Part shown: positions 1-64,000 of the stretch, in pieces
How positions within the stretch are numbered: the first letter of the stretch is position 1
Layout of the letters: the number at the start of each line of letters is the position of its first letter
UHGV virus genome: UHGV-0236300
Origin: a virus
DNA length: 64,000 nt
Reading direction: 5' to 3' (one strand)
Translations under genes and position numbers: made by a program
Notes under the pieces: model-generated
The model's database searches: none
Seen by the model: only the letters and a program-made list of their open reading frames with translations
Told to the model about the DNA's origin: nothing

Positions 1-60
1 AAAGGGATCTTTATGTTCGACATGAAAGATTCTATCGTTGTTGATGTCTGGAGGTATTAA
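1..60 (+). CDS. 3' end of upstream gene (partial, runs off window start)
   Basis: Frame open from nt 1 to TAA at 58-60; stop overlaps ATG of next gene (TAATG). Confidence 0.3.
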   Translation, partial: KGIFMFDMKDSIVVDVWRY

Positions 61-3000
61 TGCCAATTGCAATGATTGATAACATCGTTGCTTCTGCAAG
101 ATCTTCGAGCTATGACTGGAACGCATCCAAGGCAGCTCTGGCTGACAGCCTGAACACTGTTACCACCAGAACCCTGGATAAGATTTTCGAAGGAAACAAA
201 TCTTACAGGAGTCAGCAAGATAGACAAAAACTTCTCAGATCTTCTGCTGCACCTTGCTCTGTAGTGTATGGGAAGACACGCACATCTGGGTTGCTTGCGT
301 TTTTGGAGCAGGACAGGGACAGAACCCTTCATTGTGCTATTGTTCTTGCCAATCATCCCTTGGAAGGTATAGAAGATATACTTATCGACGGTAATCCTAT
401 TTCCTCGTATGGGGATTTGGTATCGTGGGAGTTACATAACGACAGGAAAACCTCTGATCCTTTCATGGGAACACACTGCCCTTCGTGGTCACCAGACATG
501 ATAGGTAGAGGTATCAGTTGGCTACGTGCCAGCTTTAAGTTTGACCCTAACAAGTTTCCTTTTGGGTTGCCAAACGTTACACTTGTCAAGGTTGGTAAAA
601 AATGTTATGATCCTCGTATCAGTAAAGAGGTGTATACCAATAACGCTGCCTTGGTGATTCTGGACTATCTAAGAACGTACCTTAAATGTCCTGACGAAAC
701 CATCAACTGGGAGTCCTTCAAGGAAGCTGCCAACATATGCGACGAGGCTGTAAAAAACGCGGACGGAACCAGTGAGCGCCGTTACACCATTAATGGCGAG
801 TTCGACATGGACGAAGCACCAGCAAGTATTATGGCAGAGATGCTGAAGGCTTGTGGTGCAGACCTTAGCTATGTGGCTGGCAAATATGGTCTACTGGTAG
901 GTGCATACTATGGCCCGGCAACAATGACACTGAGTGAGGACTGTGTTTGCGGTGAGGTTAAGATCTATCCTGAAGCCTCCTTCGACAAAAGATCAAACAC
1001 AATAACCGGAAGATTCACCAGTCCAACCAAAGGGTATTCTGAAACAGACTTCCCGTCGGTGTTCGTACCTGAATGGGTAGAGAAGGACGGAGAAAGAAAG
1101 ATAATTGATATAGATTATCGTTTTGTTACCAGTCCTTATCAGGCTCAGCGTGTTTCCGCAATATTCTTAAGACGTGCCAGAGCTGGCAGGATTATTGAAG
1201 TAACCTGCAATATGCGGGGTTTTAAATTTAAGCCTGGGCGTTACGTTACGATGGACCTTCCAAGTATTGGTATAGTGGGCCAAGAAATGAGGGTTCTTGA
1301 ATGGGAGTTCACCAAAAAGGGCGGTGTCAAGGTAAAACTCCGTCAAGATGCTAAAGAGTGGAATGATGCCACAGGGCAACTTCCGGATTCTGGAGATGTG
1401 GATATTCCGATATCCCCGTCCGGCGTAGCTCAACCGCAAAACTTCAGATACTCTGTTCTTCAAGCTGGGGAAGTAACTCATGGTGTTTTGGCTTGGGACA
1501 ACGTTGGAACTTATGCTCAAAATATTGTGCAGGTAAGAAAGAACGGAGAGATTATTTGGACAGCACAAACAGTCGAGCAGTTTGTCCGCGTAGAAGGATT
1601 GACCAAAGGGTCATACACAGCAACCGTGGTTGCAACATCTTATAAAGGTGGTGTATCTCCAGAAGCCTACTGCGAGTTCAACATTCAAGCACCTGAAGCT
1701 CCTGTTTCTGTAGAAGTTAAGCAGGGATACTTTGCTATCACCTTGATTCCGCACAGCAGGGACTTAGCAAGTGTAAGCACCCAGTATGATTTTTGGACAT
1801 CTGGTATGACAAGGTTGCCGGACACAAGTGATGCAACCGTTACTTCAAAAGCCACCCGTATGGGTGTTGGTTCAACTTGGACATCTGAAGGTCTGCAGAA
1901 CGATAAGATTTATTATTGGTATATTCGAACCACAAACGCTTTTGGTAGTTCTCAGTTTGTAGAATGCGCTGCACGCTGCTACACCTCTATTGAAGATTTG
2001 ATGCCTCAGATAGATGCTGAATTTAAAAAGACAGAAACTTATAAAGAGTTGATGAGCACTTTAGATTCCTCTATCGAGGAGGTTGAAAATCGTGTCACAG
2101 AGCTTAACAAGTACATGGACGGAAGGGTAGATGAGGCATTCCAACAACTTGGAGATAGGATAGGTGCGGTAGTTACAGAGACAACTCAGAAGTTTGAGGA
2201 TGTCAATGGAAATATCACAGCTCTGGATAGGAAACTTGTTGCTGCACAGAACAAGTTCACCAACGATCTGAACACTGAAAGTGGAAGACTGGCATCCCTG
2301 ATCGAGACAACCAATAAAGCAACCACTGATCTTCTGAACAAAAAGACAGAGGCTTTAGACGAGAAATTGGTTGCAGCCAAAGGGGAGTTGGTAGAACAAA
2401 TAGATGGTGTGGAGAGCGGATACCTTGCCGGAGATAAAACTCTGGATGGCAAGATCAACACCCAGAGAACGGAACTTGATGCAAGCATCCTGAGCACCAA
2501 CAAAGCGACAGTGGATCTTTTGAACAAGACCTCTGAGACCCTGGATCAAAAGATTAGTCAGACAAACGCGACGGTATCTAAAAACTATACCACCCTTGAT
2601 GGTAAGATAACTACCGCAAAAACTGATCTCAATACCTTGATTGCCAATACCAACAAGGCCACCACCGATTTGTTGAATCAGAAAACCTCTGCACTGTCAG
2701 AGCAGATAACCTCTGCACGTGGGGAGATTTCTACCAACAAACAGGCGATTAAGGATTTAGATGGTAAACTGACCTCCACAAAGACAGCTCTGGATGCTAC
2801 AATTTCCGATACCAACAAAGCAACCGTGGATCTTATTAACGGCACAGCGTCAGCTATTCGTCAAGAACTTGCTGTTGCTAAGCAGGAGATCATTGATGAT
2901 GTTGGGGATGTGTCAGAGCTCAGAGCTGCAGTGGCTACAACATCTAAGGCTGTGACCGACTTAGAGGGCAAAGTAAATGCTCAATGGGGCACAAAAATAC

Positions 3001-3899
3001 AGGTAGACTCCGCAGGGAATAAGTATGTGGCAGGTATCCAGTTAGGCATGGAAGGCTCTGGAGGCCAAGTTCAGTCATATTTCATGGTTAGCGCAAACAA
3101 CTTTGCGGTATACAACCCAGGCAATGGGACAGCAACCCTTGCTTTCGCAATCAAGAACAACCAAGCGTTCTTGAAAGACGCTTTTATAGAGAACGGCACG
3201 ATCTCTTCTGCCAAGATCGCGCAAGAAATTTCGTCAAACAACTACGATGGCAATGGGTACCACAAATACGGTTGGTATATTAACAAGAACGGGCACGCCC
3301 AGTTTATGGATGTGTGGGTGAAAGGTAACATTAACGCTAGTGCAGGTAACTTCACAGGGGCAGTTAACGCCACCAGTGGTACCTTCCGTGGGGATGTTTA
3401 TGCCAACAATGGTAGCTTTAGAGGGACCATAGATGCAACAGGAGGTACATTCCGTGGACGTGTAGAAGCTTCCGTTATCCGTGCTAACCAGTTCGAAGGT
3501 GCAATCGTTGCACACAGGACTTACGGAGATTGTGCTCCAGTATATAACTCCCAGCAAAGGGTTTGCCGTTGGAGGTGGAGATACGTAGATAACGTTTCAG
3601 GTCAGGGTAAGAACGTAACATTCTTCTTTAAACTGAATGGTACTCTTGCCAGCTCCCAGCTGAATGCATGGATAGCTGGTCATCAGATCCTTGCTGGCAA
3701 GAAGTATTTTAACGACAACAACGGCATGTGTGCGGTAGGGATAACAGGTCTGGGTGAACAAACTATAGACATTGTTATCGAGATTTACACACCGTGGTCA
3801 ACGTCTAGCGTGACAGGTGTCACAATCTCCTGTCCCACTGTGATCGTTAGTCGTTCTAACTCAAGCTTCCAGGGACCTTGGAACGAGTCTCACGACTAA
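60..3899 (+). CDS. tail tip / central fiber protein, lambda J-like host specificity protein with coiled-coil repeat insert
   Basis: RBS GGAGG upstream of ATG; segments PEAPVSVEVKQGYFAITLIPH and YYWYIRTTNAFGSSQFVE resemble lambda J FN3 region as I recall it; C-terminal GxFRG repeats; terminator follows. Confidence 0.8.
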   Translation: MPIAMIDNIVASARSSSYDWNASKAALADSLNTVTTRTLDKIFEGNKSYRSQQDRQKLLRSSAAPCSVVYGKTRTSGLLAFLEQDRDRTLHCAIVLANHPLEGIEDILIDGNPISSYGDLVSWELHNDRKTSDPFMGTHCPSWSPDMIGRGISWLRASFKFDPNKFPFGLPNVTLVKVGKKCYDPRISKEVYTNNAALVILDYLRTYLKCPDETINWESFKEAANICDEAVKNADGTSERRYTINGEFDMDEAPASIMAEMLKACGADLSYVAGKYGLLVGAYYGPATMTLSEDCVCGEVKIYPEASFDKRSNTITGRFTSPTKGYSETDFPSVFVPEWVEKDGERKIIDIDYRFVTSPYQAQRVSAIFLRRARAGRIIEVTCNMRGFKFKPGRYVTMDLPSIGIVGQEMRVLEWEFTKKGGVKVKLRQDAKEWNDATGQLPDSGDVDIPISPSGVAQPQNFRYSVLQAGEVTHGVLAWDNVGTYAQNIVQVRKNGEIIWTAQTVEQFVRVEGLTKGSYTATVVATSYKGGVSPEAYCEFNIQAPEAPVSVEVKQGYFAITLIPHSRDLASVSTQYDFWTSGMTRLPDTSDATVTSKATRMGVGSTWTSEGLQNDKIYYWYIRTTNAFGSSQFVECAARCYTSIEDLMPQIDAEFKKTETYKELMSTLDSSIEEVENRVTELNKYMDGRVDEAFQQLGDRIGAVVTETTQKFEDVNGNITALDRKLVAAQNKFTNDLNTESGRLASLIETTNKATTDLLNKKTEALDEKLVAAKGELVEQIDGVESGYLAGDKTLDGKINTQRTELDASILSTNKATVDLLNKTSETLDQKISQTNATVSKNYTTLDGKITTAKTDLNTLIANTNKATTDLLNQKTSALSEQITSARGEISTNKQAIKDLDGKLTSTKTALDATISDTNKATVDLINGTASAIRQELAVAKQEIIDDVGDVSELRAAVATTSKAVTDLEGKVNAQWGTKIQVDSAGNKYVAGIQLGMEGSGGQVQSYFMVSANNFAVYNPGNGTATLAFAIKNNQAFLKDAFIENGTISSAKIAQEISSNNYDGNGYHKYGWYINKNGHAQFMDVWVKGNINASAGNFTGAVNATSGTFRGDVYANNGSFRGTIDATGGTFRGRVEASVIRANQFEGAIVAHRTYGDCAPVYNSQQRVCRWRWRYVDNVSGQGKNVTFFFKLNGTLASSQLNAWIAGHQILAGKKYFNDNNGMCAVGITGLGEQTIDIVIEIYTPWSTSSVTGVTISCPTVIVSRSNSSFQGPWNESHD
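2310..2880 (+). repeat. four in-frame tandem repeats (about 155-185 nt) encoding TNKATxDLLNxKT coiled-coil units
   Basis: ACCAA(T/C)AAAGC units at about 2310, 2496, 2649 and 2811. Confidence 0.7.
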
Positions 3900-3904
3900 C
3901 CTTT

Positions 3905-3935
3905 AAAGCCCCGCTTCGGCGGGGTTTATTTTTAT
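3905..3935 (+). terminator. rho-independent terminator
   Basis: GCCCCGC-TTCG-GCGGGG hairpin followed by T-run. Confidence 0.75.
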
Positions 3936-4004
3936 GCTCAGATTGACTATTGTTACAAAATTTGGTAAAATACCTTGTAGAGATTTTCATACCGGAGGAG
4001 TGAC

Positions 4005-5495
4005 GTGGCTAAGTATGGATTGACAGAGGCTGGTTTCGTTATACCAACCCTAAATGACCTAATCGTTGAAACTAAGCAAAGCCTGATCCGTGCTTTTGGC
4101 GAAAACTTCAACGTACAAAGTAACTCAGTTGCAGATAAGCTGACCACTATTTTCAACGAGCGAGAATATCAACTTATTCTTATGGCAGCATCTGTATACG
4201 CATCACAGACGCTATATGGGGCAGAAGGTATTTACCTGGATGAGCTTCTTGGAAGACAGGGTATTTACCGAAGAGGCCGTTCTAAATCATCAGGCACCTG
4301 CCAGTTGACAATCAATACAACTGTGCCGTACAATATGATTTATGATTCCAAAACTTATACGCTGGACAGTGGCAACTTTGTTCTTAGCAACGATGTGCAG
4401 GTGGCGGGAAATCTTATTGCTCACAGAATAAACGCTCCAGACCTAAGAATTGGGAAATACAACTTTCAAATTACCAACCAGACAGACGGAAGTATCAAAA
4501 CAAAAAGTCTGGTTTTAACAGATAAGGCTCTGGACTCTTCTGATTTGCCAAGCTTTTACGGCGAGATTAAGCAATTCATTGTCGATAATACAACCCTGCT
4601 GAATGATGATTTAATTCAGATAGATATGTTGACAGGGACGTTGTGGATAGGGTACAATTCGAATCTTGATCAAGTTGGACTTAATAGCAGGGTAGATTTC
4701 AGAGTATCCCCGATTGTAGGGGAAAGAACTATCACCCTAGATGTTATCGCTAACGAGGCGGGTGAGCTGTCAAGAGAGGCAGAAACCGTGACAACAATGT
4801 CACCTACTCCCAGTGGATTTATCAAGCTTACCAACCGAGAAAGATTCAATGAGGGCAGGGATGTTGAGAAAGACTCTGAGTATCGCCTAAGAGCTTCCAG
4901 CACTAAACAGTTGACATCTAAAGCTACCCGTCCTGCAATCCTTAGCGCTGTAAGCGAGGTGAAGGGTGTTGAGAAAGTAAGAGTGTTCTCTAACAACACC
5001 GATAAAACGGATGCGAAAGGTATACCACCTTATAAGTTTCAAGTGGTGGTGTTTGGTGGTGCAACAGAGGATATCTGTCAGGCGCTGTATCAAACCATAG
5101 CTTGCACAAACAGAACTTATGGGAATATCTTCTACGATATTACCACATCAGACGGTCAGACTGAAAGGATTTATTACTCCAAGGCAAATACCTACCGCCT
5201 AGATGTAAGAATTACCTACTCAGGTGCTGCGCTTTCTACAACCGAAAAAGATGCCATTGTAGAGGCTCTTTTGCAGGTTGTTAACGGACTGGATGTTGCA
5301 GATACATTGTACAATATCCAATTGGTTGGTGCTGCATCGGCTGCTGTGTCAATAGGCAGATTTAACAGACTTGTAATTCAAGTCAAACCTGTGGGGGCCT
5401 CTGATGAAGCTTACACCACAAACGATATTGTTGCAAACATGACTGAGGTGTTTGATCTAGACGAAAGTAATATAACTTTCCAACAAACTATTTAA
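4005..5495 (+). CDS. baseplate J-like (gpJ/gp47 family) protein
   Basis: GTG start 4 nt after GGAGGAG; N-terminal pattern typical of baseplate J family; position in tail module. Confidence 0.55.
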   Translation: MAKYGLTEAGFVIPTLNDLIVETKQSLIRAFGENFNVQSNSVADKLTTIFNEREYQLILMAASVYASQTLYGAEGIYLDELLGRQGIYRRGRSKSSGTCQLTINTTVPYNMIYDSKTYTLDSGNFVLSNDVQVAGNLIAHRINAPDLRIGKYNFQITNQTDGSIKTKSLVLTDKALDSSDLPSFYGEIKQFIVDNTTLLNDDLIQIDMLTGTLWIGYNSNLDQVGLNSRVDFRVSPIVGERTITLDVIANEAGELSREAETVTTMSPTPSGFIKLTNRERFNEGRDVEKDSEYRLRASSTKQLTSKATRPAILSAVSEVKGVEKVRVFSNNTDKTDAKGIPPYKFQVVVFGGATEDICQALYQTIACTNRTYGNIFYDITTSDGQTERIYYSKANTYRLDVRITYSGAALSTTEKDAIVEALLQVVNGLDVADTLYNIQLVGAASAAVSIGRFNRLVIQVKPVGASDEAYTTNDIVANMTEVFDLDESNITFQQTI

Positions 5496-5506
5496 GGCGG
5501 TGAGAT

Positions 5507-6193
5507 ATGGCAGAGATTAAGTCGGATGTCAACCACATCCACACTCTGCCAGATTTTGTTCAGGGAGGTCTTGATTACCTCCCTGGGGATTTTCTGGCTG
5601 AGAAGGTTAATTTAGTCACATTCTTAACCGTGTACCTTAAAAGGTTGGAGAATGTTGATAAAATGCTGGTAGGCTTGGCTGAAGGAAGATTGCTTAACAA
5701 TGCCAGCGGGAGATACCTTGACGAAGTTGGTAATCAACTTGGTATTCTTAGGAATGGTCTTTCAGACGCGGATTTTCGTGCTACGCTGATTATTCAGCAG
5801 GCAGCATCATCAAGAGGTGGTACTCGCGAAGATGTCATCTCCACCTTACGACAGTTGTTCGGAAGAGATAATTTCGATACGTGGAAAGGTGACAATTTCA
5901 GGTTTGACATAAACATTAGAAAAACTTGCTTTGACATATTGCAGTCTATCGACCAAATCTTAGATATGCTGCCATTGCCTTGTCATTTGCGTCTTACGGA
6001 GTCGCAAGGACAAGCTTTTGGTTTTGAAGGGGACTCTACAGCTCTCGGCTTTGGATCAGTGTGGGAAGAAAATCAGTTCGGGGTTGGTGGGCTGGCTACT
6101 TTGTTATATGTTCCTGACGTAAGACCTGATTGGGACACTACAACCATTTATTGTGAAAGTATTACAGTAAACGCAACTAGACAGGAGGGTTAA
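5507..6193 (+). CDS. hypothetical baseplate/tail-associated protein
   Basis: Tightly packed after baseplate J-like gene; stop overlaps next start. Confidence 0.55.
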   Translation: MAEIKSDVNHIHTLPDFVQGGLDYLPGDFLAEKVNLVTFLTVYLKRLENVDKMLVGLAEGRLLNNASGRYLDEVGNQLGILRNGLSDADFRATLIIQQAASSRGGTREDVISTLRQLFGRDNFDTWKGDNFRFDINIRKTCFDILQSIDQILDMLPLPCHLRLTESQGQAFGFEGDSTALGFGSVWEENQFGVGGLATLLYVPDVRPDWDTTTIYCESITVNATRQEG

Positions 6194-8265
6194 TGGCAAC
6201 AGCTGTTTTTAAACCTTACCGTGATTACTCTACAATGGCTGCACGGTTTCATTACCGCACAGTTCAGGATACTGCAGTTCCGGGTAGGGATTATGATCAT
6301 GTTGAGGGCGATGTAACTATCCCGGTTGGGGCAACCAGTATCGAGATCCCTGTAGAAATTGTTGACAAATTGCCAAACAGGTTGCCAAGGAGCTTCTTTA
6401 TGGAGTTTTCATCAAACTCCCAAGGGGTTATGATTGGAACACAAAGAGCGAAATGTACAATAGTTTCAGATGAGAATCTTGACAGAATATCTTGGGATAC
6501 AGTTGAGGAGAGAATGTTTCACCCAAGATACTGGGTTACAACCACACAGCAGACTGAAAGCACCTGTATTGTTGCGGATAATAACTGCTGTATTAACCGT
6601 TTAGTGTCAAGAACATATGGGGGCATGGCTGGGTGCATTTGGGAAACAGTTGACAAGTATGACCATTTCGGCATTGGATTTGATGATCACTACGAGATGA
6701 GAAACACCAAGCTTTGGTTCAGAATGTCAATAACCAATGCCAGCAACTTCTCCACCCCTGAAAAGATGATTATGACTGTAGACCTTGTTGATGGTACAAT
6801 CATCTATGTTCCTTTAGCTCAATATGCTGTCAGCATCTCAGAGGATAAGAATGTTGCAGAAATTCATATTGATTTCGAGGACTGCGTCGGGATGGACCAG
6901 AACAACAACATGATGGGTGTTGATCCTCGGCAGGTGAGAAGGATTCTAATACCACTTATGCCTAAAGATTGGGTAGGTAATAGCACAGACCCGAGAACGG
7001 AAAATGTAGAGTGTGAGTTGCGTCTAGATCTTCTTCAGCCGGACACAGGCTGGAAAATGATGCAACTTAACAATATTCAGGTGAAAGAACACGATGTTGG
7101 GATCTGCACAGCATATGACGATATGTGGAACGTATCCCCTTTAAGGGTGTTGAGCAATATCAAGCGTCTGGGCTATACAGGAACCATAAACCATTATGTT
7201 GGTATGAGCCATTATTATGACTACACATGGTCAGGAACCCAATGGTCTATAAACAAAACAGGAGCTCTAAACGCTGCAGCTTATAAATGGCATGATGATT
7301 TTATGTACAATGCCAAACGACATGACTTCGACGTTATGCAGTCTGTAAGCTTTGAGCTTTATAGCGATGCCTGTCCGTTGGAATGGACCCAGAGAGACTG
7401 GAACGATAACTATGCTAAAACAGGCTATACGCCTTGTAGTTACCTCCTGTCTCCAACCATTGAAGAGGGCATGAATTTCCTTACTGCAGTATTTAAGAAT
7501 TTTGCATCAGCCGCTATGAGAAACAACCTGCCAGTGATTATGCAGATTGGTGAACCGTGGTGGTGGTTCAATACCGATACTCGTAAGCCTTGTATTTATG
7601 ACTACCCTACAAAGCAGGCGTTTTATGATGAGACTGGTGAATATGCACTAGACATTGGGACTATTGACGATCCTAAAACTGGCGGTGTTTATGACAAGTA
7701 TGTAGCATTTTGTCGTGGTAAGCTTGGCGCTCGTATTGCAGCCATTTCAAAGGCAATAAAAGCACACGCTGCATCGGCTCAGATGACAGCTTTACTGTTT
7801 TTCCCCACTATTATGGAAACCGAGCTTACGCAAAAACTGAACCTTGCTGACCAATATAAAAAGGAAGCAGGTGCTCTTGATTTCTTCTGCACTGAGTGCT
7901 ACGATTGGGTGATGCAGGGAGGTATTGAAAAGGCAAAAGAGTCTGTAAACATACCTATCGTTAAGTTAGGTTGGAAACCGTCTGAAATACAATACCTTGC
8001 AGGGTTCGTTCCTAGCAAAGAGCTTGCTCCGGTATATGGCTACGACCCAACCAGGAATTACCAAGAATTTTTATGGAGATGTATTTGCGGAAACATGGCA
8101 ACCATAGAGTATAGATACCCTGAGGTAAAACAGTATGTGTGGGCATACCCGCAAGTAATGTCTGACAGCATCACTGTTACCGCCAGAGATTCTACTGTTC
8201 TGCATATGGGGCAGGTTGCTCTGAAAGGGTATGTAGAAGATGTTGTTCCGCCAGACTTCTCATAA
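6193..8265 (+). CDS. putative tail fiber / baseplate structural protein
   Basis: 690-aa ORF, ATG overlapping upstream stop (TAATG), RBS AGGAGGG. Confidence 0.6.
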   Translation: MATAVFKPYRDYSTMAARFHYRTVQDTAVPGRDYDHVEGDVTIPVGATSIEIPVEIVDKLPNRLPRSFFMEFSSNSQGVMIGTQRAKCTIVSDENLDRISWDTVEERMFHPRYWVTTTQQTESTCIVADNNCCINRLVSRTYGGMAGCIWETVDKYDHFGIGFDDHYEMRNTKLWFRMSITNASNFSTPEKMIMTVDLVDGTIIYVPLAQYAVSISEDKNVAEIHIDFEDCVGMDQNNNMMGVDPRQVRRILIPLMPKDWVGNSTDPRTENVECELRLDLLQPDTGWKMMQLNNIQVKEHDVGICTAYDDMWNVSPLRVLSNIKRLGYTGTINHYVGMSHYYDYTWSGTQWSINKTGALNAAAYKWHDDFMYNAKRHDFDVMQSVSFELYSDACPLEWTQRDWNDNYAKTGYTPCSYLLSPTIEEGMNFLTAVFKNFASAAMRNNLPVIMQIGEPWWWFNTDTRKPCIYDYPTKQAFYDETGEYALDIGTIDDPKTGGVYDKYVAFCRGKLGARIAAISKAIKAHAASAQMTALLFFPTIMETELTQKLNLADQYKKEAGALDFFCTECYDWVMQGGIEKAKESVNIPIVKLGWKPSEIQYLAGFVPSKELAPVYGYDPTRNYQEFLWRCICGNMATIEYRYPEVKQYVWAYPQVMSDSITVTARDSTVLHMGQVALKGYVEDVVPPDFS

Positions 8266-8277
8266 TCAGGAGATAAA

Positions 8278-9318
8278 ATGTCAAAACCTAGTTTTCCATT
8301 AGAGATTTGGGCAGAGGAGGATCAGGTTCTGCCTAACACCCACAGACAGAACAGGCTACGCCCGATTGATGATTTGTGGAGAAAAGGTTGGGATCTTGGT
8401 CAAAAGCCGTCATGTGAAGAACTTAACTATATTTTCAATATGCTCGGGACTTGGGCAAAATATATTGCTGACGAGCAGATCCCTGCCCAAGAGGGCCGTT
8501 ATCTGGTACGTGATAATAACCTGAGCGATCTTTTGAACATTCCTGTTGCCCGTAGAAACCTTGGGATTATCACTAAGGAAGAGGCAGACGCCAGGTATGT
8601 AAAAGTTACAGGCGATACAATGACAGGCCCCTTAGGTTTGCAGCGTATCAACTTTAAAGCTGCCGAGACAGATAAGGCTTGGATAGAGACAACTATTGGT
8701 CCAGATAAGACAACTCTCGACTTTGGGTTAAGTGATAACACTGGGGCGTTTGATGATGGTGGCACATCTACAGTAGATGCGTTTCGTTGGAGATTCCAGC
8801 CAACTCAGCCAGACATTAATCCAGAGTTCACTTTGATGTACCTGAACGCGATCACGGCTAACCGTGCGCTGTTGAAAGTGGTAGGTAATGTTGAAGTTGT
8901 CGATAACATGCGGTGTAACAACCTTACCATCAGCAGCACAGCAACATTCACCAACTGTAATGTGGCTAGTCAGTTGACAGCTGGGTCCGTATATGTTAAT
9001 GGCGGTGCAAGTTGTGACAGTATGGTTGTAAGAAGCCAGCATTGTGTTGTCGGTAACAGAAATGTGGTGCGCTCTGTGAATGGAGTGACGGCTAACGGTA
9101 ACGGAGATGTAACGATCACCATCCCGCAGACAGGGGTACAGGATATCAGAATCGGTGCAAGACTTGTTGATGGTGTTTCTGAATCTCCAGTTCGCAACGG
9201 CTACGTTGTCACAGGTTGGCATTTTGGTGATAAAAAAGAGATGCGTGGTTCAACCTACTGGGCAGGACCTTTACAAAAACTTGTAAATGGTCAATGGATC
9301 ACTGTTAATTATGCGTAG
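8278..9318 (+). CDS. tail fiber protein (paralog A)
   Basis: RBS AGGAG; N-terminus and C-terminus (LVNGQWITVNYA) shared with 10334-11377, central part divergent; followed by Tfa-like chaperone. Confidence 0.65.
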   Translation: MSKPSFPLEIWAEEDQVLPNTHRQNRLRPIDDLWRKGWDLGQKPSCEELNYIFNMLGTWAKYIADEQIPAQEGRYLVRDNNLSDLLNIPVARRNLGIITKEEADARYVKVTGDTMTGPLGLQRINFKAAETDKAWIETTIGPDKTTLDFGLSDNTGAFDDGGTSTVDAFRWRFQPTQPDINPEFTLMYLNAITANRALLKVVGNVEVVDNMRCNNLTISSTATFTNCNVASQLTAGSVYVNGGASCDSMVVRSQHCVVGNRNVVRSVNGVTANGNGDVTITIPQTGVQDIRIGARLVDGVSESPVRNGYVVTGWHFGDKKEMRGSTYWAGPLQKLVNGQWITVNYA

Positions 9319-9332
9319 ATCGGAGGACTAGC

Positions 9333-9917
9333 ATGAAAATACTTCAAGAGTTTAAACTTTACCAACCGGGATCTGGCGAATACTACACCAACAAGGAGAC
9401 CAAGGAGCTGACTCCTCAGGAGGTTGAGGATTACACAGCATACACTGGATATTTTTTACGTAATGATGATGGCGATTGGTATGTGCAATCACGAACACTG
9501 CGACAAGAAAATCCCGGCTGTATCTTCTTACTTGTTGACGAGAAGGGTATTCTTAAGACATCTACAGAAGAACCTGATGCCTTGTGGCCTGCTCCAGGTC
9601 TTCGTGTGGTTATCGCCAAAAAAGAAGAGGTACCAGAAAACATTATGCTCCACCACGACGCTTTGCGTTTAGTTGGTGATGAATTTGTCACAGACAATGA
9701 ATTCTTTGTTCAACAGGCAGAGGGTGTCATAGAGACAGAACTTGCTTGGGCTACTGCTAGAATTGGTGCCTATCAAGACATGATTGACCTTGAATACGAT
9801 CTTACTGATGACCAAAAACGCAACATCAGAGATTTGAAAATGTACAGGGTAAAACTTCTTGAAATAGATACATCTAAAGCCCCTGACATTTTCTTCCCGG
9901 AACGACCTACCCTCTAA
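9333..9917 (+). CDS. tail fiber assembly chaperone (Tfa-like)
   Basis: C-terminal LKMYRVKLLEIDTSKAPDIFFPERP matches the conserved Tfa C-terminal signature; immediately downstream of fiber gene. Confidence 0.6.
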   Translation: MKILQEFKLYQPGSGEYYTNKETKELTPQEVEDYTAYTGYFLRNDDGDWYVQSRTLRQENPGCIFLLVDEKGILKTSTEEPDALWPAPGLRVVIAKKEEVPENIMLHHDALRLVGDEFVTDNEFFVQQAEGVIETELAWATARIGAYQDMIDLEYDLTDDQKRNIRDLKMYRVKLLEIDTSKAPDIFFPERPTL

Positions 9918-9928
9918 GAGGAGGTGTT

Positions 9929-10243
9929 GTGGAGTTGGATTTGGCGGCATTGTACGGTATCTGCATGGGTACCGTTGTCCCGATCTGTGTATGGGCTTTC
10001 AACCAGTGGCACACCAAATGGAAAGGCATTTCCAAGAGGTTGGATGAGCTGGAGAAAGACCTCATTTTAGTGAAAAATAGCATGGTTACAAAAGATAGAC
10101 TTGATTCCATTATCGAGACCCGGTTAAGTAAGCTAGAGGCCGATATTAACGACCTTAAGCAAGATGTCAGGACAGATGTCTCCGGTATCCGAGCTGATGT
10201 ACAAAAGATTTTGCACATGCTTGTAGAGCATAGTAAAAGGTAA
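9929..10243 (+). CDS. hypothetical protein with N-terminal hydrophobic segment and coiled coil
   Basis: GTG start after AGAGGAGG; hydrophobic N-terminus then heptad-like region. Confidence 0.5.
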   Translation: MELDLAALYGICMGTVVPICVWAFNQWHTKWKGISKRLDELEKDLILVKNSMVTKDRLDSIIETRLSKLEADINDLKQDVRTDVSGIRADVQKILHMLVEHSKR

Positions 10244-10333
10244 ACAAAGGTAAGAACGGTAAGGATGCCGTTCTTGCATTTTGTTCTCTAAAGTGTTAAA
10301 ATAGTCCTTAAGGAATTTTCTCAGGAGAATGTG

Positions 10334-11377
10334 ATGACTAAACCAGTTATCCCTCTCGATATTTGGGCCAATCAGGATGTTGTGCTTGAAAATACAGGAG
10401 AGTTGAACAAGTCTCAACCGAACAAAGAAGAGAGATTGAAAGGTTGGGATATGACACAAAGGATAGCATGTGAAGTTGTTAACTTTGAACTCCACATGCT
10501 CTCTGCGTGGCTAAAGCATTTAACAGAAGATGTTGTCCCTGGATGGGATAATAGATTCTTAAGGGTCACTAATAATCTGGCAGACGTTCCAGACAAAGCT
10601 GCTGCACGTAAAGTCCTCAATGTATACTCGCCTGAAGAAATGGATGACCTGTATGTTGACAAGACTGGGGACACAATGACCCAGACTCAAACTTTGGGTC
10701 TTCAAAGAATCGAGTTTGCATCCGCGTCAACAGACAATGCAGCGATATACACCACCATAACTCCAGACAAAACGATGATGGATTTCTGGATTATGGACAA
10801 CATCGGCGGCGCTGACGGCACAGACCTTGATGATCCTTCTCACCAAATAGACGGTTTCCGTTGGAGATTTCAACCTTCTGGTGGGCAGCCTGTGTTTTCG
10901 GCTATGAAGCTTAATGCTATAACTGCCAACCGTGCAAGACTGGCTATCCAAGGGAATCTTGAATGCAATGATGCAAAAAGCTCCTCTGCAAATGCTAATG
11001 CGGTAACGATACCAAGAGCCACTGTTAATGGACAACAATCCTGCGGCAGCGCTCAAATAGGTGGAAGAGTGGATTGTAACGATAACACCGCCAGGGGTCA
11101 ATATGCAACAGTTGGTGGGAGAAACGTGGTCCGCAGGGTAAATGGTAGTAGCGCAGATAGCAGTGGTAACCTTACTATTCCTATGCCTAGTAGGGGTGTT
11201 GAAGATGTAAGGATAGCAAACCGTTTCAGAACCACCTACAGAGAATCAAGAGTATACCCTGGGCATGTAATGTGCTCCGGCAATTACGCCTATAAACACC
11301 CGTATCAAGGCGACTATTGGACTGGTGCCATTCAAAAATTTGTAAACGGTCAATGGATCACTATATCTTATGCTTAA
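10334..11377 (+). CDS. tail fiber protein (paralog B)
   Basis: ATG 6 nt after AGGAG (in-frame GTG at 10331 is too close to RBS); paralog of 8278-9318. Confidence 0.65.
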   Translation: MTKPVIPLDIWANQDVVLENTGELNKSQPNKEERLKGWDMTQRIACEVVNFELHMLSAWLKHLTEDVVPGWDNRFLRVTNNLADVPDKAAARKVLNVYSPEEMDDLYVDKTGDTMTQTQTLGLQRIEFASASTDNAAIYTTITPDKTMMDFWIMDNIGGADGTDLDDPSHQIDGFRWRFQPSGGQPVFSAMKLNAITANRARLAIQGNLECNDAKSSSANANAVTIPRATVNGQQSCGSAQIGGRVDCNDNTARGQYATVGGRNVVRRVNGSSADSSGNLTIPMPSRGVEDVRIANRFRTTYRESRVYPGHVMCSGNYAYKHPYQGDYWTGAIQKFVNGQWITISYA

Positions 11378-11386
11378 AGAGGGTAA

Positions 11387-11653
11387 ATGAAATTAACTCA
11401 GTTTTTATGGGGGTTGGTTGCGGCATCGGATGACCCTACGAAAGTGTCCCAATCTAAGCTATGGTCAAACATAGGCATGGCAGTGATGACTGGGGTGTTT
11501 ATTCATATGGGGTACAATGATACGCTTCCTGAATGGTATGCGTGGATATACGCACCTTCAGTAGCCTGCCCCCAGCTTATTAGCAAATTCATCTCGCTCC
11601 GGTGGGGTTGCCAGCACCCTGACCACGTTAAAAACGAAGAGCAAAAAGCTTAA
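11387..11653 (+). CDS. hypothetical protein
   Basis: RBS AGAGGG; co-directional packing between fiber genes. Confidence 0.5.
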   Translation: MKLTQFLWGLVAASDDPTKVSQSKLWSNIGMAVMTGVFIHMGYNDTLPEWYAWIYAPSVACPQLISKFISLRWGCQHPDHVKNEEQKA

Positions 11654-11662
11654 GGAGAAATC

Positions 11663-13408
11663 ATGGCGCAAGACATGACAAGCTTCGAGCAGGCGGTAGA
11701 TCAAGTAATTGTTGATTCTGAACGTTTGCACTTGGTTGTCAACGGTAACGCTGTGGATGAAGTTGTCGTAGAGGATGGGACCACTATCCCTACGGTACGA
11801 AAAGCCATGCTTGACAACCTTTATTTTAAAACGCCACCGATCCCTTGGGCGTATGGTGCATCCACAACAGTTTTTAACCAGCTGTATGAGTTTAAAGGAG
11901 ATACAGGCCCTCAGTGGTGGTACGCTCCAGCAGCGTCAAAATCTAACCCGGTTAGGATGCCAGCAGATCCTTCACAATCTCCGAACTGGAGATTATACAC
12001 CGACTCTGCAGTAATGGCAAAATACTACGCAAAACTTAACAGCCCAAGGTTCGAAGGTGACCCGAGAGTACCTACACCTCCAATGGATGATAAGTCCGAG
12101 TCTATAGCAAACACAGAGTTTGTTGTTGACTATGTGGATAGCATATTTAAAGCCATAGAGGGGATGAAAGTTACTGTAGGATCTTTGGTGGTAAAAGGTC
12201 TTACAGAACTTGCTAACACTATAGTTGGGGGTACCCTTACCTTACACGGACCTGTTAATGGAGCAGATTCTACTGCACGCTTCAGGAACCTAATCCTTAC
12301 GGCAAATACTTCTACACTGACTTTTGCGTGGAGCGATCCTAAGCATGCAGACTGGAGGAGCACAGAGCTGCAACCTCATGAAGTATCAACTCACAGAGTT
12401 ATAGCTGACACTATAACTTCTGGGAAACCAGTGGCTAATAACAACGATGTGCATTTTGATGGTCTAGGTAATAACTTTTTTGACTACGTGTACATTCGCG
12501 GTAATGCCATGAAGGCAGCCACCGAACCGACATTGCAGGTTGATGGGACCACTAGGGTTAAGAACCTTGAGGTGACAGGCACCGTTACAGGGATAACCTA
12601 CTCTGTAGATGGCACCATGATCTACCCTAGCTATATTGAAAGCACGGGAGATGCACTGATCAATGGAGATTTAGAGGTTGGAGGATCTATAGTCATTCGT
12701 GGCACAGCATCTGTCCAGAACATATCTTTAAATACTCTGAGGGTGAATGAGCGTGCCACTTTTGAAGGAGAAGGACTTACAGCCAACAAAGGTGTAATTA
12801 CCGAGCTGACAACCACCACTTTAACTGCAACAACTGCAAACTCTGAAAACTGCAACGTTACCAGAAACTTGCAGGTAAATGGAGATGTTAGTTTAAACGC
12901 AGCAGGGACTGGCACCACCCACCTTCACAACCTTGAAATATCAGGTACAGTGACTGGGTGGCTGCCAGACTTCTCTAATGTCAACTTTGTCTGTAATGGC
13001 ATTAACTCTAGTGGCAAGATAACCACCTCTCAAGAAATTGAAGCTGGTAAAACTATTACTGCCCCTGCTTTCCATGCAGGGAAGGTGGAGTTTGACTTAG
13101 AGGAGGCTGACGCATCTAGTGGGACATGGACACCTAACGGGCAGGCCAATATGTATGTTGTCCACGCGAAAGGGGATTTTACAATAGGGCAATGGCCTGG
13201 AACATCGGCTGAAGATAAACCTTACCCGTTCACTGCAATCATCTATGTCATTCAGGATGCTGTAGGCCACAACGTGACTTTACACGATAAATATGCCATA
13301 CTGTCGGCTACTCCTGTTATTAACAACAAAGCCAACAGTGTCACCTTGCTACAATTGACATATTGTGGTGTTGGTGATATTGTGGATGTGGTTATTGCAC
13401 AACGTTAA
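11663..13408 (+). CDS. tail fiber / virion structural protein
   Basis: RBS AAGGAG; Thr/Gly/Asn-rich beta-type composition typical of fibers; terminator follows. Confidence 0.6.
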   Translation: MAQDMTSFEQAVDQVIVDSERLHLVVNGNAVDEVVVEDGTTIPTVRKAMLDNLYFKTPPIPWAYGASTTVFNQLYEFKGDTGPQWWYAPAASKSNPVRMPADPSQSPNWRLYTDSAVMAKYYAKLNSPRFEGDPRVPTPPMDDKSESIANTEFVVDYVDSIFKAIEGMKVTVGSLVVKGLTELANTIVGGTLTLHGPVNGADSTARFRNLILTANTSTLTFAWSDPKHADWRSTELQPHEVSTHRVIADTITSGKPVANNNDVHFDGLGNNFFDYVYIRGNAMKAATEPTLQVDGTTRVKNLEVTGTVTGITYSVDGTMIYPSYIESTGDALINGDLEVGGSIVIRGTASVQNISLNTLRVNERATFEGEGLTANKGVITELTTTTLTATTANSENCNVTRNLQVNGDVSLNAAGTGTTHLHNLEISGTVTGWLPDFSNVNFVCNGINSSGKITTSQEIEAGKTITAPAFHAGKVEFDLEEADASSGTWTPNGQANMYVVHAKGDFTIGQWPGTSAEDKPYPFTAIIYVIQDAVGHNVTLHDKYAILSATPVINNKANSVTLLQLTYCGVGDIVDVVIAQR

Positions 13409-13413
13409 TATAT

Positions 13414-13445
13414 CTGACCGCTCCTGACGGGGCGGTTTTCTTATC
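13414..13445 (+). terminator. rho-independent terminator
   Basis: ACCGCTCC-TGAC-GGGGCGGT hairpin followed by TTTTCTT. Confidence 0.7.
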
Positions 13446-13456
13446 TGGAGAACACA

Positions 13457-16400
13457 ATGCTTCCAATCCCTTTGCTAAAACTTGGTCGTCATTTCCTCGA
13501 TAAGAGGGGTGGAGTTAAGGAACTTGCTGTTCTGTCATACCCAATAGACAACAGTGACGGTACAAGCACTACAGTAGCTTATGTAAATAGCTTAGCTATA
13601 CTTTTTGACGATGGTCAGCTTAATATTACTGGCTATAACAAGTTCGGGGAGTGTCGCACTGGGGATCGTAACCCTATAAACTACCCGAGCGAGACGGCCT
13701 GGAATGTTGATCATGTGTGGAGAGCAGACCGTGCGTTTGTGATCCGGACTTTTGATAACCAGTTTTTCTACATCGGCTGCACTGCAGGTCTTATCGGATC
13801 CACTGCGGCAGGTGGTAACGATGTTTGCGTAAACGAGTGGACACCTCTTCCGGAACAGATTGTTCAAGGATTGCACCTTGACACCCACCCAGAGCGCCTT
13901 ATCGAGGTAATGGGCGGTATTAACAACACTGTTTGGGTTATGGCAGAGGCTGAGGGTGACGGCATTTTACACCTGTACGGGTCTGGTAACAACACCTACG
14001 GATCTTTACATGTAGATAAGAACCAGCATGCAACCCCTGTAAAGATTGGTGAAACATCGGAAAATCCTGAAACAGGCCCTTGGAAAAACCCAAGTATCAA
14101 CTGCGAGGTGCATGACAACTCTGTTATTTTCGGTGGGCCCAGAGGTTTTTGGATTGCTGGATACGACTTTCTGAGAAACAACAGTAGAAACGACCTTGTT
14201 TGGCCCCCTGCTCAGATTACTCGCAACGATTTGAAAGGCATTCCTGCAGATGAGGAGTGGAAAGGATTCATGTGTGGTCCGAACGGGGCGATAATTGCAA
14301 CGCAGAGGATGCACAAGCCTAATGATCAGCAGCTTGTTAACGTATTCTACGGGCAAGATGTCTGGGGAGATGATACATGGCGTTCCTTAAATATTACCTA
14401 CACCCATGAAGTAATAATGGCTCGTGGGTACGGAACAAGTGGCATTTTCTTCAATAATGGCACTAAGCAGTATCGCGGATTCTCTCGCAACTTATGTAAT
14501 GATATTGGCGCACAATCTGCAAACAATAACCCTAGGGCCAATTTTATCCACTATCAAGCTCTTGCCACAGCCAAATACGTTGAGCAACGCCTCCCAGTTA
14601 GCTGGACAGAGAGTGTTTATTTCCAGGGCATTCACAGAGAAGGTTTTTTAGGTACCTTTACTGTTGTTAATGGTAAACTTTGGTGGTCAGGCATCCCAAG
14701 GGGAAGTTTTGCAGGCTCTAACAACCTGTTTGGCGGCAGACTTAATAGTCAGGGGTTCACAGAGGTTCCTGAGAATTGGTATAAAAATGTCCCAGTAGAC
14801 AGTTGGGGTGTTGATGATATTTTTGACGTTAACGGTGTTAGCAGTGTTAGCAATATTTACATTGGTGACACGGTCAAGATGAAATTGAAGCCTCAGCCAG
14901 AGGGGGCTACGTTCATTATTGACAAGATTGAACTGGTAAATGCTGCGGGTACGGTTGTTACAGATGCAAATTACCAATTCTCCACCAACTGGAACCACGG
15001 CGGGGCCAACGAAGTTGTTGTTACTCAGTATAACAGGAATGTTAACAGACGTGGCCTGTACTCTGTAAAAATAACCTATCATGACAAACATGGCACAGGA
15101 AGAACTCACACGACAAGGACTTTGAACTGGAACACCATAGTTCCTGCGTATCCTTCTGACGGTAAGTGGCATACCGTTGGTAGAAACAAGCAGTTCCATG
15201 TTAACGATACTGTATACTTCGGGCTGAATGGGACTCAGCCTGCGGTAGAAGGAGATACATCGTATATGGTCCGACTCCACAGAATGGATGCTGGATCAGT
15301 CACCTATGATGTTACCCAAGAGATTTATGATCAGAGACGAAATACCTACAACAACTTAGTGCAGACACAGGCCGTATGGGAGTTCAACCCTAACGGCAGA
15401 GGCGGTAAAATGTTGCAGGTTAACGAGCAAAACGGAACGTCGTTGACTGTCCACGAACACCCAGACCCTTGGCCTGATCCTGGAAAACCTCACCCAGGTG
15501 CTCGTACACTGAAAATTGTCAGCCATGATGCAGGATATTTCGGAATACGCTGGGAAGCCACAGTAAGATATGCCGACGGGACAACAAACAACATAGGGAT
15601 TACACTTGGAGGCACCAGTGAAGATAGCTCTCTGAAAATTGCCTACACCCCTAGGGGCATCTCTATTGATAATATGGATGTTGTTCGCAATGGTTACGGC
15701 GATGTGAATGTCAAAGTTACTCTTGGCGAACATCTTGGTGGGGAAAGGATCATCATGTATGCCTTTGATCATGACCCGCGAACCAATGGAACTTATGCAA
15801 ATCAGGCATGGAGTTACCTGATAAATGCACCTGAGCCGAATACTAAAGAATTCTACTACGGTATGAAGCGAGATGTATGCAAGAAAACAGGAACACATGA
15901 CTGGATTGCTATCTGCGTTAAAGATGAGCGCACAGCTTGGGATGAGCCTGTTAATAGATGGTTCATAGGTATTCCTACCAGAAGCGATAAGTATATCGCA
16001 GAATACATTGTGTGCATGGGCGGTACCAACCTAAATATGTGTTGGAACGAAGATGCAAACAAATACTCTGATTATGACTATATGAGAGATTACTCTTGTA
16101 ATCAGTGGTTTAACCAATCGACAGGGTACCCTCCACGTCAGGCGAGAGTAAATCCTGCAATCTTTACAGATACGCAGGTTTTCTTGACAAAACAGGCTAA
16201 CGAGGTTCAGACCTTCAAGAACAAATACGACCCTAACAAGTGGTTTTATAACTGTTATGGCGCATTTTTCTGGGGTCCTGGCGAACTGCCTAATGGAGGA
16301 TCTTGCTTTGAGGCTGCAACTTACGCCAGTGACAGGTTCATGGGGCAGGTTAAGAAGTACAAGATAATCCCAGGGCCTGAAACTTTAGGCAACGCTGTTG

Positions 16401-19093
16401 ACCCATATATCATCATGACAGCACTGAGATCGAACATGGACGGAACATCCATATCTATGCAAGTTCCAGTAACAAACGGGTACAAACGTGTTGTGATGAT
16501 CATTAAGTGCGACTTAATAGGTAAGCAAGTTCTTGCAGAAAACGGAACCTCAACACATCTATTCGAGACTGCTCTGCATTATCAGTTTGCTGATTCACCT
16601 TTTGCAGGGGATAAGAGAATATCTGATACAGACAATACTCGATGCAAGAAATTTATGCTTGGTGGTGGATGGTGGTGGTATGAATTTGATTTAACAGACA
16701 AATTCACTGACACGTCTAAAGTGGTGACAGGGCTTCGTCTAGATCTTGGCGAAAACATGCACAAAAGTGTTTGTGATGGCACCTACGGTGACCCAACAAT
16801 CTACTTAAAGTATGTCTCTTTTGAGCATCCGGAAGATGTTGTTTACGGTCCAAAACTGAGATTGTTTGGCAGTTGGATTGCAAAAGACAGGGTAGGCATG
16901 GGTAAAAAGGTAAGAGGGTTCTTGGTTGATGCAGGAACAGAAGACATGCTGGTTAATGCAGTGTGGCCTGAATTACCTGGGACTCAGTGGGATAACTCAG
17001 CCAAGTCCATAAACTGGTTCAACATTCACAGAGCTATGTGGACAACTAACTGCTACCTGTGGAAAGAGTTGAATGACGGCGCTTTCGGGTTTACAGGTGG
17101 CAGAAGAATGGCAATCATTTGCTGGACAACGCTGCAAAGATGTTATGACCATGACTACGAGATTGGGGGTAGGGCATGGAAAAATATTAGGGATAGAATC
17201 ATAACTAACTTCGCAGACCCTAATGGTGGTGGAGCGTATGGCTTCGACTGCAGCAGGCTCATCCATTTGAACGGGTCCTCTGCATATAAGAAAGAGGGTT
17301 ACTCTGGATCTATGATTGAGTGGGGCCTGGTGAAAGATGCTCGCGTATTGATGGGTCAACAACTTGCTGCTGCAATAGGACCTAACGCAGTGCAGTCTGT
17401 TAAACCAGCGTGGTTCGATATCCCAATATGGTCATCTGGAACACCAGGAACTGCGGCAATCAACCCTACCACTGGGGATCTGGAAATCTCTTGGGAGGAC
17501 TTGAAGCAGGTTGGTGGCTGGGATAAGACAGGCTACCAGGTACAATGGTGGAGATCTGACGGATCGTTAGCGGCTGATGAGTTTGTTAAGGACAATTTCT
17601 ACACTATGTCCTCTGCAAAAGCACAGCAATTGTTTGGTCAGGCAACTCCGTCAACGATCACCATGTCCATGTGCTGTAAAGACAACAGGACTGGAGCCCT
17701 GGGACCAAGGGTTGCTAAAGTTTTCTCAGGTATTAAATGGAATCTCCCTGTTCAAAGTGTTTCATGGAAGCAAATAGGTGATAACAAGCTGCTGGTTACC
17801 CCTGCTTGTCAGTTCAACGCAACTCTTAACGTTGATCCTGCTGTTGCGGCAAACTCAGCTAAAGCTTCTGACTTCTCTGTGTCTAACACTGCTATGGCAG
17901 ATGTGAGGAAGATTGACACACTGAACGCCAGAATTACCTGTAAAAACACTTATGGCACATTCCAGATCATCAACAACTTCACAGATGCTGATTCTAAGGT
18001 AGTGAGGACAGCAAGCCAGACTATGCAGTTGGGCACTCTGGCATACTCTGCCCTGATCACTGAACAATCTCCTACTCTTCAGGGTGGGGGTGTTGGTAAG
18101 TTGATCACAACACCTGTGTGGAAGCCAAATGAGTGGGTTGTGTTTGATTTGACCGTAGACTTCTCCAGTGACAATAACTGGACATGGGTAAGGAATTGCT
18201 TGTCACAACTGATGGGTGGTCCAAGCTCCGTTAGTGATAGCCACGACTCCACTGACCCGAGTGTGTTCCAGGTAGGTAAAACTCACCCAGAGACTGGAGA
18301 AACGTTGCCTGACAGGAAGTATGCTTTGGTTTGCATCTCTTACGGAAAAGCAGATGTCACCTTCTCAGGGACACACGCTTATAACGGAACTTACAACTTC
18401 TCAAGGAAGTACAGTCTCAAGGCAGGTAACATTATAGATGAAGTTGGTGCGTTGTATAACCCAGGTAACGGCATAGGGATTGTGGGTGGTAAACTGCAGA
18501 TGCAGGAACCTTCTATTACCCCTTCCAATGTGTCTGGGATTAGAAAGACTTGGGAAAGCAGTAATACCAACATTGCAACAGTGGATGCTACCACAGGGCT
18601 GGTAACATTTAAAGCTCCTGGTAATGTCACTATAAAGTTTGTAGCTACTGATGATGCAGGTCGCAAAACGTCTTCAACATCTTTTACTGTCAAACAGATG
18701 ACACCACAGTGGAGAATGTGGATAGGTACAGCAACAAACGGGGCATACCCTAATCCGGCAGGGACTTCTGGTATGAAGACTTTTGCTACAAGCAAGCCGA
18801 TGGAGTACGGCAGCGGTCCTAAGGTAGGGCAGATGGTGTACTTTGGTGCATATATTCCTGAAATTATAGGGCTTCCGAGAAGTCAGCTTCAGTTGCTGTT
18901 TGGGGCTGGTGTTGACGATCTTGCCACTTTCGGGTATAGCGACAACATCGATGCTGCAAGGAGTTCAGGATGGGTAGGGTTCAGAATGGAGTCTGGAAAG
19001 GAAGGCAGGATTCTAGGGACAGCCTCTATAGGTGTTATGTTCCCTGGTGACCAGCAGTATCGTCTGGGAGCCTACGCGACTTTCTCTCTTTAA
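13457..19093 (+). CDS. giant virion structural protein (1878 aa) with C-terminal Ig-like (Big_2-like) domain
   Basis: Single uninterrupted ORF; C-terminal segment NIATVDATTGLVTFKAPGNVTIKFVATDDAGRKTSSTSFTV resembles bacterial Ig-like group 2 domains; last gene of late module. Confidence 0.7.
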   Translation: MLPIPLLKLGRHFLDKRGGVKELAVLSYPIDNSDGTSTTVAYVNSLAILFDDGQLNITGYNKFGECRTGDRNPINYPSETAWNVDHVWRADRAFVIRTFDNQFFYIGCTAGLIGSTAAGGNDVCVNEWTPLPEQIVQGLHLDTHPERLIEVMGGINNTVWVMAEAEGDGILHLYGSGNNTYGSLHVDKNQHATPVKIGETSENPETGPWKNPSINCEVHDNSVIFGGPRGFWIAGYDFLRNNSRNDLVWPPAQITRNDLKGIPADEEWKGFMCGPNGAIIATQRMHKPNDQQLVNVFYGQDVWGDDTWRSLNITYTHEVIMARGYGTSGIFFNNGTKQYRGFSRNLCNDIGAQSANNNPRANFIHYQALATAKYVEQRLPVSWTESVYFQGIHREGFLGTFTVVNGKLWWSGIPRGSFAGSNNLFGGRLNSQGFTEVPENWYKNVPVDSWGVDDIFDVNGVSSVSNIYIGDTVKMKLKPQPEGATFIIDKIELVNAAGTVVTDANYQFSTNWNHGGANEVVVTQYNRNVNRRGLYSVKITYHDKHGTGRTHTTRTLNWNTIVPAYPSDGKWHTVGRNKQFHVNDTVYFGLNGTQPAVEGDTSYMVRLHRMDAGSVTYDVTQEIYDQRRNTYNNLVQTQAVWEFNPNGRGGKMLQVNEQNGTSLTVHEHPDPWPDPGKPHPGARTLKIVSHDAGYFGIRWEATVRYADGTTNNIGITLGGTSEDSSLKIAYTPRGISIDNMDVVRNGYGDVNVKVTLGEHLGGERIIMYAFDHDPRTNGTYANQAWSYLINAPEPNTKEFYYGMKRDVCKKTGTHDWIAICVKDERTAWDEPVNRWFIGIPTRSDKYIAEYIVCMGGTNLNMCWNEDANKYSDYDYMRDYSCNQWFNQSTGYPPRQARVNPAIFTDTQVFLTKQANEVQTFKNKYDPNKWFYNCYGAFFWGPGELPNGGSCFEAATYASDRFMGQVKKYKIIPGPETLGNAVDPYIIMTALRSNMDGTSISMQVPVTNGYKRVVMIIKCDLIGKQVLAENGTSTHLFETALHYQFADSPFAGDKRISDTDNTRCKKFMLGGGWWWYEFDLTDKFTDTSKVVTGLRLDLGENMHKSVCDGTYGDPTIYLKYVSFEHPEDVVYGPKLRLFGSWIAKDRVGMGKKVRGFLVDAGTEDMLVNAVWPELPGTQWDNSAKSINWFNIHRAMWTTNCYLWKELNDGAFGFTGGRRMAIICWTTLQRCYDHDYEIGGRAWKNIRDRIITNFADPNGGGAYGFDCSRLIHLNGSSAYKKEGYSGSMIEWGLVKDARVLMGQQLAAAIGPNAVQSVKPAWFDIPIWSSGTPGTAAINPTTGDLEISWEDLKQVGGWDKTGYQVQWWRSDGSLAADEFVKDNFYTMSSAKAQQLFGQATPSTITMSMCCKDNRTGALGPRVAKVFSGIKWNLPVQSVSWKQIGDNKLLVTPACQFNATLNVDPAVAANSAKASDFSVSNTAMADVRKIDTLNARITCKNTYGTFQIINNFTDADSKVVRTASQTMQLGTLAYSALITEQSPTLQGGGVGKLITTPVWKPNEWVVFDLTVDFSSDNNWTWVRNCLSQLMGGPSSVSDSHDSTDPSVFQVGKTHPETGETLPDRKYALVCISYGKADVTFSGTHAYNGTYNFSRKYSLKAGNIIDEVGALYNPGNGIGIVGGKLQMQEPSITPSNVSGIRKTWESSNTNIATVDATTGLVTFKAPGNVTIKFVATDDAGRKTSSTSFTVKQMTPQWRMWIGTATNGAYPNPAGTSGMKTFATSKPMEYGSGPKVGQMVYFGAYIPEIIGLPRSQLQLLFGAGVDDLATFGYSDNIDAARSSGWVGFRMESGKEGRILGTASIGVMFPGDQQYRLGAYATFSL

Positions 19094-19104
19094 CAAGTAG
19101 TAGA

Positions 19105-19139
19105 TAAAAAAGGGGGGCCAAATGGCCCCTTTCTTTTTA
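19105..19139. terminator. bidirectional rho-independent terminator between convergent gene blocks
   Basis: A-run, GGGGCC-AAAT-GGCCCC hairpin, T-run; sits between + gene ending 19093 and - gene ending 19143. Confidence 0.8.
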
Positions 19140-19142
19140 TAG

Positions 19143-19343
19143 TTAGTAATACTCCCAACATGCCCCATCTTCAGACGGCTTGACGCGCTTACCTTTATGG
19201 TCAACATAGGTATAGCCACAACCTTCACAAATAACAGGTGCTGCATAGCCTTCCTTCCACTGATCCTCAGTGATCAGACCTTCCAAATCTTTGCAGTCAA
19301 AGCCAAACAACTCTTCAGAGCAATCTTTACAAAAATCAGCCAT
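19143..19343 (-). CDS. small zinc-ribbon protein
   Basis: CxxC...CxxC pattern (CKDC...CEGC). Confidence 0.5.
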   Translation of the reverse strand: MADFCKDCSEELFGFDCKDLEGLITEDQWKEGYAAPVICEGCGYTYVDHKGKRVKPSEDGACWEYY

Positions 19344-19346
19344 TTC

Positions 19347-19829
19347 TCAGTCCTCGCATTTAACAAATTTTTCTACAGATCCACCAAGCACAGCTTGTTG
19401 TTTGATGGCACTTTCTTCTTCATAGTGGATAGACTTATGTTCCGTACCTCCGAACTTACCTGTGTGGAAGGTGTGCACCCAAATCTCTTTGGGAAGGGAT
19501 TTATTCTCTTCTTCCACCAATTCCCACATACCCCACAAGTGATCTGTGATATCTTTGATGAAATACCCCTCGCCGAGGTTTGTATTCACACTATAGGCCG
19601 ATTCGTGATCTCCACAAATATAACGGAAGGCAGTGTACTCTTTCCCAGGTGTGAAGTGGGTATCCATCAGTATAGCTGTTAGAGAATTAGGGTCTCGAAA
19701 GCCCAAGAACTTTAGTTTAACAATTTCGACGTTCACACTTGCAAGATTATCCATGACAATCTCCTCTGCTTGGTTGATGAGATAATCATATATAAATCTG
19801 GTGTTGATGTCAAGCTTAATTTTAAGCAA
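19347..19829 (-). CDS. hypothetical protein
   Basis: 160-aa ORF in co-directional minus-strand array. Confidence 0.55.
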   Translation of the reverse strand: MLKIKLDINTRFIYDYLINQAEEIVMDNLASVNVEIVKLKFLGFRDPNSLTAILMDTHFTPGKEYTAFRYICGDHESAYSVNTNLGEGYFIKDITDHLWGMWELVEEENKSLPKEIWVHTFHTGKFGGTEHKSIHYEEESAIKQQAVLGGSVEKFVKCED

Positions 19830-19917
19830 TTTGAGAGGGTATTTTATTTAGAGAGGTAATCACACAGAGGTAGGCAGTTTATGAAGGCACAGGCCTCGTT
19901 TGAGGCCTTAAAACAGA

Positions 19918-20298
19918 TTATGACGATTTGACGTAGCGCTCTGACAAAGCTGGGAAGCCAAAAGCAGCACCTACACTACCGTACGCTATCCACCATTGAA
20001 GTTCATCGTGACACCATTTTCCGATCAGAAAGGTGCTGGGGTAGCGAGTCAGTATTTTGGCATAAGCTTTAGGGTCTGCATCCTCTGGGATAATGATGCT
20101 TGGAACATCTTTGTTATGACCACAGCAGCAGTTTAGAGTTTTCAATCCTGCCGCCCATAGACTCATGATAGGTTTAGCCATGCACTTATCAAGGCACACA
20201 CGTTTTTTGCCGTCACGGAGCTTTTTAGGCACATCAACGATAACATTTGGATGCTTGGCACCTTTCACTTTCCAATTATAAGATTTACACTTGCACAT
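19918..20298 (-). CDS. hypothetical Cys-rich protein
   Basis: 126-aa ORF, multiple Cys/His (CKCK, CLDKC, CCCGH). Confidence 0.5.
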   Translation of the reverse strand: MCKCKSYNWKVKGAKHPNVIVDVPKKLRDGKKRVCLDKCMAKPIMSLWAAGLKTLNCCCGHNKDVPSIIIPEDADPKAYAKILTRYPSTFLIGKWCHDELQWWIAYGSVGAAFGFPALSERYVKSS

Positions 20299-20328
20299 TT
20301 AGTCAGTCTCCATCTAGAAAGCCATACT

Positions 20329-20499
20329 TTACTTAAAGTCTTTGTCACCTATTACGATTTCACGAATCCACTCATTGTGATGCTCAATGGATGTAAGGTG
20401 TAACATAATGCAGTGATTGTCATTACCAAACACGGCTCGATAAGCCTTAGCAGCACCATGATATAACTTCCACATCACGTAATGGTATCTTCGTTTCAT
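20329..20499 (-). CDS. small hypothetical protein (56 aa)
   Basis: Not in ORF track (below 60 aa); ATG overlaps stop of upstream gene (ATGA), suggesting translational coupling. Confidence 0.4.
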   Translation of the reverse strand: MKRRYHYVMWKLYHGAAKAYRAVFGNDNHCIMLHLTSIEHHNEWIREIVIGDKDFK

Positions 20500-20975
20500 G
20501 GTTCTTTCTCCGGTTCAGGATCTGGGTAATCTTCAATAATAAAGGGCCATCCGTTACGCTTAGCGTCAGACTTATACTCAATCTCCTTCATTGCAAACTC
20601 TAACTGATTCTTAGCCGGAATGCAAGCTGGAGAATCATCAACCCAGATGTCTGGGTAGATATCAAACTGCGCCAGATAAGCGGCCTTCTGAACGCCTCCA
20701 GTATAAAACACTCCAACATCGAGCTCCTTGCGCCAGTATTCGATGTCCACGTTGTCTTGAGTGATGAATCGGAAAGTCACAAGATAGACTGTCCACCCCT
20801 CCTTCTTCAGGTCCTTAATAAGGCGGGAGAAGATGAAAGGGCTCGCATTAAACGTTCCATCAAAGTCAATAGCAATGATATGCGTGCCGTGACGAGTCTC
20901 ATATGGATTGCTCGTGGTGAGATTGCTGTAGTTAAAAGGTACTTCTTCTCCGCAGTAGCTGTAGTCCATATTCAC
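20496..20975 (-). CDS. HAD-superfamily phosphatase-like protein
   Basis: Motif IAIDFDGTF (DxDGT) and later DIWVDD. Confidence 0.5.
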   Translation of the reverse strand: MNMDYSYCGEEVPFNYSNLTTSNPYETRHGTHIIAIDFDGTFNASPFIFSRLIKDLKKEGWTVYLVTFRFITQDNVDIEYWRKELDVGVFYTGGVQKAAYLAQFDIYPDIWVDDSPACIPAKNQLEFAMKEIEYKSDAKRNGWPFIIEDYPDPEPEKEP

Positions 20976-21247
20976 ACCTTCTCGTTGATAAATTTACGGG
21001 CGGTTTGGTGAGTTGTTTCTGCTGTCTTCAGAATGATATTAATTTTATTGTCAAGATCATTCATCTCAGCAGTTAATTCAGGAATCTCTCCAGCATGCAT
21101 GGTGAAATCATACATAGACATACCCAGGATCTCATTGATTCGGCGGTTGCATTCTGCAGCACGTTGGTTCATTTTCCAAGCTAACACTAGAGCCTCTTGC
21201 GTAGCCTCTAGTGCAAAGTCTAATACGTCAGCTTCTTCTTTCGTCAT
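20972..21247 (-). CDS. hypothetical protein
   Basis: Overlapping stop/start with neighbours. Confidence 0.5.
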   Translation of the reverse strand: MTKEEADVLDFALEATQEALVLAWKMNQRAAECNRRINEILGMSMYDFTMHAGEIPELTAEMNDLDNKINIILKTAETTHQTARKFINEKV

Positions 21248-21303
21248 CTCAGTCTCTCTTGTTGTATTGTTGATAGGTGTATGAATGCTTTATAACTCAC
21301 CTT

Positions 21304-21870
21304 TTATTCAAACTGCAATAGCAAATCCACCACCGCGCTAGGTCTGTCAACAAACTCACCGGGTCCACATGCCCACAGAGGGTATCCGTCTACATACCGC
21401 CAAATCCAACCTGCAGTGTGGAGTTCTAGCAGGGCAGTACCGTCCTTACTGTCAACCACTCTTTCCCACAGTGTTGGGCAGCGAAGCTTGAGGATCGGAT
21501 CCCCTCCCTTATACCCATCCATGTAGATACCCATTGCAAAGTTCAGCATCATCTTTTTGTGCACTGACCTCTTACTGAGGGTGCTCATCACTTCCTCTTT
21601 GTGGATGTTTGTAAGCTTCTCCTTGGCTACCTGCAGATCGTTGCAGCCATTGTTCAGAAGATCTTCCAGACACTTGACCCGAAGGTCGTGAATATCTTTG
21701 TCGTGCACCGTTGGTACAGGGTCGTAGCGATATAGCACTGTTGATACAAGGTTGCTCGGGTGTGGGTCTGACAGCAACCCATAACCCCAATACTCCTCTG
21801 TATCTGAAAGGACAAGACACCCAATGTCTCTGTCAAGCTTTCCTGTGTTGTAAGCCACATTGACCGCCAT
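21304..21870 (-). CDS. hypothetical protein
   Basis: 188-aa ORF in minus-strand array. Confidence 0.55.
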   Translation of the reverse strand: MAVNVAYNTGKLDRDIGCLVLSDTEEYWGYGLLSDPHPSNLVSTVLYRYDPVPTVHDKDIHDLRVKCLEDLLNNGCNDLQVAKEKLTNIHKEEVMSTLSKRSVHKKMMLNFAMGIYMDGYKGGDPILKLRCPTLWERVVDSKDGTALLELHTAGWIWRYVDGYPLWACGPGEFVDRPSAVVDLLLQFE

Positions 21871-21872
21871 AA

Positions 21873-22118
21873 TTATAGCTCCACTAGCAAAGTGCTCTCA
21901 AAATGCCTCTCATGCAGACCACTATAAGGAACCACTTCCACAACACCGTCGCGGATGTATGGAGTCATCATGGTGACATAATCACCGAACGGGTTGGCAT
22001 TATCACTAACCACGACCACATGCTGCCCCTCCTTGGCAGAGTGCCAGATAGATCTGCACTTCATCATGTGTTCGAGAGCGCCAGGTAAAATCTTGTTACG
22101 TTCTTTACGGGTCTTCAT
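21873..22118 (-). CDS. hypothetical protein
   Basis: Packed minus-strand ORF. Confidence 0.5.
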   Translation of the reverse strand: MKTRKERNKILPGALEHMMKCRSIWHSAKEGQHVVVVSDNANPFGDYVTMMTPYIRDGVVEVVPYSGLHERHFESTLLVEL

Positions 22119-22564
22119 AACAGATATAGCTCCTTATGAAAGTGGGCTTTCAATTTCTCACCGAGAAACTTCTTGATACCTTCCTCTAAAGTGTTTTCGA
22201 TGTAGTCCAGCTTAACTGCTTCGATAGACATATCATAGATCGCCAGCTCTAAGCTGTCAAGTCCCATCATAGCATGAACCATAAGATTTTCATCTTCAGA
22301 TACATTCAGGGGACTTCCTATAACATCTGGAGGCAGAATAGTTTCCCAATTATTCTGGGCGGTAGATCTCCCGCCATCCACCTTACGTCTCAGCTCGAAT
22401 GTATTCTTAGTGTAGAACACTTCATAAGAAACGATACGACTGTCACTCTCATAATAGACGAAGTTCAAGTAGGAGCCCAGCCGTAGTCGGCAAACTTCTA
22501 CCCCAAACCATTGTTTCTTATAAGAATTCAGGCTAATGCTGTCGCATTCACGTTTGCTCAACAC
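22115..22564 (-). CDS. hypothetical protein
   Basis: 149-aa ORF, stop overlaps downstream start. Confidence 0.55.
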   Translation of the reverse strand: MLSKRECDSISLNSYKKQWFGVEVCRLRLGSYLNFVYYESDSRIVSYEVFYTKNTFELRRKVDGGRSTAQNNWETILPPDVIGSPLNVSEDENLMVHAMMGLDSLELAIYDMSIEAVKLDYIENTLEEGIKKFLGEKLKAHFHKELYLL

Positions 22565-22580
22565 GGCCCTCTCCTTCTTG

Positions 22581-22814
22581 TTAATCTTCGTAAATAATGA
22601 TTTCTGCTTTAGGTTTTCGTGCTTTCAGGTCCAGCTCTATCCAGTGCACCATCGCTGTTTCAAGAAAAACAGCCTGGATGCATCCGTCTTCAGCGTGCCC
22701 TACCAGCATAACAAGATCTTCACATTCATCATCTGCATCACGGACATACAAGATCTCTCCAGATTCAAAGTCTTTCACAACCTGATTGCTGGATAATTTA
22801 CGAATTTTTGCCAT
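22581..22814 (-). CDS. small protein, member 4 of tandem paralog family
   Basis: 77 aa; shares MAK...GxxxxV...FxxxxxxL pattern with the three 87-aa genes upstream. Confidence 0.5.
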   Translation of the reverse strand: MAKIRKLSSNQVVKDFESGEILYVRDADDECEDLVMLVGHAEDGCIQAVFLETAMVHWIELDLKARKPKAEIIIYED

Positions 22815-22815
22815 A

Positions 22816-23079
22816 TCAGAAACCCTCTAAAAAGCTCTTGTAGAAAATAATCTCAGTATCCACACCAGTCACGATCTTGTCGTTCCTGATTTCATCTGTA
22901 AGATAGGTGTCAAAACGCAGCACCTGTGTGGTATTGTCACACATCCACTCGGCTGTTACCATGGCAAAAATCTTAGCATCTTCATTATCTGGTGTAAATG
23001 TTACCACCTCACCGCATTTAAACTTTTCGATAGGTTGCGTGTTAGCTTTTGGTTCTGCAATGGTGATTTTCGTGGTCAT
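22816..23079 (-). CDS. small protein, member 3 of tandem paralog family
   Basis: 87 aa; abuts neighbours with 1-nt overlaps. Confidence 0.55.
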   Translation of the reverse strand: MTTKITIAEPKANTQPIEKFKCGEVVTFTPDNEDAKIFAMVTAEWMCDNTTQVLRFDTYLTDEIRNDKIVTGVDTEIIFYKSFLEGF

Positions 23080-23342
23080 TATTCTCCTCCTTCTTTTGAA
23101 TAGCTTGTCTCTCCAAGGATGGTAATTTTGGTGTCAAGCTCTGTAACTTTCATGTTTGGTGGCAGATCGTACAACTCATTATTTTCTAAATCGAACCCCC
23201 ATACACAATGTTCCCCTGTTTTGACAATCATAACTATGTTTTGAATGCCGTCTCCGTCACAACTTACCACGGTCCCACATGGAAAACTGTCTGCACGCTT
23301 TTTGTTCTTCACTTTAGAATTGAATACAATGCTAGTAGCCAT
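23079..23342 (-). CDS. small protein, member 2 of tandem paralog family
   Basis: 87 aa; MATSIVF...GTVV...FDL motif shared. Confidence 0.55.
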   Translation of the reverse strand: MATSIVFNSKVKNKKRADSFPCGTVVSCDGDGIQNIVMIVKTGEHCVWGFDLENNELYDLPPNMKVTELDTKITILGETSYSKEGGE

Positions 23343-23605
23343 TATTGTTCCTCCACCATAACTTCGCCAAGAATTTCTATGCAGGCATCCATTTCTGTAA
23401 CAACCAAGGTGTGAGGTAGTTCTGCAAACACCTTTCTGAACAGGTCAAATACCCCAACATATATGTTTGCAGGATGTGATCTCACAACAAGTGCTGTATT
23501 CACATCTCCAAGTTCATCAACAAACATCACCACAGTACCTGGAGCTACTGAAGACAGATACTTCTTAGTTTTACGGTTGGATGCAAATTTTAACTCTGTT
23601 GCCAT
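23342..23605 (-). CDS. small protein, member 1 of tandem paralog family
   Basis: 87 aa; MATELKF...GTVV...FDLF motif shared. Confidence 0.55.
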   Translation of the reverse strand: MATELKFASNRKTKKYLSSVAPGTVVMFVDELGDVNTALVVRSHPANIYVGVFDLFRKVFAELPHTLVVTEMDACIEILGEVMVEEQ

Positions 23606-23620
23606 AAATAATCTCCTCCT

Positions 23621-25102
23621 TTATTTAACGTACTCGATTAATTCCACAGTTTTCCCAAAGCTCGGGATATAATTTTTATTATACCCTTCAGTGAGAACCC
23701 ATAAAGTATCGTACTTTTTCCACTTGTTGTCAACAGCCTTTTGTTCAAAGTTATGCTCAAAGTAGAGATCGGTAAGGACGATGACATCTTTTGCATTCGG
23801 TATGTTAGCATCCAGATACTCGAACACGCAGGCGGCTGTTGTGCCCCATGTTGAGTGGACCTCATAGTTGATCATCTCATCGATGTTACCGCGAGTGTAT
23901 ACTTTAACCTCTCCAACCTCGGTTGACCAACAGAACATCGTAACCTTAAACTCTTTATACAAATTGCACAACCCGGTGATCTCATTGAACATTTTCTTTA
24001 AAGTTCTTTGTGAGATCGATCCAGAAACGTCTAAAGCCACTACAATATCTATAGTGTTTTCCGGATTACGACCAGGAACAATAACGTGTTGATTCTTGTT
24101 TATAGCTCCAACTTTTCGCATTGTGGTGGTCAAAGACCCAGATCGGCGACCAGGTTTTCTGTAGGTTAACTCAGCCTTTCTTTTAGATAACATACGTTGC
24201 TTAATAATATCTATATAATTGATTACAGGCTTGCCTCTGTTTTTGACAAACTCGCGCACCGCCTCGGGGCAACGACCTCCTGAAGCTTGCATTGCTGCTT
24301 CCAACATGTCACCAGAGTCCTGCATGGCCTGATCTTTATCAGATTGACTGATTACTGGTTGCGGCTGATCATACCCCATAGCCTTTCCAAGATCATCACT
24401 GGTGCCACCGTTCCCACTCATGTGATCATCGGTTTGTCGTTTATCTCCTTGGGAGTTCTCACCTTTACCGTTCTTACTTTTACCGCTATTCTGATCTCTT
24501 TGTTTATCAAGAACTGCATAGACGTTCTCAGCAATCCATCCATGAAACTCCATGTCGCAGTAGCAACTGGCTAAGAAGCCAAAAGGCTTACCTTTTACGA
24601 ACTCAGTGCTTTTCCCCTTCGGGAAGAAAACACAAGGAGGCTTGCTAAAGTCAACCACAAGACCTGTGTTGATAACGTGATCACAAGCAATATTGAACAG
24701 TTCCGGCTCAAAGCTTTTACCACGGACCAGATGATCACAGATAATATGCCCCACCTCATGTGACAGAAGAAAGGCCACCTCTTTCACAGATTTTGGGGAA
24801 TAGAAAACTTCAGCCATCTCAAACTGCTTGTCAGTCAGAGATGCTTTAAGAATGGTTTTACGCTCATCTGCCAACCCCATAATGAACTCAGGACTGTAGT
24901 AGATGCGTTTATGGTCTGTTGCCATAGTGGAGCACCATGTGTGGTTTTCTACGAACTGCAACCCTGACAACAGTGTGCCATAAAACGGCAGCTTTTCAAG
25001 AAGGTACATGCGAGCGGCCTGCAGCATTCGCAAGGCATCATCTTTTTGTGCGGTAATGATTTCTGAACTTCTGCTATCCATTAAAACTCCAGAAGGGGCC
25101 AT
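23621..25102 (-). CDS. VWA-domain protein with N-terminal HExxH metallopeptidase-like domain
   Basis: HEVGH zinc-binding motif; VWA MIDAS-like DVSGSIS; alternative start at 25081 if hairpin 25095-25109 is terminator of upstream gene. Confidence 0.75.
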   Translation of the reverse strand: MAPSGVLMDSRSSEIITAQKDDALRMLQAARMYLLEKLPFYGTLLSGLQFVENHTWCSTMATDHKRIYYSPEFIMGLADERKTILKASLTDKQFEMAEVFYSPKSVKEVAFLLSHEVGHIICDHLVRGKSFEPELFNIACDHVINTGLVVDFSKPPCVFFPKGKSTEFVKGKPFGFLASCYCDMEFHGWIAENVYAVLDKQRDQNSGKSKNGKGENSQGDKRQTDDHMSGNGGTSDDLGKAMGYDQPQPVISQSDKDQAMQDSGDMLEAAMQASGGRCPEAVREFVKNRGKPVINYIDIIKQRMLSKRKAELTYRKPGRRSGSLTTTMRKVGAINKNQHVIVPGRNPENTIDIVVALDVSGSISQRTLKKMFNEITGLCNLYKEFKVTMFCWSTEVGEVKVYTRGNIDEMINYEVHSTWGTTAACVFEYLDANIPNAKDVIVLTDLYFEHNFEQKAVDNKWKKYDTLWVLTEGYNKNYIPSFGKTVELIEYVK

Positions 25103-25109
25103 TGGCCCC
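25083..25109 (-). terminator. putative terminator hairpin
   Basis: GGGGCC-ATT-GGCCCC hairpin followed on minus strand by U-rich tract; overlaps first codons of longest ORF. Confidence 0.45.
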
Positions 25110-25114
25110 TGTCA

Positions 25115-26164
25115 TTATTTAACGTGCTTGAAAATACCAGCCAACTCGGTCATTGTCATGCGAGTGGTCTTCATAAGGTCTGTCATAGCCTTCTCCATGA
25201 TTGGAGATACTACCATGAAGTTACCTTTGGTGAAACCTTTGTTCCAGTCGGTAACTAATAGGGGTTTAAGTCCGGCACCGAGACGTTCACCAGTTAAAGC
25301 ACAACATTTTCGAATGTATGTGCTCTTAAACTGGCTGAATGACAGATCAACTTTCATACCTGCATCGTAGAACGTCTGGCAATAGAAAGTGTAAGCTTTG
25401 GCAATCTCAACATCGTCAGGCAGTGCAGGAACCTCTTCTGTAAGCTCTTCTTCGACCCCTTGAGGCTCTTTTTCCTCTTCGTAAGCCTGTTGCGTCATCT
25501 CTTCAATCTCCTCTACTACAGGCTCGTTTACAATGTCAGAAATGTGCTTGTTGGCTCCACGATTAGCCATGAAGTTTTTAAAATCCTGCATTGGTGACAT
25601 ATCTTCCTCCCATTCTTCGTCAAAGAGTGCTAGTTTATCCTCTTCCGTTCCATATTGCAAGATGAAATCTTCAAAAGTGTAATCACCTTTCAATTTCTCC
25701 ATACGCTCTTCGCTCAGGTGGAGCATCATCTGCTGGACAATTTTTCGATCAGTTTTGTCTTTAATCAAGACTGCGGTCTTTTTATCTACCAGACAGTCCT
25801 TTAGAGAGTTGCATCTCAATCCTACCACACAACAGTTATCAACCGCATAAGGACCTTCATCATCTATCCGCTCTAGAGATGGGTAGAAAGGATTTCCCAG
25901 TCCGTTTTCATCTGTGTGCATGTCGAAAGGTATAAGGGTATAGTCGCATACTCCCTCTCCTAAAAGTTTTTTACCAAATAGGAGATATTCTTCCCATGAC
26001 AGGTTGAACTCTATATCCCGTTTCCGTGCGTTATTCTGTTTGCGTCTGTATTTTTTGAGCAAGCGCTCTAACTCTTCTGGTGTATAATATTTTTCAAGAT
26101 TCATGAGTTGTCTCTTGTTCTCTGTGGGTGGAGAAATCTTACCAAGTGCCTGAGAAGATGTCAA
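25115..26164 (-). CDS. hypothetical acidic protein, possible degenerate HNH/Zn-finger-like N-terminus
   Basis: 349-aa ORF; N-terminal ERIDDEGPY...NCCVVGLRCNSLK loosely HNH-like; Glu-rich C-terminal half. Confidence 0.55.
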   Translation of the reverse strand: MTSSQALGKISPPTENKRQLMNLEKYYTPEELERLLKKYRRKQNNARKRDIEFNLSWEEYLLFGKKLLGEGVCDYTLIPFDMHTDENGLGNPFYPSLERIDDEGPYAVDNCCVVGLRCNSLKDCLVDKKTAVLIKDKTDRKIVQQMMLHLSEERMEKLKGDYTFEDFILQYGTEEDKLALFDEEWEEDMSPMQDFKNFMANRGANKHISDIVNEPVVEEIEEMTQQAYEEEKEPQGVEEELTEEVPALPDDVEIAKAYTFYCQTFYDAGMKVDLSFSQFKSTYIRKCCALTGERLGAGLKPLLVTDWNKGFTKGNFMVVSPIMEKAMTDLMKTTRMTMTELAGIFKHVK

Positions 26165-26177
26165 CCTGAAAAACGTA

Positions 26178-26206
26178 TTGACTTTACTCTAAATCCACGA
26201 TATAGT
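26178..26206 (+). promoter_or_regulatory. sigma70-like promoter
   Basis: TTGACT-17-TATAGT upstream of 26247 in divergent intergenic region. Confidence 0.55.
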
Positions 26207-26246
26207 GCACCCATTCAAAAGAAAACTAACATAGGAGCACTTACTC

Positions 26247-27146
26247 ATGGCAAATCTTAACAGTTTTAGCACCAGGTGGAAACAAGATATCACAACCAAT
26301 CTCTCAGCAGGTGATATCCTTTCTGCAATTTACGAGGCTTTGGATGATAAAGCTACTTCAAAATCGGTTTGTACTAATCCGCTAATCCCTGTAGTGATGA
26401 AGGTAATTGAGCGGAGGTTGGTATCTGGGTCAGATAAGTGGACATACCTTGATAATGGAGGGCATACTTACTCCAACGGATATGTTGATATAAAAGTGGA
26501 ATACGCAGTATCATACCGCCGGAGCGGTTCTGTAACTTTCAACTTCTCTGGAGGTTTCCGATCTCTGGCAACTTCACCTTTTGTTTCCTCAGAGGAGAAG
26601 TATGAGCTGCCATTTCTTTGGATGATGGCTAACGCGACAGGAAAAACCCCCGTTAGCATCCGAGTAAAATACAACTACAACGGATCTAGTAAGATCTATG
26701 CCGAGAGTGTCTCAGCAAGTTTTTATTTTGTGATGGGGGATGGAATCCTCAAACATATAAAGATGTGCGATATGCATGATGTTATAAATGAAGTGACTGA
26801 TAAGAATGTCCTAGTGAAAGACCTCAATAATTTTTATACACCTGGAGACTATTACGTCAACCGCCCACTGTGCATCTTTAATGCCGCACACCCTTTAGGT
26901 GAGTATTTGATCGCCAATAGCGATATTGCCAATAATCGCTTCGAGGTAGCAAGAGTACAGAATGAGGTGTTGACATCTTGCAAGAGCGGTGATAAGTTTA
27001 CCGAAGAAGAGATGGGTGTTTTAGAGATGATGGGATATAAGTGTAGCCTTTGGGTAGATGAGGTGTTTAATGACGGCATCTATGGACAGGATATTTACCC
27101 ACTAAAGAAGTATACTGATTCCAGTTTAATTTACGCGGAGATTTGA
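26247..27146 (+). CDS. hypothetical protein
   Basis: RBS AGGAG; first gene of plus-strand block. Confidence 0.6.
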   Translation: MANLNSFSTRWKQDITTNLSAGDILSAIYEALDDKATSKSVCTNPLIPVVMKVIERRLVSGSDKWTYLDNGGHTYSNGYVDIKVEYAVSYRRSGSVTFNFSGGFRSLATSPFVSSEEKYELPFLWMMANATGKTPVSIRVKYNYNGSSKIYAESVSASFYFVMGDGILKHIKMCDMHDVINEVTDKNVLVKDLNNFYTPGDYYVNRPLCIFNAAHPLGEYLIANSDIANNRFEVARVQNEVLTSCKSGDKFTEEEMGVLEMMGYKCSLWVDEVFNDGIYGQDIYPLKKYTDSSLIYAEI

Positions 27147-27148
27147 CT

Positions 27149-27421
27149 ATGATGAAGTCATGTGGTAGTGTATATTATGTTGGTGAGAATGTTCAGGCAG
27201 ATAGTGTGTGGAAATCCATTAAGTCCACCACCGATGATGCCTTCTTGAGCGGGTTATGTTTCCCCAATCCTGGGGACATTCTCCCTCACCCTGGGGATTT
27301 TGTTGTCAACAAGACAGACGGTTATACCGTGTGCCTGATGGTTGAAAAAATCTTTTTAGACACTAGACACAATCACCGTCTTGTGCTAAAATTTCAAGAA
27401 TGTAAAATGACAGTTGCCTAA
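27149..27421 (+). CDS. hypothetical protein
   Basis: ATG at 27149 preferred over in-frame TTG at 27143. Confidence 0.5.
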   Translation: MMKSCGSVYYVGENVQADSVWKSIKSTTDDAFLSGLCFPNPGDILPHPGDFVVNKTDGYTVCLMVEKIFLDTRHNHRLVLKFQECKMTVA

Positions 27422-27433
27422 GGAGGCCTATCA

Positions 27434-27790
27434 ATGTCTAAAGTTACTTATCGTGCAGCTATTTACTGCAATGAGCAACCAATCAATAGTGATGGTCACT
27501 GCTTTTTTAAAGAAAATCAGTTGGGCTGTATTGCCCTCCCTGATGAAGGGGAAGGTTATATGATTGCATTGACAGGGTTTGAGCCTGAAGCCTTGGAAGC
27601 CAATCTGGACTACCTGGTAGAGAAGGGTGCTGCAGACTTGGTTGCCAATGGCCTCTCCATAAGCCTTGAAGAAGTGGAGCGCTTCATGGGCAATTACCGT
27701 GTAGTGCGTGAGTTTACTGTCGAGGTGGAAACTCCAGAGTGGGGTGGTACTGAAACTAATGCTGAAGAAAAAGAAGAGGAGGCAGAATAA
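27434..27790 (+). CDS. hypothetical protein
   Basis: RBS AAGGAGG; acidic C-terminus. Confidence 0.55.
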   Translation: MSKVTYRAAIYCNEQPINSDGHCFFKENQLGCIALPDEGEGYMIALTGFEPEALEANLDYLVEKGAADLVANGLSISLEEVERFMGNYRVVREFTVEVETPEWGGTETNAEEKEEEAE

Positions 27791-28047
27791 TGAAAGTGCA
27801 AATCTTAACTAATGCCGAGAAGATGTTTATCGAAGATACGCCTTTTGAAACTGGTGAGCTACAGTTTGTATATTTTGTTGACTTAGATAAGGTTTTTCCT
27901 GCGCTGAATCTGGGTTTGGAGAAAGTACCTTATAAAACTCTATGCCAGGTTGTCCGTGCCTTAGCGGCAGATGGAGAGTTCCACACCTTTGAAGATATCC
28001 AGACCTATGGGTATCTTGAACTGCAACGAGAAGAAGAGGTAGACTGA
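27790..28047 (+). CDS. hypothetical protein
   Basis: TAATG overlap with upstream gene. Confidence 0.5.
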   Translation: MKVQILTNAEKMFIEDTPFETGELQFVYFVDLDKVFPALNLGLEKVPYKTLCQVVRALAADGEFHTFEDIQTYGYLELQREEEVD

Positions 28048-28049
28048 TA

Positions 28050-28430
28050 ATGGCCCAGTGGAAGACAACAGTTGACCTTCATGATCAGTGGTTAGGACGC
28101 ATAACTGAAGACGGGAAACTGGTAGAGTGGGACAACAAACATGTTAGCGAGTTGGCAAGTATTGTGGCTGGCAAGTTACGCTCCAAGTTCCCTGAACGGC
28201 TGGATCCTGATAGTTCAAAGTTCGATCCTGAGTTGGAGGATGTTGTATACTACTTCGATACCGTTGATGACTACGACGCGTGGTTTGCAGCACGGGAGCT
28301 TTACCCACAAGGCTCTGCTATGCGCAAGATGGAAGAAGATTATCCTCCGTGTGAGCAATTCAATAGTGCAATGACTTGCCTCTATGATTGGGCAGATAAG
28401 AACCTTGTCTGGATTCGGACTGCATTTTAG
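28050..28430 (+). CDS. hypothetical protein
   Basis: 126-aa ORF tightly following. Confidence 0.55.
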   Translation: MAQWKTTVDLHDQWLGRITEDGKLVEWDNKHVSELASIVAGKLRSKFPERLDPDSSKFDPELEDVVYYFDTVDDYDAWFAARELYPQGSAMRKMEEDYPPCEQFNSAMTCLYDWADKNLVWIRTAF

Positions 28431-28474
28431 TGGGTAGGGATGGCGGCAAGGATGCTGCTTAAGGAGCAGTAGAG

Positions 28475-28744
28475 ATGTTATACCAGCAGTACGAACTTCG
28501 TGCAGAAAAAGAATTAAATTTTGACAAAGATATCCACAGATATTATTATGGGAAAGTTAGAGGGCAAGCAAGAAAGTGTACTCCAACACTCTTTTATGCC
28601 AGCAGACGACTAGCGCCAGAAGAGGCAACAGCAGAAAGGGTTGCATATGGCTGGAGAGTTGCGTATGATATTGACAGATCCGATGTGATGTCTGTTTTGG
28701 AAAACTTTGAAAACACTTACACACAAGTAGAGGACTTTTACTAA
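28475..28744 (+). CDS. hypothetical protein
   Basis: RBS AAGGAG; stop overlaps next start. Confidence 0.5.
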   Translation: MLYQQYELRAEKELNFDKDIHRYYYGKVRGQARKCTPTLFYASRRLAPEEATAERVAYGWRVAYDIDRSDVMSVLENFENTYTQVEDFY

Positions 28745-29928
28745 TGTCAAGAAACGTATTCGAAAGTGGTCAAATCACTGTCCGCGAGTTGCCAGCTATT
28801 ATTCAATTTGCCCAGCGTCATAACCGATCTGTCCTGATTTTAGGACCGATGGGCGTGGGGAAGAGCCAGGTGATGAAGCAGATTGCTGATAATATGTTCG
28901 GTGAGCGAGATGACAACCTGGTTGACGTGCGGTTGTCAGATAAAGATCCTGCTGACTTATCTGGGCTACCTATCCCTGTAGAGTCGGATGGGACTACACG
29001 CACAGTGTTTGCAATTCCAGAATTTTGGCCTGCAGATCCGGACTGGAGCGGAATTATCTTTCTAGATGAGCTTACTCATGCAGATAACTACCTGCAGAAG
29101 GTTGCAATGCAAATTATGCTCGACCACAAGTGCGGCACCTATGCATTTCCTAAGGGCTCTGTTTTTGTAGCTGCAGGTAACCGTGCTACAGACGGTGCTG
29201 TTCTTTCGGCGCTCGAAGCTCCTCTAGCTAACCGCTTTATCATTGTAGAAGTTACAAGCAGTGCAGAGGTGTTTATTGAGGACTATGCATTCCTTAATGG
29301 GGTGCACTCCTCGGTAATTGGATATCTGAAAAGAGTCCCATCAGCCATCGATAATTATGAGGCCATGGCTGAGATTAATTGTCCATCTTTTGCTACACCG
29401 CGATCTTGGGTTGCTGCATCTGACATCCTGCACGATTTTGACAGCGGTATTATTTCTGACGCTATGGCCCGTGTCCTTCTACAAGGTGCAATTGGTCACA
29501 CTGCAGCGGTAGAAATTTGGACCTACCACACCAAGAAACGAAACTTGCCAGAAATCGGTCGGATTATGGCAGGAGGCTGCAAAGAATATGTAGGTCCTAA
29601 GCAGCCAGACATCTTGTGGATTCTGGGGTCTGAAGGTTGTATCGCTATTCGTAATATGATGGAAAATGCAAGTATCTCCGACGAAGATCTCGTCAGCTGT
29701 GTGGCAAACTTCCTTGATTTCCTTTGGGAAAATTTCAAGGATGAGAACCGAGACTTTGTATTCTCAGTCTTTATGGCGATGATGAAACCTAACGCCTTAG
29801 GAAATGCCTTACTTATTGGTAAAGGCAGGGACAAGATCGTTGCTCAGCTGATCAAAGCATACCCAAACCTGATGAAGATTGTAAAAGAGTTTGGTGAAGA
29901 GTTTAGCGCCATTTTAGCTAAAGCTTGA
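28744..29928 (+). CDS. AAA+ ATPase, MoxR/CobS-like (AAA_5 type)
   Basis: Walker A GPMGVGKS, Walker B IIFLDELTHA, sensor region FVAAGNRATDG. Confidence 0.8.
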   Translation: MSRNVFESGQITVRELPAIIQFAQRHNRSVLILGPMGVGKSQVMKQIADNMFGERDDNLVDVRLSDKDPADLSGLPIPVESDGTTRTVFAIPEFWPADPDWSGIIFLDELTHADNYLQKVAMQIMLDHKCGTYAFPKGSVFVAAGNRATDGAVLSALEAPLANRFIIVEVTSSAEVFIEDYAFLNGVHSSVIGYLKRVPSAIDNYEAMAEINCPSFATPRSWVAASDILHDFDSGIISDAMARVLLQGAIGHTAAVEIWTYHTKKRNLPEIGRIMAGGCKEYVGPKQPDILWILGSEGCIAIRNMMENASISDEDLVSCVANFLDFLWENFKDENRDFVFSVFMAMMKPNALGNALLIGKGRDKIVAQLIKAYPNLMKIVKEFGEEFSAILAKA

Positions 29929-29937
29929 GGAGGTTGT

Positions 29938-30318
29938 ATGGCTAAAGTAGGTAAGCGGGGAAACTACCTAGTGGTATTGACCGAGGAGCCGGAGAAGGAG
30001 TACGAATGCAGCTCCACTTGTGTGATCGATATCCGAGAAAAAGATGTGGATGAAATCTGGTTTAAAATACTGGACGCTTGCGACAGCAGTGACTATTTCT
30101 TCATCTATGTCAACGATAAAGCGGGGTTCTTCCATGACGATGGGGAATTACCGTATGAAATCTATGAACTTGTAGAGGCTTGCCATCGTGGAGATGCGGA
30201 GTTGTTTGGTCTACGGCTGAAAAGCGGTAAATTCTTCTATCAAGATGAATGCATGAATCTTCACAACTTCGTAGAGGGGACTTGCAACGATGGAGAGATT
30301 TTGGCACACTACGATTAA
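29938..30318 (+). CDS. hypothetical protein
   Basis: RBS GAGGAGG; terminator follows. Confidence 0.55.
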   Translation: MAKVGKRGNYLVVLTEEPEKEYECSSTCVIDIREKDVDEIWFKILDACDSSDYFFIYVNDKAGFFHDDGELPYEIYELVEACHRGDAELFGLRLKSGKFFYQDECMNLHNFVEGTCNDGEILAHYD

Positions 30319-30329
30319 TTTCTAAGACA

Positions 30330-30358
30330 CACCCCGCTTCGGCGGGGATTTTCTATTT
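30330..30358 (+). terminator. rho-independent terminator
   Basis: CCCCGC-TTCG-GCGGGG hairpin (same 16-mer as at 3909-3924) followed by T-run. Confidence 0.75.
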
Positions 30359-30367
30359 GGAGCTATT

Positions 30368-30868
30368 GTGAAAATTAAAATCTTTGCTATTATTTTGAGC
30401 GCATTTTTATCGCTGCCTGTTGTTGCAGCACCAAAACAAAAAGTATATCACACTTGCAAGCCGTCGGATACTAAGGAAAACATTCTAGCATGCAATATCT
30501 ACAGGGAGGCTAGAGGGGATGGCACGATGGGGATGCTGGCATCCGGATTTGCCACACTAAACAGGAAATCTCACCCCAAATACCCAGACACTATAAGAAA
30601 GATTGTCTACCAACCTAACCAGTTTTCGTGGACAAACCACGGCAAAACTTTTAAGGTGACAGAAAAAGATTCATGGGATCACGCTAAAAGTCTTGCAAAG
30701 ATGCTTCTAAAGGTCTATAATAACAACCATGTTGCATACATGGCTATGGATATAACAGGTGGAGCAACACACTACCATACAACAAAAGTACGACCGAAAT
30801 GGGCAAAAAAGATGCAGAGGACAGCTCAATTCGGGAGTCATATCTACTACAAGGAGCGCAATAAATGA
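30368..30868 (+). CDS. secreted cell wall hydrolase, SleB-like
   Basis: GTG start; N-terminal signal peptide MKIKIFAIILSAFLSLPVVAAP; motif YREARGDG...ATLNRKSHPKYPDTIRKIVYQPNQFSW. Confidence 0.7.
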   Translation: MKIKIFAIILSAFLSLPVVAAPKQKVYHTCKPSDTKENILACNIYREARGDGTMGMLASGFATLNRKSHPKYPDTIRKIVYQPNQFSWTNHGKTFKVTEKDSWDHAKSLAKMLLKVYNNNHVAYMAMDITGGATHYHTTKVRPKWAKKMQRTAQFGSHIYYKERNK

Positions 30869-32847
30869 TTGTAAACAGCAATGAAACTAAAGCGGTGCTA
30901 ACTGGGAATATGGAGGTAACCAGGGGATCAATTTCTCTGAACAAAGAGACTTTTGGGCTAATCATCAAAGGGATTTATGAAGATAAGGTACTGGCAAGCT
31001 GCCGTGAACCGATCTTCAATGCTGTGGACTCCCATGTTGAGTCTGGACGGGGTGATGTTCCGATCATCATTCACTCTCCTACAGACCTTGAACCATACTT
31101 CTTTGTGCAGGACGTTGGATTAGGCATGTCAGAAGAGATGGTCCGTAACACTTTCATGAACCTCGGTGAGTCGACCAAGCGCAACAGCAACGCTCTGGTA
31201 GGCAATAAAGGTGTTGGTTCAAAGGCCCCGTTCAGCATGGTGGACACTTTCGATGTAATCAGTGTGCACAACGGTGTGGAAAGCACATACCTATTGTTCT
31301 TGGACCAGGGTATCCCAAATGTCACCAAGATCCGTGAGCGGAAGACTGAAGAGCACAACGGGGTAAAAGTTCAGTTTCATGTTAAGAAAGAGCATGTTCT
31401 GAAATATCGCACCGCTATTGCATCATGCCTGCGCTATGCAAAATTTCCGTTCACTGTCACCGACCCGATGACGAGCAAGATGCTGGAGGGAGACAAAGTA
31501 GAGGCGCAGTATTATTATGAAAAAGATGGTTGGAAGATGACCATCCTGAAGGGTTATACCAGCTCTGACGAGAGTCGTGTGGTAATGGGTCACCAACCTT
31601 ACCGTTCTAAGTTCCTGGAGACACTAATAGATTATCCTGCAATTTGTGTAGAGATCCCTATCGGAGATTGCAATATTAACCCAGGGCGTGAATGGACCAT
31701 AGAAGGTCACGACGATGGTGGATTCCAAGAGCGTTTGGAAGCTTTTGTCAAAGAAGGCATTCGCCTTCGTGGAGCAGAAGTTGTTGCAGAACTGGAGACA
31801 GCAAAAACATCCTCAGAAGCACGCGAGATGATGAAGAACAGTGGAGTGTTCGGGCACATCTTCGGTAAGAATTTTATGTATGACCGCTGGGAAGAAACAG
31901 GGCTAGGAAATTTGGGGGACTGCGAGATCTTCGCTGGCGGCTTAAATAAAGGCCGCATAGGTTACGCCTGCTACGGAAAGGTAGAATTCTTACGGGGAGT
32001 TTATTTAGTATTTAACGACGGAGACGGCAAATATAACCGGAATAAGTGTAACTACTTAAGCGAGATTACCGGACGCAACGTTTTCTATTGCCGTAACACG
32101 GATCTGGTGAAAGAGTTTAAAGAGGCGGCACACCATCCGTTTTTTGCAGATACGGTCAAATTGTTATCGGAGCTTCCACGCCGACCTACGAAGAAAGGTG
32201 AAACCAAAACCCGTTACGAACCAGGCTATTGGGTTAAAAAACTTGAGAAGGATGGTTACTTCCGGCGTGAGCGTATTACTAAGGCAGAGTTCAGGAAGAT
32301 TAAGCACTGCATACCGTATGAGGGGGATATCCAACGCGGAAGTTGTTGGCTAGGGCAGATGAGCAACATCTACCAGCAAGATTATGACCGTGTGCGTGCG
32401 GCACTCCAGATTCCTGAAGGGGAAGATCTGTACCTGGTGTCGGAATCTCGTCTGCTTTGGACTGATCCTGATTGCCAATATGTTACAGAGAAGAATGTGG
32501 AACATTTGTTGAAAGAGGATGCTTGGAAATTCTTACTAACTCGCGCAGCAAATGAAACTTCATATGACAGCCTGTACAGACAGTTAGGTAAAATTATCCC
32601 CATGCAGGATTTTGGAAGTTATCGGCCACATTTCCACAAGTGGGAAGGTAGCACCACGTGGAAGTACGGTGAGCTAAATCATCGTGCCAAAATCTTAATC
32701 GCCAACCGGGTTAAGTGCGGGAAGGCCTATATTGCAAGATTGGAAAAGAAATATCCACTTTTGAAGCATGTAGGCTTGAAATATTGGGATACTCCTGCTA
32801 TGATTGAATACCGTGAACTGATTGATACAAAGAATAACATCAAATAA
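30865..32847 (+). CDS. GHKL (Bergerat-fold) ATPase-domain protein, Hsp90/HtpG-like N-terminal domain
   Basis: N-box IFNAVDS, G1 box QDVGLGM, G2 box GNKGVGSKAPF with NLGESTKRN between, Hsp90-like; ATGA overlap with upstream gene. Confidence 0.7.
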   Translation: MIVNSNETKAVLTGNMEVTRGSISLNKETFGLIIKGIYEDKVLASCREPIFNAVDSHVESGRGDVPIIIHSPTDLEPYFFVQDVGLGMSEEMVRNTFMNLGESTKRNSNALVGNKGVGSKAPFSMVDTFDVISVHNGVESTYLLFLDQGIPNVTKIRERKTEEHNGVKVQFHVKKEHVLKYRTAIASCLRYAKFPFTVTDPMTSKMLEGDKVEAQYYYEKDGWKMTILKGYTSSDESRVVMGHQPYRSKFLETLIDYPAICVEIPIGDCNINPGREWTIEGHDDGGFQERLEAFVKEGIRLRGAEVVAELETAKTSSEAREMMKNSGVFGHIFGKNFMYDRWEETGLGNLGDCEIFAGGLNKGRIGYACYGKVEFLRGVYLVFNDGDGKYNRNKCNYLSEITGRNVFYCRNTDLVKEFKEAAHHPFFADTVKLLSELPRRPTKKGETKTRYEPGYWVKKLEKDGYFRRERITKAEFRKIKHCIPYEGDIQRGSCWLGQMSNIYQQDYDRVRAALQIPEGEDLYLVSESRLLWTDPDCQYVTEKNVEHLLKEDAWKFLLTRAANETSYDSLYRQLGKIIPMQDFGSYRPHFHKWEGSTTWKYGELNHRAKILIANRVKCGKAYIARLEKKYPLLKHVGLKYWDTPAMIEYRELIDTKNNIK

Positions 32848-32857
32848 GGAGACCAAG

Positions 32858-34063
32858 ATGATTTTCATCTACGAACATTTCAAAACTCGTAAAGAAGCAC
32901 GTGACCGCCGTGCAGAGCTTGAGAAGAAGGGTTTCACATGCGCTATTGAGAAAGGTAACACAACCTGGACACTGGCAGTAGGTGCCCCAGAGTTGTTCGA
33001 TCCTGACCGTGACAGCGTCTGCTACACCCGTGAGGATTTTGAAACCCGTGAAGAGGCCCGTTTATTTCGATATGGGCTGGAAGATAACGGTAAGTACGCC
33101 ATGATCTTAGACTTAGGCGAAGGTTCCGTTAAACGTTGGGGCGTGGTATATCCGCTGTGTGTTGTTCACGGTGTAGGGTTCACTGGGGTAGCAATCAAGT
33201 CAGAAGAACCTTTAGTAGAAGTCAAAGACCCGGTGCTGGAGGTGGTGAGCAGTGTGTCTCAGCAACAGACCCGAAGCATCGAGCCTTTGGTGGTTATTTG
33301 CGGGGAACTCCTCCAGATCACCTGCAACGAAGGTATTTTTGAAATTCGCCGCAGTGAAAGTGAGGAAGTTTACCAGAAAGTCTTCGACCATATCTCTGTT
33401 CAGGAATATGACGAGGCAATTGGTGAAATCCTTGTCTGGCTGGAACGCAAGAATGAGTTCACCACACTTGCAGACAACCTGATCATGAAAGATGGTAAGC
33501 TCTACTACTACGGTGTAGAGATGCGATCCACCATTGCAAAGAAAATTGAGAAAGATTATGCAGACGGAACACTGGATGACCGCTATGTGAAATTCCTCGT
33601 TCGCCTGCTACGCAATCCTTCTGCAAAATCTGTAAACATGCTCTACGATTTTATGCAGGCAAACGACATTCAGATTGCAGAAGATGGTCGAATCATTTGC
33701 TACAAAGGGGTTCAGTTTAACGGCGACAAGTGGGTGGATTGGCACAGTGGTAAAGTCCCACAATACCAGGGGGCTTTTGTATCCATGCCTCGTAACTTTG
33801 TAGAGGATGATCCGGAAGCTGCATGCTCTTATGGCCTGCACTGTGCCAGCAAAGAGTATGCAAAGAGCTACGGAACTGTGATGACGGTTATGGTTGACCC
33901 TGCTGATGTAGTTAGTGTACCTTACCGACACAACAGCGCCAAGTGCCGTGCATGCCGCTACGAAATCGTAGTAGCTCCAGAATCGCGCAAAGATGGCGAC
34001 CCAATTGAGTACGTGGTTGACCGCGACGGTAATACTATCGACATTATCTACGAGGAGGCGTAA
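32858..34063 (+). CDS. hypothetical protein
   Basis: ATG preceded by AAGGAG (track start 32822 overlaps upstream gene without RBS); Cys cluster CRACRYE near C-terminus. Confidence 0.6.
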   Translation: MIFIYEHFKTRKEARDRRAELEKKGFTCAIEKGNTTWTLAVGAPELFDPDRDSVCYTREDFETREEARLFRYGLEDNGKYAMILDLGEGSVKRWGVVYPLCVVHGVGFTGVAIKSEEPLVEVKDPVLEVVSSVSQQQTRSIEPLVVICGELLQITCNEGIFEIRRSESEEVYQKVFDHISVQEYDEAIGEILVWLERKNEFTTLADNLIMKDGKLYYYGVEMRSTIAKKIEKDYADGTLDDRYVKFLVRLLRNPSAKSVNMLYDFMQANDIQIAEDGRIICYKGVQFNGDKWVDWHSGKVPQYQGAFVSMPRNFVEDDPEAACSYGLHCASKEYAKSYGTVMTVMVDPADVVSVPYRHNSAKCRACRYEIVVAPESRKDGDPIEYVVDRDGNTIDIIYEEA

Positions 34064-35433
34064 TGGAAAAAGGGCAGTACGATGTAGGCACAGATGCTGC
34101 CCTTGTTGCAATCATGAGCGGTGAGAATGTCTTCGTAAGTGGACCTGGTGGAACCGGGAAGACATATCTTATCAACATGATCCAGTCCATGTATGGAGAC
34201 TCTTGCATAACGGTTGCCCCGACAGGGGTAGCCGCTTTAAACGTTAATGGAGCAACAGCGCACCGAACTTTCGATCTTGCCGCAGGTGTGAGCATGGAGT
34301 CAGACTGGACAGCAATAAGGGCAAAAACAGCAAAGCCTCTGAAAAGCAAGGCATTTACCATCCTGATTATCGATGAAATCTCTATGATCCGTGCTGACAA
34401 GTTCATAGAGATGGATAGAAAACTCCGCTTTCTTCGGAAAAATGACAAACCTTTCGGAGGCATTCAGGTGTTATTGTTTGGAGATTTCTACCAAGCACCT
34501 CCAGTTGTCTCTTCTATGGAGAAAGAAGCCTACTTCAACTTCTACCACACAGATCTGTGTTGCTATACAGAATCTTGGGAGGATCTTAATCTTCACAACA
34601 TAGCCTTGGTAGACCAGTTCCGTCAGGAATCTGTTCGCTTCGCCACAATGTTGAACTGTGTTCGTGAAGGTCGTCGCATAAAAGAGGTTGTAGCAGAGCT
34701 TAACACTCGTTGCTATCATGGTGGTGTCCCAACAGATGCCTTGACCATCTGTGCCACCAATAAGCAAGCAGAGGAGGTGAACAGACGTTTCTATGATGCC
34801 ATCAAGGCCCCAGAGAAGACCTACATTGGTAAAATGAAAGGTAAGTTCCCTTCCACACTACCTGTGGAGCAGGAAATGAGGCTGAAGATAGGGATGAAGG
34901 TTATGATAACCTCAAACGATGTTGACCCTACTCACAAAGTTCCGTATTATGTTAACGGGACACGTGCCACAGTGGTAAAATTCAAGACCAAATCCGTAGT
35001 AGTTGAGCTAGAAGACGGAACACAGGTTGAAATTGAGCCGAGATTGTGGGAGAATAACGAGTACAAACCTTCCCAGAGGTACAATATTGCCGAAAGGAAG
35101 ATGGAGAAGTTCATAGAGAGGGTTGTGATCGGGTCTTATGAGCAACTTCCTTTGAAATCTGGGTACGCAGTAACATCGCATAAAAGTCAAGGACTTACGT
35201 TAGATTGTTACAACCTAGACCTCGGAAAGAACGGAGCTTTCTCTCCCGGAATGACGTATGTTGCCTTGAGTCGGGTTAAGACGATACAAGGAATAAACTT
35301 GTTGCGTCCATTAAGAGAGGTGGATATTATTGTTGACCCGAGAGTCGTAGAGTTTTATAATACAACTTTCCCTGGCTTAGACGAGAAAGTCAGGAAAGAT
35401 TTTGAAACTAGAGCAGAAAAGGGGGACGTATGA
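34063..35433 (+). CDS. SF1 DNA helicase, RecD/Pif1/Dda-like
   Basis: Walker A GPGGTGKT, Walker B LIIDEISM, C-terminal TSHKSQGLT...YVALSRVK. Confidence 0.85.
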   Translation: MEKGQYDVGTDAALVAIMSGENVFVSGPGGTGKTYLINMIQSMYGDSCITVAPTGVAALNVNGATAHRTFDLAAGVSMESDWTAIRAKTAKPLKSKAFTILIIDEISMIRADKFIEMDRKLRFLRKNDKPFGGIQVLLFGDFYQAPPVVSSMEKEAYFNFYHTDLCCYTESWEDLNLHNIALVDQFRQESVRFATMLNCVREGRRIKEVVAELNTRCYHGGVPTDALTICATNKQAEEVNRRFYDAIKAPEKTYIGKMKGKFPSTLPVEQEMRLKIGMKVMITSNDVDPTHKVPYYVNGTRATVVKFKTKSVVVELEDGTQVEIEPRLWENNEYKPSQRYNIAERKMEKFIERVVIGSYEQLPLKSGYAVTSHKSQGLTLDCYNLDLGKNGAFSPGMTYVALSRVKTIQGINLLRPLREVDIIVDPRVVEFYNTTFPGLDEKVRKDFETRAEKGDV

Positions 35434-35771
35434 GTTTGTGGAGAAATATCGTTAACTACGTGTGTGGCAATCCGACTCCTGAAGAGAAGGATGTTGTGAT
35501 TCACGATTTTACTAAAAGATCTCGTGAAAAAGATCTACTGCTAACAAAGGTGACTGATAAAGATCCTGCAGTAGGGGACTGGGCAGGTTTTGCGTTTACA
35601 TCGGACAAATACACCTTTAACAAAGGTGACTACCTTGTTGTGGATTTTAACGAAGATATTGAGGGTGCTGAACCTTACTATCAAACCCTTATTGTTGCAG
35701 GGTGTGTTGATCTCTCTGCAGGCATGCACAGTTTGATTCTTTTTGAGCTTGACTCTGAAGACCTTGAGTAG
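35430..35771 (+). CDS. hypothetical protein
   Basis: ATGA overlap with helicase gene. Confidence 0.55.
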   Translation: MSLWRNIVNYVCGNPTPEEKDVVIHDFTKRSREKDLLLTKVTDKDPAVGDWAGFAFTSDKYTFNKGDYLVVDFNEDIEGAEPYYQTLIVAGCVDLSAGMHSLILFELDSEDLE

Positions 35772-35788
35772 TAAGATGTGAGTATAAA

Positions 35789-35806
35789 GGGGAGGCACTC
35801 CTCCCC
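35789..35806 (+). other. strong intergenic hairpin (GGGGAGG-CACT-CCTCCCC)
   Basis: Perfect 7-bp GC stem with tetraloop; no downstream T-run, so probably not a plus-strand intrinsic terminator. Confidence 0.5.
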
Positions 35807-35832
35807 ACAAAAACTAAGGAGAGCACCAAACG

Positions 35833-37176
35833 ATGAGTAAAACCAAATTAGAACTTACCTGGATAGGTAAGAACGAGCGCAAAAAGCTAGAGCCTCACAT
35901 TTTGTTAGAAGATTCGAGCAAGTCTTATTACGCCAGTAAAAAGGTGACCGAAAACGATATTTTTGATAATAAACTGATTTTTGGAGATAACTTACTGGCA
36001 TTGAAGGCACTAGAGCAAGAGTATGCAGGCAAAGTGAAGTGTGTTTACATAGACCCGCCATTCAATACCGGAAGGGATTTTGAGCACTACGATGATAGCC
36101 TGGAGCACTCCATTTGGCTGGGCTTAATGCGGGACAGATTAGAAATAATTCGTAATCTGCTAAGCGATGATGGAGTGATATTCGTTCACTTAGATGACTG
36201 CGAAATGGCTTATTTAAAAGTCTTGATGGACGAGATTTTTGGTCGTGCAAATCAGTTAAATACCATATCGATGACTACAAATTGCCCTTCAGGCTTTAAG
36301 GCAACAGGAACTACAGTTTTCTCCACAGCAAACTTTTTGCTTGTATATGCAAAAGATCGTACCAAGAAACCACTTAACAAAATCTATATACCTAAAGAGT
36401 ATGATACGGGATATAACAAATATCTATTAAACCCAGATGACCATTATAAAAGTTGGACGTGGTGCGGTATTGCCGATGCGTTTGCAAAGGCCAATGGCTA
36501 TAAAGATACAAAAGAAGCCAAGAAAAAACTGCCTGATACATTTGATGATGAATTAGCACAATTTGCAATTGATAATGCAGAACGTGTATTTCAATCCGTT
36601 GCAATTGGCGGTGGTGCCAAAATAAAGAGAAAAGAAACTATCGAGAAGTCAAAGAAAGATAGGGATAAGGTTTATGTACATCCAAATGAGGATGTCGAAG
36701 GCTTTTATATCGCAAATGGTAGGCAAATGGTCTTTTATTCCAATAGGCTTTTGGAAATTGACGGCAAGATGCAGCCTGCTGAACTAATAACTGATGTTTG
36801 GACTGACATTAGTTGGAATGGAATAGCAAATGAAGGCGGCGTTAGTTTCAAAAATGGAAAAAAGCCCGAAGCGCTTTTGAAGCGAATTTTCGAAATGTGT
36901 ACGCGAGAAGGAGATTTAGTCTTGGATTCATTCGGCGGTTCAGGAACTACTGCTGCCGTAGCTCACAAGATGAAAAGACGTTGGATCTCTGTCGAGTTAG
37001 GTGATCATTGTCATACCCATATCATCCCGCGCTTGCAAAAAGTGATCGATGGCAAAGATCAAAGTGGTATTTCTAAATCTGTAAACTGGCAAGGTGGCGG
37101 GGGCTTTCGCTATTACAAACTTGCCCCGAACTTAGTTATGAAAGATAAGCTTGACTCAGAAGAAGATTTAGAGTAA
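35833..37176 (+). CDS. DNA methyltransferase, N6-adenine/N4-cytosine class (DPPF motif)
   Basis: Motif IV VYIDPPFNTG; SAM-binding LDSFGGSGTTAAVA; RBS AAGGAGA. Confidence 0.85.
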   Translation: MSKTKLELTWIGKNERKKLEPHILLEDSSKSYYASKKVTENDIFDNKLIFGDNLLALKALEQEYAGKVKCVYIDPPFNTGRDFEHYDDSLEHSIWLGLMRDRLEIIRNLLSDDGVIFVHLDDCEMAYLKVLMDEIFGRANQLNTISMTTNCPSGFKATGTTVFSTANFLLVYAKDRTKKPLNKIYIPKEYDTGYNKYLLNPDDHYKSWTWCGIADAFAKANGYKDTKEAKKKLPDTFDDELAQFAIDNAERVFQSVAIGGGAKIKRKETIEKSKKDRDKVYVHPNEDVEGFYIANGRQMVFYSNRLLEIDGKMQPAELITDVWTDISWNGIANEGGVSFKNGKKPEALLKRIFEMCTREGDLVLDSFGGSGTTAAVAHKMKRRWISVELGDHCHTHIIPRLQKVIDGKDQSGISKSVNWQGGGGFRYYKLAPNLVMKDKLDSEEDLE

Positions 37177-37235
37177 TATTTAAAATATCTAAGGGTAGGT
37201 CTACTCTTCACACAAGATAAGGAGAACACCAAACG

Positions 37236-37478
37236 ATGAAGCGTTATAAACCATACACTTTTGAAATCGATTTCGAACTTGACGATATGCTCACTGTAGA
37301 AGCTCAGGCAGTTGTCCAGTTGCCAGATCCGGAGTGCCGTGATTCTGATGTTGATTATTATGGATTTAGACAGATTACTGATGTGCATGTTTACCACACA
37401 ACGGAGAAGAGGTGGATTTTCACCAGTTACCAAACGATCTGCGCCACTCGATTTACAAACGTGCAGCACGTGAACTAG
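37236..37478 (+). CDS. hypothetical protein
   Basis: 5' leader nearly identical to leader of methyltransferase gene. Confidence 0.5.
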   Translation: MKRYKPYTFEIDFELDDMLTVEAQAVVQLPDPECRDSDVDYYGFRQITDVHVYHTTEKRWIFTSYQTICATRFTNVQHVN

Positions 37479-37539
37479 AGTCCTATCTGGATGCAGCGAC
37501 GACAGCGGCAGCATTTGCTGAAGAAGTAGGAGGCTTCTA

Positions 37540-37938
37540 ATGATTACAGATGTGAAGATTATCCAATACCACCTAACCAAATTAGAAGATGCTGAAAAAG
37601 AGCTTGCAGAAGTTCTGAACAGTGGGTATACTTTACTGACATGCTCCTGCTCAGACACATACATTGTGTGGACACTTGCTAAGAAGGAAGAGCCTGCATG
37701 GATCTTGGTGCCAAACCCAGAGATCGCTAGTGAAGTTGATGGCTACTCCCAAGATAACGGCTTGCCAGAAGGTTGGGAAGTGTGGGAAGGTGGTGAAAAC
37801 CCTGCACCAGGTAAGTGGGTAAAATACAAACTACGTAGCGGTGCACAGTATGCTGACTACTCTGATGACCTAGACTGGAGTCACTCTTCACCAGGATCAT
37901 CTGCAAGTGCATATGATATTGTTGCTTTTCAGGAATAA
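37540..37938 (+). CDS. hypothetical protein
   Basis: RBS GGAGG; 132 aa. Confidence 0.55.
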   Translation: MITDVKIIQYHLTKLEDAEKELAEVLNSGYTLLTCSCSDTYIVWTLAKKEEPAWILVPNPEIASEVDGYSQDNGLPEGWEVWEGGENPAPGKWVKYKLRSGAQYADYSDDLDWSHSSPGSSASAYDIVAFQE

Positions 37939-37950
37939 GGAGAGGGTGTT

Positions 37951-38433
37951 ATGTCAGATTTTATGTGGAAGGTAGGTTATGCCTCTCCTGAAATGTGTGA
38001 GGCTTGTTTTGTGAAAATAGGCCGCGAGGATATTGACAAAGTGATCCTTAAGTTTCGTGATGTGTCTGTAATCGGCAACCGAGTTCTTAAGCACTTAAAG
38101 AATCTGAAGCTCACCAAGAAGAAGTTCTTCGGACTTTTCGAAGAGAAAGTTGATGCTTGGACCCATTGCATTCAGGAAGCTAAATCTCACTACAGTGCTA
38201 TCGTTACTCCGGAACGGGTAGCCAAGATGGAAGGATTCATCAACAGCACGGAGTTTGAGTGCCTAAAGGCTGCCCTTGATAGCTATCCAAAGTGCCTCAA
38301 ACACCTTGACAAGTATGTAGAAAAGGATGGTGAAATGTATCTCACCCTGGACGCATACTATGAGATGCAAGAAATTTTAAATTTAGATTTGACATTGGTA
38401 TCCACCGAGTATACAATAGGTATCCGGGTTTAA
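37951..38433 (+). CDS. hypothetical protein
   Basis: RBS AGGAGAGGG; terminator follows. Confidence 0.55.
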   Translation: MSDFMWKVGYASPEMCEACFVKIGREDIDKVILKFRDVSVIGNRVLKHLKNLKLTKKKFFGLFEEKVDAWTHCIQEAKSHYSAIVTPERVAKMEGFINSTEFECLKAALDSYPKCLKHLDKYVEKDGEMYLTLDAYYEMQEILNLDLTLVSTEYTIGIRV

Positions 38434-38439
38434 CACTAT

Positions 38440-38468
38440 GCCCTGCCCGAAAGGGTGGGGCTTTTTGC
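38440..38468 (+). terminator. rho-independent terminator
   Basis: GCCCTGCCC-GAAA-GGGTGGGGC hairpin plus T-run; near-identical copy at 49441. Confidence 0.7.
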
Positions 38469-38484
38469 ATTAGGAGACAGCAAA

Positions 38485-39249
38485 TTGAAATTTATCTACA
38501 AAGAACACTACCACAAAGGTGTCGTGTGGAGTCTATTTGACGGGTCTGGTGGTGCAGTTATTGACTGGGCAAAAGCTGGGTACCTGTGCCTGTGCTTTAA
38601 TGCAGAAGGTGCTGACCACGGTAGTTATGCAGAGGTGATAACCGATCATCCTAACATTCACTATGTGGATTATTGGATTGATCCATGGTTCCCTCAAGAA
38701 ACTTTTTGCATGTATCCAGCTCCAGACTTTATTCTTGCATTTCCTCCGTGCACGCATTTAGCAGTATCCGGAGCTGCACACTTTAAGAAAAAGCTGGCTA
38801 AGGACCCACTGATCCAAATTAATGCTGTGAAAGATGCTCGGGTTGCAGAAGAGTTGGGAGAGATTTATGATTGCCCGTGGCATGTAGAGAACCCTGTAGG
38901 AGTTATGTCAACACTGTGGCGAAAACCTGATTACCGTTTTCATCCTTCGGATTATGGTGGGTATCTACCAGAGGACGATGTAAACCCATGGTTTCCTGAA
39001 TTTATAGCTCCACGTGATGCCTACCCAAAAATAACTTGCGGTTGGATAGGCAATGGATTTATAATCCCCGCCACAAAACCTGTCCCGCAAATAGTTGATG
39101 TGGTTAGTGGTTATTCCATGCAACACGCTAAGCTAGGTGGAAAGAGTGCAAGGACGAAGATGATTCGAAGCCTTACACCACGTGGCTGGGCAAGAGCTGT
39201 ATTCTTAGCAAACGAGCCTGCAGTAAGGAGAAGAATTAATGGGCAGTAA
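38485..39249 (+). CDS. putative C5-cytosine DNA methyltransferase-like protein
   Basis: Motif I LFDGSGG, PC-type motif FPPCTH, ENV-like HVENPVG; TTG start 8 nt after AGGAG (track GTG 38455 lies inside terminator hairpin). Confidence 0.45.
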   Translation: MKFIYKEHYHKGVVWSLFDGSGGAVIDWAKAGYLCLCFNAEGADHGSYAEVITDHPNIHYVDYWIDPWFPQETFCMYPAPDFILAFPPCTHLAVSGAAHFKKKLAKDPLIQINAVKDARVAEELGEIYDCPWHVENPVGVMSTLWRKPDYRFHPSDYGGYLPEDDVNPWFPEFIAPRDAYPKITCGWIGNGFIIPATKPVPQIVDVVSGYSMQHAKLGGKSARTKMIRSLTPRGWARAVFLANEPAVRRRINGQ

Positions 39250-41317
39250 ATTCATGGCATCTGCATACAACCGTTTCGGTGAGCCAAACCCGAAAGCAAC
39301 TAAGTATAAAAGTGGGGGAAGTGTGAAACGAGACTATCGTGATGAAAAAGAAGTTGAAACTGTAGAGACTGTTTTAGAAAATACTAAAATTGTCCCTGTT
39401 CCACAACAAAATATTGGACTGATGGCTGCACAATATTTTGGTGTACGATCATCGCTATCCCAAGAGGATGGTGTAACTGTTACTGCCACCTACTTTCCGT
39501 ATTATGACCGCTACGGTAATCTATCTGGCTTTAAAAAGCGGGACTGGACAATCCCTAAAGAGCAAAGGGGCCATTTCTCGGTTGTTGGCATAGTAAAGGC
39601 CAACTCCCAGATGTTTGGTCAAAAGCTGTGTGCATCCTCCAACAACCGCAAGCAGATTAACGTTTGTGAGGGGGAAGGAGATGTTATTGCAGCGTGGCAG
39701 GCTGCATATCAGGTACAAGTAAAAGGAATTCTCACCAATACTAAAGCCCCGGCGAAGGTGAAGCAGTGGGCTAAAGAAGTCCAGGATGGGATTGATGCAG
39801 TTATCAACGGCGGTGATCTGGCAGGAAAACCATGCCTGCCTTTTGTCGGAATTAACTGCGGGTGTGCAAACGCCGTAGACACTTTTGCGAACAATGAGAA
39901 ATTTATCCGTAGCTACGGAACAGTAGTCCTTGCAATGGACAACGATGCAGCTAACGAGGTAGAGAAGCAAAAACACGTTATCAAAGGTGTTGAAGCTACG
40001 CATAATATCGCAGCATTTTTGATGGCTGACAACGTTTACCACGTGGAATACCCAGGTGAGGTAAACGACCCTGATGGTGTAAAAGATATTCGTGACATGC
40101 TGAAGGCTAAAAAGCTGGAAGATATTGTCAACATGTTCCGTCACCCAGTCAAATATGTGCCTGATGCTGTATCTGATTTAGAAGACTTCTCCATTGAATC
40201 TCTTCGTAAGAAGACTTCCAATGGCGTGGATATCAGTGCAGAGTTCCCTAAACTGCAGAAGATGCTGAAAGGACTCCACAAAGGCACCTTGATGATGCTG
40301 ACAGGCCCGTCTGGCGGTGGTAAAACAACTGTAGCCAAGAAGCTGGAACATTGCATTGCAAGATACTTGATGGACCCAACATGCCCTAAAGCTGATGATT
40401 ATGAAGAGGATGATCGCCTGTGCCTGATTCACCTTGAAGAGGATCCTGAGGAAGCAATCAACTCTCTGTACGCTAACCAGCTGGGGTTTGATGTTAAAGA
40501 GTTTGTTGAAGACCCCAGTCAGTTCCTGACCGATCAGGAGCACGCTGAGATTCATCAATCTTGGGCCAAGGCCGGAAAAATCAAAGTGTTCAAGCATTTC
40601 GGCTCCATCCCTGTAGATGAGCTGATCACTAAGCTTAAACAAATGGTGTGCCTGTATCACTGCCGTTACATTGTGCTGGATCACTTGTCTATGGTGATTT
40701 CAGGGCTTAATGTTAAGGATGAGCGTAAAGAGCTTGACATGGCTATGACTCAACTAGCCGCGTTCTGTAAGCAGTTTAATGTGTTTATCTTGGTGATTGC
40801 TCACCTGAAGCGCACAGAGATTGTACCTCCGAAGGATAAGGATGGAAATCCGTTACCTTTCTGGTACCCTGTACGAAAAGAGAACCTTCGCGGTAGTGCC
40901 GGATTGGAGCAACTTAGCTGGGTGGTTGTCGGGGTAGAGGCAGAGGAGATGGTGGATCGTTCCCGTGGGCGTGTCCGGCTGGTAGGTCTTAAAAACCGCC
41001 CAGCAAAAACCTTAGGTATTGCGGACACTCTAGTTATGGATCCCCACACAGGCAAGTTCCACGATGCCAGCAATTGGTATTGGGATAAAGAGATGCAGAT
41101 GTTTACAGACGGGGAAGGTGGAGAGGTTGTTTGGAGACCTCAAGCTATGTTTGAGGATCAGGAGCATGCAGTTGTAGAAACACCTGTGGGCAAGGTTGTG
41201 GCTGATAAGGTTATAACTCCTGCTGTTAACCCTGTTGACACACAGGAAGATCTTCAGTATGATGATCCGTCCTCTAACCACGTTCCTGGTTTTGAAGACG
41301 ACGAAACACCTTTTTAA
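39239..41317 (+). CDS. bifunctional primase-helicase (TOPRIM plus DnaB-like helicase, T7 gp4-like)
   Basis: TOPRIM-like EGEGD and VLAMDNDAANE; Walker A LTGPSGGGKTT; acidic C-terminal tail FEDDETPF. Confidence 0.85.
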   Translation: MGSKFMASAYNRFGEPNPKATKYKSGGSVKRDYRDEKEVETVETVLENTKIVPVPQQNIGLMAAQYFGVRSSLSQEDGVTVTATYFPYYDRYGNLSGFKKRDWTIPKEQRGHFSVVGIVKANSQMFGQKLCASSNNRKQINVCEGEGDVIAAWQAAYQVQVKGILTNTKAPAKVKQWAKEVQDGIDAVINGGDLAGKPCLPFVGINCGCANAVDTFANNEKFIRSYGTVVLAMDNDAANEVEKQKHVIKGVEATHNIAAFLMADNVYHVEYPGEVNDPDGVKDIRDMLKAKKLEDIVNMFRHPVKYVPDAVSDLEDFSIESLRKKTSNGVDISAEFPKLQKMLKGLHKGTLMMLTGPSGGGKTTVAKKLEHCIARYLMDPTCPKADDYEEDDRLCLIHLEEDPEEAINSLYANQLGFDVKEFVEDPSQFLTDQEHAEIHQSWAKAGKIKVFKHFGSIPVDELITKLKQMVCLYHCRYIVLDHLSMVISGLNVKDERKELDMAMTQLAAFCKQFNVFILVIAHLKRTEIVPPKDKDGNPLPFWYPVRKENLRGSAGLEQLSWVVVGVEAEEMVDRSRGRVRLVGLKNRPAKTLGIADTLVMDPHTGKFHDASNWYWDKEMQMFTDGEGGEVVWRPQAMFEDQEHAVVETPVGKVVADKVITPAVNPVDTQEDLQYDDPSSNHVPGFEDDETPF

Positions 41318-41332
41318 TGTTTAACCAAGAGT

Positions 41333-41360
41333 GGGAGGGGTAGTACAACCGCCTCCCCTT
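41333..41360 (+). terminator. weak stem-loop after primase-helicase gene
   Basis: GGGAGGGG...CCTCCCC imperfect hairpin followed by TTTAAGG. Confidence 0.3.
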
Positions 41361-41375
41361 TAAGGAGAACTGTAT

Positions 41376-43766
41376 ATGAGCATGTGGTCGTTCGATTTTG
41401 AGGCCTCTGGCTTGCTGGAAGACCCAGATCTTTATTATCACTGCGGTTTGTTTAAAGAGCTGAATAAGAACCGTTTTATGCTGTTCCTTCCCCTAAATGA
41501 CCGCACACACTACTCTGAAGAGGATGTGGAGAAAGCTAAGAACTTCATTCTGGCAAAGAAGACCCTTTATACAGATTTTGAGGCTCGCATAGCAGATTTT
41601 TCAGAGTTGGAAGGCTGGCTTACAGGCAATTCAGACTGGTCACCTACGGCTTTGAACTGTCATAACTGCTACAGTTACGACTTTATGCTGATGGAAAGAT
41701 TATCCGGTATTCATTTTGATATGTTCCGTGATCCTAAATGCATGGGAACTATCAACGACCACCAGGTTAATCTGTTTGATACGTTAGCGATGAGTCGAAT
41801 CTTGTGGCCTGACCGCCCTTTGCCAAAAGGTTGTCCAGACGCAGTATTCAATCCAGTTACCAAGAAAATGCAGCCTGTTGGACCTCATGGTCTTATGGCA
41901 TGGGGCTATGCCCTTGGTAACCAGAAAGTTCAAATCGATGACTGGCGGGAGCTTCCGCTGTGGAAGTATGTGGATCGTGTGTTCGAGGACGTTATCATTC
42001 AGGAGTTGCTCTGGAAGGAGTTGGTAGCGGAATCAAAAGGTGTATTCTACGGCAAATCTGACATGCAGAACTTTATGTACGATCCTGCCAAAGAGAAGCC
42101 GAAAGGCTTCAAGAAGATCACCTGGAAGAACGCATTACGCCGAGGCATGTTACAGCACTTCCTGATGGAGCTGCAGGCTCGACAGGGGGTGTATTTCGAC
42201 ATAGATGGGGCTATTGCTTTACGTGATCGTTGCGATGCGTGGATGAAAGAGATCGCTGATCGTGTTGAACCACAGCTTCCTTTAAAAGAGTTATCAATGT
42301 CTCAGCGGCCTAAGTTCCCTGAAAAGCCGTTTAACCAGGATGGGACAATCTCCAATAATGGTTGGAAATGGTTAAAAGACAAGCTTGGCTATCCTGTGGA
42401 CATGAGTGCTTTAGAATTTAAAGCCCCTCCTAAGCGAGCATTTACCTCCACAGGGGATGTAAGTAAGATGGGGATAAAATGGTGTGAAGAGATGGGCTGT
42501 AAAGACCCCGATAAGATGGCTGATTTCTTGAGGGGGTATATCAAAGGAACTTCTACACCACACCCTTTACCTAAAGAGCTGATGGATCAGGCGATAAGTG
42601 ACCTACAGCAGAAGCGAATGCCTGACTGCAAGATACCCATGAAAATCAGCAATCAGGACGACATCAAGCGATACCTGATCAGTGCTGGTTGGCTCCCAAC
42701 AATGTGGAGAACTAAGGATGTAACTAAGGATAGCAAGAAGAAAGCTTTACCTGATGCAGATGTTGATGCACGAGTATATGCATATATGGACGAGCTTTTG
42801 GAGTCAGAGTATTGTGACCTAATTATCAACTTCTGGAACAAAACTGATGCTAAGTTCCAGACAACTGTACATAAGTTCAGAAGCTTCCCTAACTCTGAAA
42901 GAATTAAAAAGGAAGTGTTCGGGAAAATACGTAGAAAAGCCAGAGCGCTTATTACTTCTCCGCAACTGAAAGATACGTTTGGGCACCTGTGCCCGAATCT
43001 TGAAAAATTGAACGGAGAGATGGCTAAAGATATCGTTTTGTGGTTATCATTGCGAAACCGTAGATCGGTCCTTGATCCAATCAAGGAAGATAAGGTTGAT
43101 ACTGGTCTTCTTAATCATCCACGTTTGAAGATTGACCACAAACTTCCTGCTAAAAGTTCTGGATTAACAAACACTTCCAGACAGAAACATAGTATTTGTG
43201 CAAACATGCCTAAACCATCTCCTAAAGTGGTTATGGGTAAAGAGATGCGTAGTCTGTGGGGTGTTCCTCCGGGATACTTTGAGATCGGTATTGACGGGTC
43301 CAACTTAGAGCAGCTCATCGGGGCCTGGGGTGCCTTTGAGTTTGACAACGGTCTGTATTATGATGTTGTAAGTAACGGGGACGCGCACCAAAACAATGCT
43401 GAGGCATATACAAAAGTAGCAGGTAGAGAGGTGTCCCGTAACGATGGTAAACCTATCACGTATGGGGTTATGTATGGGGCACAAAAAGATAAAGTTGCAG
43501 ATATGCTGGATATCTCTCCCGAACTGGGGCAGAGAGTAATCGATGCTCTCTGGGATGCCAACCCAGGTCTTAAGGGGCGCAAAGAGGATCTGGAGAAATT
43601 CTGGGAAGCAACAGGTAAGAAATTTATCTACTCTTTTGACGGGCATGCTATTTGGACACGCTCTAAACACTCTTTGCTTAATGCATATCAGCAAAATGGC
43701 GGTGCATCACTGTGTGACCTAGTTGGGATACTCATGCACCACCAGATGGTGAAGCGTGGATGGTAT
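41376..43766 (+). CDS. DNA polymerase, family A (exon 1, through motif C region)
   Basis: Motif A GIDGSNLEQL, motif B REVSRNDGKPITYGVMYG, pre-motif C YQQNGGASLCDL; contiguous ORF stops at 43805 shortly after WYDE, but splice donor proposed after 43766. Confidence 0.8.
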
Positions 43767-44641
43767 GATGAGGGTGTTCGTCGTATTATTTATTACCATA
43801 AATAACATTGTGGCTTCGTGCAGTGATGCACGTCGAAAACCTCTTTAATTGACGGGAAGGCTAAGTTGACTTTTACGCCTAAACATGGTAAAAGCTCAAT
43901 ATGCTAATCCGCAGCGAAGACTAAAGGGGTGTAGTTAAAATGGCTAGATCAGTTGATTATCACGGATATACCGTGTTTGATGATGGAACAATACCTTTAT
44001 CGAAACGTGATCATACAACAATGTTTTGTTTTGATAATGGTAGAGGTTACCTTTGCGTAACCATGCTCATCGAGGGGAAGCAGTGCACAAAAGGTGTCCA
44101 CCACTTGGTTGCTGAATGCTTTGTACCGAACCCTGATCCTGAAAAGCTCACATGGGTGAACCATAAGGATGGAAATAAGTACAACAATGCATACTGGAAC
44201 TTGGAATGGACTACCCCTGGCGGAAATATCAAACACGCCTACGATAATGAACTCAGAGTAAGGCCAGTCGGTGAGTATAATGCCAACGCTGTACTGACCG
44301 AGGATGAGGTAACGGAGATTTGTGAACTGTTGCAGAGTGGTCTACGACAATGCGAGATTAGGGATCTTGGGTATCCTTATGAGACGGTTAGGGCCATAAA
44401 GCAAAGAAGACAGTGGAAACATATCTCTAAAAACTACACCTGGTAGTAACGTTCAGAGACTATCGAAAGCATAGCTCCAACATAGTTTGGTGTGAAGAAG
44501 CGAGTAGAGTAGGCCAGCAAGTGCGGTCGAAATGAGAGGTGCCTTGGTGACAAGGCAGTGAGATAGTCCGATCCATACAGGAAACCGTATGGCTGTGCAC
44601 GTAATGGTGCGGGGTAGCTTAACGACCTACCTGAACTATTG
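43767..44641 (+). mobile_element. putative group I intron carrying HNH homing endonuclease ORF
   Basis: Core elements in canonical order: P-like AATTGACGGGAAGG (43847-43860), Q AATCCGCAGC (43906-43915), R GTTCAGAGACTATCG (44451-44465), S GAGATAGTCC (44560-44570); exon 1 ends in T, intron ends in G. Confidence 0.6.
43940..44446 (+). CDS. HNH homing endonuclease
   Basis: Motif VHHLVAECF...VNHKDGNKYNNAYWNLEWTT; RBS AAGGGG; located between intron Q and R elements. Confidence 0.85.
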   Translation: MARSVDYHGYTVFDDGTIPLSKRDHTTMFCFDNGRGYLCVTMLIEGKQCTKGVHHLVAECFVPNPDPEKLTWVNHKDGNKYNNAYWNLEWTTPGGNIKHAYDNELRVRPVGEYNANAVLTEDEVTEICELLQSGLRQCEIRDLGYPYETVRAIKQRRQWKHISKNYTW

Positions 44642-44995
44642 GATGAGTACCAACTTCAAGTGCCTGACACACCTAAGTATAAAACTGTATACACCTTCGA
44701 CACAATTGAAGAGCTGGAAACATTTAAAGCCCAACAAGAGGCTAAACTTCATGTGTTCGACGGTCATAAGTACAAAAAGGCACGCAAAGATGAGGACGGA
44801 AACGAAGTGGTTGACAAGGACGGAAATACGGTATACGATCCTATCTTGAACGATGACGGAAAGCTTGAACTTATCTGGAGCCCTGTGGGCGAAATGGTGG
44901 TGCATTGCTTCTGGCAGGCTTCTAAAATGATGGGCGTTCCGTTCCAGATCACAGGTGAATACTTGTGCGGTCGTAACTGGGGCGATTGTCACTAA
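44642..44995 (+). CDS. DNA polymerase, family A (exon 2, C-terminal segment)
   Basis: In-frame ORF ends GEYLCGRNWGDCH, resembling the conserved Pol A C-terminus; begins DEYQLQV, motif C-like when joined to exon 1; no RBS of its own. Confidence 0.6.
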   Translation, partial: DEYQLQVPDTPKYKTVYTFDTIEELETFKAQQEAKLHVFDGHKYKKARKDEDGNEVVDKDGNTVYDPILNDDGKLELIWSPVGEMVVHCFWQASKMMGVPFQITGEYLCGRNWGDCH

Positions 44996-45046
44996 TGTAA
45001 ACTATCAACACACGGAAGTGTTGTTAGACAAAGAGAGGAGACTTTT

Positions 45047-45331
45047 ATGGTAGTAGAACCAACAAAAACATTTACCTCCATGACTATCCCTGTCATTATG
45101 CAGGTAGAGTGCGTTCAGGTGTCCCAAGTGTGGCCCGGTACTAAAATTCCAACAGGGCCTGATTTCTTTCAGGTCGGCAAAGTGTATAATGTCTGGAAGG
45201 CACCGGATTGTTACCCTTTCATTAAAGATGACCGTGGAATGTTATGGTATCTGGGGAATGATTTGACACTGCATCTTGGAAATGCTATTATTGCAGTGTT
45301 CCGGCTCAACAAGAAGGAGACAGATCAATGA
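45047..45331 (+). CDS. small protein, paralog family B member 1
   Basis: RBS GAGAGGAG; shares FxxGKVY...DDxGxxWY core with next two genes. Confidence 0.55.
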   Translation: MVVEPTKTFTSMTIPVIMQVECVQVSQVWPGTKIPTGPDFFQVGKVYNVWKAPDCYPFIKDDRGMLWYLGNDLTLHLGNAIIAVFRLNKKETDQ

Positions 45332-45555
45332 CAACTTTGGTTAAAGCTACGTTTGTAGAAGAAAAGATGACAGACCTGTCATTCTTTGAAGAAGGTAAGG
45401 TCTACAAGGTTTATTACGATAAGGATCGCAGGAACAATATGATCGAAGACGAGGACGGTATCTCCTGGTATATCTCCCATCTGTCAAATGGTGAGTATCA
45501 TATCTATGGGACCACCCTACTTGCCAAGTTTGCAGTTGTTGAAGAGGATCTATGA
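45328..45555 (+). CDS. small protein, paralog family B member 2
   Basis: ATGA overlap; FFEEGKVYKVYYDKD...DEDGISWYI. Confidence 0.55.
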   Translation: MTTLVKATFVEEKMTDLSFFEEGKVYKVYYDKDRRNNMIEDEDGISWYISHLSNGEYHIYGTTLLAKFAVVEEDL

Positions 45556-45746
45556 AAGTAAAGTATCTGGCTGAAGGTATGAGTAGGTATTTTACCCTTG
45601 GGGAAGAGTATTGGCCCTTCACGGAAAATGGAGATGTATACGTGAAGGATGACCAAGGTGTGCCGTGGTTTCTGCACCCTAATGGGTTGGGATATTCCAT
45701 CTACTGCGGTGCGGTGAACAACACAACCCTTGCAGAGTTTGTATAG
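45552..45746 (+). CDS. small protein, paralog family B member 3
   Basis: ATGA overlap; FTLGEEYWPF...DDQGVPWFL. Confidence 0.5.
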   Translation: MKVKYLAEGMSRYFTLGEEYWPFTENGDVYVKDDQGVPWFLHPNGLGYSIYCGAVNNTTLAEFV

Positions 45747-45756
45747 AGGAGGTAGA

Positions 45757-46128
45757 ATGTTAGTAAAAGGTACCCACACAGTCAAGCAACGTATTGAAGT
45801 TGAGATTGATGATTGTGAGCTGAAGCATATTTTACGGTCATGCTCCAACGTTTTGCTCCTTAGTATTCTTCAGGAGCGAGCGGAGAACGAGTTCTTAAAT
45901 GCACTGGCAGGCCGTCCTGGGGACTTCTGTGTGCGTAAGCGTGAAGATCGTAAGTCATGGTTGTGGGAAATCGATGCCGACTGGGATTACCACAAAAATG
46001 AGGGTATAGATGAGCCTATTCGTGAATTGACAGACAAAGAGATTCAGATGTACAATGAAGTTTGTCATTGGGCAAAACGCCAACAAATTTACCTCGACCC
46101 TGTGTGGATGATTGAAAATAGTCATTGA
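45757..46128 (+). CDS. hypothetical protein
   Basis: ATG 6 nt after AGAGGAGG (track TTG 45730 overlaps upstream gene). Confidence 0.55.
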   Translation: MLVKGTHTVKQRIEVEIDDCELKHILRSCSNVLLLSILQERAENEFLNALAGRPGDFCVRKREDRKSWLWEIDADWDYHKNEGIDEPIRELTDKEIQMYNEVCHWAKRQQIYLDPVWMIENSH

Positions 46129-46204
46129 CAAGAGGTAAGATTGGATATAAGATTCTTCACACAAACAGAGATTTGATTTTTAAATAATTGAGGAGACTGC
46201 TAAG

Positions 46205-46459
46205 ATGCAAATCACTTTGAAGCCAGAATGCGTTGCAAATGACCGAGCTTTTAAAGATTGCACACTCGGTGCAATTTATGAAGCAGAATTTTGTGAGAAC
46301 CCTCTGGTAAAAGCCCTTCTGGAAGAAGGAACCTATTTATCACAAGAAGAGCTTGATGAGTTGGAAAACTCGGCCCAGTGTCTTACCTTTAAAGATGATG
46401 AAGGGGATTCTGTCTGGTGCACTGTTAACGAAGTAGTTTTTGTAAAACCTGAGCATTAA
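46205..46459 (+). CDS. small protein, paralog family C member 1
   Basis: RBS GAGGAG; KPECVANDRAFKDCT...FKDDEGDSVWCT. Confidence 0.55.
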   Translation: MQITLKPECVANDRAFKDCTLGAIYEAEFCENPLVKALLEEGTYLSQEELDELENSAQCLTFKDDEGDSVWCTVNEVVFVKPEH

Positions 46460-46463
46460 TACT

Positions 46464-46491
46464 TGACAATAGAGATGGGGTCTAATATAAT
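46464..46491 (+). promoter_or_regulatory. sigma70-like promoter
   Basis: TTGACA-16-TATAAT. Confidence 0.55.
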
Positions 46492-46522
46492 GGCCCTATC
46501 AAAACGAAAGGAGACCACAGCA

Positions 46523-46795
46523 ATGACCAAACAATATCAACGAATTAAAGCCAAGGTTAAGCCAGACTATCTGGAGAAGGACTCTGCTTTTCGGGACTGC
46601 ACAGCAGACAAAATTTACACAGGGGCCGTCCTGCTAAACGATGAATTTGAAGTGGATGTGCTAGGTAAGGAGGCTACTATCAAGGATGACCAGGGGGATT
46701 ATGTTTGTTGCACCACCAGAGAGCTGGAGGTATTAGAATACTTCGGTGAAATCTTCACCTCTCTTGATGATTACTTAGATGACGAGGAAGCGTGA
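46523..46795 (+). CDS. small protein, paralog family C member 2
   Basis: ATG after AAAGGAG; KPDYLEKDSAFRDCT...IKDDQGDYVCCT paralogous to 46205-46459. Confidence 0.55.
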   Translation: MTKQYQRIKAKVKPDYLEKDSAFRDCTADKIYTGAVLLNDEFEVDVLGKEATIKDDQGDYVCCTTRELEVLEYFGEIFTSLDDYLDDEEA

Positions 46796-47196
46796 TGAAA
46801 AACATTTGGGATATTAATATCTTTGAAGCCTCTGAGCTTGACGGTGCCGATGGAGTTATTATAGTCTCTGATGGAAAGGTAACATTGACCTCTGGACTGA
46901 CCTATGAGGACACTACCTACGCACTGGGAGATCTTGCCTTGTTGAAATCAACAGGTGACTCTCTGGAAGAACGTCTGCAAGGATTTGCCTTTAAAGAAGG
47001 CACAAGCACCACACTGATGTGCACTACACGCACTGTTCAGTTGGGCAACGGGGTCTATATGGTCATTGCAGTGTGCCCCAAATTCAGCAACATCAATAAA
47101 GATGATGCTGACGCTGTCAACGACGTGGTTGTCCTCTTCGTTGGTGACGCTATGGCAGATCTGATGAATGCAGGAGAAGCAGCAAATGAAGACTGA
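46792..47196 (+). CDS. hypothetical protein
   Basis: ATGA overlap with upstream gene. Confidence 0.55.
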   Translation: MMKNIWDINIFEASELDGADGVIIVSDGKVTLTSGLTYEDTTYALGDLALLKSTGDSLEERLQGFAFKEGTSTTLMCTTRTVQLGNGVYMVIAVCPKFSNINKDDADAVNDVVVLFVGDAMADLMNAGEAANED

Positions 47197-47488
47197 AAAC
47201 ATCAACCCAACAGGATTCTTGAAAGTATACCGTGAACTGCTATATACTACAGAGGACAGTGTTCTAGAGTACCCAGAATACCTTTTGCTGTATAAGTATC
47301 TACAAGAAGCTGGTGAAAATCTACCAGTTAGTGCAGAAGGCGGTCCGAACTGGATATACAGCGCATGGAGAAAGGTTGACATTCTCCCAGATCCAGGAAA
47401 AGATATGGTAGTTTGGCAGCTTATCAACAACATCGGGATTCCAATCTTTGATGAAGCTGTTAAAATCTATTTTGAACTTGACGATTAA
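47186..47488 (+). CDS. hypothetical protein
   Basis: ATG 9 nt after AGGAG; short overlap with upstream gene; track start 47168 lacks RBS. Confidence 0.5.
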   Translation: MKTENINPTGFLKVYRELLYTTEDSVLEYPEYLLLYKYLQEAGENLPVSAEGGPNWIYSAWRKVDILPDPGKDMVVWQLINNIGIPIFDEAVKIYFELDD

Positions 47489-47505
47489 TATCAGGAGACC
47501 TTAAG

Positions 47506-47751
47506 ATGGCTGGAGTAGTTGCTCGCGCAGGACAGAAAGTACGTTGTGTTGAAGTTGGTTTCGGCGGCAAAGGTTGCCAGAACCTAACACAAGGTAAGGA
47601 ATACGCTGTTATTTCTGGTGGTGGAGATAAGAGCATTGTGTTCGATGATCATATTCTGGATGCTGAAAACTTTGAAATATTTGACGATGATGGCGATCCG
47701 ATCACCTGCCTGCTGAACGGAAGCTGGGGCACTTTCGAAGTAATTGGCTAA
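47506..47751 (+). CDS. hypothetical protein
   Basis: RBS AGGAGA. Confidence 0.5.
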   Translation: MAGVVARAGQKVRCVEVGFGGKGCQNLTQGKEYAVISGGGDKSIVFDDHILDAENFEIFDDDGDPITCLLNGSWGTFEVIG

Positions 47752-47788
47752 CAAATAGCTGTTGTAATTTACAGAAGGAGATGCTAAA

Positions 47789-48199
47789 ATGGTGTCTCCT
47801 TTATGTTGTTCAAATAAAATCGGAGATTCCACAATGGAACAAATGAACGATCAAGCGTCGGTTGCGATGAACGAGCAAGAACAACCTCAAGAATTTTTCT
47901 TAGGGTTAAGCAAAGATCAAGTGTCTCTTCTGCTGGTACTTTCTTCTTTCATGGGGAGACTTCAGGAGCTCACACAACAACCAGAGGCTGAACAGTTATT
48001 CCAGGCTCTGCGAGAAGAAGAGAAATATCGTCGTTTGGATTATGCCTTAGGTTGGGTAGCTCAACAACGAGATATGCTAATGGCCCTTTCTGGGACGACG
48101 AGTTTTGCAATGGGCCTGTTAGCTCAAGTCCAGGACAAATTAATTCAAGCAGGGTTTGCACATACATCAACCACTAACGAAGAACAAGGAGATAAATAA
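47789..48199 (+). CDS. hypothetical protein
   Basis: RBS AAGGAG; stop overlaps next start. Confidence 0.55.
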   Translation: MVSPLCCSNKIGDSTMEQMNDQASVAMNEQEQPQEFFLGLSKDQVSLLLVLSSFMGRLQELTQQPEAEQLFQALREEEKYRRLDYALGWVAQQRDMLMALSGTTSFAMGLLAQVQDKLIQAGFAHTSTTNEEQGDK

Positions 48200-49425
48200 T
48201 GAGCGTTATCCAACAATTTGCTAACCCGATGAATCCGCGTGAAACTGTTTTACTGGCTCACGGTATGATTAAACGTGTCAGCATCAAGCCCATTAAAGGT
48301 GCTGATCCTACAACAGGTATTAAAACCACTGTGTGGCAAGGTAAGAAAATTGAATCCAGCCACACCATCTCTTTACTGATTTCTGAACTGGACTCCTCTG
48401 ATAACCTGCTCCAAGGTGGTGAAGAAGTTTGGATCAGCATGGGTGATAAGCTGCTTAAGCCTGGTCATCAAGACTCCGTCTCTGTTAAAATTGATGACAA
48501 GTGGGAAACAGTAACGCCAGGATGGATCGTAAATATCCCTTTAAAGGCAAATGAGCATAACGGTAAGACCTACTACAAAGGCTCACTGGCTAAAATGGTT
48601 AAGTTGGGGGCAGGAGAGGCTCCATCAGCTCCACAGCAACAAAAACAGCAACAAGGCACACAATCACAAGGCCAGAAGCAGAAACCTCAGCAGAATGCCA
48701 ATCAGGACGTTTTACGCATCTATGGTGATGTGACTCAGATTGTTGGTAACGTGGTTACTGTCAATGACCACAAGATTGGCGAAGGTGCTATGGTTGTCTC
48801 CGATGAGCAGCTTAAAGACCTGGTGGTTGGCGGTCGTGTTGCAGCTATTGTTGACAAAGACACCGGGAATATTATCAGCGGCTTCAAGGCCTACCCGCCT
48901 AAAGCAGAGAACGGTACACAAGGTTCTGGTGGTAAGCGTAAATCCTCTTACGACCCCATCGGTGTAGAGACAGGGCACAGTATCAATGCATTGCAGATCA
49001 TCCTGGATCGCGGGTTTAAGATTGACAGCCCTTTAGATGTGGCTAAAACACTGCACGTGGTCACCATCGAGCTTAAGAAAGAGTACGCTCAAGCCACTAA
49101 CCGAACTGAAGATGAAGTAGGTGCCAGTGTTGGTAATGCGGTATTGAACGCTTGTCGCCGTATTGACAAGAAAACGAAAGTTGATGATTTTGCAGTAGCA
49201 ATTACTGCAGAGGCAAAAGATGTCTTGACTAATCTTGCTGAACCGTTGTATGATTGGATCAAGAACGGTGCTGGAGCCACTGACCATCAAGAGCCTCAAG
49301 CTGCCAAACAGGAAGCCGCCCCACAGCAAAACACTGTAGACGCTCCTCCTGTAGATGATGCGGAAGACGACCCGATGGATCAGAATCCGGCACAGTACGC
49401 CTTTGATGATGACATACCTTTTTAA
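48199..49425 (+). CDS. SSB-like single-stranded DNA-binding protein with acidic C-terminal tail
   Basis: C-terminus ends DDDIPF (canonical SSB partner-binding tip); Q/G-rich linker; terminator follows. Confidence 0.5.
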   Translation: MSVIQQFANPMNPRETVLLAHGMIKRVSIKPIKGADPTTGIKTTVWQGKKIESSHTISLLISELDSSDNLLQGGEEVWISMGDKLLKPGHQDSVSVKIDDKWETVTPGWIVNIPLKANEHNGKTYYKGSLAKMVKLGAGEAPSAPQQQKQQQGTQSQGQKQKPQQNANQDVLRIYGDVTQIVGNVVTVNDHKIGEGAMVVSDEQLKDLVVGGRVAAIVDKDTGNIISGFKAYPPKAENGTQGSGGKRKSSYDPIGVETGHSINALQIILDRGFKIDSPLDVAKTLHVVTIELKKEYAQATNRTEDEVGASVGNAVLNACRRIDKKTKVDDFAVAITAEAKDVLTNLAEPLYDWIKNGAGATDHQEPQAAKQEAAPQQNTVDAPPVDDAEDDPMDQNPAQYAFDDDIPF

Positions 49426-49440
49426 CATCTAGTTAACATA

Positions 49441-49470
49441 GCCCTACCCGAAAGGGTGGGGCATTTTTGT
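49441..49470 (+). terminator. rho-independent terminator
   Basis: GCCCTACCC-GAAA-GGGTGGGGC hairpin plus T-run. Confidence 0.7.
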
Positions 49471-49487
49471 ATAGAGAGGACTGAAAA

Positions 49488-49904
49488 ATGACATTAGAAG
49501 ATATCATTGTTAAACCTGAGAACTATGACCAATACAATCTATCAACCCAATCTGTGGACCTTGGATGCGCCACTGTCAGTGCGTGGCTGGTTAACGGAAA
49601 AGAGTTGGATAAATGCTTAGAAGCTCACATGACTGTGAACAAGTTCCTTGATGAAAATACTCACTGGCTGGAAGGTGCAGGTGTATACGCTTCGTGGCTA
49701 GAGAGTATGGGATTTGACTACCAATCTGAAGAGGGGTGGTGGAGCTATCTGGCTATCTGTCCAGAGACATTGCAATGCTTCATGAAATATTCTGAAGATT
49801 TGGAGTACCGGGCGGTGGTTGACAGTGCTATTGCTCGTTATAGCCGTAAACCTTTTTCCCACGACATTAAAACTGTGGAAGAATTTGTTGAAGTTTTCTG
49901 TTGA
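49488..49904 (+). CDS. hypothetical protein
   Basis: RBS GAGAGGA. Confidence 0.55.
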   Translation: MTLEDIIVKPENYDQYNLSTQSVDLGCATVSAWLVNGKELDKCLEAHMTVNKFLDENTHWLEGAGVYASWLESMGFDYQSEEGWWSYLAICPETLQCFMKYSEDLEYRAVVDSAIARYSRKPFSHDIKTVEEFVEVFC

Positions 49905-50000
49905 CACAGGTTGTAAGGTGTGCAATTATAACCTTGTAGAGCTGGAGGATGTGATGAACGAAGAAAACTGGGATGTGTAACTAACAGGAGGCCACTGCCC

Positions 50001-50198
50001 ATGATTTATCGAATCCGTGTGAGAGAAGATGCACCAGGTTGTTACTTTGACTGGCGTGGGTGGTGGTTTCTCCACCCAATGGATGGACTCACAGATAGAA
50101 TGCTGGATGCTGCCCTTTACACAGATACCGACATAGAGTATAATCTTTACTTGAAAGATGGTATCGATAACGGCCTGTTTGAAGCAATTCCTGCGTAA
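50001..50198 (+). CDS. hypothetical small protein
   Basis: RBS CAGGAGG. Confidence 0.5.
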   Translation: MIYRIRVREDAPGCYFDWRGWWFLHPMDGLTDRMLDAALYTDTDIEYNLYLKDGIDNGLFEAIPA

Positions 50199-50263
50199 GA
50201 GAATGTGATCGCCATGTTTTATGATCTTCCTGTAGCACCACCTATTGATCCTGGAGAACTACG

Positions 50264-50689
50264 ATGATTTATGAAATGCCAAAACTGATTCGTGACGATG
50301 CACGAAACGCCCACACCTTTATTATGGGCAAGCGCATGGATATTATTTGTCACAAAGACTTCTGGGAAGGGAGCTACTTCACAGAATATTTTGGAAAAAT
50401 GGATGATGGCCTACTGATCCAGTTTTACACCGATGCGGAAAACAACATTAGTTGGGAGTTCGAGACCGAAGATATCCATAAACTTTTCACCTTCCTTGGT
50501 ATTAAGATTAAGGCCAAGTTTGAAGAGGGAGAGTGCGACGATTGTGGATTTTATGAGGTAACAGATTTCTATCTTCCGAGCGGTAAAAACCTTTACTATG
50601 AAAGCCACTTCGGTAACTCCAATATGCCACAGTGCTGGACTGAGTTTTTTGAAATTGTGGAAGAGGAGCTGGAATATCGTGATTATTGA
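50264..50689 (+). CDS. hypothetical protein, translationally coupled to macro-domain gene
   Basis: RBS GGAGAA; stop overlaps GTG start of next gene. Confidence 0.55.
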   Translation: MIYEMPKLIRDDARNAHTFIMGKRMDIICHKDFWEGSYFTEYFGKMDDGLLIQFYTDAENNISWEFETEDIHKLFTFLGIKIKAKFEEGECDDCGFYEVTDFYLPSGKNLYYESHFGNSNMPQCWTEFFEIVEEELEYRDY

Positions 50690-51137
50690 TACTGTAGAGG
50701 GAGATTTAATCTCCCTTTTTAAGAGCGGTGCTGGTCACCTGATCCACGGTTGTAACTGCTTCCACACAATGGGTAAGGGTGTAGCAAAACAGATTGCCCG
50801 TGAGTTCCCTCAAGCATTGGAAGCTGATAAAATGACTATGCACGGTTGCCTAAGTAAACTGGGCGCGTTCTCCCGCTGGGAGCACTTATCTCCGAGAGGT
50901 ATTGTCTACGGAATAAATCTGTATACTCAGTTCTACCCAGGGCCTAATGCTGAATATTTCTCAATACTGAAAGGATTTGAGCGAGTCAATGAAGTATTTG
51001 AGGGGTCGATTTTACCATTCTACATCCCTAAGATCGGGTGCGGCATAGGCGGTTTGAAGTGGGAACATGTAGAGGACATTATTAACCTTGCCACTTTTGA
51101 TATAGATATTATCGTGGTGGAGTACAAAGAGTGTTGA
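50679..51137 (+). CDS. macro-domain protein (Poa1p-like ADP-ribose processing family)
   Basis: Motif LIHGCNCFHTMGKGVAKQIAREFP resembles Poa1p-type macro domains as I recall them; GTG start 10 nt after GAGGAG. Confidence 0.5.
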   Translation: MIIDTVEGDLISLFKSGAGHLIHGCNCFHTMGKGVAKQIAREFPQALEADKMTMHGCLSKLGAFSRWEHLSPRGIVYGINLYTQFYPGPNAEYFSILKGFERVNEVFEGSILPFYIPKIGCGIGGLKWEHVEDIINLATFDIDIIVVEYKEC

Positions 51138-51162
51138 CAGCTATATTTTAAGGTGGTATAGT
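51134..51162 (+). promoter_or_regulatory. sigma70-like promoter
   Basis: TTGACA-17-TATAGT. Confidence 0.55.
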
Positions 51163-51191
51163 CACCACAACGATTAAGACAGGGGAGCACT

Positions 51192-51386
51192 ATGGAGACT
51201 AAAATCTTAATTCTAGCTGTGATAGATACAACAGAAGGAGCCATGTTTGAATCTGCAGGAGGGTATTTCTACCTGCCCTACGGAAAAAGAACTTCCGAGC
51301 CGAGTAAAGATTCAATCCTCAAAGTGTTCCCGTGTGCTTTCTGGCTGGAGATTCTGGTAGAAGATTGCAGAGGCTTGGGGAGATAA
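51192..51386 (+). CDS. hypothetical small protein
   Basis: RBS AGGGGAG. Confidence 0.5.
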   Translation: METKILILAVIDTTEGAMFESAGGYFYLPYGKRTSEPSKDSILKVFPCAFWLEILVEDCRGLGR

Positions 51387-51388
51387 TT

Positions 51389-51583
51389 ATGAGAAACAAG
51401 AAAGAGCTTTACTCTGGCGAGTGGATAAACGATCAACAGGTAGGAGAGGTAACCTGCTTCCGTTGCTTTACTCGGTACAATCTTAAAACTGCACCAAAAA
51501 GTGTTCCAAAGACTGACGGTTATTACATAAAAGAACCTCATTGCCCGAAGTGTAAATGCCGAGTATACTGGAGTAACCTGTAA
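51389..51583 (+). CDS. small zinc-ribbon protein
   Basis: ATG after GGGGAG; CFRC...CPKCKC. Confidence 0.5.
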   Translation: MRNKKELYSGEWINDQQVGEVTCFRCFTRYNLKTAPKSVPKTDGYYIKEPHCPKCKCRVYWSNL

Positions 51584-51587
51584 AAGG

Positions 51588-51615
51588 TTGACATCTGAAA
51601 ACTGCGGTATATAAT
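51588..51615 (+). promoter_or_regulatory. sigma70-like promoter
   Basis: TTGACA-16-TATAAT. Confidence 0.55.
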
Positions 51616-51646
51616 ATAAACATAAACTAGCAGAGAGGGATAAATT

Positions 51647-51838
51647 ATGGTAATTTTTAATCGAGACGGTATCATAGTTAGACAGCACCCATTCCTTGAA
51701 TACTATCAGGTTGAGCAATGGTGTTACGGTGATTGCAGTCATTCCTATGGGCAAAGTTGGGGATATCGCACAGTTTTTGAATCAACAGATCTTGATAAAG
51801 TAAAACAGAAAGTCTTAGAACTTCTTAACAACAAGTGA
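51647..51838 (+). CDS. hypothetical small protein
   Basis: RBS GAGAGGGA. Confidence 0.5.
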   Translation: MVIFNRDGIIVRQHPFLEYYQVEQWCYGDCSHSYGQSWGYRTVFESTDLDKVKQKVLELLNNK

Positions 51839-51848
51839 GTATTATACT

Positions 51849-52181
51849 ATGGTAACATTAGAAAGACGTAAAGCTATCGCCGCCACACTGGCAGACATCT
51901 TTTGGGATTGCAATTTAAAAGATACCCGATATTGCGGCGCATCTGTAGATGTATTATTCCCACGGCCCACCATTGTTGCAATGGGTAGCCTGCTGGGTGT
52001 AGTTGCAGGTGCATGGGATAAGGAAGGTGGTTTCTATATCTGGCAGCCTGACTACGGGACCTGGAAAGAAGTAAGGGGTGCTGATGACTTTGGGCCTGCA
52101 GTTGCTAAGATGGATGGCTGGGAAATTTATGTTGGAAACGACATGAAGCTGAAAGGTGAGATTGTTTACTGGTTACCTTAA
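51849..52181 (+). CDS. hypothetical protein
   Basis: 110-aa ORF in co-directional array. Confidence 0.5.
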   Translation: MVTLERRKAIAATLADIFWDCNLKDTRYCGASVDVLFPRPTIVAMGSLLGVVAGAWDKEGGFYIWQPDYGTWKEVRGADDFGPAVAKMDGWEIYVGNDMKLKGEIVYWLP

Positions 52182-52201
52182 TAAAACGCAGGAGATAAAG
52201 T

Positions 52202-52447
52202 ATGAACAAAGGGTGGACATTTGTAGACGGCGTTAAAAACATGCCTCTAGGAAAGTATATTGTAGCCATGGCAGATGAGAATGGCAAGGTGGATTTCGGA
52301 GTTTGCGAGATTGTTCTTGCAGGATCTGGTGACTATGCCCACAAAACTGGGATAATTAACGGTCATTTCTACTTTGATTACAACCCTGTTGTGGCGTATA
52401 TGGCTATGCCAGAGTTAGAGCTCCCAAAGGAGGGTGCAGATGTTTAA
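52202..52447 (+). CDS. hypothetical protein
   Basis: RBS AGGAGA. Confidence 0.5.
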   Translation: MNKGWTFVDGVKNMPLGKYIVAMADENGKVDFGVCEIVLAGSGDYAHKTGIINGHFYFDYNPVVAYMAMPELELPKEGADV

Positions 52448-52637
52448 GCTTAAATCTGCATGGAACATTGCTGTGGGTGATGAGATCCGCATCCCTGGTG
52501 GGAAGACCGTTATGAAGATATCTCGTATTGAATACGAAGGCGACCGTGTATTCCACATCTTTGCAGAAGATGGTCGGGAAATTTATGTACAAGCGGGCTC
52601 TCACATCTATATCCGTAAGAAAGGGGATGACAAATGA
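52434..52637 (+). CDS. hypothetical protein
   Basis: RBS AAGGAGGG; short overlap with upstream gene. Confidence 0.5.
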   Translation: MQMFKLKSAWNIAVGDEIRIPGGKTVMKISRIEYEGDRVFHIFAEDGREIYVQAGSHIYIRKKGDDK

Positions 52638-52963
52638 CAGAGATCATTATTTCAACTGCAGGGTATGTATTCCTGACAATCATTGCTCTGACCATTTTGG
52701 TGGCGGTATATGGATTTGTTATTCTACCTATTCTTGAGACAATTAGTTTGTGTCGGTGTTGGAGAAAGGCTTACGGTCCACAGCCGTGGAGGGACTGGCC
52801 CCACCTGGTTCGCATAGCGTTCTCTTATGCTTATGATCACGCCAGCAGTGCATGCATAACCGGGTATCACGCTCACAATTGGAACTGGGAGGGGTTGGGT
52901 AGATGGAATGTTATAAAGACCATACCTCTACGTATGCACAAGCCTAAAAACAAAGACAGTTGA
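52634..52963 (+). CDS. hypothetical membrane protein
   Basis: ATGA overlap; hydrophobic N-terminal segment. Confidence 0.5.
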   Translation: MTEIIISTAGYVFLTIIALTILVAVYGFVILPILETISLCRCWRKAYGPQPWRDWPHLVRIAFSYAYDHASSACITGYHAHNWNWEGLGRWNVIKTIPLRMHKPKNKDS

Positions 52964-53008
52964 TACTTGAAAATCCCTGGCACATCAAGTATAAGGAGGA
53001 TTTCTAAA

Positions 53009-53116
53009 ATGGACTTCCTCCTTTTGATATTTTACCTGGCCGGATATTTTAAAATTCTTAGAAAATCAGAAAATGGATCGAAAACTAAAATGGATTTTTC
53101 AAGACAGGCGCGATAA
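53009..53116 (+). CDS. small hydrophobic peptide (35 aa)
   Basis: Not in ORF track; ATG 7 nt after AAGGAGGA; RBS lies in GGAGGA...TCCTCC inverted repeat. Confidence 0.35.
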   Translation: MDFLLLIFYLAGYFKILRKSENGSKTKMDFSRQAR

Positions 53117-53274
53117 GATGTGCTGCTCATTCTATCGTTCGCACCGTACTTTAAGTTACTATTCCAGATTTTCCGCACATACTCTCACCCTTCTACCAGA
53201 ACTTTCCCAGCTTACCTTTGACCCTTTATAACAATAAACCCATTATTCTCAGTAGGTTTTGATACATCTCTCTC

Positions 53275-53440
53275 AGTACTCGATCTGTTTTTCGTTTCAA
53301 AGATTGAATTTTCTGAAAATTTTTCTCGATAAATTTCTTAGTACTCGATCTGTTTTTCGTTTTCTGAATCAGATTTTCTGGAAATCGTTCCGGAGCTCGA
53401 CCTGAAATTTTTGGGGACGAAATCGATTTTTCGTTTTCGG
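53275..53440. repeat. direct repeats (23-bp iterons, each with a GATC site) in non-coding DNA
   Basis: AGTACTCGATCTGTTTTTCGTTT at 53275 and 53340; degenerate copies at 53392-53440. Confidence 0.6.
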
Positions 53441-53565
53441 AAATGGATTTTTAAAATTTGTATATGGAAATACTTAAGGAGGTATTATTTTATATAGAAT
53501 TGTCACGGTAGGTAATTAGCATGCTAACTAAATTTATGAAATGCGAAAAGTTCTCATTTAGAATT

Positions 53566-53584
53566 TTGAATGATAATCATTCTC
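53566..53584 (+). promoter_or_regulatory. Fur-box-like operator (copy 1)
   Basis: TTGAATGATAATCATTCTC matches 16 of 19 positions of Fur consensus GATAATGATAATCATTATC. Confidence 0.45.
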
Positions 53585-53698
53585 GTTTGCAGAATAACGG
53601 GCACCCCCGGTGATTGTCTCCCGGCCCCTGTTGCCCCGGCTTGTTATTATAGTATCACACAGGACAAAGAAAGCAAGGATTTTTTGCATAAATTTTTA

Positions 53699-53720
53699 AA
53701 TGATAATGATAACCGTTCTC
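53699..53720 (+). promoter_or_regulatory. Fur-box-like operator (copy 2)
   Basis: GATAATGATAACCGTTCTC matches 16 of 19 Fur consensus positions. Confidence 0.4.
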
Positions 53721-53941
53721 ATTTTATGCAGCGCCCATCCCCGGTGGTTGTCTCCCCCGTCACCGGTGCCTGCCGTCCTTTCGATAGGTATATTGTGCCA
53801 CCTGGCGGGGCCGCTGTCAACACTTTTCAAAAAAATTCTAACCTGATGCGCTAACCGTTGCAACCTGGCGGGGCCAGCCTGGCAGGGCTATGCTATAGGG
53901 TAGGCAACAACTGAAGAGGAGGTACAAAAATAAAAGGTAAT

Positions 53942-54103
53942 ATGATCCCTGGAAATGTAGCGATTAATGACGCTGAGGCTATCGCCCTGGTTGAAAAGGC
54001 TATGGCGGGAGCGTTGGAACATAAAGAAGAGTACGAAAAAATGATGGTTAACCTGGCAGGGGCGGCGGCTGGAGAATTCTGCCCAAAAAATAATTCTAAC
54101 TAA
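53942..54103 (+). CDS. small hypothetical protein (53 aa)
   Basis: Not in ORF track; ATG after GAAGAGGAGG. Confidence 0.45.
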   Translation: MIPGNVAINDAEAIALVEKAMAGALEHKEEYEKMMVNLAGAAAGEFCPKNNSN

Positions 54104-54186
54104 TGGTTGACAGCTCGGATAGTTCTGTTATTCTTATCCTCGCAAGGTGAACAACACCACACTAATTAACAGAGAGGATAAAAATC

Positions 54187-54384
54187 ATGAACGCCTACGG
54201 AATTAAAGTACGTCGCAACACTCGCCAGGCCGTCACCGATCAAATGATTTGCCAGGTGGACGTAACCATCAACAACGGGCAAGGCCTTTATAAATTCCGT
54301 CGCGGTCAGAGCTACACCCGGCAACAGCTTAATCGTTGCGCCCTGACAAAAGGCCAGATCAACCACTGGTTTAATAAAAAATAA
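54187..54384 (+). CDS. hypothetical small basic protein
   Basis: RBS GAGAGGA. Confidence 0.5.
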   Translation: MNAYGIKVRRNTRQAVTDQMICQVDVTINNGQGLYKFRRGQSYTRQQLNRCALTKGQINHWFNKK

Positions 54385-54387
54385 GTA

Positions 54388-54416
54388 TTGACATACAGTC
54401 TGACACCAAATACACT
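54388..54416 (+). promoter_or_regulatory. sigma70-like promoter
   Basis: TTGACA-17-TACACT. Confidence 0.45.
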
Positions 54417-54448
54417 AAAAGCACAAAAGACACTAAGAGGATAAAATC

Positions 54449-54847
54449 ATGAAAACCACTACCTTTAATTTTGATAATGCGGACTTTTCTTTTTCTGATG
54501 TCAAGAACTGCCGCCGTGATCGTGGATTTTACAAGGCCTATAATCTGGTGGGCCTGGACGATGACAATAATTTGCACGAAGTAGCTGAGATCCGGTATTA
54601 TGCCGCCGCCAGCGGGAACACTCAATACTGCGTTTTTTGGATTCACGACAACAAGAACAATAAGTACGGTTATACTGGCGGGAAGGCGAGCGGTCACGGT
54701 TACGATAAAGCTAATGCAGCACTTGAGAGCGCATTAAATGCTATGGGGATCACTGCCAACGGCTGGATCTATGAAGAAGAGTTTTTGTCGGCACTTGCTA
54801 ACCACCTGGGCTATAAAAAGCACATTGTAACATGCGCCCACGAATAA
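54449..54847 (+). CDS. hypothetical protein
   Basis: RBS AAGAGGA. Confidence 0.55.
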   Translation: MKTTTFNFDNADFSFSDVKNCRRDRGFYKAYNLVGLDDDNNLHEVAEIRYYAAASGNTQYCVFWIHDNKNNKYGYTGGKASGHGYDKANAALESALNAMGITANGWIYEEEFLSALANHLGYKKHIVTCAHE

Positions 54848-54853
54848 AAATTG

Positions 54854-54881
54854 TTGACACGCTGCAAAATTCAAGTAAACT
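54854..54881 (+). promoter_or_regulatory. sigma70-like promoter
   Basis: TTGACA-16-TAAACT. Confidence 0.45.
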
Positions 54882-54929
54882 AATCACAAAAGGCGGGAAT
54901 GTTTCCCGCCAACACAAAGGAAAAAGATC

Positions 54930-55334
54930 ATGAATAAGAACGTACGCCGCATCATGAATGAACTGGCAAACGATGAAAAAATTATTGATATGCATTTGGT
55001 GAACATTTGCCGCCGTTGTGTAACATATAACAACCGCGCCGCAAAAGCGCGTGAGATGAACGCAAAAGGCACCTTAAAGCCCTTCCAGGTGGTGGTAAAG
55101 GCCATCAAAGATGTAACTAATACGGCAAACCAGGTACAGGGGAACACCAACGAGAGTACCGATATTGATCCGGCTTACATCATGAAACGGATCCGGACCT
55201 GCAAGAACAAAGAGCAAGTGTATAACGTCATAGACTGGTTGGATTCTATGGGCGACGTGGTGTACAATAGGTTTTCTGCAGCTATCGAGATCCAGCTTGA
55301 CAGGTTGGACGGGAAAGTACTGAAAACTTATTAA
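54930..55334 (+). CDS. hypothetical protein
   Basis: RBS AAGGAAA. Confidence 0.55.
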   Translation: MNKNVRRIMNELANDEKIIDMHLVNICRRCVTYNNRAAKAREMNAKGTLKPFQVVVKAIKDVTNTANQVQGNTNESTDIDPAYIMKRIRTCKNKEQVYNVIDWLDSMGDVVYNRFSAAIEIQLDRLDGKVLKTY

Positions 55335-55335
55335 G

Positions 55336-55381
55336 TTTATTTTTAGATGGCCTTGACTCCAGGGCCATCAATAAAGTAAAC
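55336..55381 (+). repeat. conserved intergenic cassette copy 1 (T-run plus GATGGCC...GGCCATC hairpin with embedded TTGACT)
   Basis: 46-bp sequence identical to 55957-56002. Confidence 0.7.
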
Positions 55382-55414
55382 TAGTCTCAACTAAGCGAAA
55401 AAGGGGGCTTTAAG

Positions 55415-55534
55415 ATGAGCACTACACGCCAATACACAAAGGTAACTATTATCGTTTGCGTTGTCGGTTACATCCTGGCGCAAATGTTAATGAGTAGCGC
55501 CAACAGTTTTGCAAAATTTTTCTTAAATTTTTAA
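55415..55534 (+). CDS. small hydrophobic peptide (39 aa)
   Basis: Not in ORF track; ATG after AAGGGGG. Confidence 0.35.
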   Translation: MSTTRQYTKVTIIVCVVGYILAQMLMSSANSFAKFFLNF

Positions 55535-55562
55535 TTGACAAGCTAACCCAAATCAGTATACT
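55535..55562 (+). promoter_or_regulatory. sigma70-like promoter followed by conserved ACGTAAACGGGAAAACTTCCC element
   Basis: TTGACA-16-TATACT; downstream 22-bp element 55567-55588 duplicated at 57426-57447. Confidence 0.6.
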
Positions 55563-55613
55563 TAAGCACGTAAACGGGAAAACTTCCCAGAACACACAAA
55601 AGGAGAAAACACC

Positions 55614-55946
55614 ATGACTACTATGACCGCCGCAGAAAAAGCTATTCAGGTTGCCGCACTGAAAAAACAGATCGCAGACCTTGAGAACAAGATCGATAAC
55701 TTTGAAATCGACGAGGACAAGTACGACGAAAACTATGATGAATGGTTAGACGAGGTCTACGGCGAAATCATGATCGGAAACATTTCTTTTCTTCCGTCGC
55801 GTATCCTCAAGGAGCTAGATCCTATCGCTTACCGCTGCGGATTTAGCGACTACATCGACAGCCTGGATATTGAGGACGATGAAGAGTACCAAGAATTGCA
55901 AACAGAGTTGGAAGAAGCAAAAGAAGAGCTTGCAGAACTGGAATAA
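55614..55946 (+). CDS. hypothetical acidic coiled-coil protein
   Basis: RBS AAGGAGAA. Confidence 0.55.
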   Translation: MTTMTAAEKAIQVAALKKQIADLENKIDNFEIDEDKYDENYDEWLDEVYGEIMIGNISFLPSRILKELDPIAYRCGFSDYIDSLDIEDDEEYQELQTELEEAKEELAELE

Positions 55947-55956
55947 AACGAGTAAA

Positions 55957-56002
55957 TTTATTTTTAGATGGCCTTGACTCCAGGGCCATCAATAAAGTAA
56001 AC
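55957..56002 (+). repeat. conserved intergenic cassette copy 2
   Basis: Identical to 55336-55381. Confidence 0.7.
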
Positions 56003-56041
56003 TTTACACTGTTAACACTGAACTAATGAGGAGTTAAAACC

Positions 56042-56287
56042 ATGGCAGCACTAATCACCAAATATTATGCGCCTACCAACACCAAAAGCGCCCGTATCAT
56101 GGTAAAAGGCTTCGGACGTAAAAAGGTCTACACCTGGGATTATGCCTTAGATATGGAAGACAACTACACCAACGCAATGACCGATTTTATTAATGATCTG
56201 AATAAACAGATCTTAACCGACTACAAAGTGACCGATATTGCCTACGTCGGGGAAGGCGGGATCTGTTTTGTGGGCATTGTGAAATAG
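56042..56287 (+). CDS. hypothetical protein
   Basis: RBS GAGGAG. Confidence 0.5.
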   Translation: MAALITKYYAPTNTKSARIMVKGFGRKKVYTWDYALDMEDNYTNAMTDFINDLNKQILTDYKVTDIAYVGEGGICFVGIVK

Positions 56288-56330
56288 TTATTTTTTCGGT
56301 GGTCCTGGCTGCAGGGCCATCTATAAAGAT
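56288..56330 (+). repeat. conserved intergenic cassette copy 3 (diverged)
   Basis: TTATTTTTTCGGTGGTCCTGGCTGCAGGGCCATCTATAAAG, variant of the 55336 and 55957 cassette. Confidence 0.55.
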
Positions 56331-56362
56331 AATTTATTAACACCATGAAAGGAGAAAGTAAC

Positions 56363-56716
56363 ATGATCAGCGGTGCAAGTTTTATCATTGGCGCTATTGC
56401 TACGGCTTTAATTGTAAACAAGATCCAGGATAAAAAGGAAAGAGGAAGCACCGCCCTTGCAGAATATCCATTTTGGGCATTCAACGATAACGAAGATTAT
56501 ATTATAAAGTATAAAAATAAAGAAGGTGACCAAGTAACACCGCGACCGATCCCGGCTTACAAGATGCAGGAAACACTATACCGCCTGGAGGCGGGGGGCG
56601 CAAAAATTGTGGACTTTTGGGGATACGATCACACAGATCAGGAAGTTATAAAGCGCCGTATCCGGGCTATTCAGGCCAATATTGAAGTTAGCAAGGGGGG
56701 AATATATGAAGATTAA
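56363..56716 (+). CDS. hypothetical protein
   Basis: ATG after AAAGGAGAA (track start 56345 contains the RBS). Confidence 0.5.
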   Translation: MISGASFIIGAIATALIVNKIQDKKERGSTALAEYPFWAFNDNEDYIIKYKNKEGDQVTPRPIPAYKMQETLYRLEAGGAKIVDFWGYDHTDQEVIKRRIRAIQANIEVSKGGIYED

Positions 56717-56903
56717 TTTTGAGAAGATTGTAAAGCGATCTCATGATTCCGAAGAGTTGCCGGAACGCCGCCAGCGTAACAATAAACTGAATAAGCCAAA
56801 AAGATTTGGAAAGATCTGGCGAAATCATTATGATCGTAAATTGCCTGGCCTACTTTTGGAACGTGAACGACAGGCAGAACGATACCGCCATAAAGACAAA
56901 TAA
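56706..56903 (+). CDS. hypothetical small basic protein
   Basis: ATG after AAGGGGGG; overlaps upstream stop; terminator follows. Confidence 0.5.
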   Translation: MKINFEKIVKRSHDSEELPERRQRNNKLNKPKRFGKIWRNHYDRKLPGLLLERERQAERYRHKDK

Positions 56904-56911
56904 CAACCAAC

Positions 56912-56940
56912 GCCCCGCCATTGTGCGGGGCTTTTTATTT
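56912..56940 (+). terminator. rho-independent terminator
   Basis: GCCCCGC-CATTGT-GCGGGGC hairpin plus TTTTTATTT. Confidence 0.75.
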
Positions 56941-57083
56941 CTATTCTACGAATAGCGCCCCTGGTTGGCCCTGTAAGCGCCAAAAAGGCCCCCACCTATG
57001 CAATCGCCCCTTTAACCTGAAAACATCGCCCAGGGCCGTTTTATGGCGTTAAAAATATTATTGGCAGTGATTTTATTTAAAGC

Positions 57084-57111
57084 TTGACATCTTAAACAGG
57101 TTAGCTATACT
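57084..57111 (+). promoter_or_regulatory. sigma70-like promoter
   Basis: TTGACA-16-TATACT. Confidence 0.6.
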
Positions 57112-57143
57112 AACCACATCAAAGAGAGAAAGGAGTAAACGCC

Positions 57144-57404
57144 ATGCGTAAATTAAAAAATTTTGATAAAGTTGATGTTATCCTGAATAATTTTTACTAC
57201 TGCAACAACAAGGCCATTTGGTGGCGTGATAGTTCCACCGATAAAGTCAAGGCGCGCTTTCTCCAGGGGCACTGGCAAGGCCGTCCAGTGATTAAAATCA
57301 TGGGGCAATTGGTAGCGTTTAAAAATTGCCGCCGTGTTGATGACGTTGAAGAGATTTTAAACATTTTGCGCCACAATAATTTAAAAAATAGTGTTGACAA
57401 GTAA
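57144..57404 (+). CDS. hypothetical protein
   Basis: RBS AAAGGAG. Confidence 0.55.
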   Translation: MRKLKNFDKVDVILNNFYYCNNKAIWWRDSSTDKVKARFLQGHWQGRPVIKIMGQLVAFKNCRRVDDVEEILNILRHNNLKNSVDK

Positions 57405-57421
57405 ATCTCGATAAGTATACT
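57394..57421 (+). promoter_or_regulatory. sigma70-like promoter followed by conserved ACGTAAACGGGAAAACTTCCC element
   Basis: TTGACA-16-TATACT overlapping end of upstream gene; element at 57426-57447. Confidence 0.6.
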
Positions 57422-57478
57422 TAAACACGTAAACGGGAAAACTTCCCGCCACTAACAAAGAAAATAGGAGAAAATATC

Positions 57479-58102
57479 ATGACCACCGTTAACATTACCA
57501 CAGGTTGCAATTTATCTTTCGACGTGCTGACCGACGAACAAAAAGAAAAAGCTATTGAAATGGTCCGCGAAAGAGAAGAACACAGCGGAGAGGATTTTTT
57601 CGCAGAAAGTGTAATTGAATATTATAAAGAACAAGTTTTTCCAGAGTACGGCCTTGAAGATACCGAAGTACATTGGTCCGGCTTTTGGTGCCAGGGTGAC
57701 GGCGCGTCAATCAGTGCTGAAAACGTGGATTTAGAAAAATTCTTGCGTAAAGTAAAGGCCCTGACCAAGTTCCGATCAATTCGTCACTTGTTCGGCACAA
57801 TGCACGATGGCGAGTTATCAGCCAGTATTGAACGCGACAAGTACAGCCATTACAGCCATGAAAACACTGTAAGCGGATACATTGATACCACCTGGCTAGA
57901 TCTGACCGCCAAACAAGAAAACAAAGTGGAAGACCTGGAAGAGCTGATCACCGAGACGGTACGGGAGCTATCCCGCAAGGTTTATGTAGACCTGGAGGAG
58001 TCCTATCTTGAACAGTTTACTACCGAAAACCTGATCGGCCTTATTGAAGCCAATGATTGGCGGTTTGATGTGGATGAATATGGTGAGATGAGTTTTTCAT
58101 AA
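57479..58102 (+). CDS. hypothetical protein
   Basis: RBS AATAGGAGAAAA. Confidence 0.55.
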   Translation: MTTVNITTGCNLSFDVLTDEQKEKAIEMVREREEHSGEDFFAESVIEYYKEQVFPEYGLEDTEVHWSGFWCQGDGASISAENVDLEKFLRKVKALTKFRSIRHLFGTMHDGELSASIERDKYSHYSHENTVSGYIDTTWLDLTAKQENKVEDLEELITETVRELSRKVYVDLEESYLEQFTTENLIGLIEANDWRFDVDEYGEMSFS

Positions 58103-58110
58103 ATAAAGTG

Positions 58111-58138
58111 TTGCAATAATCTAAAAACCTGCTATATT
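58111..58138 (+). promoter_or_regulatory. sigma70-like promoter
   Basis: TTGCAA-16-TATATT. Confidence 0.4.
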
Positions 58139-58157
58139 TAAAACTCAAGGGGGTGAG

Positions 58158-58457
58158 ATGACTTGCCTCCCACAAAACAAAGAGGAAAACATCATGAAAC
58201 GTCTTGACCAGCTCAAACTAGTTCAGTACATGGCTTACAGAATTCTTGAAGTCCAAAAAGGTAGCAAAAAAGAAGTTTGCGAGAAAGCGTACAAGATCTT
58301 TACTCGCAAAAAAGACGATTGGATGTTACGCCAGACCAAAAAAGCCGATATCTTGGGGTACCTGGAAGAAGAGATCCGGCTTGAAGAACAAGAAGAGATC
58401 CGCCGTAGTGAGGCAGATTATCAGGCAGCTTGGGAAAACTGGATGAGCAACAAATAA
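58158..58457 (+). CDS. hypothetical protein
   Basis: ATG after AGGGGGTGAG; alternative in-frame start at 58194 after AGAGGAAAA. Confidence 0.5.
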   Translation: MTCLPQNKEENIMKRLDQLKLVQYMAYRILEVQKGSKKEVCEKAYKIFTRKKDDWMLRQTKKADILGYLEEEIRLEEQEEIRRSEADYQAAWENWMSNK

Positions 58458-58522
58458 TACAACAGGTTGCATGGTCAGGGGCGATAAAGCCCCTTGATCA
58501 CATAAAAATTATGCTATCCCTT

Positions 58523-58551
58523 GTTGACAGGGATCGGCAGTTTTGCTATAT
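58523..58551 (+). promoter_or_regulatory. sigma70-like promoter
   Basis: TTGACA-17-TATATT. Confidence 0.55.
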
Positions 58552-58601
58552 TCTTTTTTGAAGGGAAGTTGTAAGAAAATTAACTAAGAGGTAAAAACAC
58601 C

Positions 58602-59021
58602 ATGAACATTAAATCTGATAATCCGGCATATAGCTTTGATAACGCTTTTTGTCACGGTCCGGCGGCGAAAGGATTCGAAATCGATGGTAAACTAATTATT
58701 GTCAATGTTGACGGGGAAGAGGTTGCAGTATATCCGGTGGCAGACGTTAAAAGCCGTCTACAATGCCGCATAGATGTTACCGCCTATCAGCTTGATCCGG
58801 TCCGGGTAGTTGCCCTGGTCCTGGAAGAAGAAATTAAAGCAATGCACCACAGCAACAAGTTTATTGGTGACGCTCAAGATAATATGCAGGTATGCCGCTA
58901 TAAAGTTAATGAAGTGCTTAAAGAGTACGGCTATAAGGATTTAATGATCAAGCGCGATGAAAAATTCCGCTACCGTAACGACCTGGCAAATCGGATTTTT
59001 GAAATATACGAATCATTATAA
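58602..59021 (+). CDS. hypothetical protein
   Basis: RBS AAGAGGTAAAAA; terminator follows. Confidence 0.55.
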   Translation: MNIKSDNPAYSFDNAFCHGPAAKGFEIDGKLIIVNVDGEEVAVYPVADVKSRLQCRIDVTAYQLDPVRVVALVLEEEIKAMHHSNKFIGDAQDNMQVCRYKVNEVLKEYGYKDLMIKRDEKFRYRNDLANRIFEIYESL

Positions 59022-59040
59022 TTTCTTAACTGAATTATCA

Positions 59041-59067
59041 AGGGGCTTAAAGGCCCCTTTCTTTTTG
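59041..59067 (+). terminator. rho-independent terminator
   Basis: AGGGGC-TTAAAG-GCCCCT hairpin plus TTCTTTTTG. Confidence 0.75.
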
Positions 59068-59929
59068 TCTGCTCTTCTCCTACCATAAACGGCCCTACCT
59101 GGCAAGTGGAATAATTGACTAGCCATCAATCCCACATACTGTACAAATATACATGGAAAATAACTATTGCATAATCTTTCATTGTGTGGTAGCAGGGCCA
59201 TTTTTACCCGTTTTCTCTCCCAAAAGTGCACGTAATGCCGCTATTGCACAAATTTTAACCTGATGCACATCTCCAATATCTTGTCAACAACTAAAAATCT
59301 TTATAAGTCATACACTTACACAGCATCGAAAGCGTGTTCTACGCGAAAAATCGAGTATAACTATAGCCGCCAGATCTCAGAATTCACGTACGCACGCCAT
59401 TCTATAGTCTGCAAAGTATTTATTCCAACCACAGAATAACGGAATAGTCAATACCTGCATAAAATAATTATTCGTGTAAACTGCATAACATAAATCAGCT
59501 CAGGTGTCAACATTTTTCGTAAACAGTTCGAAATTGTCACGATAAGTTATTATACACAGAGAAATCTTTAGTCGTCTAATGTTTACTGTACATTACTATA
59601 CTGACTGGAATCATTAGATGACTAAGAGAAAGATAAGAAATAATTAATAATGTAATTGTTTTACCTGTAACAATAAGGCAACTATGCAAACGAATGGCAT
59701 GGCGCGACGGAGTCGCGACATAATATAAAAGCAGTAACAATCACCCCCGTGATAGTTTTTCTGCAATCTATTATTCAGATCATAGTTGCCTTGTATTTAG
59801 TTAATCATGACATAACAAGCAAGGCAACTATAGATCTTCTAATAGTTGCCCTGCTTTTATATTATGTCATAGATTGTTATCTTGTTAATTGTTTTCATGC
59901 AAACGAATGTCATGGCTTATCATCTCTGT

Positions 59930-60100
59930 GTAAACAATTTGGGCGTAAACTATTCAGATGAAAACTATTCAGGCGTAAACAGTCTATGCGTAAACAGTGA
60001 GATATGGAATAGTAACAGCCGTTATTGTGTCATATTGTGTCATTGTGTCAAAGGTAAAAGTGTCAAAAGTGACAATTTTGTCACATTGTGTCAGACAAGT
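59930..60100. repeat. iteron array: GCGTAAAC direct repeats, then TGTCA/TGACA repeat cluster
   Basis: GCGTAAAC at 59943, 59973, 59988 (and 60310); AAACTATTCAG x2; ATTGTGTCA x3 and TGTCAAAAGTGACAATTTTGTCACATTGTGTCA at 60024-60096. Confidence 0.65.
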
Positions 60101-60622
60101 TTTTCTCCTCTTTGTCAAGTGCCGCATGAAAAATTTACAAACTGGTATGGTAGCATTTTTGCGGCCCTGTTTACATTCAGGAATGTATGTATAATCCTTG
60201 CTGTGTGGGCGTTTAGACGTCTGGACGGTCAGAAGTCAGCAGGTCAATATCTAATCTATTGGTTGCTAACTATATCCCACACAAATAGTAAGAAATATAA
60301 TTGTTATGTGCGTAAACAGTAACTCATGTTATCAATCCCTGTATGTATCGCCAGTGGTGCGCATAATGGGTATTATGTTAAATTGCCCGTAATGATAACC
60401 ATTCTCACAATGATAGGTATTCTCATTCATCCCCACAAGATAGATTGCAAATGTTGTGCCACTGTGTGAACGGCCTCACCTATTAATTTGCCTCACTGCC
60501 TCGATATTTGAGAATTATTATAAAAAATGAGAAGTATTCCCATTCCGTCCGCCTGGCAGCACTCCTGTAGGACAAGCACAACATCGGGGTATAACTGGAC
60601 CTGTTCAGATATTTCTGGCTGA

Positions 60623-61163
60623 CTCTTCAGGCCTGTGTGGGAAAAGCCAACCTCTCCGGCGGCGGGGAGGGGGGTCAATTAAAAAATTTACGTGGTGTAT
60701 GAAGCGCTCTTCAGGCAAGGTGTGTATTATGGGATGAAACCCTCTTCAGGTGATGATATTTGTGGGGGGATATTTGCTGGAAAGCCAGATATGACGGGGC
60801 TCCCGGCGGGGATGGGGTAGTACAGACAGGGAAAATGTGGGGATGTGGTGGGAGTAAATTGATCAAGTAGGTAGGATATGGAATATGTTACAAGTATGTT
60901 AAATATAGAGGTAGGATATTTGTGAGATTTGTGTGTAAAATCAAAGACTTAGGTGGTGTTGTGGTATTTTCTATAAATAATTCAAGTTTAATAGGTGATA
61001 TTTGTCTCCATCCACTTTGTGTGGTAAACAGCTCCTAATTGAATTGGTTTACAAGTGTATATAAAGTATACAAATTAAAGATATAAGAAACCCCCCTCCC
61101 CCTTCGGCTACCATTCACCTTTTCCTCTGACTGGTACTTAAACACTTATTCAGACTCTTCAGG
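60623..61163. repeat. dispersed CTCTTCAGG motif copies in G/T-rich non-coding DNA
   Basis: CTCTTCAGG at 60623, 60708, 60742 and 61155 (fifth at 61815), each followed by GT-rich tract. Confidence 0.55.
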
Positions 61164-61526
61164 TTATCACCCCTATACTATATGGCAGTGACTGGTGTCC
61201 TCCGGCCCCTCTTTCGCCACCCGTCCGCTTCGCCATGCTAATGCCATAGCCAAAGGTTCGGTTGTTCACCCTGTTCACTCAGGTGTATCTCCATACCCCT
61301 TCAAACCGAAGAGAACAGAAAACCCGAATTACTCGGTAAAAGAAAAGAGAAGAACTTAATTTTATCAAGATAGGCAAGAATGTCAAGGGATGACTGCTCA
61401 CTAAACAAGCAAACAGTCATGTGTGGTAGGTAAGTAACTGGGTTGGTAGGAAATTTAGTTGGAAGATGTTATAGGTGCCTCCAGAACCTTAGCTGGGCAG
61501 CTAAACCTGCAAAGCAGACTTGTGTG

Positions 61527-61742
61527 TCAGTCCAAAGGTTCATCTACTACTTCACTGAAATCAATGTTCAGGGTCTCTTCCCAACCATCAATCTCAGCAC
61601 CAGAGTAGAGATCTTTAGGGTCTACATCAAGGGCTTCCGCAACAGCATCTATATTTAACACTTCTGGCAGGTAAGATTCATCGAATTCAAGGTAAATCAG
61701 GCCACGAGTGTTGTCAGTCCCACCAAATATTTCTATTTTCAT
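61527..61742 (-). CDS. hypothetical small acidic protein
   Basis: ATG 5 nt after AGAGGAG (track start 61808 lacks RBS). Confidence 0.5.
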   Translation of the reverse strand: MKIEIFGGTDNTRGLIYLEFDESYLPEVLNIDAVAEALDVDPKDLYSGAEIDGWEETLNIDFSEVVDEPLD

Positions 61743-61862
61743 GAAATCTCCTCTGGAAATGAGAGTGTGAACAGGGTTTATACGTTCCAATACGCTGGAA
61801 TTATGCACGTTTGCCTCTTCAGGCCATGCTTTAGCATGATAAACTTATGTGGGCTCGGTGCT

Positions 61863-62048
61863 TCATAGTCTCCCACCTCTGAACTCTTCGTGCTCGGGCA
61901 TAATAGAGAACCAGATGGCTATGATATCTTCCCACGTTAGGTCATCAGCCTCAGGATCCACCTGGGACGGAGATAGAGAATCCTCAGAATTGAAGTTTTC
62001 CTCTATCACTCCTTCAGATGTCTCTGTAGATGCATGTGTGTTGGTCAT
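61863..62048 (-). CDS. hypothetical small acidic protein
   Basis: Minus-strand ORF consistent with neighbours. Confidence 0.35.
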   Translation of the reverse strand: MTNTHASTETSEGVIEENFNSEDSLSPSQVDPEADDLTWEDIIAIWFSIMPEHEEFRGGRL

Positions 62049-62546
62049 GTTCCACCCGTGAGTATTCCGGCAACATGTTTAAAAAATAAGACTTTATCAA
62101 CATATGGCCGGAACGTGTCGATGCCATAAGCATATTCCTGCAACAGCCGCTATGGACGTAATGATCATCAGGATCACCACTAAAACCTCTGACAATGTTT
62201 TCATTGTGTATTCCATATTATCCAAACAATGTGTGGATACTATCACAGGGGCGGTAATGTGTCAACAGAAGCGCCGCGAGGGTTTGGTTAAAATCCGAGC
62301 GTATGGTGATTTGGGTCAAAACGGGCGTGCGTTCTCGCTACGCTCGAAATAGAGAGTTGTTTGTAGGATGACTTTAAACGCTCTGTAAGGAGATTAATTG
62401 TCTAAGGTATGGAATCGTGCACCAGATAAAGAAAAGGACGCCACAGAGCGTCCTAGGTGCCTTAAATTTGATATTTTGCTATACCCATGAGGGCTTGTCT
62501 AGGTTGGAGTAACTGAAGGGGGTCAAAAGGTGACTGTCAAAATCTT

Positions 62547-62789
62547 TCAAACTGTCCAAGTCTTTTCCTCGTCCTGACACCATCTGTGCCTGCATTTATT
62601 GTTGTAGTGCATGGAATGCATAGCGTTCTGCAACTTAATAGGTACAAGTGATTCAGGAGTAGATAGAATTGTTGGGTATGCCAGGACTATCTCGAACAAT
62701 GGAAACACATCGAAACTGAAGTCTATTTCTGCTGAGGTTGCTGGCATATAGGAGTATTTAGCTGTCGTTGTAGACATAATCCACCTCAC
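62547..62789 (-). CDS. hypothetical protein
   Basis: GTG start overlapping stop of upstream gene (GTGA); alternative ATG at 62777. Confidence 0.45.
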   Translation of the reverse strand: MRWIMSTTTAKYSYMPATSAEIDFSFDVFPLFEIVLAYPTILSTPESLVPIKLQNAMHSMHYNNKCRHRWCQDEEKTWTV

Positions 62790-63112
62790 ACAGGCTTGAT
62801 AATACCTTCACCGAATAACTCTTCATATTTAATCTTATCAGGATCCCACTCCTGGATAATTTCGAAGACAATATCCAGCCCAGGGATAATCACTTCTCCG
62901 GTATCAAGTCTGGCAAGAACAAAACCGGAAGGTTGAATGGTTTCCCAGTTGCGACGATTAGAATAGAGAACTTCGAAAATATCGCCAACCGCAATCTGCT
63001 GATCAAGGTGCTCAAGATTCTCTTTCATATAAACGCAGCGTATTTTCCGTGCAGGCCACAGGCCCCCTGCATCACGTTCATTTAGCTCTTTTACAGTAAT
63101 CGGCATTAGCAT
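62786..63112 (-). CDS. hypothetical protein
   Basis: 108-aa minus-strand ORF. Confidence 0.5.
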   Translation of the reverse strand: MLMPITVKELNERDAGGLWPARKIRCVYMKENLEHLDQQIAVGDIFEVLYSNRRNWETIQPSGFVLARLDTGEVIIPGLDIVFEIIQEWDPDKIKYEELFGEGIIKPV

Positions 63113-63165
63113 TTCTGATCTTCTCCATAGATAGTAAAAAGAGGGGCCAAGACCCCTCCTCGTTG

Positions 63166-63471
63166 TTATTCTGCAGAGCGTTTGAACAGAATGTCTGCTT
63201 CAGACATGTGCTCAACCTCTTCTTCGATTTTAGCTCGACGTTTTTCAGCTTCGTAGCGGATATCGAATTCGGTAGCCACCAATGACTTGATAAACTTAGG
63301 AGAATACAGGTGATCCTGTTTCTCGACAAGAATAATATCCTTGATAGCGTCTTTCAGATCTTTAATCTGAAGCTGAAGTTCCACCAGCTCTTCAATTGTT
63401 TTACGGAGGCGATCACGCTCTGCAGTGTCAGAAGGCAGAGAGGTGAACAGTTCAACTTTAGATTTAGCCAT
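63166..63471 (-). CDS. hypothetical coiled-coil protein
   Basis: ATG after AAGGAGAC; charged heptad-like sequence. Confidence 0.55.
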   Translation of the reverse strand: MAKSKVELFTSLPSDTAERDRLRKTIEELVELQLQIKDLKDAIKDIILVEKQDHLYSPKFIKSLVATEFDIRYEAEKRRAKIEEEVEHMSEADILFKRSAE

Positions 63472-63499
63472 AGTAAGAGTCTCCTTATATTGTTTTAAA

Positions 63500-63751
63500 T
63501 TAACGTTCTACAAAAATACCGTTCAGTTCAATAACCAGGAATTTCTGGTCTTCACTATCGTCACGTGCCAGCACCTCACAGACGTAACGGTCATCTCCGT
63601 CATCATCACAGTCAAACACAAGGCTGAGGACTTTATCATGATAAACCTTCGCCACTACCGCCTCGTAAGTGTTGCCGATTGTGAATCCAAGATAATCCCC
63701 GATGCATTTGACAACAACATGGTCGCCAGCATTTAAGTCAATCTTCGTCAT
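63500..63751 (-). CDS. hypothetical protein
   Basis: ATG 8 nt after AAGGAG (track start 63817 lacks RBS). Confidence 0.5.
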   Translation of the reverse strand: MTKIDLNAGDHVVVKCIGDYLGFTIGNTYEAVVAKVYHDKVLSLVFDCDDDGDDRYVCEVLARDDSEDQKFLVIELNGIFVER

Positions 63752-63878
63752 TACTGTGCTCCTTGGGTGATAATACGGTATGTAAAACTCTAACCAGAGA
63801 TGTGAATAACGCCCCAAAACACACCGATAGCGCTAAAACAGATAAGGCCATCATTAAAGCTTCAGTAAAATCAGTCAT
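63738..63878 (-). CDS. small hydrophobic protein (46 aa)
   Basis: Not in ORF track; ATG after AAGAGGTGAGGA; single hydrophobic helix; stop overlaps downstream start. Confidence 0.4.
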   Translation of the reverse strand: MTDFTEALMMALSVLALSVCFGALFTSLVRVLHTVLSPKEHSNDED

Positions 63879-64000
63879 TCCTCACCTCTTGTTAGTCACT
63901 ATACTATTATTTATCTTTGCCGTCAAGAACTTTTTTAAATCTCTCAGGAATATCTCCTGTTCTTAGATAGTTCATGACCTCACAAGGTTCCCACTTAAAC

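What the first reader, a model, noticed from the sequence alone, without database searches (positions are those of the whole stretch)
50264..51137. Macro-domain protein translationally coupled to an unknown upstream gene
The protein at 50679-51137 has a Poa1p-type macro-domain signature (LIHGCNCFHTMGKGVAKQIAREFP), implying ADP-ribose binding or hydrolysis. Its GTG start overlaps the stop of a 141-aa unknown protein (50264-50689). A writer-eraser or toxin-antidote pair, or a counter to host ADP-ribosylation-based immunity, is possible.
Basis: inference. Interest (0 to 1): 0.6.

Follow-up and report, generated by a model that had tools for sequence, protein, structure and literature searches.

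The report
Phage anti-DarT macrodomain gene (Tk.4/AdfM)
This is the rV5-type phage copy of the T4 Tk.4/AdfM macrodomain, an enzyme that most likely strips ADP-ribose off phage DNA to defeat the bacterial DarTG2 defence. The unknown gene overlapping its start looks like an unrelated neighbour, not a toxin or a "writer" partner.

Summary
The window is a Vequintavirus (rV5-like) phage, 99.9% identical to Escherichia phage ECP26. GenBank annotates the same two genes there: 50264-50689 (141 aa, hypothetical) and 50679-51137 (152 aa, GTG start, "macro domain protein"), overlapping by 11 nt.

**Macro protein.** It is a confident macro fold (pLDDT 97) of the TARG1/DarG/SCO6735/Poa1p class and a full-length homolog of T4 Tk.4 (41-43% identity). 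A 2025 preprint showed T4 tk.4 to be the anti-DarTG2 factor AdfM. The family keeps the ADP-ribose-site Asn26. It has a nearly invariant Gln84 where DarG and TARG1 have the catalytic Lys, as in SCO6735, which removes thymidine-linked ADP-ribose from DNA.

**The pairing.** It is not supported.
- The 141-aa family occurs in 177 phage records, against 2810 for the macro.
- It lies 9 kb from tk.4 in RB49 and in a different order in a third lineage.
- It has no ADP-ribosyltransferase or toxin signature and no known fold.
- Both genes tolerate transposon insertions in the related phage Bas54.
- Start/stop overlaps occur at 27% of same-strand junctions in this genome.

**Verdict.** A new member of a known kind, of modest interest.

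The parts
50679..51137 (+). 152-aa standalone macrodomain protein with a GTG start, of the Tk.4/AdfM family. Predicted DNA (thymidine-linked) ADP-ribosyl glycohydrolase that counters DarT2.
   Evidence: Pfam Macro 32 bits against GA 22. phrog_335 E 1e-60. 41-43% identity to T4 Tk.4 and 70% to RB49 Tk.4. AF2 pLDDT 97. Foldseek hits to TARG1, Poa1p, DarG and SCO6735. N26 invariant and H23, Q84 and the G120-G125 loop nearly invariant in 94 homologs.
50264..50689 (+). 141-aa acidic protein (pI 4.4, net charge -17) of a rare phage-only family (phrog_8157), function unknown. Conserved C-terminal motif: C91-x2-C94 ... E113-x-H115-F-G.
50679..50689 (+). 11-nt overlap between the macro GTG start and the upstream TGA stop. 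This is a translational-coupling geometry.
   Evidence: Sequence. Conserved in rV5 and Bas52/55/56/58. Replaced by an ATG start with a 4-nt overlap in IMG/VR contig L009. Such overlaps occur at 27% of same-strand junctions in this genome.
50661..50666 (+). GAGGAG Shine-Dalgarno for the macro gene, inside the end of the upstream gene.
   Evidence: Read from the sequence. Conserved in the Vequintavirus junctions printed.
50116..50144 (+). Sigma-70-like promoter candidate (TTTACA-17-TATAAT, 11/12), 120 nt upstream of the 141-aa gene.
   Evidence: Present in relatives, but it lies inside the coding sequence of the 65-aa ORF, so its conservation is confounded. Inference only.
51134..51162 (+). Sigma-70-like promoter (TTGACA-17-TATAGT with an extended TG) whose -35 box overlaps the macro stop codon. 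It marks the start of the next transcription unit.
   Evidence: Conserved in all seven Vequintavirus loci checked. Function is inferred.

Best explanation
The 152-aa protein is the Vequintavirus ortholog of T4 Tk.4 (AdfM). It is a standalone macrodomain, probably expressed early from host-type promoters. It hydrolyses the ADP-ribose that the host toxin DarT2 attaches to thymidines in single-stranded phage DNA. This restores replication and defeats the DarTG2 defence system.

Chemically it should work like SCO6735 rather than like DarG or TARG1. A conserved Gln (Q84, motif NLYTQ) takes the place of the catalytic Lys. With Asn26, His23 and the glycine-rich loop GCGIGG it would position the distal ribose for attack by water.

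The 141-aa acidic protein upstream is a separate accessory early gene of unknown function. In this genus it simply shares the message and a coupled start/stop junction. It is not needed for, and not specifically tied to, the macrodomain.

- **Shown here:** gene structure, fold, family membership, conserved site residues, and the lack of conserved linkage.
- **Shown by others for homologs:** the anti-DarTG2 phenotype of T4 tk.4, and removal of thymidine-linked ADP-ribose from DNA by the Gln-type enzyme SCO6735.
- **Inferred:** that this particular protein has the same substrate and role.
For: **Homology to T4 Tk.4/AdfM.**
- tblastn gives 41% identity over 150 of 152 residues to T4/T2 Tk.4 and 70% to RB49 Tk.4.
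- The alignment shares HGCNCFHTMG, NLYTQFxPGPN and PxIGxGIG.
- T4 tk.4 was the single HIDEN-SEQ hit on a DarTG2 host, and a clean knock-out sensitised T4 to DarTG2 (bioRxiv 10.1101/2025.11.20.689424).

**Class assignment.**
- Profile against PDB: Mtb DarG macro 2.9e-18, SCO6735 6.1e-18, BT1257 1e-17, TARG1 7.6e-17, Poa1p 4e-15.
- The NCBIfam and PADLOC top hits are DarG, matching its macro part only.
- The AF2 model has pLDDT 97, with TM 0.75-0.85 to TARG1, DarG and SCO6735.

**Active site.**
- N26 is invariant. H23, Q84 and G120/G122/G125 are at least 90% conserved in 94 homologs.
- Q84 aligns with DarG Lys, TARG1 K84 and SCO6735 Q85.
- SCO6735 Q85A is inactive, and SCO6735 cleaves DarT-made thymidine-ADP-ribose (PMC9411070).

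**Accessory, dispensable character, as expected of a counter-defence gene.**
- T4 tk.4 is non-essential, with 45 of 46 TA sites hit.
- Bas54 orthologs bas54_0091 and bas54_0092 are non-essential, with 21/23 and 31/31 TA sites hit.
- Natural deletions and truncations exist.

**Independence of the two genes.**
Against: - No experiment exists for any Vequintavirus macro protein, and identity to T4 Tk.4 is only about 42%.
- The T4 evidence is a preprint. It shows genetics (the knock-out is sensitive to DarTG2), not enzymology.
- Macrodomains of this class are promiscuous. Poa1p is an ADP-ribose-1''-phosphate phosphatase and TARG1 acts on proteins, so other substrates are possible.
- The macro and 141-aa genes lie close together in two lineages: adjacent in Vequintavirus and about 1.2 kb apart in L010/L011. 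A loose functional association therefore cannot be ruled out.
- Promoter calls are consensus matches only.
Confidence: 0.68

Rival explanations
1. The two genes form a toxin-antidote or writer-eraser pair. The 141-aa protein would ADP-ribosylate a target or be toxic, and the macrodomain would reverse or neutralise it.
For: The stop and start overlap by 11 nt, with a Shine-Dalgarno inside the upstream gene. This geometry is conserved in Vequintavirus. Macrodomains are antitoxins in DarTG.
Against: - The upstream family is found in 177 phage records against 2810 for the macro family.
- In RB49 it sits next to dam, 9 kb from tk.4.
- In L010/L011 the order is macro, then about 1.2 kb, then the homolog.
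- All 31 of 31 TA sites in the macro ortholog of Bas54 tolerate insertions with no fitness loss.
- Bas56 has a truncated upstream gene with an intact macro gene.
- The two genes have discordant divergence, for example dS 0.50 against 1.30 versus rV5 and 0.87 against 0.20 versus Bas58.
- Overlaps are generic in this genome, at 25 of 93 junctions.
Confidence: 0.04
2. The macrodomain acts on a substrate other than DarT2-modified DNA. Candidates are ADP-ribose-1''-phosphate or O-acetyl-ADP-ribose (the 'phosphatase' of the old annotation), ADP-ribosylated host or phage proteins or RNA (for example countering CmdTAC-like or other ADP-ribosyltransferase defences), or ADP-ribose-derived immune signals.
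For: - It shares the Poa1p N-terminal motif (H23, T30 for S30) and scores 4e-15 to Poa1p.
- Databases annotate the family as a phosphatase or O-acetyl-ADP-ribose deacetylase.
- The family is very widespread, in 2810 phage records across many hosts. This may exceed the reach of DarTG2 alone.
Against: - The only genetic phenotype known for the family is DarTG2-specific: tk.4 was the single significant hit on a DarTG2 host.
- The closest characterised Gln-type enzyme, SCO6735, is a thymidine-ADP-ribose DNA hydrolase.
- The 'phosphatase' names are transferred annotation, not tests.
Confidence: 0.2
3. The 141-aa acidic protein is a second counter-defence factor that co-operates with the macrodomain. 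For example it could bind and inhibit DarT2, as the C-terminal domain of DarG does, so that the pair would be a 'split DarG mimic'. It could also be a DNA mimic against another system.
For: - It is co-transcribed and coupled with the macro gene in Vequintavirus and lies within 1.5 kb of it in L010/L011.
- Its RB49 homolog is coupled to dam, another DNA-modification and anti-restriction gene.
- The family is strongly acidic throughout, with pI 4.1-4.5.
- It is non-essential on K-12.
Against: - It has no similarity to the DarG C-terminal domain or to any solved structure.
- Most Tk.4-type macro genes, including T4's functional AdfM, work without it.
- Acidity is common among small phage early proteins.
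Confidence: 0.08

Closest known systems
T4 Tk.4 = AdfM (anti-DarT factor, macrodomain), bioRxiv 10.1101/2025.11.20.689424
   Same: Full-length homolog (41-43% identity, about 150 aa) with the same motifs HGCNCFHTMG, NLYTQ and P-IG-GIG. It is a standalone macrodomain, an accessory early gene, and non-essential on K-12.
   Different: - It belongs to a different phage family (Straboviridae against Vequintavirinae).
- Its upstream neighbour is vs with a 4-nt overlap, not the 141-aa gene.
- It has an ATG start rather than GTG.
- The window's protein has no experimental data.
Streptomyces coelicolor SCO6735 (PDB 5E3B) and Bacteroides BT1257 (2FG1/2AFC)
   Same: Same macro class. Gln occupies the position of the DarG/TARG1 catalytic Lys (Q84 against Q85), and both have the His-x-Cys-Asn motif and the GCG-x-x-GG loop. 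SCO6735 removes thymidine-linked ADP-ribose from DNA, and Q85A abolishes this activity.
   Different: They are cellular, SOS-regulated proteins, not phage counter-defence factors. Identity is about 22-23%, and SCO6735 is longer, with extra loops.
DarG antitoxin macrodomain (Mtb 5M3I, T. aquaticus 5M31/5M3E)
   Same: Best sequence and profile hit (2.9e-18), with TM about 0.75. It has the same Asn (N26 against N22) and the same predicted substrate, thymidine-ADP-ribose on ssDNA.
   Different: - The window's protein lacks the catalytic Lys (Gln instead).
- It lacks the C-terminal DarT-binding domain: 152 aa against about 340, and 47 bits against the 250 cut-off of the NCBIfam equivalog.
- There is no adjacent darT.
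Chimallivirus AdfM (PhiKZ gp104), PMC13309987
   Same: A phage-encoded standalone macrodomain that removes T-ADPr and counters DarTG2. It carries the same name and has the same functional logic.
   Different: It is only 21-24% identical (hhalign probability 97.7%). It is a Lys-type enzyme (FPTK, K78) with ITVNVVG instead of HGCNCFH. It is expressed late and imported into the phage nucleus. This is a separate branch, probably acquired independently.
Yeast Poa1p (6LFQ-6LFU) and human TARG1 (4J5R)
   Same: Same ALC1-like/TARG1-like macro class. TARG1 is the best Foldseek hit (TM 0.78/0.85). Poa1p shares the LIH-x-CNC N-terminal motif.
   Different: Poa1p is an ADP-ribose-1''-phosphate phosphatase, and the sequence match is confined to the N- and C-terminal segments. 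TARG1 uses a Lys84/Asp125 dyad, and both residues are absent here (Q84, G124).

Membership tests
Tk.4/AdfM-type phage macrodomain (T4 AdfM family, phrog_335) | Full-length sequence homology to T4 Tk.4. | tested here: met
   tblastn gives 41% identity over residues 1-150, E 1e-32. The MAFFT alignment gives 43%. phrog_335 E 1e-60.
Tk.4/AdfM-type phage macrodomain (T4 AdfM family, phrog_335) | Macro fold of the TARG1/DarG class, as a single-domain protein of about 150 aa. | tested here: met
   AF2 pLDDT 97. Foldseek hits TARG1, Poa1p, DarG and SCO6735 with TM 0.7-0.85. The protein is 152 aa with no extra domain.
Tk.4/AdfM-type phage macrodomain (T4 AdfM family, phrog_335) | Conserved site residues: Asn in HGCNC, Gln in NLYTQ, and the glycine loop GxGIGG. 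| tested here: met
   N26 is invariant. H23, Q84, G120, G122 and G125 are at least 90% conserved in 94 homologs. All are shared with T4 Tk.4.
Tk.4/AdfM-type phage macrodomain (T4 AdfM family, phrog_335) | Protects the phage from DarTG2 and removes thymidine-linked ADP-ribose from DNA. | not testable with these tools
   Only the T4 homolog has been tested, by genetics. This needs plaque assays and enzymology.
DarG antitoxin (type II TA DarTG) | Catalytic Lys (Taq K80) in the macrodomain. | tested here: not met
   Gln84 aligns with the DarG Lys (NFPTK against NLYTQ).
DarG antitoxin (type II TA DarTG) | C-terminal DarT-binding domain and an equivalog-level score. | tested here: not met
   NCBIfam NF048014 scores 47 bits against a cut-off of 250. 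The match covers profile positions 3-143 of 338 only.
DarG antitoxin (type II TA DarTG) | An adjacent darT toxin gene. | tested here: not met
   Five flanking and nearby ORFs (48199-51386, including both immediate neighbours) have no Pfam hit above a family cut-off, and the upstream neighbour has no PADLOC hit. The upstream protein has no ADP-ribosyltransferase fold.
Toxin-antitoxin or writer-eraser gene pair | Conserved co-occurrence and adjacency of the two genes across lineages. | tested here: not met
   177 against 2810 phage records. The genes are 9 kb apart in RB49. They are in a different order with about 1.2 kb between them in L010/L011. There is no macro gene within 4 kb upstream in L014.
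Toxin-antitoxin or writer-eraser gene pair | The partner has a recognisable toxin or ADP-ribosyltransferase domain. | tested here: not met
Toxin-antitoxin or writer-eraser gene pair | Loss of the antidote is deleterious while the toxin is present. | tested here: not met
   Literature data for Bas54: the macro ortholog bas54_0092 has 31 of 31 TA sites disrupted and is classed 'Non-essential'. The upstream ortholog has 21 of 23 disrupted. Orthology is inferred from identical gene lengths and order.
Poa1p-type ADP-ribose-1''-phosphate phosphatase | Sequence and fold similarity including His23 and Ser30 of Poa1p. | tested here: inconclusive
   H23 is conserved and T30 replaces S30. By single sequence only the N- and C-terminal segments align, while the profile E-value is 4e-15. 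TM is 0.70-0.74, lower than for TARG1 and DarG. The activity itself cannot be tested here.

The most novel reading that the evidence does not exclude
The rare, strongly acidic 141-aa protein family has no detectable relative among solved structures. It could be an undescribed counter-defence factor that works with the macrodomain, for instance by binding DarT2 as the C-terminal domain of DarG does. The coupled Vequintavirus pair would then be a DarG mimic split into two genes. Alternatively it could be a DNA-mimic inhibitor of another DNA-targeting defence, which would fit its coupling to dam in Krischvirus.
Probability: 0.07. Interest if true: 0.55.

Novelty: new member of a known kind. Interest (0 to 1): 0.25.

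Why it matters
The result assigns a concrete, testable role to a gene that rV5-like phage records call 'macro domain protein', 'phosphatase' or 'hypothetical'. That role is anti-DarTG2 counter-defence by DNA de-ADP-ribosylation. These phages are candidates for therapy and biocontrol of pathogenic E. coli, so the gene bears on their host range.

It also shows that the two phage protein groups both named AdfM are chemically different branches. The T4/rV5 Tk.4 type carries Gln like SCO6735, and the PhiKZ type carries Lys like DarG. This matters for mechanism studies and for annotation.

Finally, the analysis removes a tempting but unsupported toxin-antidote reading that rested only on a start/stop overlap.

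Tried and rejected
**Function of the 141-aa protein.**
- Pfam, NCBIfam, PADLOC, and PDB phmmer and profile searches found nothing.
- PHROGs gave only an unknown-function family.
- The afdb50 library was not available.

**Exhaustive HMMER search with the family profile.**
- It found about ten genuine small-protein clusters.
- It also returned several long eukaryotic repeat proteins (VWD, helicase-associated and Ig domains). I rejected these as spurious multi-stretch matches after a Pfam scan.

**Context of the distant members.**
- tblastn with distant members P0113, P0119 and P0122 recovered only the same Vequintavirus and Krischvirus records.
- The genomic context of the metagenomic members could not be looked up, because the look-up tool is restricted to other protein sets.

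**Other checks.**
- I considered the longer ATG-initiated ORF 50598-51137 (179 aa) as the macro gene. I rejected it because the homologs start at the GTG position and the extension lies in another frame of the upstream gene.
- I looked for tRNA or Rfam elements near the locus and found none.
- I did not scan the whole window for a distal ADP-ribosyltransferase 'writer'.

Full report
**What the window is.**
The 2.8 kb around the finding is 99.9% identical to Escherichia phage vB_EcoM-ECP26. It is 91-99% identical to more than a hundred rV5-like phages (Vequintavirus). These are a 426-nt 'hypothetical protein' and a 459-nt 'macro domain protein' that overlap by 11 nt. The type phage rV5 has carried the same pair since its first annotation, as gp205 and gp204 'tk.4 phosphatase'.

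**Check of the observation.**
- Both ORFs and the quoted motif are present.
- The macro gene starts at GTG 50679, preceded by GAGGAG at 50661-50666. The upstream TGA is at 50687-50689.
- The GTG start is correct. Homologs in rV5 (GTG), RB49 (ATG) and T4 (ATG) start at the same residue, MII/MIV. The longer ATG ORF from 50598 runs through another frame of the upstream gene.
- Both genes are under purifying selection against other Vequintaviruses, with dN/dS 0.06-0.08 for the upstream gene and 0.10-0.19 for the macro gene.
- The overlap is real but ordinary. In 42 kb of the ECP26 annotation, 25 of 93 same-strand junctions overlap, three of them by 11 nt.
- T4 tk.4 overlaps its own, unrelated upstream gene vs by 4 nt.

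**The macro protein: fold and class.**
- Pfam Macro is above threshold, at 32 against 22 bits.
- PHROG 335 matches at 1e-60.
- The top NCBIfam and PADLOC hits are DarG, but only over its macro part and far below the equivalog cut-off (47 against 250 bits).
- A 94-sequence alignment gave an AlphaFold2 model with pLDDT 97.
- The best solved matches of that model are TARG1 (TM 0.78/0.85), Poa1p, the DarG macrodomains, SCO6735 and BT1257.
- The family profile hits Mtb DarG (2.9e-18), SCO6735 (6.1e-18), BT1257, TARG1, Taq DarG and Poa1p, in that order.
Poa1p is not the closest relative.

**The macro protein: functional identity.**
- By tblastn the protein is 70% identical to RB49 Tk.4 and 41% identical over its full length to T4/T2 Tk.4. 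The family is present in 2810 phage records.
- A November 2025 preprint found tk.4 to be the single conditionally essential T4 gene on a DarTG2 host. A clean knock-out became DarTG2-sensitive, and the authors named the gene adfM.
- tk.4 is otherwise dispensable, with 45 of 46 TA sites hit.
- Earlier work had predicted such a factor, because T4 lacking adfA and adfN stays DarTG2-resistant (PMC11825919).

**The macro protein: active site.**
- Asn26 is invariant. It corresponds to Taq DarG N22 and PhiKZ AdfM N23, where N23A reduces activity.
- His23, Gln84 and the GCGIGG loop are nearly invariant.
- Gln84 (NLYTQ) aligns with the catalytic Lys of DarG (NFPTK) and TARG1 (K84), and with Gln85 of SCO6735 (NMIGQ). 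T4 Tk.4 has the same NLYTQ.
- SCO6735 hydrolyses DarT-made thymidine-ADP-ribose on DNA, and Q85A kills this activity. A water-mediated mechanism has been proposed for it (PMC9411070).
- The Tk.4/AdfM family is therefore a Gln-type enzyme.
- The other phage protein named AdfM, PhiKZ gp104, is a Lys-type, DarG-like macrodomain (K78). It is only 21-24% identical to the window's protein. The two 'AdfM' groups are separate branches.

**The upstream 141-aa protein.**
- It has no Pfam, NCBIfam, PADLOC or PDB similarity. Its only family assignment is phrog_8157, of unknown function.
- An exhaustive profile search of 1.84 billion representatives found only about ten genuine clusters of proteins of about 140 aa. 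The long eukaryotic hits are spurious.
- Among isolated phages the family exists only in Vequintavirus and Krischvirus, in 177 records.
- Invariant residues cluster in the C-terminal half: C91-x2-C94, G95, G107, H115-F-G, P122, W125 and F128. An acidic residue always sits two positions before H115. This suggests a Cys2-His-Glu/Asp metal site, but that is an inference.
- All members are strongly acidic, with pI 4.1-4.5 and net charge -16 to -23.
- The AF2 model is fairly confident (pLDDT 84, pTM 0.79). It has two beta-meander-plus-helix halves.

**Are the two genes a functional pair?**
- About 94% of phage records with a Tk.4-type macro gene have no homolog of the 141-aa protein.
- In RB49 the homolog (ORF064c) is coupled to dam and lies 9 kb from tk.4, which follows vs as in T4.
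- In two 138-140 kb IMG/VR contigs (L010, L011) the macro gene comes first and the homolog lies about 1.2 kb downstream, behind several small ORFs. A third contig (L014) has no macro gene within 4 kb upstream.
- Within Vequintavirus the two genes have discordant histories. Against rV5, dS is 0.50 for the upstream gene and 1.30 for the macro gene. Against Bas58 it is 0.87 and 0.20. This implies recombination between them.
- Bas56 has an N-terminally truncated upstream gene with an intact macro gene.
- One assembled 135.5-kb genome carries an in-frame deletion. It fuses residues 1-55 of the upstream protein to residues 85-152 of the macro protein at a shared QFY microhomology.
- Transposon data for the Vequintavirus Bas54 class both genes as non-essential: bas54_0091 with 21 of 23 TA sites hit and bas54_0092 with 31 of 31. 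Orthology is inferred from identical gene lengths and order.
- Losing the supposed antidote therefore costs the phage nothing. The toxin-antidote and writer-eraser readings are not supported.

**Expression.**
- A sigma-70-like site lies at 50116-50144, 120 nt upstream of the 141-aa gene.
- A conserved TTGACA-17-TATAGT site has a -35 box that overlaps the macro stop codon. Together the two sites bracket the pair.
- No terminator-like site lies between them.
- This fits an early bicistronic message read by the host polymerase, which is when an anti-DarT enzyme would be needed. This step is inferred.

**Verdict.**
- The macro gene is a new, untested member of a recently characterised kind, the Tk.4/AdfM anti-DarTG2 macrodomain. 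Its Gln-type active site is a useful mechanistic footnote.
- The upstream gene is an orphan acidic protein of unknown function and unmatched fold. Its link to the macro gene is positional and specific to one genus.
- Interest is modest. The residual novelty lies in the orphan family.

Noticed in passing
window 53116-54175: About 1 kb has no annotated gene in ECP26. It includes an AT-rich dip (GC 0.32 at 53200-53599). It holds three direct repeats of about 47-55 nt spaced 65-74 nt apart (53266-53451) and further repeats spaced about 130 nt apart (53540-53760). There is no tRNA or Rfam match. It looks iteron-like or regulatory.
   Followed up: partly
window 48199-49425 (+): This 408-aa protein of unknown function (phrog_4477) ends in ...AFDDDIPF, the C-terminal tip motif of E. 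coli SSB (from my own knowledge). Its size-and-synteny ortholog bas54_0087 is 'Essential' in Bas54, with 8 of 57 TA sites hit. It may be a phage single-stranded-DNA-binding or SSB-mimicking replication protein.
   Followed up: partly
window 49425-49488, compared with L006 1536-2159 (rV5 gp208): rV5 and Bas54 carry a homing-endonuclease gene between the 408-aa gene and the 138-aa gene. The window and ECP26 lack it. They have only a 62-nt spacer with a terminator-like hairpin at 49441-49462.
   Followed up: no
L007 2501-2866 (Logan ERR11560567 contig, 135.5 kb); also P0022, P0036, P0053: A natural in-frame deletion fuses residues 1-55 of the 141-aa protein to residues 85-152 of the macro protein at a shared QFY microhomology. 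Several other Vequintavirinae-size contigs encode truncated or frameshifted macro genes. The locus is therefore repeatedly lost.
   Followed up: partly
window 50264-51137, compared with L006 and L015-L018: The two adjacent genes have discordant synonymous divergence. Against rV5, Bas52 and Bas55, dS is about 0.5-0.6 for the upstream gene and 1.2-1.3 for the macro gene. Against Bas56 and Bas58 it is about 0.8-0.9 and 0.2. This indicates recombination breakpoints at or near the gene junction.
   Followed up: partly
window 51389-51583 and rV5 gp201; L003 3446-3640 (RB49p090): rV5 gp201, two to three genes downstream of the macro gene, is annotated as similar to the RB49 gene immediately downstream of RB49 tk.4. 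RB49 Tk.4 is 70% identical to the window's macro protein, against 41% for T4. This suggests that a small tk.4 module was exchanged between Krischvirus and Vequintavirus.
   Followed up: no
phage collection hits MG0656xx (for example H18, H22, H23, H33): Sixteen records named 'Campylobacter phage' with host C. jejuni are 92% or more identical to E. coli Vequintaviruses across this locus. They are probably mislabelled or contaminant genomes.
   Followed up: no
P0116 and P0114 (metagenomic proteins); L010 3398-3631: Some members of the 141-aa family are chimeras. P0116 joins a Cys-rich, homing-endonuclease-like N-terminus to the conserved C-terminal half. The N-terminus of P0114 matches a separate small ORF in L010. 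The conserved C-terminal CxxC...HFG half seems to be the mobile functional unit.
   Followed up: no

Follow-up and report, generated by a model that had tools for sequence, protein, structure and literature searches.

A conserved non-coding array of long direct repeats is a candidate replication origin of rV5-like phages

The Gap and Its Repeat Array

The 64,000-nucleotide stretch of viral DNA that was analysed as a whole (UHGV virus genome UHGV-0236300, hereafter the window) belongs to a Vequintavirus, an rV5-like myovirus of E. coli. Identity to phage B9-1 is 99.9% across the query, and 122 records of phages match. The phage is lytic and encodes its own T7-like polymerase and a primase-helicase. 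Between the homologue of rV5 gp195 (52634–52963) and a gene for 65 amino acids (54187–54384) lies a gene-poor gap of 1.2 kb that holds a repeat array. The genes flanking this gap are all on the + strand, and they fall inside the long early transcription unit that has been proposed for rV5. Function is unassigned for every gene bordering the array, and none of them contains an informative domain. As the preliminary description of this DNA had reported, neither strand has an open reading frame (ORF) of 60 or more amino acids between 53117 and 53570. The rV5 genome paper sought the origin of replication by skew analysis and located none; the box marked "non-coding" in that paper is a different place, namely a convergent gap of 2.6 kb that corresponds to approximately 60.3–62.8 kb of the window. 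Third-position skew does shift at the array locus but follows the gene modules. Since genes on the minus strand show the same coding-oriented skew, this measure is uninformative on the direction of replication.

The same description had pointed to 23-bp direct repeats spaced by about 65 bp, and these are indeed present. The 23-mer AGTACTCGATCTGTTTTTCGTTT occurs exactly twice, at 53275–53297 and at 53340–53362, with a spacing of 65 bp, and is found nowhere else in the 64 kb. A search that allowed up to three mismatches returned no further match in the window (0 expected). The two 23-mers form the cores of larger, degenerate tandem units of approximately 65–72 bp, three of which follow each other in the same orientation (+ strand) within a non-coding stretch at 53266–53470. 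In an internal blastn comparison, these units align with each other over about 116 nt with about 70% identity (E ~4e-9). The first unit (U1, 53266–53330) contains the 23-mer at 53275–53297 and ends in the A/T tract GAAAATTTTTC. The second unit (U2, 53331–53404) contains the other 23-mer, and the sequence ATTTTCTGRAAAT recurs at 53308 and 53373. The third unit (U3, 53405–53470) includes a 16-bp hairpin or palindrome at 53407–53444 with five G·U pairs on the + strand, and is homologous to units of the type seen in Erwinia phage Hena1 (GGGGAC..TTTTTC..TGGAWTTT). Two degenerate copies of the repeat had also been named earlier. One of them, ACGAAATCGATTTTTCGTTTTCGG, is part of U3 and nearly invariant in 19 relatives, whereas the other, GAGCTCGACCTG, sits in a variable patch and does not represent a conserved copy.

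On the upstream side, the left block (53040–53100, + strand) consists of phased GAAAAT tracts, includes a GATC site at 53076, and is itself an inverted, degenerate fourth copy of the unit. Its best partner in the window is 53327–53394, with which it forms a predicted duplex of -35.8 kcal/mol, compared to -26 ± 3.3 kcal/mol for shuffled sequences. Since the complementarity between the left block and U2 is equally strong on the - strand (z ~ -3 on both strands), we regard it as a property of the DNA. Two + strand copies of the 7-mer GATATTT, at 53026 and 53043 (53026–53049), have a counterpart in every sampled genus. This 7-mer occurs 27 times in the window (11.9 expected), and six more same-strand copies are located at 60503–60997. 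A fast-evolving spacer of fixed length (53117–53274, + strand), rich in C and poor in G, lies between the left block and the array. Directly after the array follows an AT-rich segment (53447–53515), which is a candidate DNA-unwinding element: of all 50-bp duplexes in the 64-kb window, that at 53447–53496 is the least stable, and the site ranks second when duplexes of 100 bp are compared. An 18-bp palindrome, TAATTAGCATGCTAACTA, is found at 53513–53530 and is perfect in some relatives. The predicted intrinsic curvature of the region is moderate (~98th percentile) and not an outlier.

GATC is over-represented in the window, with 288 sites against 224 expected. The array contributes two sites in 205 bp (~0.9 expected), and these are 65 bp apart because the unit is repeated. 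There is no DnaA box (TTWTNCACA) within 6 kb of the array, and the entire window contains four compared to 8.4 expected. The sequence GATCTGTTTTTCG was considered as an oriC-type 13-mer and was dismissed, as its match to the consensus is at chance level window-wide. A search for a conserved sigma-70 promoter within the array found none.

Farther downstream, a conserved element is present in two tandem copies on the + strand. Copy 1 (53536–53690) contains two palindromes (53542–53556 and 53571–53585) that are separated by the hexamer TAGAAT (53559–53564); GTTTGCAGAATAACGGGCA and a GC-rich part come after them. Copy 2 (53690–53830) is located ~135 bp downstream and contains a Fur-like box at 53702–53720. 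The palindromes of this element have the 7-1-7 architecture of Fur-like sites and are spaced at approximately 29–31 bp, enclosing a -10-like TAnnAT. By hand count, the copy-1 box agrees with the E. coli Fur 19-mer consensus in 15 of 19 positions. The copy-2 box agrees in 16 of 19 and is the only match with three or fewer mismatches in the window (0.01 expected). The window contains five matches to the pattern of the palindromic boxes, spread over four distinct sites, compared to 0.33 expected. No description of Fur boxes in lytic phages was found in the literature searched.

Conservation and Coding Potential

Genus alignments were built from 12 and then from 19 vequintaviruses. The array (53275–53470) diverges by 0.05–0.09, which is like coding DNA, whereas the pairwise divergence of the adjoining spacer (53117–53274) is 0.23. 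This comparison shows strong purifying selection on the array. Across the 3.4-kb alignment, conservation peaks in 50 bp of the left block (53044–53093, divergence 0.009), and the GC-rich stretch at 53536–53790 is also highly conserved within the genus. The spacer has a length of 157–158 nt, a C content of 30–34%, and a G content of 10–13% in 12 of 12 relatives. Within the array, the core of U2 and its flanks (~53304–53372) are almost unchanged in 19 relatives; the few exceptions are chiefly at the junction 53337–53340. The tail of U2 (53385–53405) is variable, and the 23-mer of U1 carries three substitutions in the rV5/FFH2 group.

Judging from the aligned sequences, the array stretch is non-coding, and we rejected a coding explanation. 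The variable sites show no codon periodicity: sorted by codon phase, the array has 12/15/9 of them, the AT-rich part 5/8/7, and the spacer 26/25/21 (the neighbouring gene has 5/11/5). The two 23-mers would be read in different frames because they are offset by 65 bp. Phage Alma has a 1-nt insertion in U2 that would shift the frame, and single-base indels also occur in the T run at 53094. Finally, the small ORFs annotated in this region have starts and ends that differ between genomes.

Beyond the genus, arrays of this type, with units clearly homologous to those of the window, occupy the equivalent position in each of the six Vequintavirinae groups that were sampled, and the Fur-like element invariably lies downstream of them. 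When 29 units from nine phages of these six groups were aligned, they gave the consensus core GGWWCTCGATCG-NN-TTTTC-NNN-TTC...WCGTATTTT, or in full GG(T/A)(T/A)CTCGATCG-NN-TTTTC-NNN-TTC-N-A-N-A(T/A)CGTATTTT, which is followed in most genera by an A5-6T5-6 tract. The 23-mer of the window corresponds to this subfamily unit core. Three units per array is the usual number, with four found in two of the nine phages, and the period is 65–78 bp. In all genera, a phased A-tract block equivalent to the left block of the window is located further upstream of the array. All sampled genera also contain two to five same-strand copies of GATATTT(G/T), often spaced by ~10–14 bp. In six of eight loci from other genera, the module contains or adjoins one of the two least stable 50-mers of the 3-kb locus, although the position of this 50-mer varies.

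The gene upstream of the module changes with the genus and encodes either a member of one of two unrelated families of unknown function or an HNH-AP2 homing endonuclease; the window encodes no homologue of these upstream proteins from other genera. Since the upstream gene differs by genus, the non-coding architecture is conserved independently of its flanks. A search of the array region for an ORF that is kept across genera found none. The preliminary description had called for a comparison with related phages, and in these relatives the region proves to be both conserved and non-coding. When the entire gap was used as a blastn query beyond the genus, the sole part detected was the Fur-like element, over ~90–150 bp (53536–53685) and with 70–92% identity in Mydovirus, Seunavirus, Certrevirus, Henunavirus, a Serratia phage, phAPEC8-like phages, and an Aeromonas phage.

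The same comparison qualifies the emphasis that had been placed on Dam-type GATC sites. In Mydovirus, Seunavirus, Certrevirus, and the Serratia phage, an array holds four to seven GATC sites per ~220 bp, and these are often paired at a distance of exactly 20 bp. The window array, however, has just two such sites and that of Erwinia phage Hena1 has none. A role for Dam or SeqA is plausible in most genera, but methylation sites are not a defining property of the array.

Insertion Tolerance in Phage Bas54

Gene-level data on insertion tolerance come from the published transposon sequencing of a relative, Bas54 (phage MaxBurger). Over this stretch, Bas54 and the window share 84% identity, and the Bas54 ORFs were mapped onto the window by means of the GenBank record and TA-site counts. 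The homologue of gp195 (window 52634–52963) is classified as non-essential, with insertions in 18 of 21 TA sites and a mean count of 220. The array equivalent, bas54_0100 (window 53259–53405, U1 and U2), was hit in one of its three TA sites with a mean count of 5; the counts are gene-level and three sites are too few to classify it, but this value is ~40-fold below those of the neighbours. The most insertion-intolerant part is the AT-rich segment after the array: bas54_0101 (window 53411–53515, TA sites at 53452–53513) is scored as essential, with no insertion in 11 TA sites and a mean count of 0. The following bas54_0102 (window 53570–53841; five of 15 sites, mean count 12.7) shows a strong fitness defect, and bas54_0103 (window 53930–54103; 12 of 14 sites, mean count 152) is intermediate. 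Tolerance is complete in the next gene (window 54187–54384), where 13 of 13 sites are occupied with a mean count of 563 and which is classified as non-essential.

The transposon marker used in that study has its own promoter and no terminator. Since the marker brings its own promoter, silent DNA does not explain the gap in insertions. Insertions are tolerated just upstream, which argues against a polar effect. The intolerance of Bas54, combined with the probable absence of coding function, therefore points to an essential or near-essential non-coding element. Part of the effect could stem from unwanted transcription, driven by the outward promoter and not stopped by a terminator, rather than from disruption of the element. 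The Bas54 study treats the ORFs of the array region as hypothetical genes and comments only on another intergenic region, a convergent one of ~2 kb that is likewise free of insertions. The three "hypothetical proteins" that were scored as essential or fitness-relevant at the array locus are almost certainly non-coding DNA.

A Candidate Origin and Its Alternatives

Taken as a unit, the locus has a fixed order of parts: GATATTT repeats and a phased A-tract block, the spacer, three units of ~70 bp, the AT-rich segment, and the pair of Fur-like palindromes. Each unit combines a GATC/TCGA box with a stretch rich in T and with an A(n)T(n) tract, and the palindromes surround a -10-like hexamer. We tentatively interpret this arrangement as a cis-acting DNA module that serves, most likely, as a replication origin. 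As a mechanism, we envisage that a phage or host protein binds the units and wraps or bends the DNA, that the adjoining AT-rich segment opens, and that transcription from the upstream operon or from the palindrome-flanked promoter helps to start synthesis. The site could be a complete origin or one half of a two-part origin. Several features point to such a cis module, namely units in the same orientation with an inverted copy, 7-mers about one helical turn apart, and A(n)T(n) tracts. A meltable segment that appears to be essential, a promoter-like neighbour, independence from the flanking genes, and occurrence in a subfamily that shares replication proteins point in the same direction.

An origin or a regulated binding array had also been the suggestion of the preliminary description. 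This idea is consistent with the non-coding character of the array, with purifying selection, with its retention in six groups, with its position next to the least stable duplex, and with the insertion intolerance in Bas54. Less in keeping with a classical iteron origin are the lack of DnaA boxes, the lack of an adjacent conserved initiator gene, and a period of 65–76 bp compared to ~20 bp for iterons. Neither the neighbours of the array nor the upstream genes across genera include a conserved initiator-like gene. On balance, the array is the best current candidate for an origin or another essential cis-acting site of rV5-like phages. No earlier description of the array or the module was found in the literature searched.

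Several characterized systems resemble parts of this module. In the origin of lambda, in P1 oriR, and in the origins of pSC101, R6K, and F, repeats in the same orientation also adjoin a meltable AT-rich segment, with an inverted copy nearby, and in P1 oriR and oriC, GATC sites are located within the repeats. In contrast to iteron origins, which have at least four copies phased by ~20 bp, the candidate locus described here contains three units 65–76 bp apart and has neither DnaA boxes nor an adjacent initiator. A promoter-like element beside an AT-rich unwinding segment is also a feature of T4 oriF and oriG and of the primary origin of T7, which are likewise origins of lytic phages. In the module described here, however, the AT-rich segment precedes the promoter-like element, which is directed away from that segment, and the T4 and T7 origins have no three-unit array. 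Tandem non-coding repeats also occur in the ToxI arrays of type III antitoxins and in the pseudo-ToxI of PhiTE, a phage of the same subfamily. Pseudo-ToxI differs in having nearly identical units of 36 nt, and the array has no Rfam match. The possibility that the array is an antitoxin mimic like that of PhiTE was rejected, since pseudo-ToxI is at a different locus.

How does an origin compare to other functions that an essential non-coding module might have? The array could be an enhancer or operator of the palindrome-flanked promoter that binds an activator or a nucleoid protein and may respond to iron, the essential product being a non-coding transcript or a downstream function. We consider this rather unlikely, even though the array is invariably accompanied by the Fur-like element across genera, in the same order and orientation. 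The -10-like TAnnAT between the palindromes is present in five of six aligned genera, no other DNA of the gap is conserved as widely as the element, in which insertions are strongly deleterious, and the same boxes recur at 60391 and 60409. The distribution of insertions is the reverse of what an essential transcript would predict, since none of the 11 sites located 25–85 bp upstream of the -35 position is occupied compared to five of 15 inside the putative transcript. Moreover, the -35 region is poor and not conserved, and the consensus-folding scores of the element are weak and inconsistent between its two copies. An attenuator, insulator, or RNase III site that acts in the + strand RNA between early units, with the left block, which lies within a small leader ORF, pairing to U2 over ~60 nt, U3 forming a hairpin, and the spacer loading Rho, is a more doubtful proposal. 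It would agree with the + strand orientation of all flanking genes and with the consensus folding of 18 sequences, which relative to column-shuffled controls gave z = -3.6 for the + strand and -0.3 for the - strand. A hairpin at 52990–53027 that would sequester the ribosome-binding site of a small leader ORF scores z = -3.9, the U3 hairpin with its five G·U pairs has alifold z-scores of -3.4 (+ strand) and -2.2 (- strand), and the spacer, although it diverges by 23%, is rich in C and poor in G in every relative. The complementarity of the left block and U2 (z ~ -3) could also be invoked, but as it is equal on the - strand it is not specific to an RNA. Folding of single sequences gives z ~0, and by our own tally eight substitutions in the helices keep pairing and four break it, which equals chance (~0.62). 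A common hairpin was not kept across the units of other genera, and the near-invariant sequence exceeds the needs of an RNA structure. The U3 hairpin was rejected as an intrinsic terminator: its 16-bp stem includes just three G-C pairs and the U tract begins 3 nt past a weak A-U base, whereas the clear terminators of this phage are short GC-rich stems. An Rfam scan of the gap returned three matches at chance level (E at least 1), and no tRNA was found in the window or in the loci that one record annotates as "tRNA-Met". A role of the array region as RNA is thus possible but secondary.

The remaining alternatives are less probable still. Packaging initiation, with terminase binding to repeated bent DNA, is an improbable function for the module. 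P1 pac carries GATC-containing repeats, and pac sites are normally in or beside the small terminase gene. Like the Dam-sensitive P1 pac, in which clustered short GATC repeats flank the functional centre, the module includes GATC-containing repeats; it also has A(n)T(n) tracts and would be essential in cis. The genome of the related phage PhiTE is terminally redundant and circularly permuted, and three database records break inside the 1.2-kb gap. About two such breaks are, however, expected by chance among ~267 records, the curvature is just moderate (~98th percentile), GATC sites are few in Vequintavirus and absent from the Hena1 array, and the small terminase gene, like the other terminase genes, is far from the array. 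It is very improbable that bas54_0100 (48 amino acids) and bas54_0101 (34 amino acids) encode essential micro-proteins and that the repeats are incidental to them. The two ORFs are open in most vequintaviruses, and bas54_0101 was scored as essential. Yet they begin with TTG or GTG, have no ribosome-binding site, show no codon periodicity, and vary in their starts and ends. The frameshift in Alma and the different frames of the repeats are also at odds with this reading, as is the fact that across genera the DNA repeat is kept and no ORF is. The homologue of bas54_0102 in a Klebsiella phage even contains an in-frame stop. Equally remote is the proposal that the array nucleates host H-NS (or StpA) and thereby silences or insulates the stretch. 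The published high-affinity motif tCGATAAATT is matched exactly by TCGATAAATT at 53326–53335; the window has no other exact match, and this one does not vary in 19 relatives and stands in AT-rich surroundings with four TCGAT motifs. This match was found post hoc, matches with one mismatch number eight compared to 4.8 expected, and the motif is outside the cross-genus unit consensus.

If the array is an origin, as we favour, it would represent a new form within the known type of origin that combines repeats with an unwinding element, with units of unusually long period and no adjacent initiator. The rV5-like phages have been isolated widely and form part of therapy cocktails. The locus offers a precise origin candidate of ~0.6 kb with defined motifs, and an origin at this position would enable phage-dependent replicons and the rational engineering of rV5-like phages. 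Should the link to Fur be real, an essential function of a lytic phage would be tied to the iron status of its host.

P4 ori/crr and SPP1 oriL/oriR are two-site origin systems that share repeats. The window is similar in that two non-coding regions ~7 kb apart (53.0–53.9 and 60.3–62.8 kb), both insertion-free in Bas54, share GATATTT and the palindromic boxes. Unlike in P4 and SPP1, the 70-bp units are present at one site only, and the likeness is one of shared motifs. In an extended version of the origin reading, which we regard as speculative and on the whole unlikely, the array would combine with the AT-rich segment and with the twin Fur-like boxes into one conserved, essential replication-control module of Vequintavirinae, parts of which are also found in related large lytic phages; it would be partnered with the site 7 kb away, and its firing would be tied to Fur (iron) and, in most genera, to Dam/SeqA. 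The second insertion-free region (60.3–62.8 kb) starts with the same palindromic boxes, at 60391 and 60409, and also carries the six same-strand GATATTT copies at 60503–60997. The 40-nt unit core is found at the array locus only, and GATATTT and the Fur-like palindromes are common to both regions.

The Fur-like element and its distribution

Downstream of the three-unit repeat array (53266–53470) lies a tandemly duplicated element (53536–53690 and 53690–53830) with twin Fur-like palindromes: TGCGAAAaGTTCTCA at 53542–53556, TGATAATcATTCTCG at 53571–53585 and GATAATGATAACCGTTCTC at 53702–53720. This element is the sole DNA of the 1.2-kb gene-poor gap (52963–54187) that is conserved beyond the genus, with 70–92% identity in other sampled Vequintavirinae groups, in phAPEC8-like phages and in one Aeromonas phage. 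Since the homologue from a Klebsiella phage carries an early stop, we can eliminate the possibility that the element is a coding sequence. In the published transposon sequencing of the close relative Bas54, insertions in the equivalent DNA cause a strong fitness defect. The Fur-like element may serve lytic phages as a promoter that responds to iron through Fur. phAPEC8 (Stephanstirmvirinae) contains four Fur-like boxes with 29-bp spacing (positions 1230–1560 of the extracted locus L022), preceded by a different A/T-rich repeat with two copies of 72 nt, separated by 138 bp. This arrangement is analogous to that of the locus studied, with repeats that are non-homologous.

Flanks of the array

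Between 53792 and 53863, the minus strand carries a pair of conserved sigma-70-like promoters directed leftward. One consists of TTGACA-17-CACAAT with a TG (53820 to 53792), the other of TTGCAA-17-TAGAAT (53863 to 53835). The repeat ACCTGGCGGGGCC occurs at ~53800 and ~53862, with one copy overlapping each promoter. Several relatives contain a 48-bp insertion at 53884. Further to the right is a small gene that is conserved in relatives (bas54_0103, 53927–54103) and has an intermediate fitness score in Bas54. In the phage studied here, the ATG start of this homologue is replaced by ATA, and therefore the ORF begins only at 53942. The relatives with the 48-bp insertion also have frameshifting single-base indels in this gene.

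To the left of the array, a small ORF of 35 aa (53009–53116, within 52990–53116) follows a strong ribosome-binding site, which is sequestered in an 8-bp hairpin (alifold z −3.9) that pairs AAGGAGGA with TCCTCCTT. Among relatives, the T5/T6 run at 53094–53099 varies and shifts the reading frame, and the product measures 35 aa in some relatives and 70–84 aa in others. Because its 3′ half is the invariant left block, an inverted degenerate copy of the repeat unit (53040–53100), this ORF may be spurious or may encode a leader peptide. The adjoining spacer (53117–53274) evolves fast, with 23% pairwise divergence and without codon periodicity; its exact length is kept in all relatives. It is also C-rich and G-poor in all of them (C/G ratio 2.3–3.1) and forms the most pyrimidine-rich plus-strand stretch among the plus-strand genes. 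The spacer resembles a Rho-loading site.

Composition and a second non-coding region

On the right-hand side of the locus, genes (54187–60322; compared with 26247–52963) show a GC3 skew of about −0.1 to −0.18 and GC3 up to 0.55–0.57. In all other modules of the window the skew lies mostly within 0.05 of zero, at a GC3 of about 0.44. This difference in third-codon-position composition makes the locus a compositional module boundary. GATC is over-represented in the window as a whole (288 observed, 224 ± 15 expected), which also encodes an N6/N4-type DNA methyltransferase (35833–37176, PF01555) and a second annotated methyltransferase without a Pfam hit (38455–39249).

A convergent non-coding region of 2.5 kb (60300–62800) corresponds to the rV5 'non-coding' box, and its Bas54 equivalent is free of transposon insertions. 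The region starts with palindromic boxes of the same kind as in the Fur-like element (60391–60407 and 60409–60425) and contains six copies of GATATTT on one strand (60503–60997). It therefore has two kinds of motif in common with the locus studied.

Annotation of public records

Annotation problems are present in the public records OY978796, MG0656xx and PQ002170. In the Klebsiella phage OY978796, the homologue of the Fur-like element (L021, the extracted locus, 1504–1576) is annotated as 'tRNA-Met'; ARAGORN finds no tRNA at this position. Sixteen MG0656xx records named 'Campylobacter phage' share about 90% identity with E. coli vequintaviruses. Over the aligned stretch, PQ002170 matches the Seunavirus GEC_vB_MG, although its record places it in Demerecviridae.

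What the first reader, a model, noticed from the sequence alone, without database searches (positions are those of the whole stretch)
53560..53900. Tandem pair of Fur-box-like operators, each preceding a GC-rich non-coding element
Two near-palindromic sites (53566-53584 and 53699-53720) each match 16 of 19 positions of the enterobacterial Fur box consensus. Each is followed about 10 nt later by TGCAG and a GC-rich segment sharing the core CCCCGGTG(A/G)TTGTCTCCC (53605-53623 and 53739-53757), unlike the AT-rich surroundings. The second element has a CCGGTG...CACCGG inverted repeat. An AACCTGGC(G/A)GGG motif recurs at about 53799, 53862 and 54050. The 94-aa track ORF here starts inside the first Fur box, has no RBS and looks spurious. 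This may be a pair of iron-regulated small RNAs or operators, which would be unusual in a virulent phage.
Basis: partly seen in the sequence, partly recalled or inferred. Interest (0 to 1): 0.7.

Follow-up and report, generated by a model that had tools for sequence, protein, structure and literature searches.

The report
Host Fur operators in phage control region
A virulent rV5-like E. coli phage carries, in a conserved gene-free control region, two binding sites that are almost identical to the host's own iron-repressor (Fur) operators, which suggests the phage reads the host's iron status; the GC-rich pieces next to them look like stretches between opposed promoters, not small RNAs.

Summary
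The window is a Vequintavirus (99.9% identical to phage B9-1 over this region). The finding lies in a 1.2-kb gene-free gap.

Site 1 shares 16 contiguous bases, and 17 of 19 positions, with the gel-shift-confirmed Fur site of the E. coli fhuA promoter. Related phages carry the exact 20-mer AATGATAATCATTCTCATTT. That 20-mer occurs more than 120 times in bacterial genomes, next to fur, TonB-dependent receptor and siderophore genes. A second cluster of four boxes lies at 60.39-60.54 kb.

The same layout recurs in other Vequintavirinae genera and in Stephanstirmvirinae: GATC-containing iterons, then 1-5 Fur boxes, then GAAT..GGCA, then a GC-rich segment. Aeromonas phage 2L372X has it too, and a jumbo-phage contig has the box and GC segment.

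The sRNA reading is not supported. There is no Rfam hit, fold z-scores run from -1.1 to +1.0, there is no covariation and no terminator. The 94-aa ORF is broken in 2 of 9 genomes.

A leftward sigma70 promoter abuts each GC-rich element. The one beside element 2 is a well-conserved early-type promoter; the one beside element 1 has an atypical 19-bp spacer. Weaker rightward promoters overlap the Fur boxes.

Best reading: these are host-Fur operators acting in cis on opposed promoters beside an iteron array, which may be an origin. Fur binding, the transcripts and the function of the whole region are all untested.

The parts
53266..53451 (.). Three iteron-like direct repeats of 65-74 nt. The core is xCTCGATCTGTTTTTCGTTT; two copies carry GATC.
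   Evidence: Repeat family D1/D2. 91-97% pairwise identity within the genus. Other genera have GGTCTCGATCG repeated 3-6 times at the same relative position.
53542..53556 (+). Weak upstream Fur-like 7-1-7 box, TGCGAAAAGTTCTCA.
   Evidence: 11 of 14 to the phage 7-1-7 consensus. Other genera carry 0-4 extra boxes at this position.
53566..53585 (+). Fur operator 1. The 19-mer is 53566-84 and the 7-1-7 core TGATAATCATTCTCG is 53571-85.
   Evidence: 15 of 19 to consensus. 53573-88 is identical over 16 nt to the E. coli fhuA promoter, and 53569-87 is 17 of 19 identical to the gel-shift-confirmed fhuA Fur site. About 99% pairwise identity among 8 genomes (53554-53603 window); columns identical in the 9-genome alignment.
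53566..53603 (+). Candidate Fur-occluded rightward promoter P_R1: TTGAAT (53566-71), 18-bp spacer, CAGAAT (53590-95), GC-rich discriminator, CA start near 53602-03. An alternative is TTCTCA (53551-56), 18 bp, AATCAT (53575-80).
   Evidence: Read from the sequence. GAAT.AC.GGCA is invariant in 13 phages. However, the -11 position varies among genera, so this promoter is only moderately supported.
53596..53645 (.). GC-rich element 1 (core CCCCGGTGATTGTCTCCC, 53605-22): the segment between the opposed promoters P_R1 and P_L1.
   Evidence: 68% GC, C/G ratio 1.43. HMM match at E = 1.7e-17 to the cross-genus alignment. No structure signal.
53646..53676 (-). Leftward promoter P_L1: -35 TTGCTT (53676-71), 19-bp spacer, -10 TATAAT (53651-46).
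   Evidence: In 10 of 17 related loci the best minus-strand promoter lies 43-49 nt from the GGCA anchor. In 9 of these it has a TTG-type -35 (TTGCAA, TTGATC or TTGACT), a 16-17 bp spacer and a TATATT, TATTAT or CATAAT -10. The spacer in this genus is atypically long.
53702..53721 (+). Fur operator 2. The 19-mer is 53702-20 and the 7-1-7 core TGATAACCGTTCTCA is 53707-21.
   Evidence: 16 of 19 to consensus, and the only hit in the window with 3 or fewer mismatches. Overlapping hits at 53696 and 53708 are 6 bp out of register.
53732..53790 (.). GC-rich element 2 (core CCCCGGTGGTTGTCTCCC, 53739-56; inverted repeat CCGGTG 53741-46 / CACCGG 53761-66). It is a genus-specific partial duplicate of element 1.
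   Evidence: 98-99% pairwise identity, the most conserved stretch of the gap. Fold z-scores about -1 on both strands.
53792..53825 (-). Leftward early-type promoter P_L2: AAAAgTGTTGACA (-35 at 53820-15), 17-bp spacer, TGgCACAAT (-10 at 53797-92).
   Evidence: Promoter scan scores it 10 of 12 with an extended -10. It matches the subfamily early-promoter consensus AAAA(N3-4)TGTTGAC(N17-19)TATAAT (PMC7344957). The -35 is invariant, the -10 becomes CATAAT in L023, and the spacer varies, including a 1-nt deletion.
53799..53887 (+). CCTGGCRGGG motif copies at 53799-810, 53862-73 and 53876-87, with one more at 54050-61.
   Evidence: Copy 1 lies in the variable spacer of P_L2 and is not itself conserved. 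Copies 2 and 3 flank a 49-nt indel among genomes. The function is unknown and may relate to recombination.
53570..53854 (+). The 94-aa ORF, which is not a gene.
   Evidence: It stops after 14 aa in phage Alma and after 7 aa in L023. Its C-terminus shifts frame with poly-A length. It has no RBS.
60388..60542 (+). Second cluster of four Fur-like boxes (60393-407, 60411-25, 60509-23, 60528-42) in another ORF-poor zone.
   Evidence: Conserved in phages magaca and navn, where the first pair is annotated 'repeat_region'.

Best explanation
The two sites are genuine operators for the host iron repressor Fur. They sit in a conserved non-coding control module of rV5-like phages.

The module runs in this order: GATC-containing iterons, then Fur boxes, then the motif GAAT..GGCA, then a GC-rich segment, then a promoter on the opposite strand. 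Vequintavirus carries the Fur-box/GC-rich unit twice.

Proposed mechanism:
1. When iron is plentiful, Fur-Fe2+ occupies the boxes and shuts the weak rightward promoters embedded in them. The candidate is TTGAAT-18-CAGAAT with a start near 53603.
2. The leftward promoters P_L1 and P_L2 (P_L2 being early-type) fire back across each GC-rich element, through the Fur boxes and towards the iterons. Bound Fur may also hinder them.
3. When iron is scarce, Fur leaves and the opposed promoters collide. This changes how much leftward transcription reaches the iteron array, which may be an origin or an early-control site.

On this reading the GC-rich 'elements' are the roughly 40-bp initially transcribed stretch shared by the opposed promoters. 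They are not structured small RNAs.

Shown: operator identity, conservation of the module, the promoter motifs, and the absence of an RNA-structure signal.
Inferred: Fur occupancy in vivo, which promoters fire, interference between them, and any role in replication.
For: Fur identity:
- 16-nt exact identity and 17 of 19 positions shared with the gel-shift-confirmed fhuA Fur site.
- 15 and 16 of 19 matches to the consensus, with hits 6 bp out of register as in real Fur clusters (PMC2189734).
- The exact 20-mer of sister phages occurs more than 120 times in bacteria of many phyla. Adjacent genes include FUR (10), TonB-dependent receptors (8), solute-binding proteins (7) and IucA/IucC, FhuF and PepSY_TM (3 each).
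- No Fur homologue was found in any Vequintavirinae record.

Selection:
- 53554-53827 is 93-99% identical among 8 genomes, against 66-88% in the flanks.
- The box plus element 1 is conserved at about 80% in Certre-, Mydo-, Seuna-, Phapecocta- and Justusliebigvirus, a Serratia phage and Aeromonas phage 2L372X. A 347-kb jumbo-phage contig carries the exact box and a similar, shorter downstream motif.
- Where a phage has a single box, it is always the one abutting GAAT..GGCA. This favours action in cis.

Promoters:
- A minus-strand promoter lies at a fixed 43-49 nt from the anchor in 10 of 17 loci, with variable spacers.
- P_L2 is early-type. Its hexamers are conserved while its spacer varies.

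Not an sRNA or a gene.
Against: - No binding or transcript data exist for any of these phages.
- The -11 base of the rightward -10 (nnGAAT) is A in only about 60% of loci, so P_R may be weak or inactive in some genera.
- P_L1 in this genus has a 19-bp spacer.
- The Fur boxes lie about 55-85 nt downstream of the leftward start sites. That position is unusual for repression.
- Element 2 is conserved more strictly (98-99%) than a mere inter-promoter spacer needs. It probably has a further sequence-specific role that I could not identify.
- The GC-skew change at 53 kb is in the wrong direction for a simple bidirectional origin.
- There is no DnaA or IHF site enrichment.
Confidence: 0.5

Rival explanations
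1. One reading: each Fur box drives an iron-repressed small regulatory RNA, RyhB-like, made from the GC-rich element.
For: The Fur box overlaps a sigma70-like -35 and spacer, with a conserved CA start. In other genera the rightward transcript would run about 250 nt through a conserved block to a hairpin.
Against: There is no Rfam hit. Fold z-scores are between -1.1 and +1.0. There is no consensus structure or covariation. The only terminator-like site in 52900-54500 lies upstream of the boxes, at 53407-53444. The plus strand is C-rich and unstructured, which by general knowledge is the look of a Rho-loading site. Element 2 lacks the GAAT -10.
Confidence: 0.12
2. The region is the phage replication origin. 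The iterons bind an initiator, and the leftward promoters give a G-rich primer or activator transcript, as at T4 oriF, T7 ori or ColE1. The AT-rich Fur boxes act as the unwinding element or recruit Fur as an accessory or gating factor. This overlaps with the best explanation.
For: There are 3-6 GATC-containing iterons, A-tracts and an ORF-free stretch of 0.8-1.2 kb, conserved whatever the flanking genes. Leftward early promoters have no ORF to express and point at the iterons. The leftward RNA begins with G clusters.
Against: There is no similarity to plasmid origins. DnaA and IHF sites are not enriched. The GC skew falls rather than rises across the site. No initiator gene was identified next to it. 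Type II elements in other genera are not uniformly G-rich.
Confidence: 0.2
3. The boxes act as a Fur decoy. As the genome amplifies, about seven high-affinity boxes per copy titrate host Fur and derepress iron uptake, feeding the phage's iron-dependent ribonucleotide reductases.
For: There are two clusters per genome, 3 + 4 boxes, and up to five tandem boxes in phage SD2. Multicopy Fur boxes are known to titrate Fur; this is the principle of the FURTA assay, which I cite from general knowledge.
Against: Several genera keep only one box, always at a fixed position beside the promoter motif. That argues for action in cis. Late titration would act slowly compared with a lytic cycle.
Confidence: 0.1
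4. The boxes are operators for a phage-encoded DNA-binding protein and resemble Fur boxes only by convergence.
For: The phage consensus prefers TTCTCA over the Fur consensus TTATCA. The boxes co-occur with phage-specific iterons.
Against: The TTCTC variant is itself a validated Fur site, at fhuA. It is also the form found beside fur and iron-uptake genes in many phyla. The same box occurs in a 347-kb jumbo-phage contig and other contigs of very different size. No Fur homologue was found in these phages.
Confidence: 0.07
5. The 94-aa ORF (53570-53854) is a real protein-coding gene, and the conservation reflects coding constraint.
For: It is annotated as a hypothetical protein in rV5, FV3 and Mangalyan.
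Against: It is truncated to 14 aa and 7 aa in 2 of 9 genomes, and its C-terminus shifts frame with poly-A length. It has no RBS. Conservation is uniform over all codon positions. Cross-genus indels are 1, 2, 3 and 5 nt long.
Confidence: 0.01

Closest known systems
E. coli fhuA promoter Fur operator (and Fur-repressed sigma70 promoters in general)
   Same: Site 1 shares 16 contiguous bases and 17 of 19 positions with the gel-shift-confirmed fhuA site. The boxes overlap sigma70-like hexamers and occur as clusters with 6-bp phasing, as described for E. coli Fur clusters (PMC2189734).
   Different: The operators lie in the genome of a virulent phage, with no iron-uptake gene downstream. They are arranged with iterons and an opposing promoter, and they are repeated at two loci.
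Fur-regulated cargo genes of temperate phages (stx1 of H-19B-type phages; sitABCD of lambdoid prophages, PMC6969025)
   Same: Phage DNA carries a host Fur box, so expression follows host iron status.
   Different: There the box controls a bacterial-type cargo operon in a lysogen. Here it sits in the core non-coding control region of strictly lytic phages and is conserved across subfamilies.
Face-to-face promoter switches (coliphage 186 pR/pL, P2 Pe/Pc) and antisense-controlled plasmid origins (ColE1 RNA I / RNA II)
   Same: Two opposed promoters lie a few tens of bp apart and share a short overlapping transcribed segment. One is under repressor control, and in the plasmid cases the pair is adjacent to replication determinants.
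   Different: There is no sequence homology. The repressor would be a host metalloregulator. Interference and any link to replication are inferred from the layout only. This comparison rests on my general knowledge.
Iteron-type origins (RK2 oriV, P1 oriR, lambda ori) and promoter-primed phage origins (T4 oriF/oriG, T7 primary origin)
   Same: A direct-repeat array lies next to an AT-rich repeated segment and then a GC-rich segment. The iterons contain GATC, and a promoter points into the AT-rich zone.
   Different: DnaA and IHF sites are not enriched, no initiator was identified, there is no plasmid similarity, and the skew gives no support.
RyhB / PrrF Fur-repressed small RNAs
   Same: A Fur box lies at a promoter that is followed by non-coding sequence.
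   Different: No conserved structure, Hfq-type terminator or Rfam match was found. Membership fails on every feature I could test.

Membership tests
Fur operator (Fur box) | Match to the 19-bp consensus GATAATGATAATCATTATC, or to the 7-1-7 motif TGATAATnATTATCA | tested here: met
   15 of 19 and 16 of 19 to the 19-mer; 12 of 14 and 11 of 14 to the 7-1-7 motif. The top-scoring positions in 64 kb fall in the two box clusters.
Fur operator (Fur box) | Sequence equivalence to an experimentally bound site of the host | tested here: met
   17 of 19 positions and 16 contiguous bases are identical to the fhuA site centred at 167439, which scores 19.5 bits and is gel-shift positive.
Fur operator (Fur box) | The same sequence is used next to Fur-regulon genes in bacteria | tested here: met
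   The exact 20-mer of sister phages (one mismatch in this window) lies beside FUR, TonB-dependent receptor, solute-binding-protein and siderophore synthetase genes.
Fur operator (Fur box) | Clustered overlapping sites with 3- or 6-bp phasing that overlap a sigma70 promoter | tested here: met
   Hit groups 53566/53572, 53696/53702/53708 and 60388/60394/60406. Sigma70-like hexamers overlap the boxes on both strands.
Fur operator (Fur box) | Metal-dependent binding by Fur, and iron-dependent repression in vivo | not testable with these tools
   This needs EMSA or footprinting and a comparison of wild-type with delta-fur hosts.
Fur-repressed small RNA (RyhB/PrrF type) | A discrete structured RNA with an intrinsic terminator | tested here: not met
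   Fold z-scores are -1.1 to +1.0. The only terminator-like site in 52900-54500 lies upstream of the boxes. There is no Rfam hit even at E <= 5.
Fur-repressed small RNA (RyhB/PrrF type) | Structure conserved by covariation among homologues | tested here: not met
   RNAalifold gives -4.2 and -1.0 kcal/mol. The hand-built structure has 71.6% of cells paired against 70.2% in shuffles.
Iteron-type replication origin | Three or more direct repeats with regular spacing next to an AT-rich segment | tested here: met
   Three repeats spaced 65 and 74 nt apart. Other genera have 3-6 copies.
Iteron-type replication origin | Host-factor sites (DnaA, IHF) or an adjacent initiator gene | tested here: not met
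   DnaA and IHF sites are not enriched. The neighbouring genes vary between genera and are of unknown function.
Iteron-type replication origin | Origin activity (copy-number peak, autonomous replication) | not testable with these tools
   Only composition could be examined, and the skew change at 53 kb does not have the sign expected of an origin.
Protein-coding gene (94-aa ORF) | Reading frame kept intact among relatives | tested here: not met
   The frame is broken in 2 of 9 genomes and the C-terminus is frameshifted in others.

The most novel reading that the evidence does not exclude
rV5-like virulent phages, and relatives in two subfamilies, use the host Fur protein as an iron sensor wired directly into their non-coding iteron and control region. 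Iron status would then gate origin firing or the early programme. This could underlie the unexplained tendency of Vequintavirinae to persist in E. coli isolates. Alternatively, or in addition, the amplified box arrays may titrate Fur to derepress host iron uptake for the phage's ribonucleotide reductases.
Probability: 0.18. Interest if true: 0.85.

Novelty: new variant of a known kind. Interest (0 to 1): 0.62.

Why it matters
Fur boxes on phage DNA are known only as switches for bacterial-type cargo genes in prophages, such as stx1 and sit. Here, canonical host Fur operators sit in the core gene-free control region of strictly lytic phages. They are under stronger selection than the neighbouring genes. 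They are conserved across Vequintavirinae and Stephanstirmvirinae and reach an Aeromonas phage and a jumbo phage.

If Fur really binds, these widely used therapeutic and biocontrol phages would sense host iron status. Iron varies sharply between gut, urine, blood and food, so phage efficacy, replication timing and persistence could depend on it.

The work also gives the first anatomy of the 'non-coding' regions that rV5-type genome papers left blank. It corrects spurious annotations: a 94-aa ORF in several records and a 'tRNA-Met' in a Klebsiella phage record.

I found no paper in the searchable library that links Fur with these phages.

Tried and rejected
- tRNA or tRNA remnant: a Klebsiella phage record annotates 'tRNA-Met' over the homologous stretch, but ARAGORN finds nothing in the window or in five related loci.
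- Known RNA family: no Rfam hit at gathering score or at E <= 5.
- Pseudo-ToxI of phage phiTE: it lies elsewhere in that genome, at 106.7 kb.
- Structured RNA in the GC-rich element: RNAalifold on both strands, single-sequence z-scores and an explicit covariation count were all negative.
- 'Block B', a conserved downstream element in other genera: absent from the window by nhmmer. Its strand could not be settled.
- Phage-encoded Fur: tblastn gave no hit in these phages.
- DnaA and IHF boxes: no enrichment.
- Genome terminus at locus 2: several records start or end there, but at scattered positions. The annotated 'repeat_region' turned out to be the tandem Fur boxes, not a terminal repeat.
- Function from neighbouring genes: these are NADAR, DUF7170 and unknown PHROGs, and they vary between genera.
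- Neighbours of Fur boxes in unrelated viral contigs: uninformative.
- Literature: I found no transcriptome or TSS map of any Vequintavirinae or Stephanstirmvirinae phage.
Full report
**Where the finding sits**

The window is a Vequintavirus (rV5/FV3-like myovirus). Positions 53200-54200 are 99.9% identical to Escherichia phage B9-1 and 91-98% identical to about 100 other records. The finding lies in an ORF-free gap of about 1.2 kb, roughly 52964-54186, between small plus-strand genes. B9-1 annotates nothing there. Other records annotate short hypothetical ORFs.

**Checking the observation**

Every feature exists.
- 53566-84 matches the 19-bp Fur consensus at 15 of 19.
- 53702-20 matches at 16 of 19. 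It is the only site with 3 or fewer mismatches in 64 kb, against 0.01 expected.
- The core CCCCGGTGRTTGTCTCCC occurs exactly twice.
- AACCTGGCRGGG occurs four times.
- The GC-rich pieces are 66-68% GC within 28% GC flanks.

Three things were missed.
- A weaker box at 53542.
- Three 65-74-nt iterons at 53266-53451.
- A second cluster of four boxes at 60393-60542, in another ORF-poor zone.

The three hits of 15/19 or better in the whole window are at 53566, 53702 and 60388. Each has overlapping hits 6 bp out of register. That pattern is the one described for real E. coli Fur clusters (PMC2189734).

**Are these Fur boxes?**

Four independent tests say yes.
1. Window 53573-53588 (ATAATCATTCTCGTTT) is identical over 16 nt to the E. 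coli K-12 fhuA promoter. The 19-mer 53569-87 is 17 of 19 identical to the fhuA Fur site centred at 167439. Chen et al. score that site at 19.5 bits and confirmed it by gel shift.
2. Sister phages carry the exact 20-mer AATGATAATCATTCTCATTT, which differs from this window by one base. It occurs in more than 120 bacterial genome stretches from Beta- and Gammaproteobacteria, cyanobacteria, Firmicutes, Chloroflexi and Actinobacteria. By my calculation about one occurrence is expected by chance.
3. I examined 91 ORFs that start within 160 nt of those sites. Ten are Fur itself, eight are TonB-dependent receptors and seven are extracellular solute-binding proteins. Three each are IucA/IucC, FhuF and PepSY_TM, and FecCD and ZnuA also appear.
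4. tblastn with E. coli Fur finds no homologue in any Vequintavirinae record. The binder would therefore be the host protein.

**Conservation**

Within the genus I aligned 9 genomes and computed a pairwise-identity profile over 8. The stretch 53554-53827 is 93-99% identical pairwise. The flanks are 66-88% identical, and identity falls to 20-70% just downstream.

Beyond the genus, blastn finds the box plus element 1 at about 80% identity in many otherwise diverged phages:
- Certrevirus (CR3, phiTE)
- Mydovirus (Klebsiella phages)
- Seunavirus (4MG, SSE121)
- Serratia phage Kashira
- Phapecoctavirus and Justusliebigvirus
- Aeromonas phage 2L372X

An exact-pattern scan of IMG/VR adds a 347-kb jumbo-phage contig and others.

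Reading these loci shows one architecture:
- TGATATTTG repeats
- 3-6 GATC-containing iterons (GGTCTCGATCG...)
- 1-5 tandem boxes with consensus TGAnAATnATTCTCA-TTT
- the invariant motif GAAT.AC.GGCA
- a GC-rich segment of about 45 nt containing GGTG.TTGTCT
- a TATAAT-like hexamer
- in genera other than Vequintavirus, a further conserved 'block B' and the terminator of a small minus-strand ORF

The flanking genes differ between genera (NADAR, phrog_12463, an HNH endonuclease), so the module is autonomous. Vequintavirus lacks block B. Instead it has a partial duplicate of the box/GC unit, which is element 2.

**Not a gene and not a structured sRNA**

The 94-aa ORF stops after 14 aa in phage Alma, because of a +1 indel, and after 7 aa in contig L023. 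Its C-terminus shifts frame with poly-A length. Cross-genus indels are 1, 2, 3 and 5 nt long.

Evidence against a structured RNA:
- Rfam gives nothing at gathering score or at E <= 5.
- The GC-rich elements fold no better than shuffled sequence: z = +1.0 and +0.6 for element 1 (plus and minus strand), and -1.0 and -1.1 for element 2.
- RNAalifold over 13 phages gives -4.2 and -1.0 kcal/mol with almost no covariation.
- A long-range stem plus inner hairpin that I built by eye is not supported: 71.6% of cells are paired, against 70.2% in shuffles.
- The scan found one terminator-like site in 52900-54500, at 53407-53444, upstream of the boxes.

**Promoters**

These phages rely on host RNA polymerase. 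Their early promoters follow AAAA(N3-4)TGTTGAC(N17-19)TATAAT (PMC7344957).

Immediately to the right of each GC-rich element there is a promoter on the minus strand.
- P_L2 is AAAAgTGTTGACA-17-TGgCACAAT (53820 to 53792) and scores 10 of 12. Its -35 is invariant within the genus. Its -10 becomes CATAAT in one lineage. Its spacer varies, including a 1-nt deletion. This is the signature of a working promoter.
- P_L1 is TTGCTT-19-TATAAT (53676 to 53646).
- In 10 of 17 related loci the best minus-strand promoter lies 43-49 nt from the GGCA anchor. Nine of these combine a TTG-type -35 (TTGCAA, TTGATC or TTGACT) with a 16-17-bp divergent spacer and a TATATT, TATTAT or CATAAT -10. In the jumbo-phage contig the promoter is 17 nt away.

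These leftward promoters face a run of rightward genes and have no ORF to express. Their transcripts would cross the GC-rich element, then the Fur boxes, then the iterons.

On the plus strand the boxes overlap sigma70-like hexamers.
- TTGAAT-18-CAGAAT, followed by a GC-rich discriminator and a conserved CA.
- Alternatively, TTCTCA-18-AATCAT.
- The -11 position of nnGAAT is A in only about 60% of loci. Rightward promoters are therefore plausible but weaker.

**Interpretation**

What is shown: canonical host-Fur operator sequences under strong purifying selection, at a fixed position between iterons and a conserved opposing promoter, in many phage genera.

What I infer: Fur-Fe2+ occupies the boxes and represses rightward initiation within them, and may also hinder the leftward transcripts. 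The GC-rich elements are the roughly 40-bp initially transcribed segments shared by the opposed promoters. Iron limitation changes the balance of convergent transcription that reaches the iteron array.

The purpose of the iteron array is unresolved. It could be a replication origin or an early-control site. For an origin there are the iterons with GATC, the inward-pointing promoters and the autonomy of the module. Against it there is no DnaA or IHF enrichment, no plasmid-origin similarity, no adjacent initiator gene, and a GC-skew change of the wrong sign.

A Fur-decoy role is possible, because there are seven boxes per genome. It is less likely to be primary, because some genera keep a single box, always the one beside the promoter motif.

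Element 2 is conserved more tightly than this model requires, so something about it remains unexplained.

**Novelty**

Fur-regulated promoters are textbook material, and Fur boxes on prophage cargo genes are known (sit, PMC6969025; stx1). I found no report of Fur operators in the core non-coding region of virulent phages. I also found no transcriptome of these phages.

Vequintavirinae are the commonest 'persistent virulent phages' in E. coli isolates, by an unknown mechanism (bioRxiv 10.1101/2024.12.31.630880). A host-sensor-gated control region would be a candidate worth testing.

**Verdict**

The small-RNA half is not supported. The element is one unit of a widespread, previously undescribed non-coding module. 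Its mechanism is inferred and needs binding and transcript data.

Noticed in passing
window 60323-61526: A second ORF-poor zone of 1.2 kb lies where the plus-strand and minus-strand gene blocks converge. It holds four Fur-like boxes (60393, 60411, 60509, 60528). CTCTTCAGG occurs at 60623, 60707, 60742 and 61155, with a fifth copy just downstream at 61815; there are 7 copies in the window against 0.66 expected. GATATTTG occurs five times between 60503 and 61004. The zone is specific to Vequintavirus, mostly unannotated, and corresponds to rV5 104.0-105.2 kb, probably the 'non-coding' box in that paper's map. Several GenBank records begin or end inside it.
   Followed up: partly
window 53266-53451 (and L003, L005, L152-L156): Three iteron-like 65-74-nt direct repeats have a CTCGATC core. 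Other genera carry 3-6 GGTCTCGATCG repeats with internal palindromes and A-tracts, preceded by 3-4 TGATATTTG repeats. This may be an origin or a regulator-binding array.
   Followed up: partly
L004:2680-2790, L003:2638-2740, L152-L157, L024:5732-5861: A conserved non-coding 'block B' of about 90 nt (GCTACCGGCGATCnACCTTCC, a hairpin, GGTAYGTTAGCCCCGCC...GTGGGGTGGCG) lies downstream of the Fur-box unit in five other genera. In Aeromonas phage 2L372X it lies 2 kb away. Some hairpin changes look compensatory. It has no Rfam match and is absent from this window. The strand could not be settled.
   Followed up: partly
L005:2504-2576 (Klebsiella phage vB_Kpn_K45PH128C2, OY978796.1): This record annotates 'tRNA-Met' exactly over the Fur box plus GC-rich element, with 'tRNA-Ile' next to it. 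ARAGORN finds no tRNA there, so the annotation is probably wrong.
   Followed up: yes
CP057073.1 (PLSDB), matching window 53275-53888: A 137.6-kb E. coli 'plasmid' is in fact a Vequintavirus genome. This fits reports that Vequintavirinae are the commonest persistent virulent phages in E. coli isolates.
   Followed up: partly
window about 52500-54500: GC skew falls from about +0.2 to about 0.03 and AT skew rises from about 0.03 to about 0.2 across the gap. The genes on both sides are on the same strand. The gap may separate two gene blocks with different histories or expression classes.
   Followed up: no
window 53877 (indel), 53862-53887: Other Vequintaviruses carry an insertion of 34-49 nt here, flanked by CCTGGYRGG motif copies. 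The motif may mark a recombination or deletion hotspot rather than a conserved site. The copy at 53799 lies in a variable promoter spacer.
   Followed up: partly
L011:1560-1700 (IMG/VR contig 3300043427_003388, 33 kb): A viral contig of different size (33 kb) with no obvious relation to these phages has three Fur boxes interleaved with short GC-rich hairpins. The layout recalls the tandem 'box + GC-rich' arrangement in this window.
   Followed up: no
window 53942-54103 (+): A 53-aa ORF matches phrog_21957 at E = 1.5e-30 but is not annotated in the near-identical phage B9-1. It is probably a real small gene.
   Followed up: partly
window 53685-53692 and 53723-53730: An 8-bp inverted repeat, TGCATAAA / TTTATGCA, brackets Fur box 2. 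It is degraded without compensation in contig L023, so it is probably not functional.
   Followed up: partly
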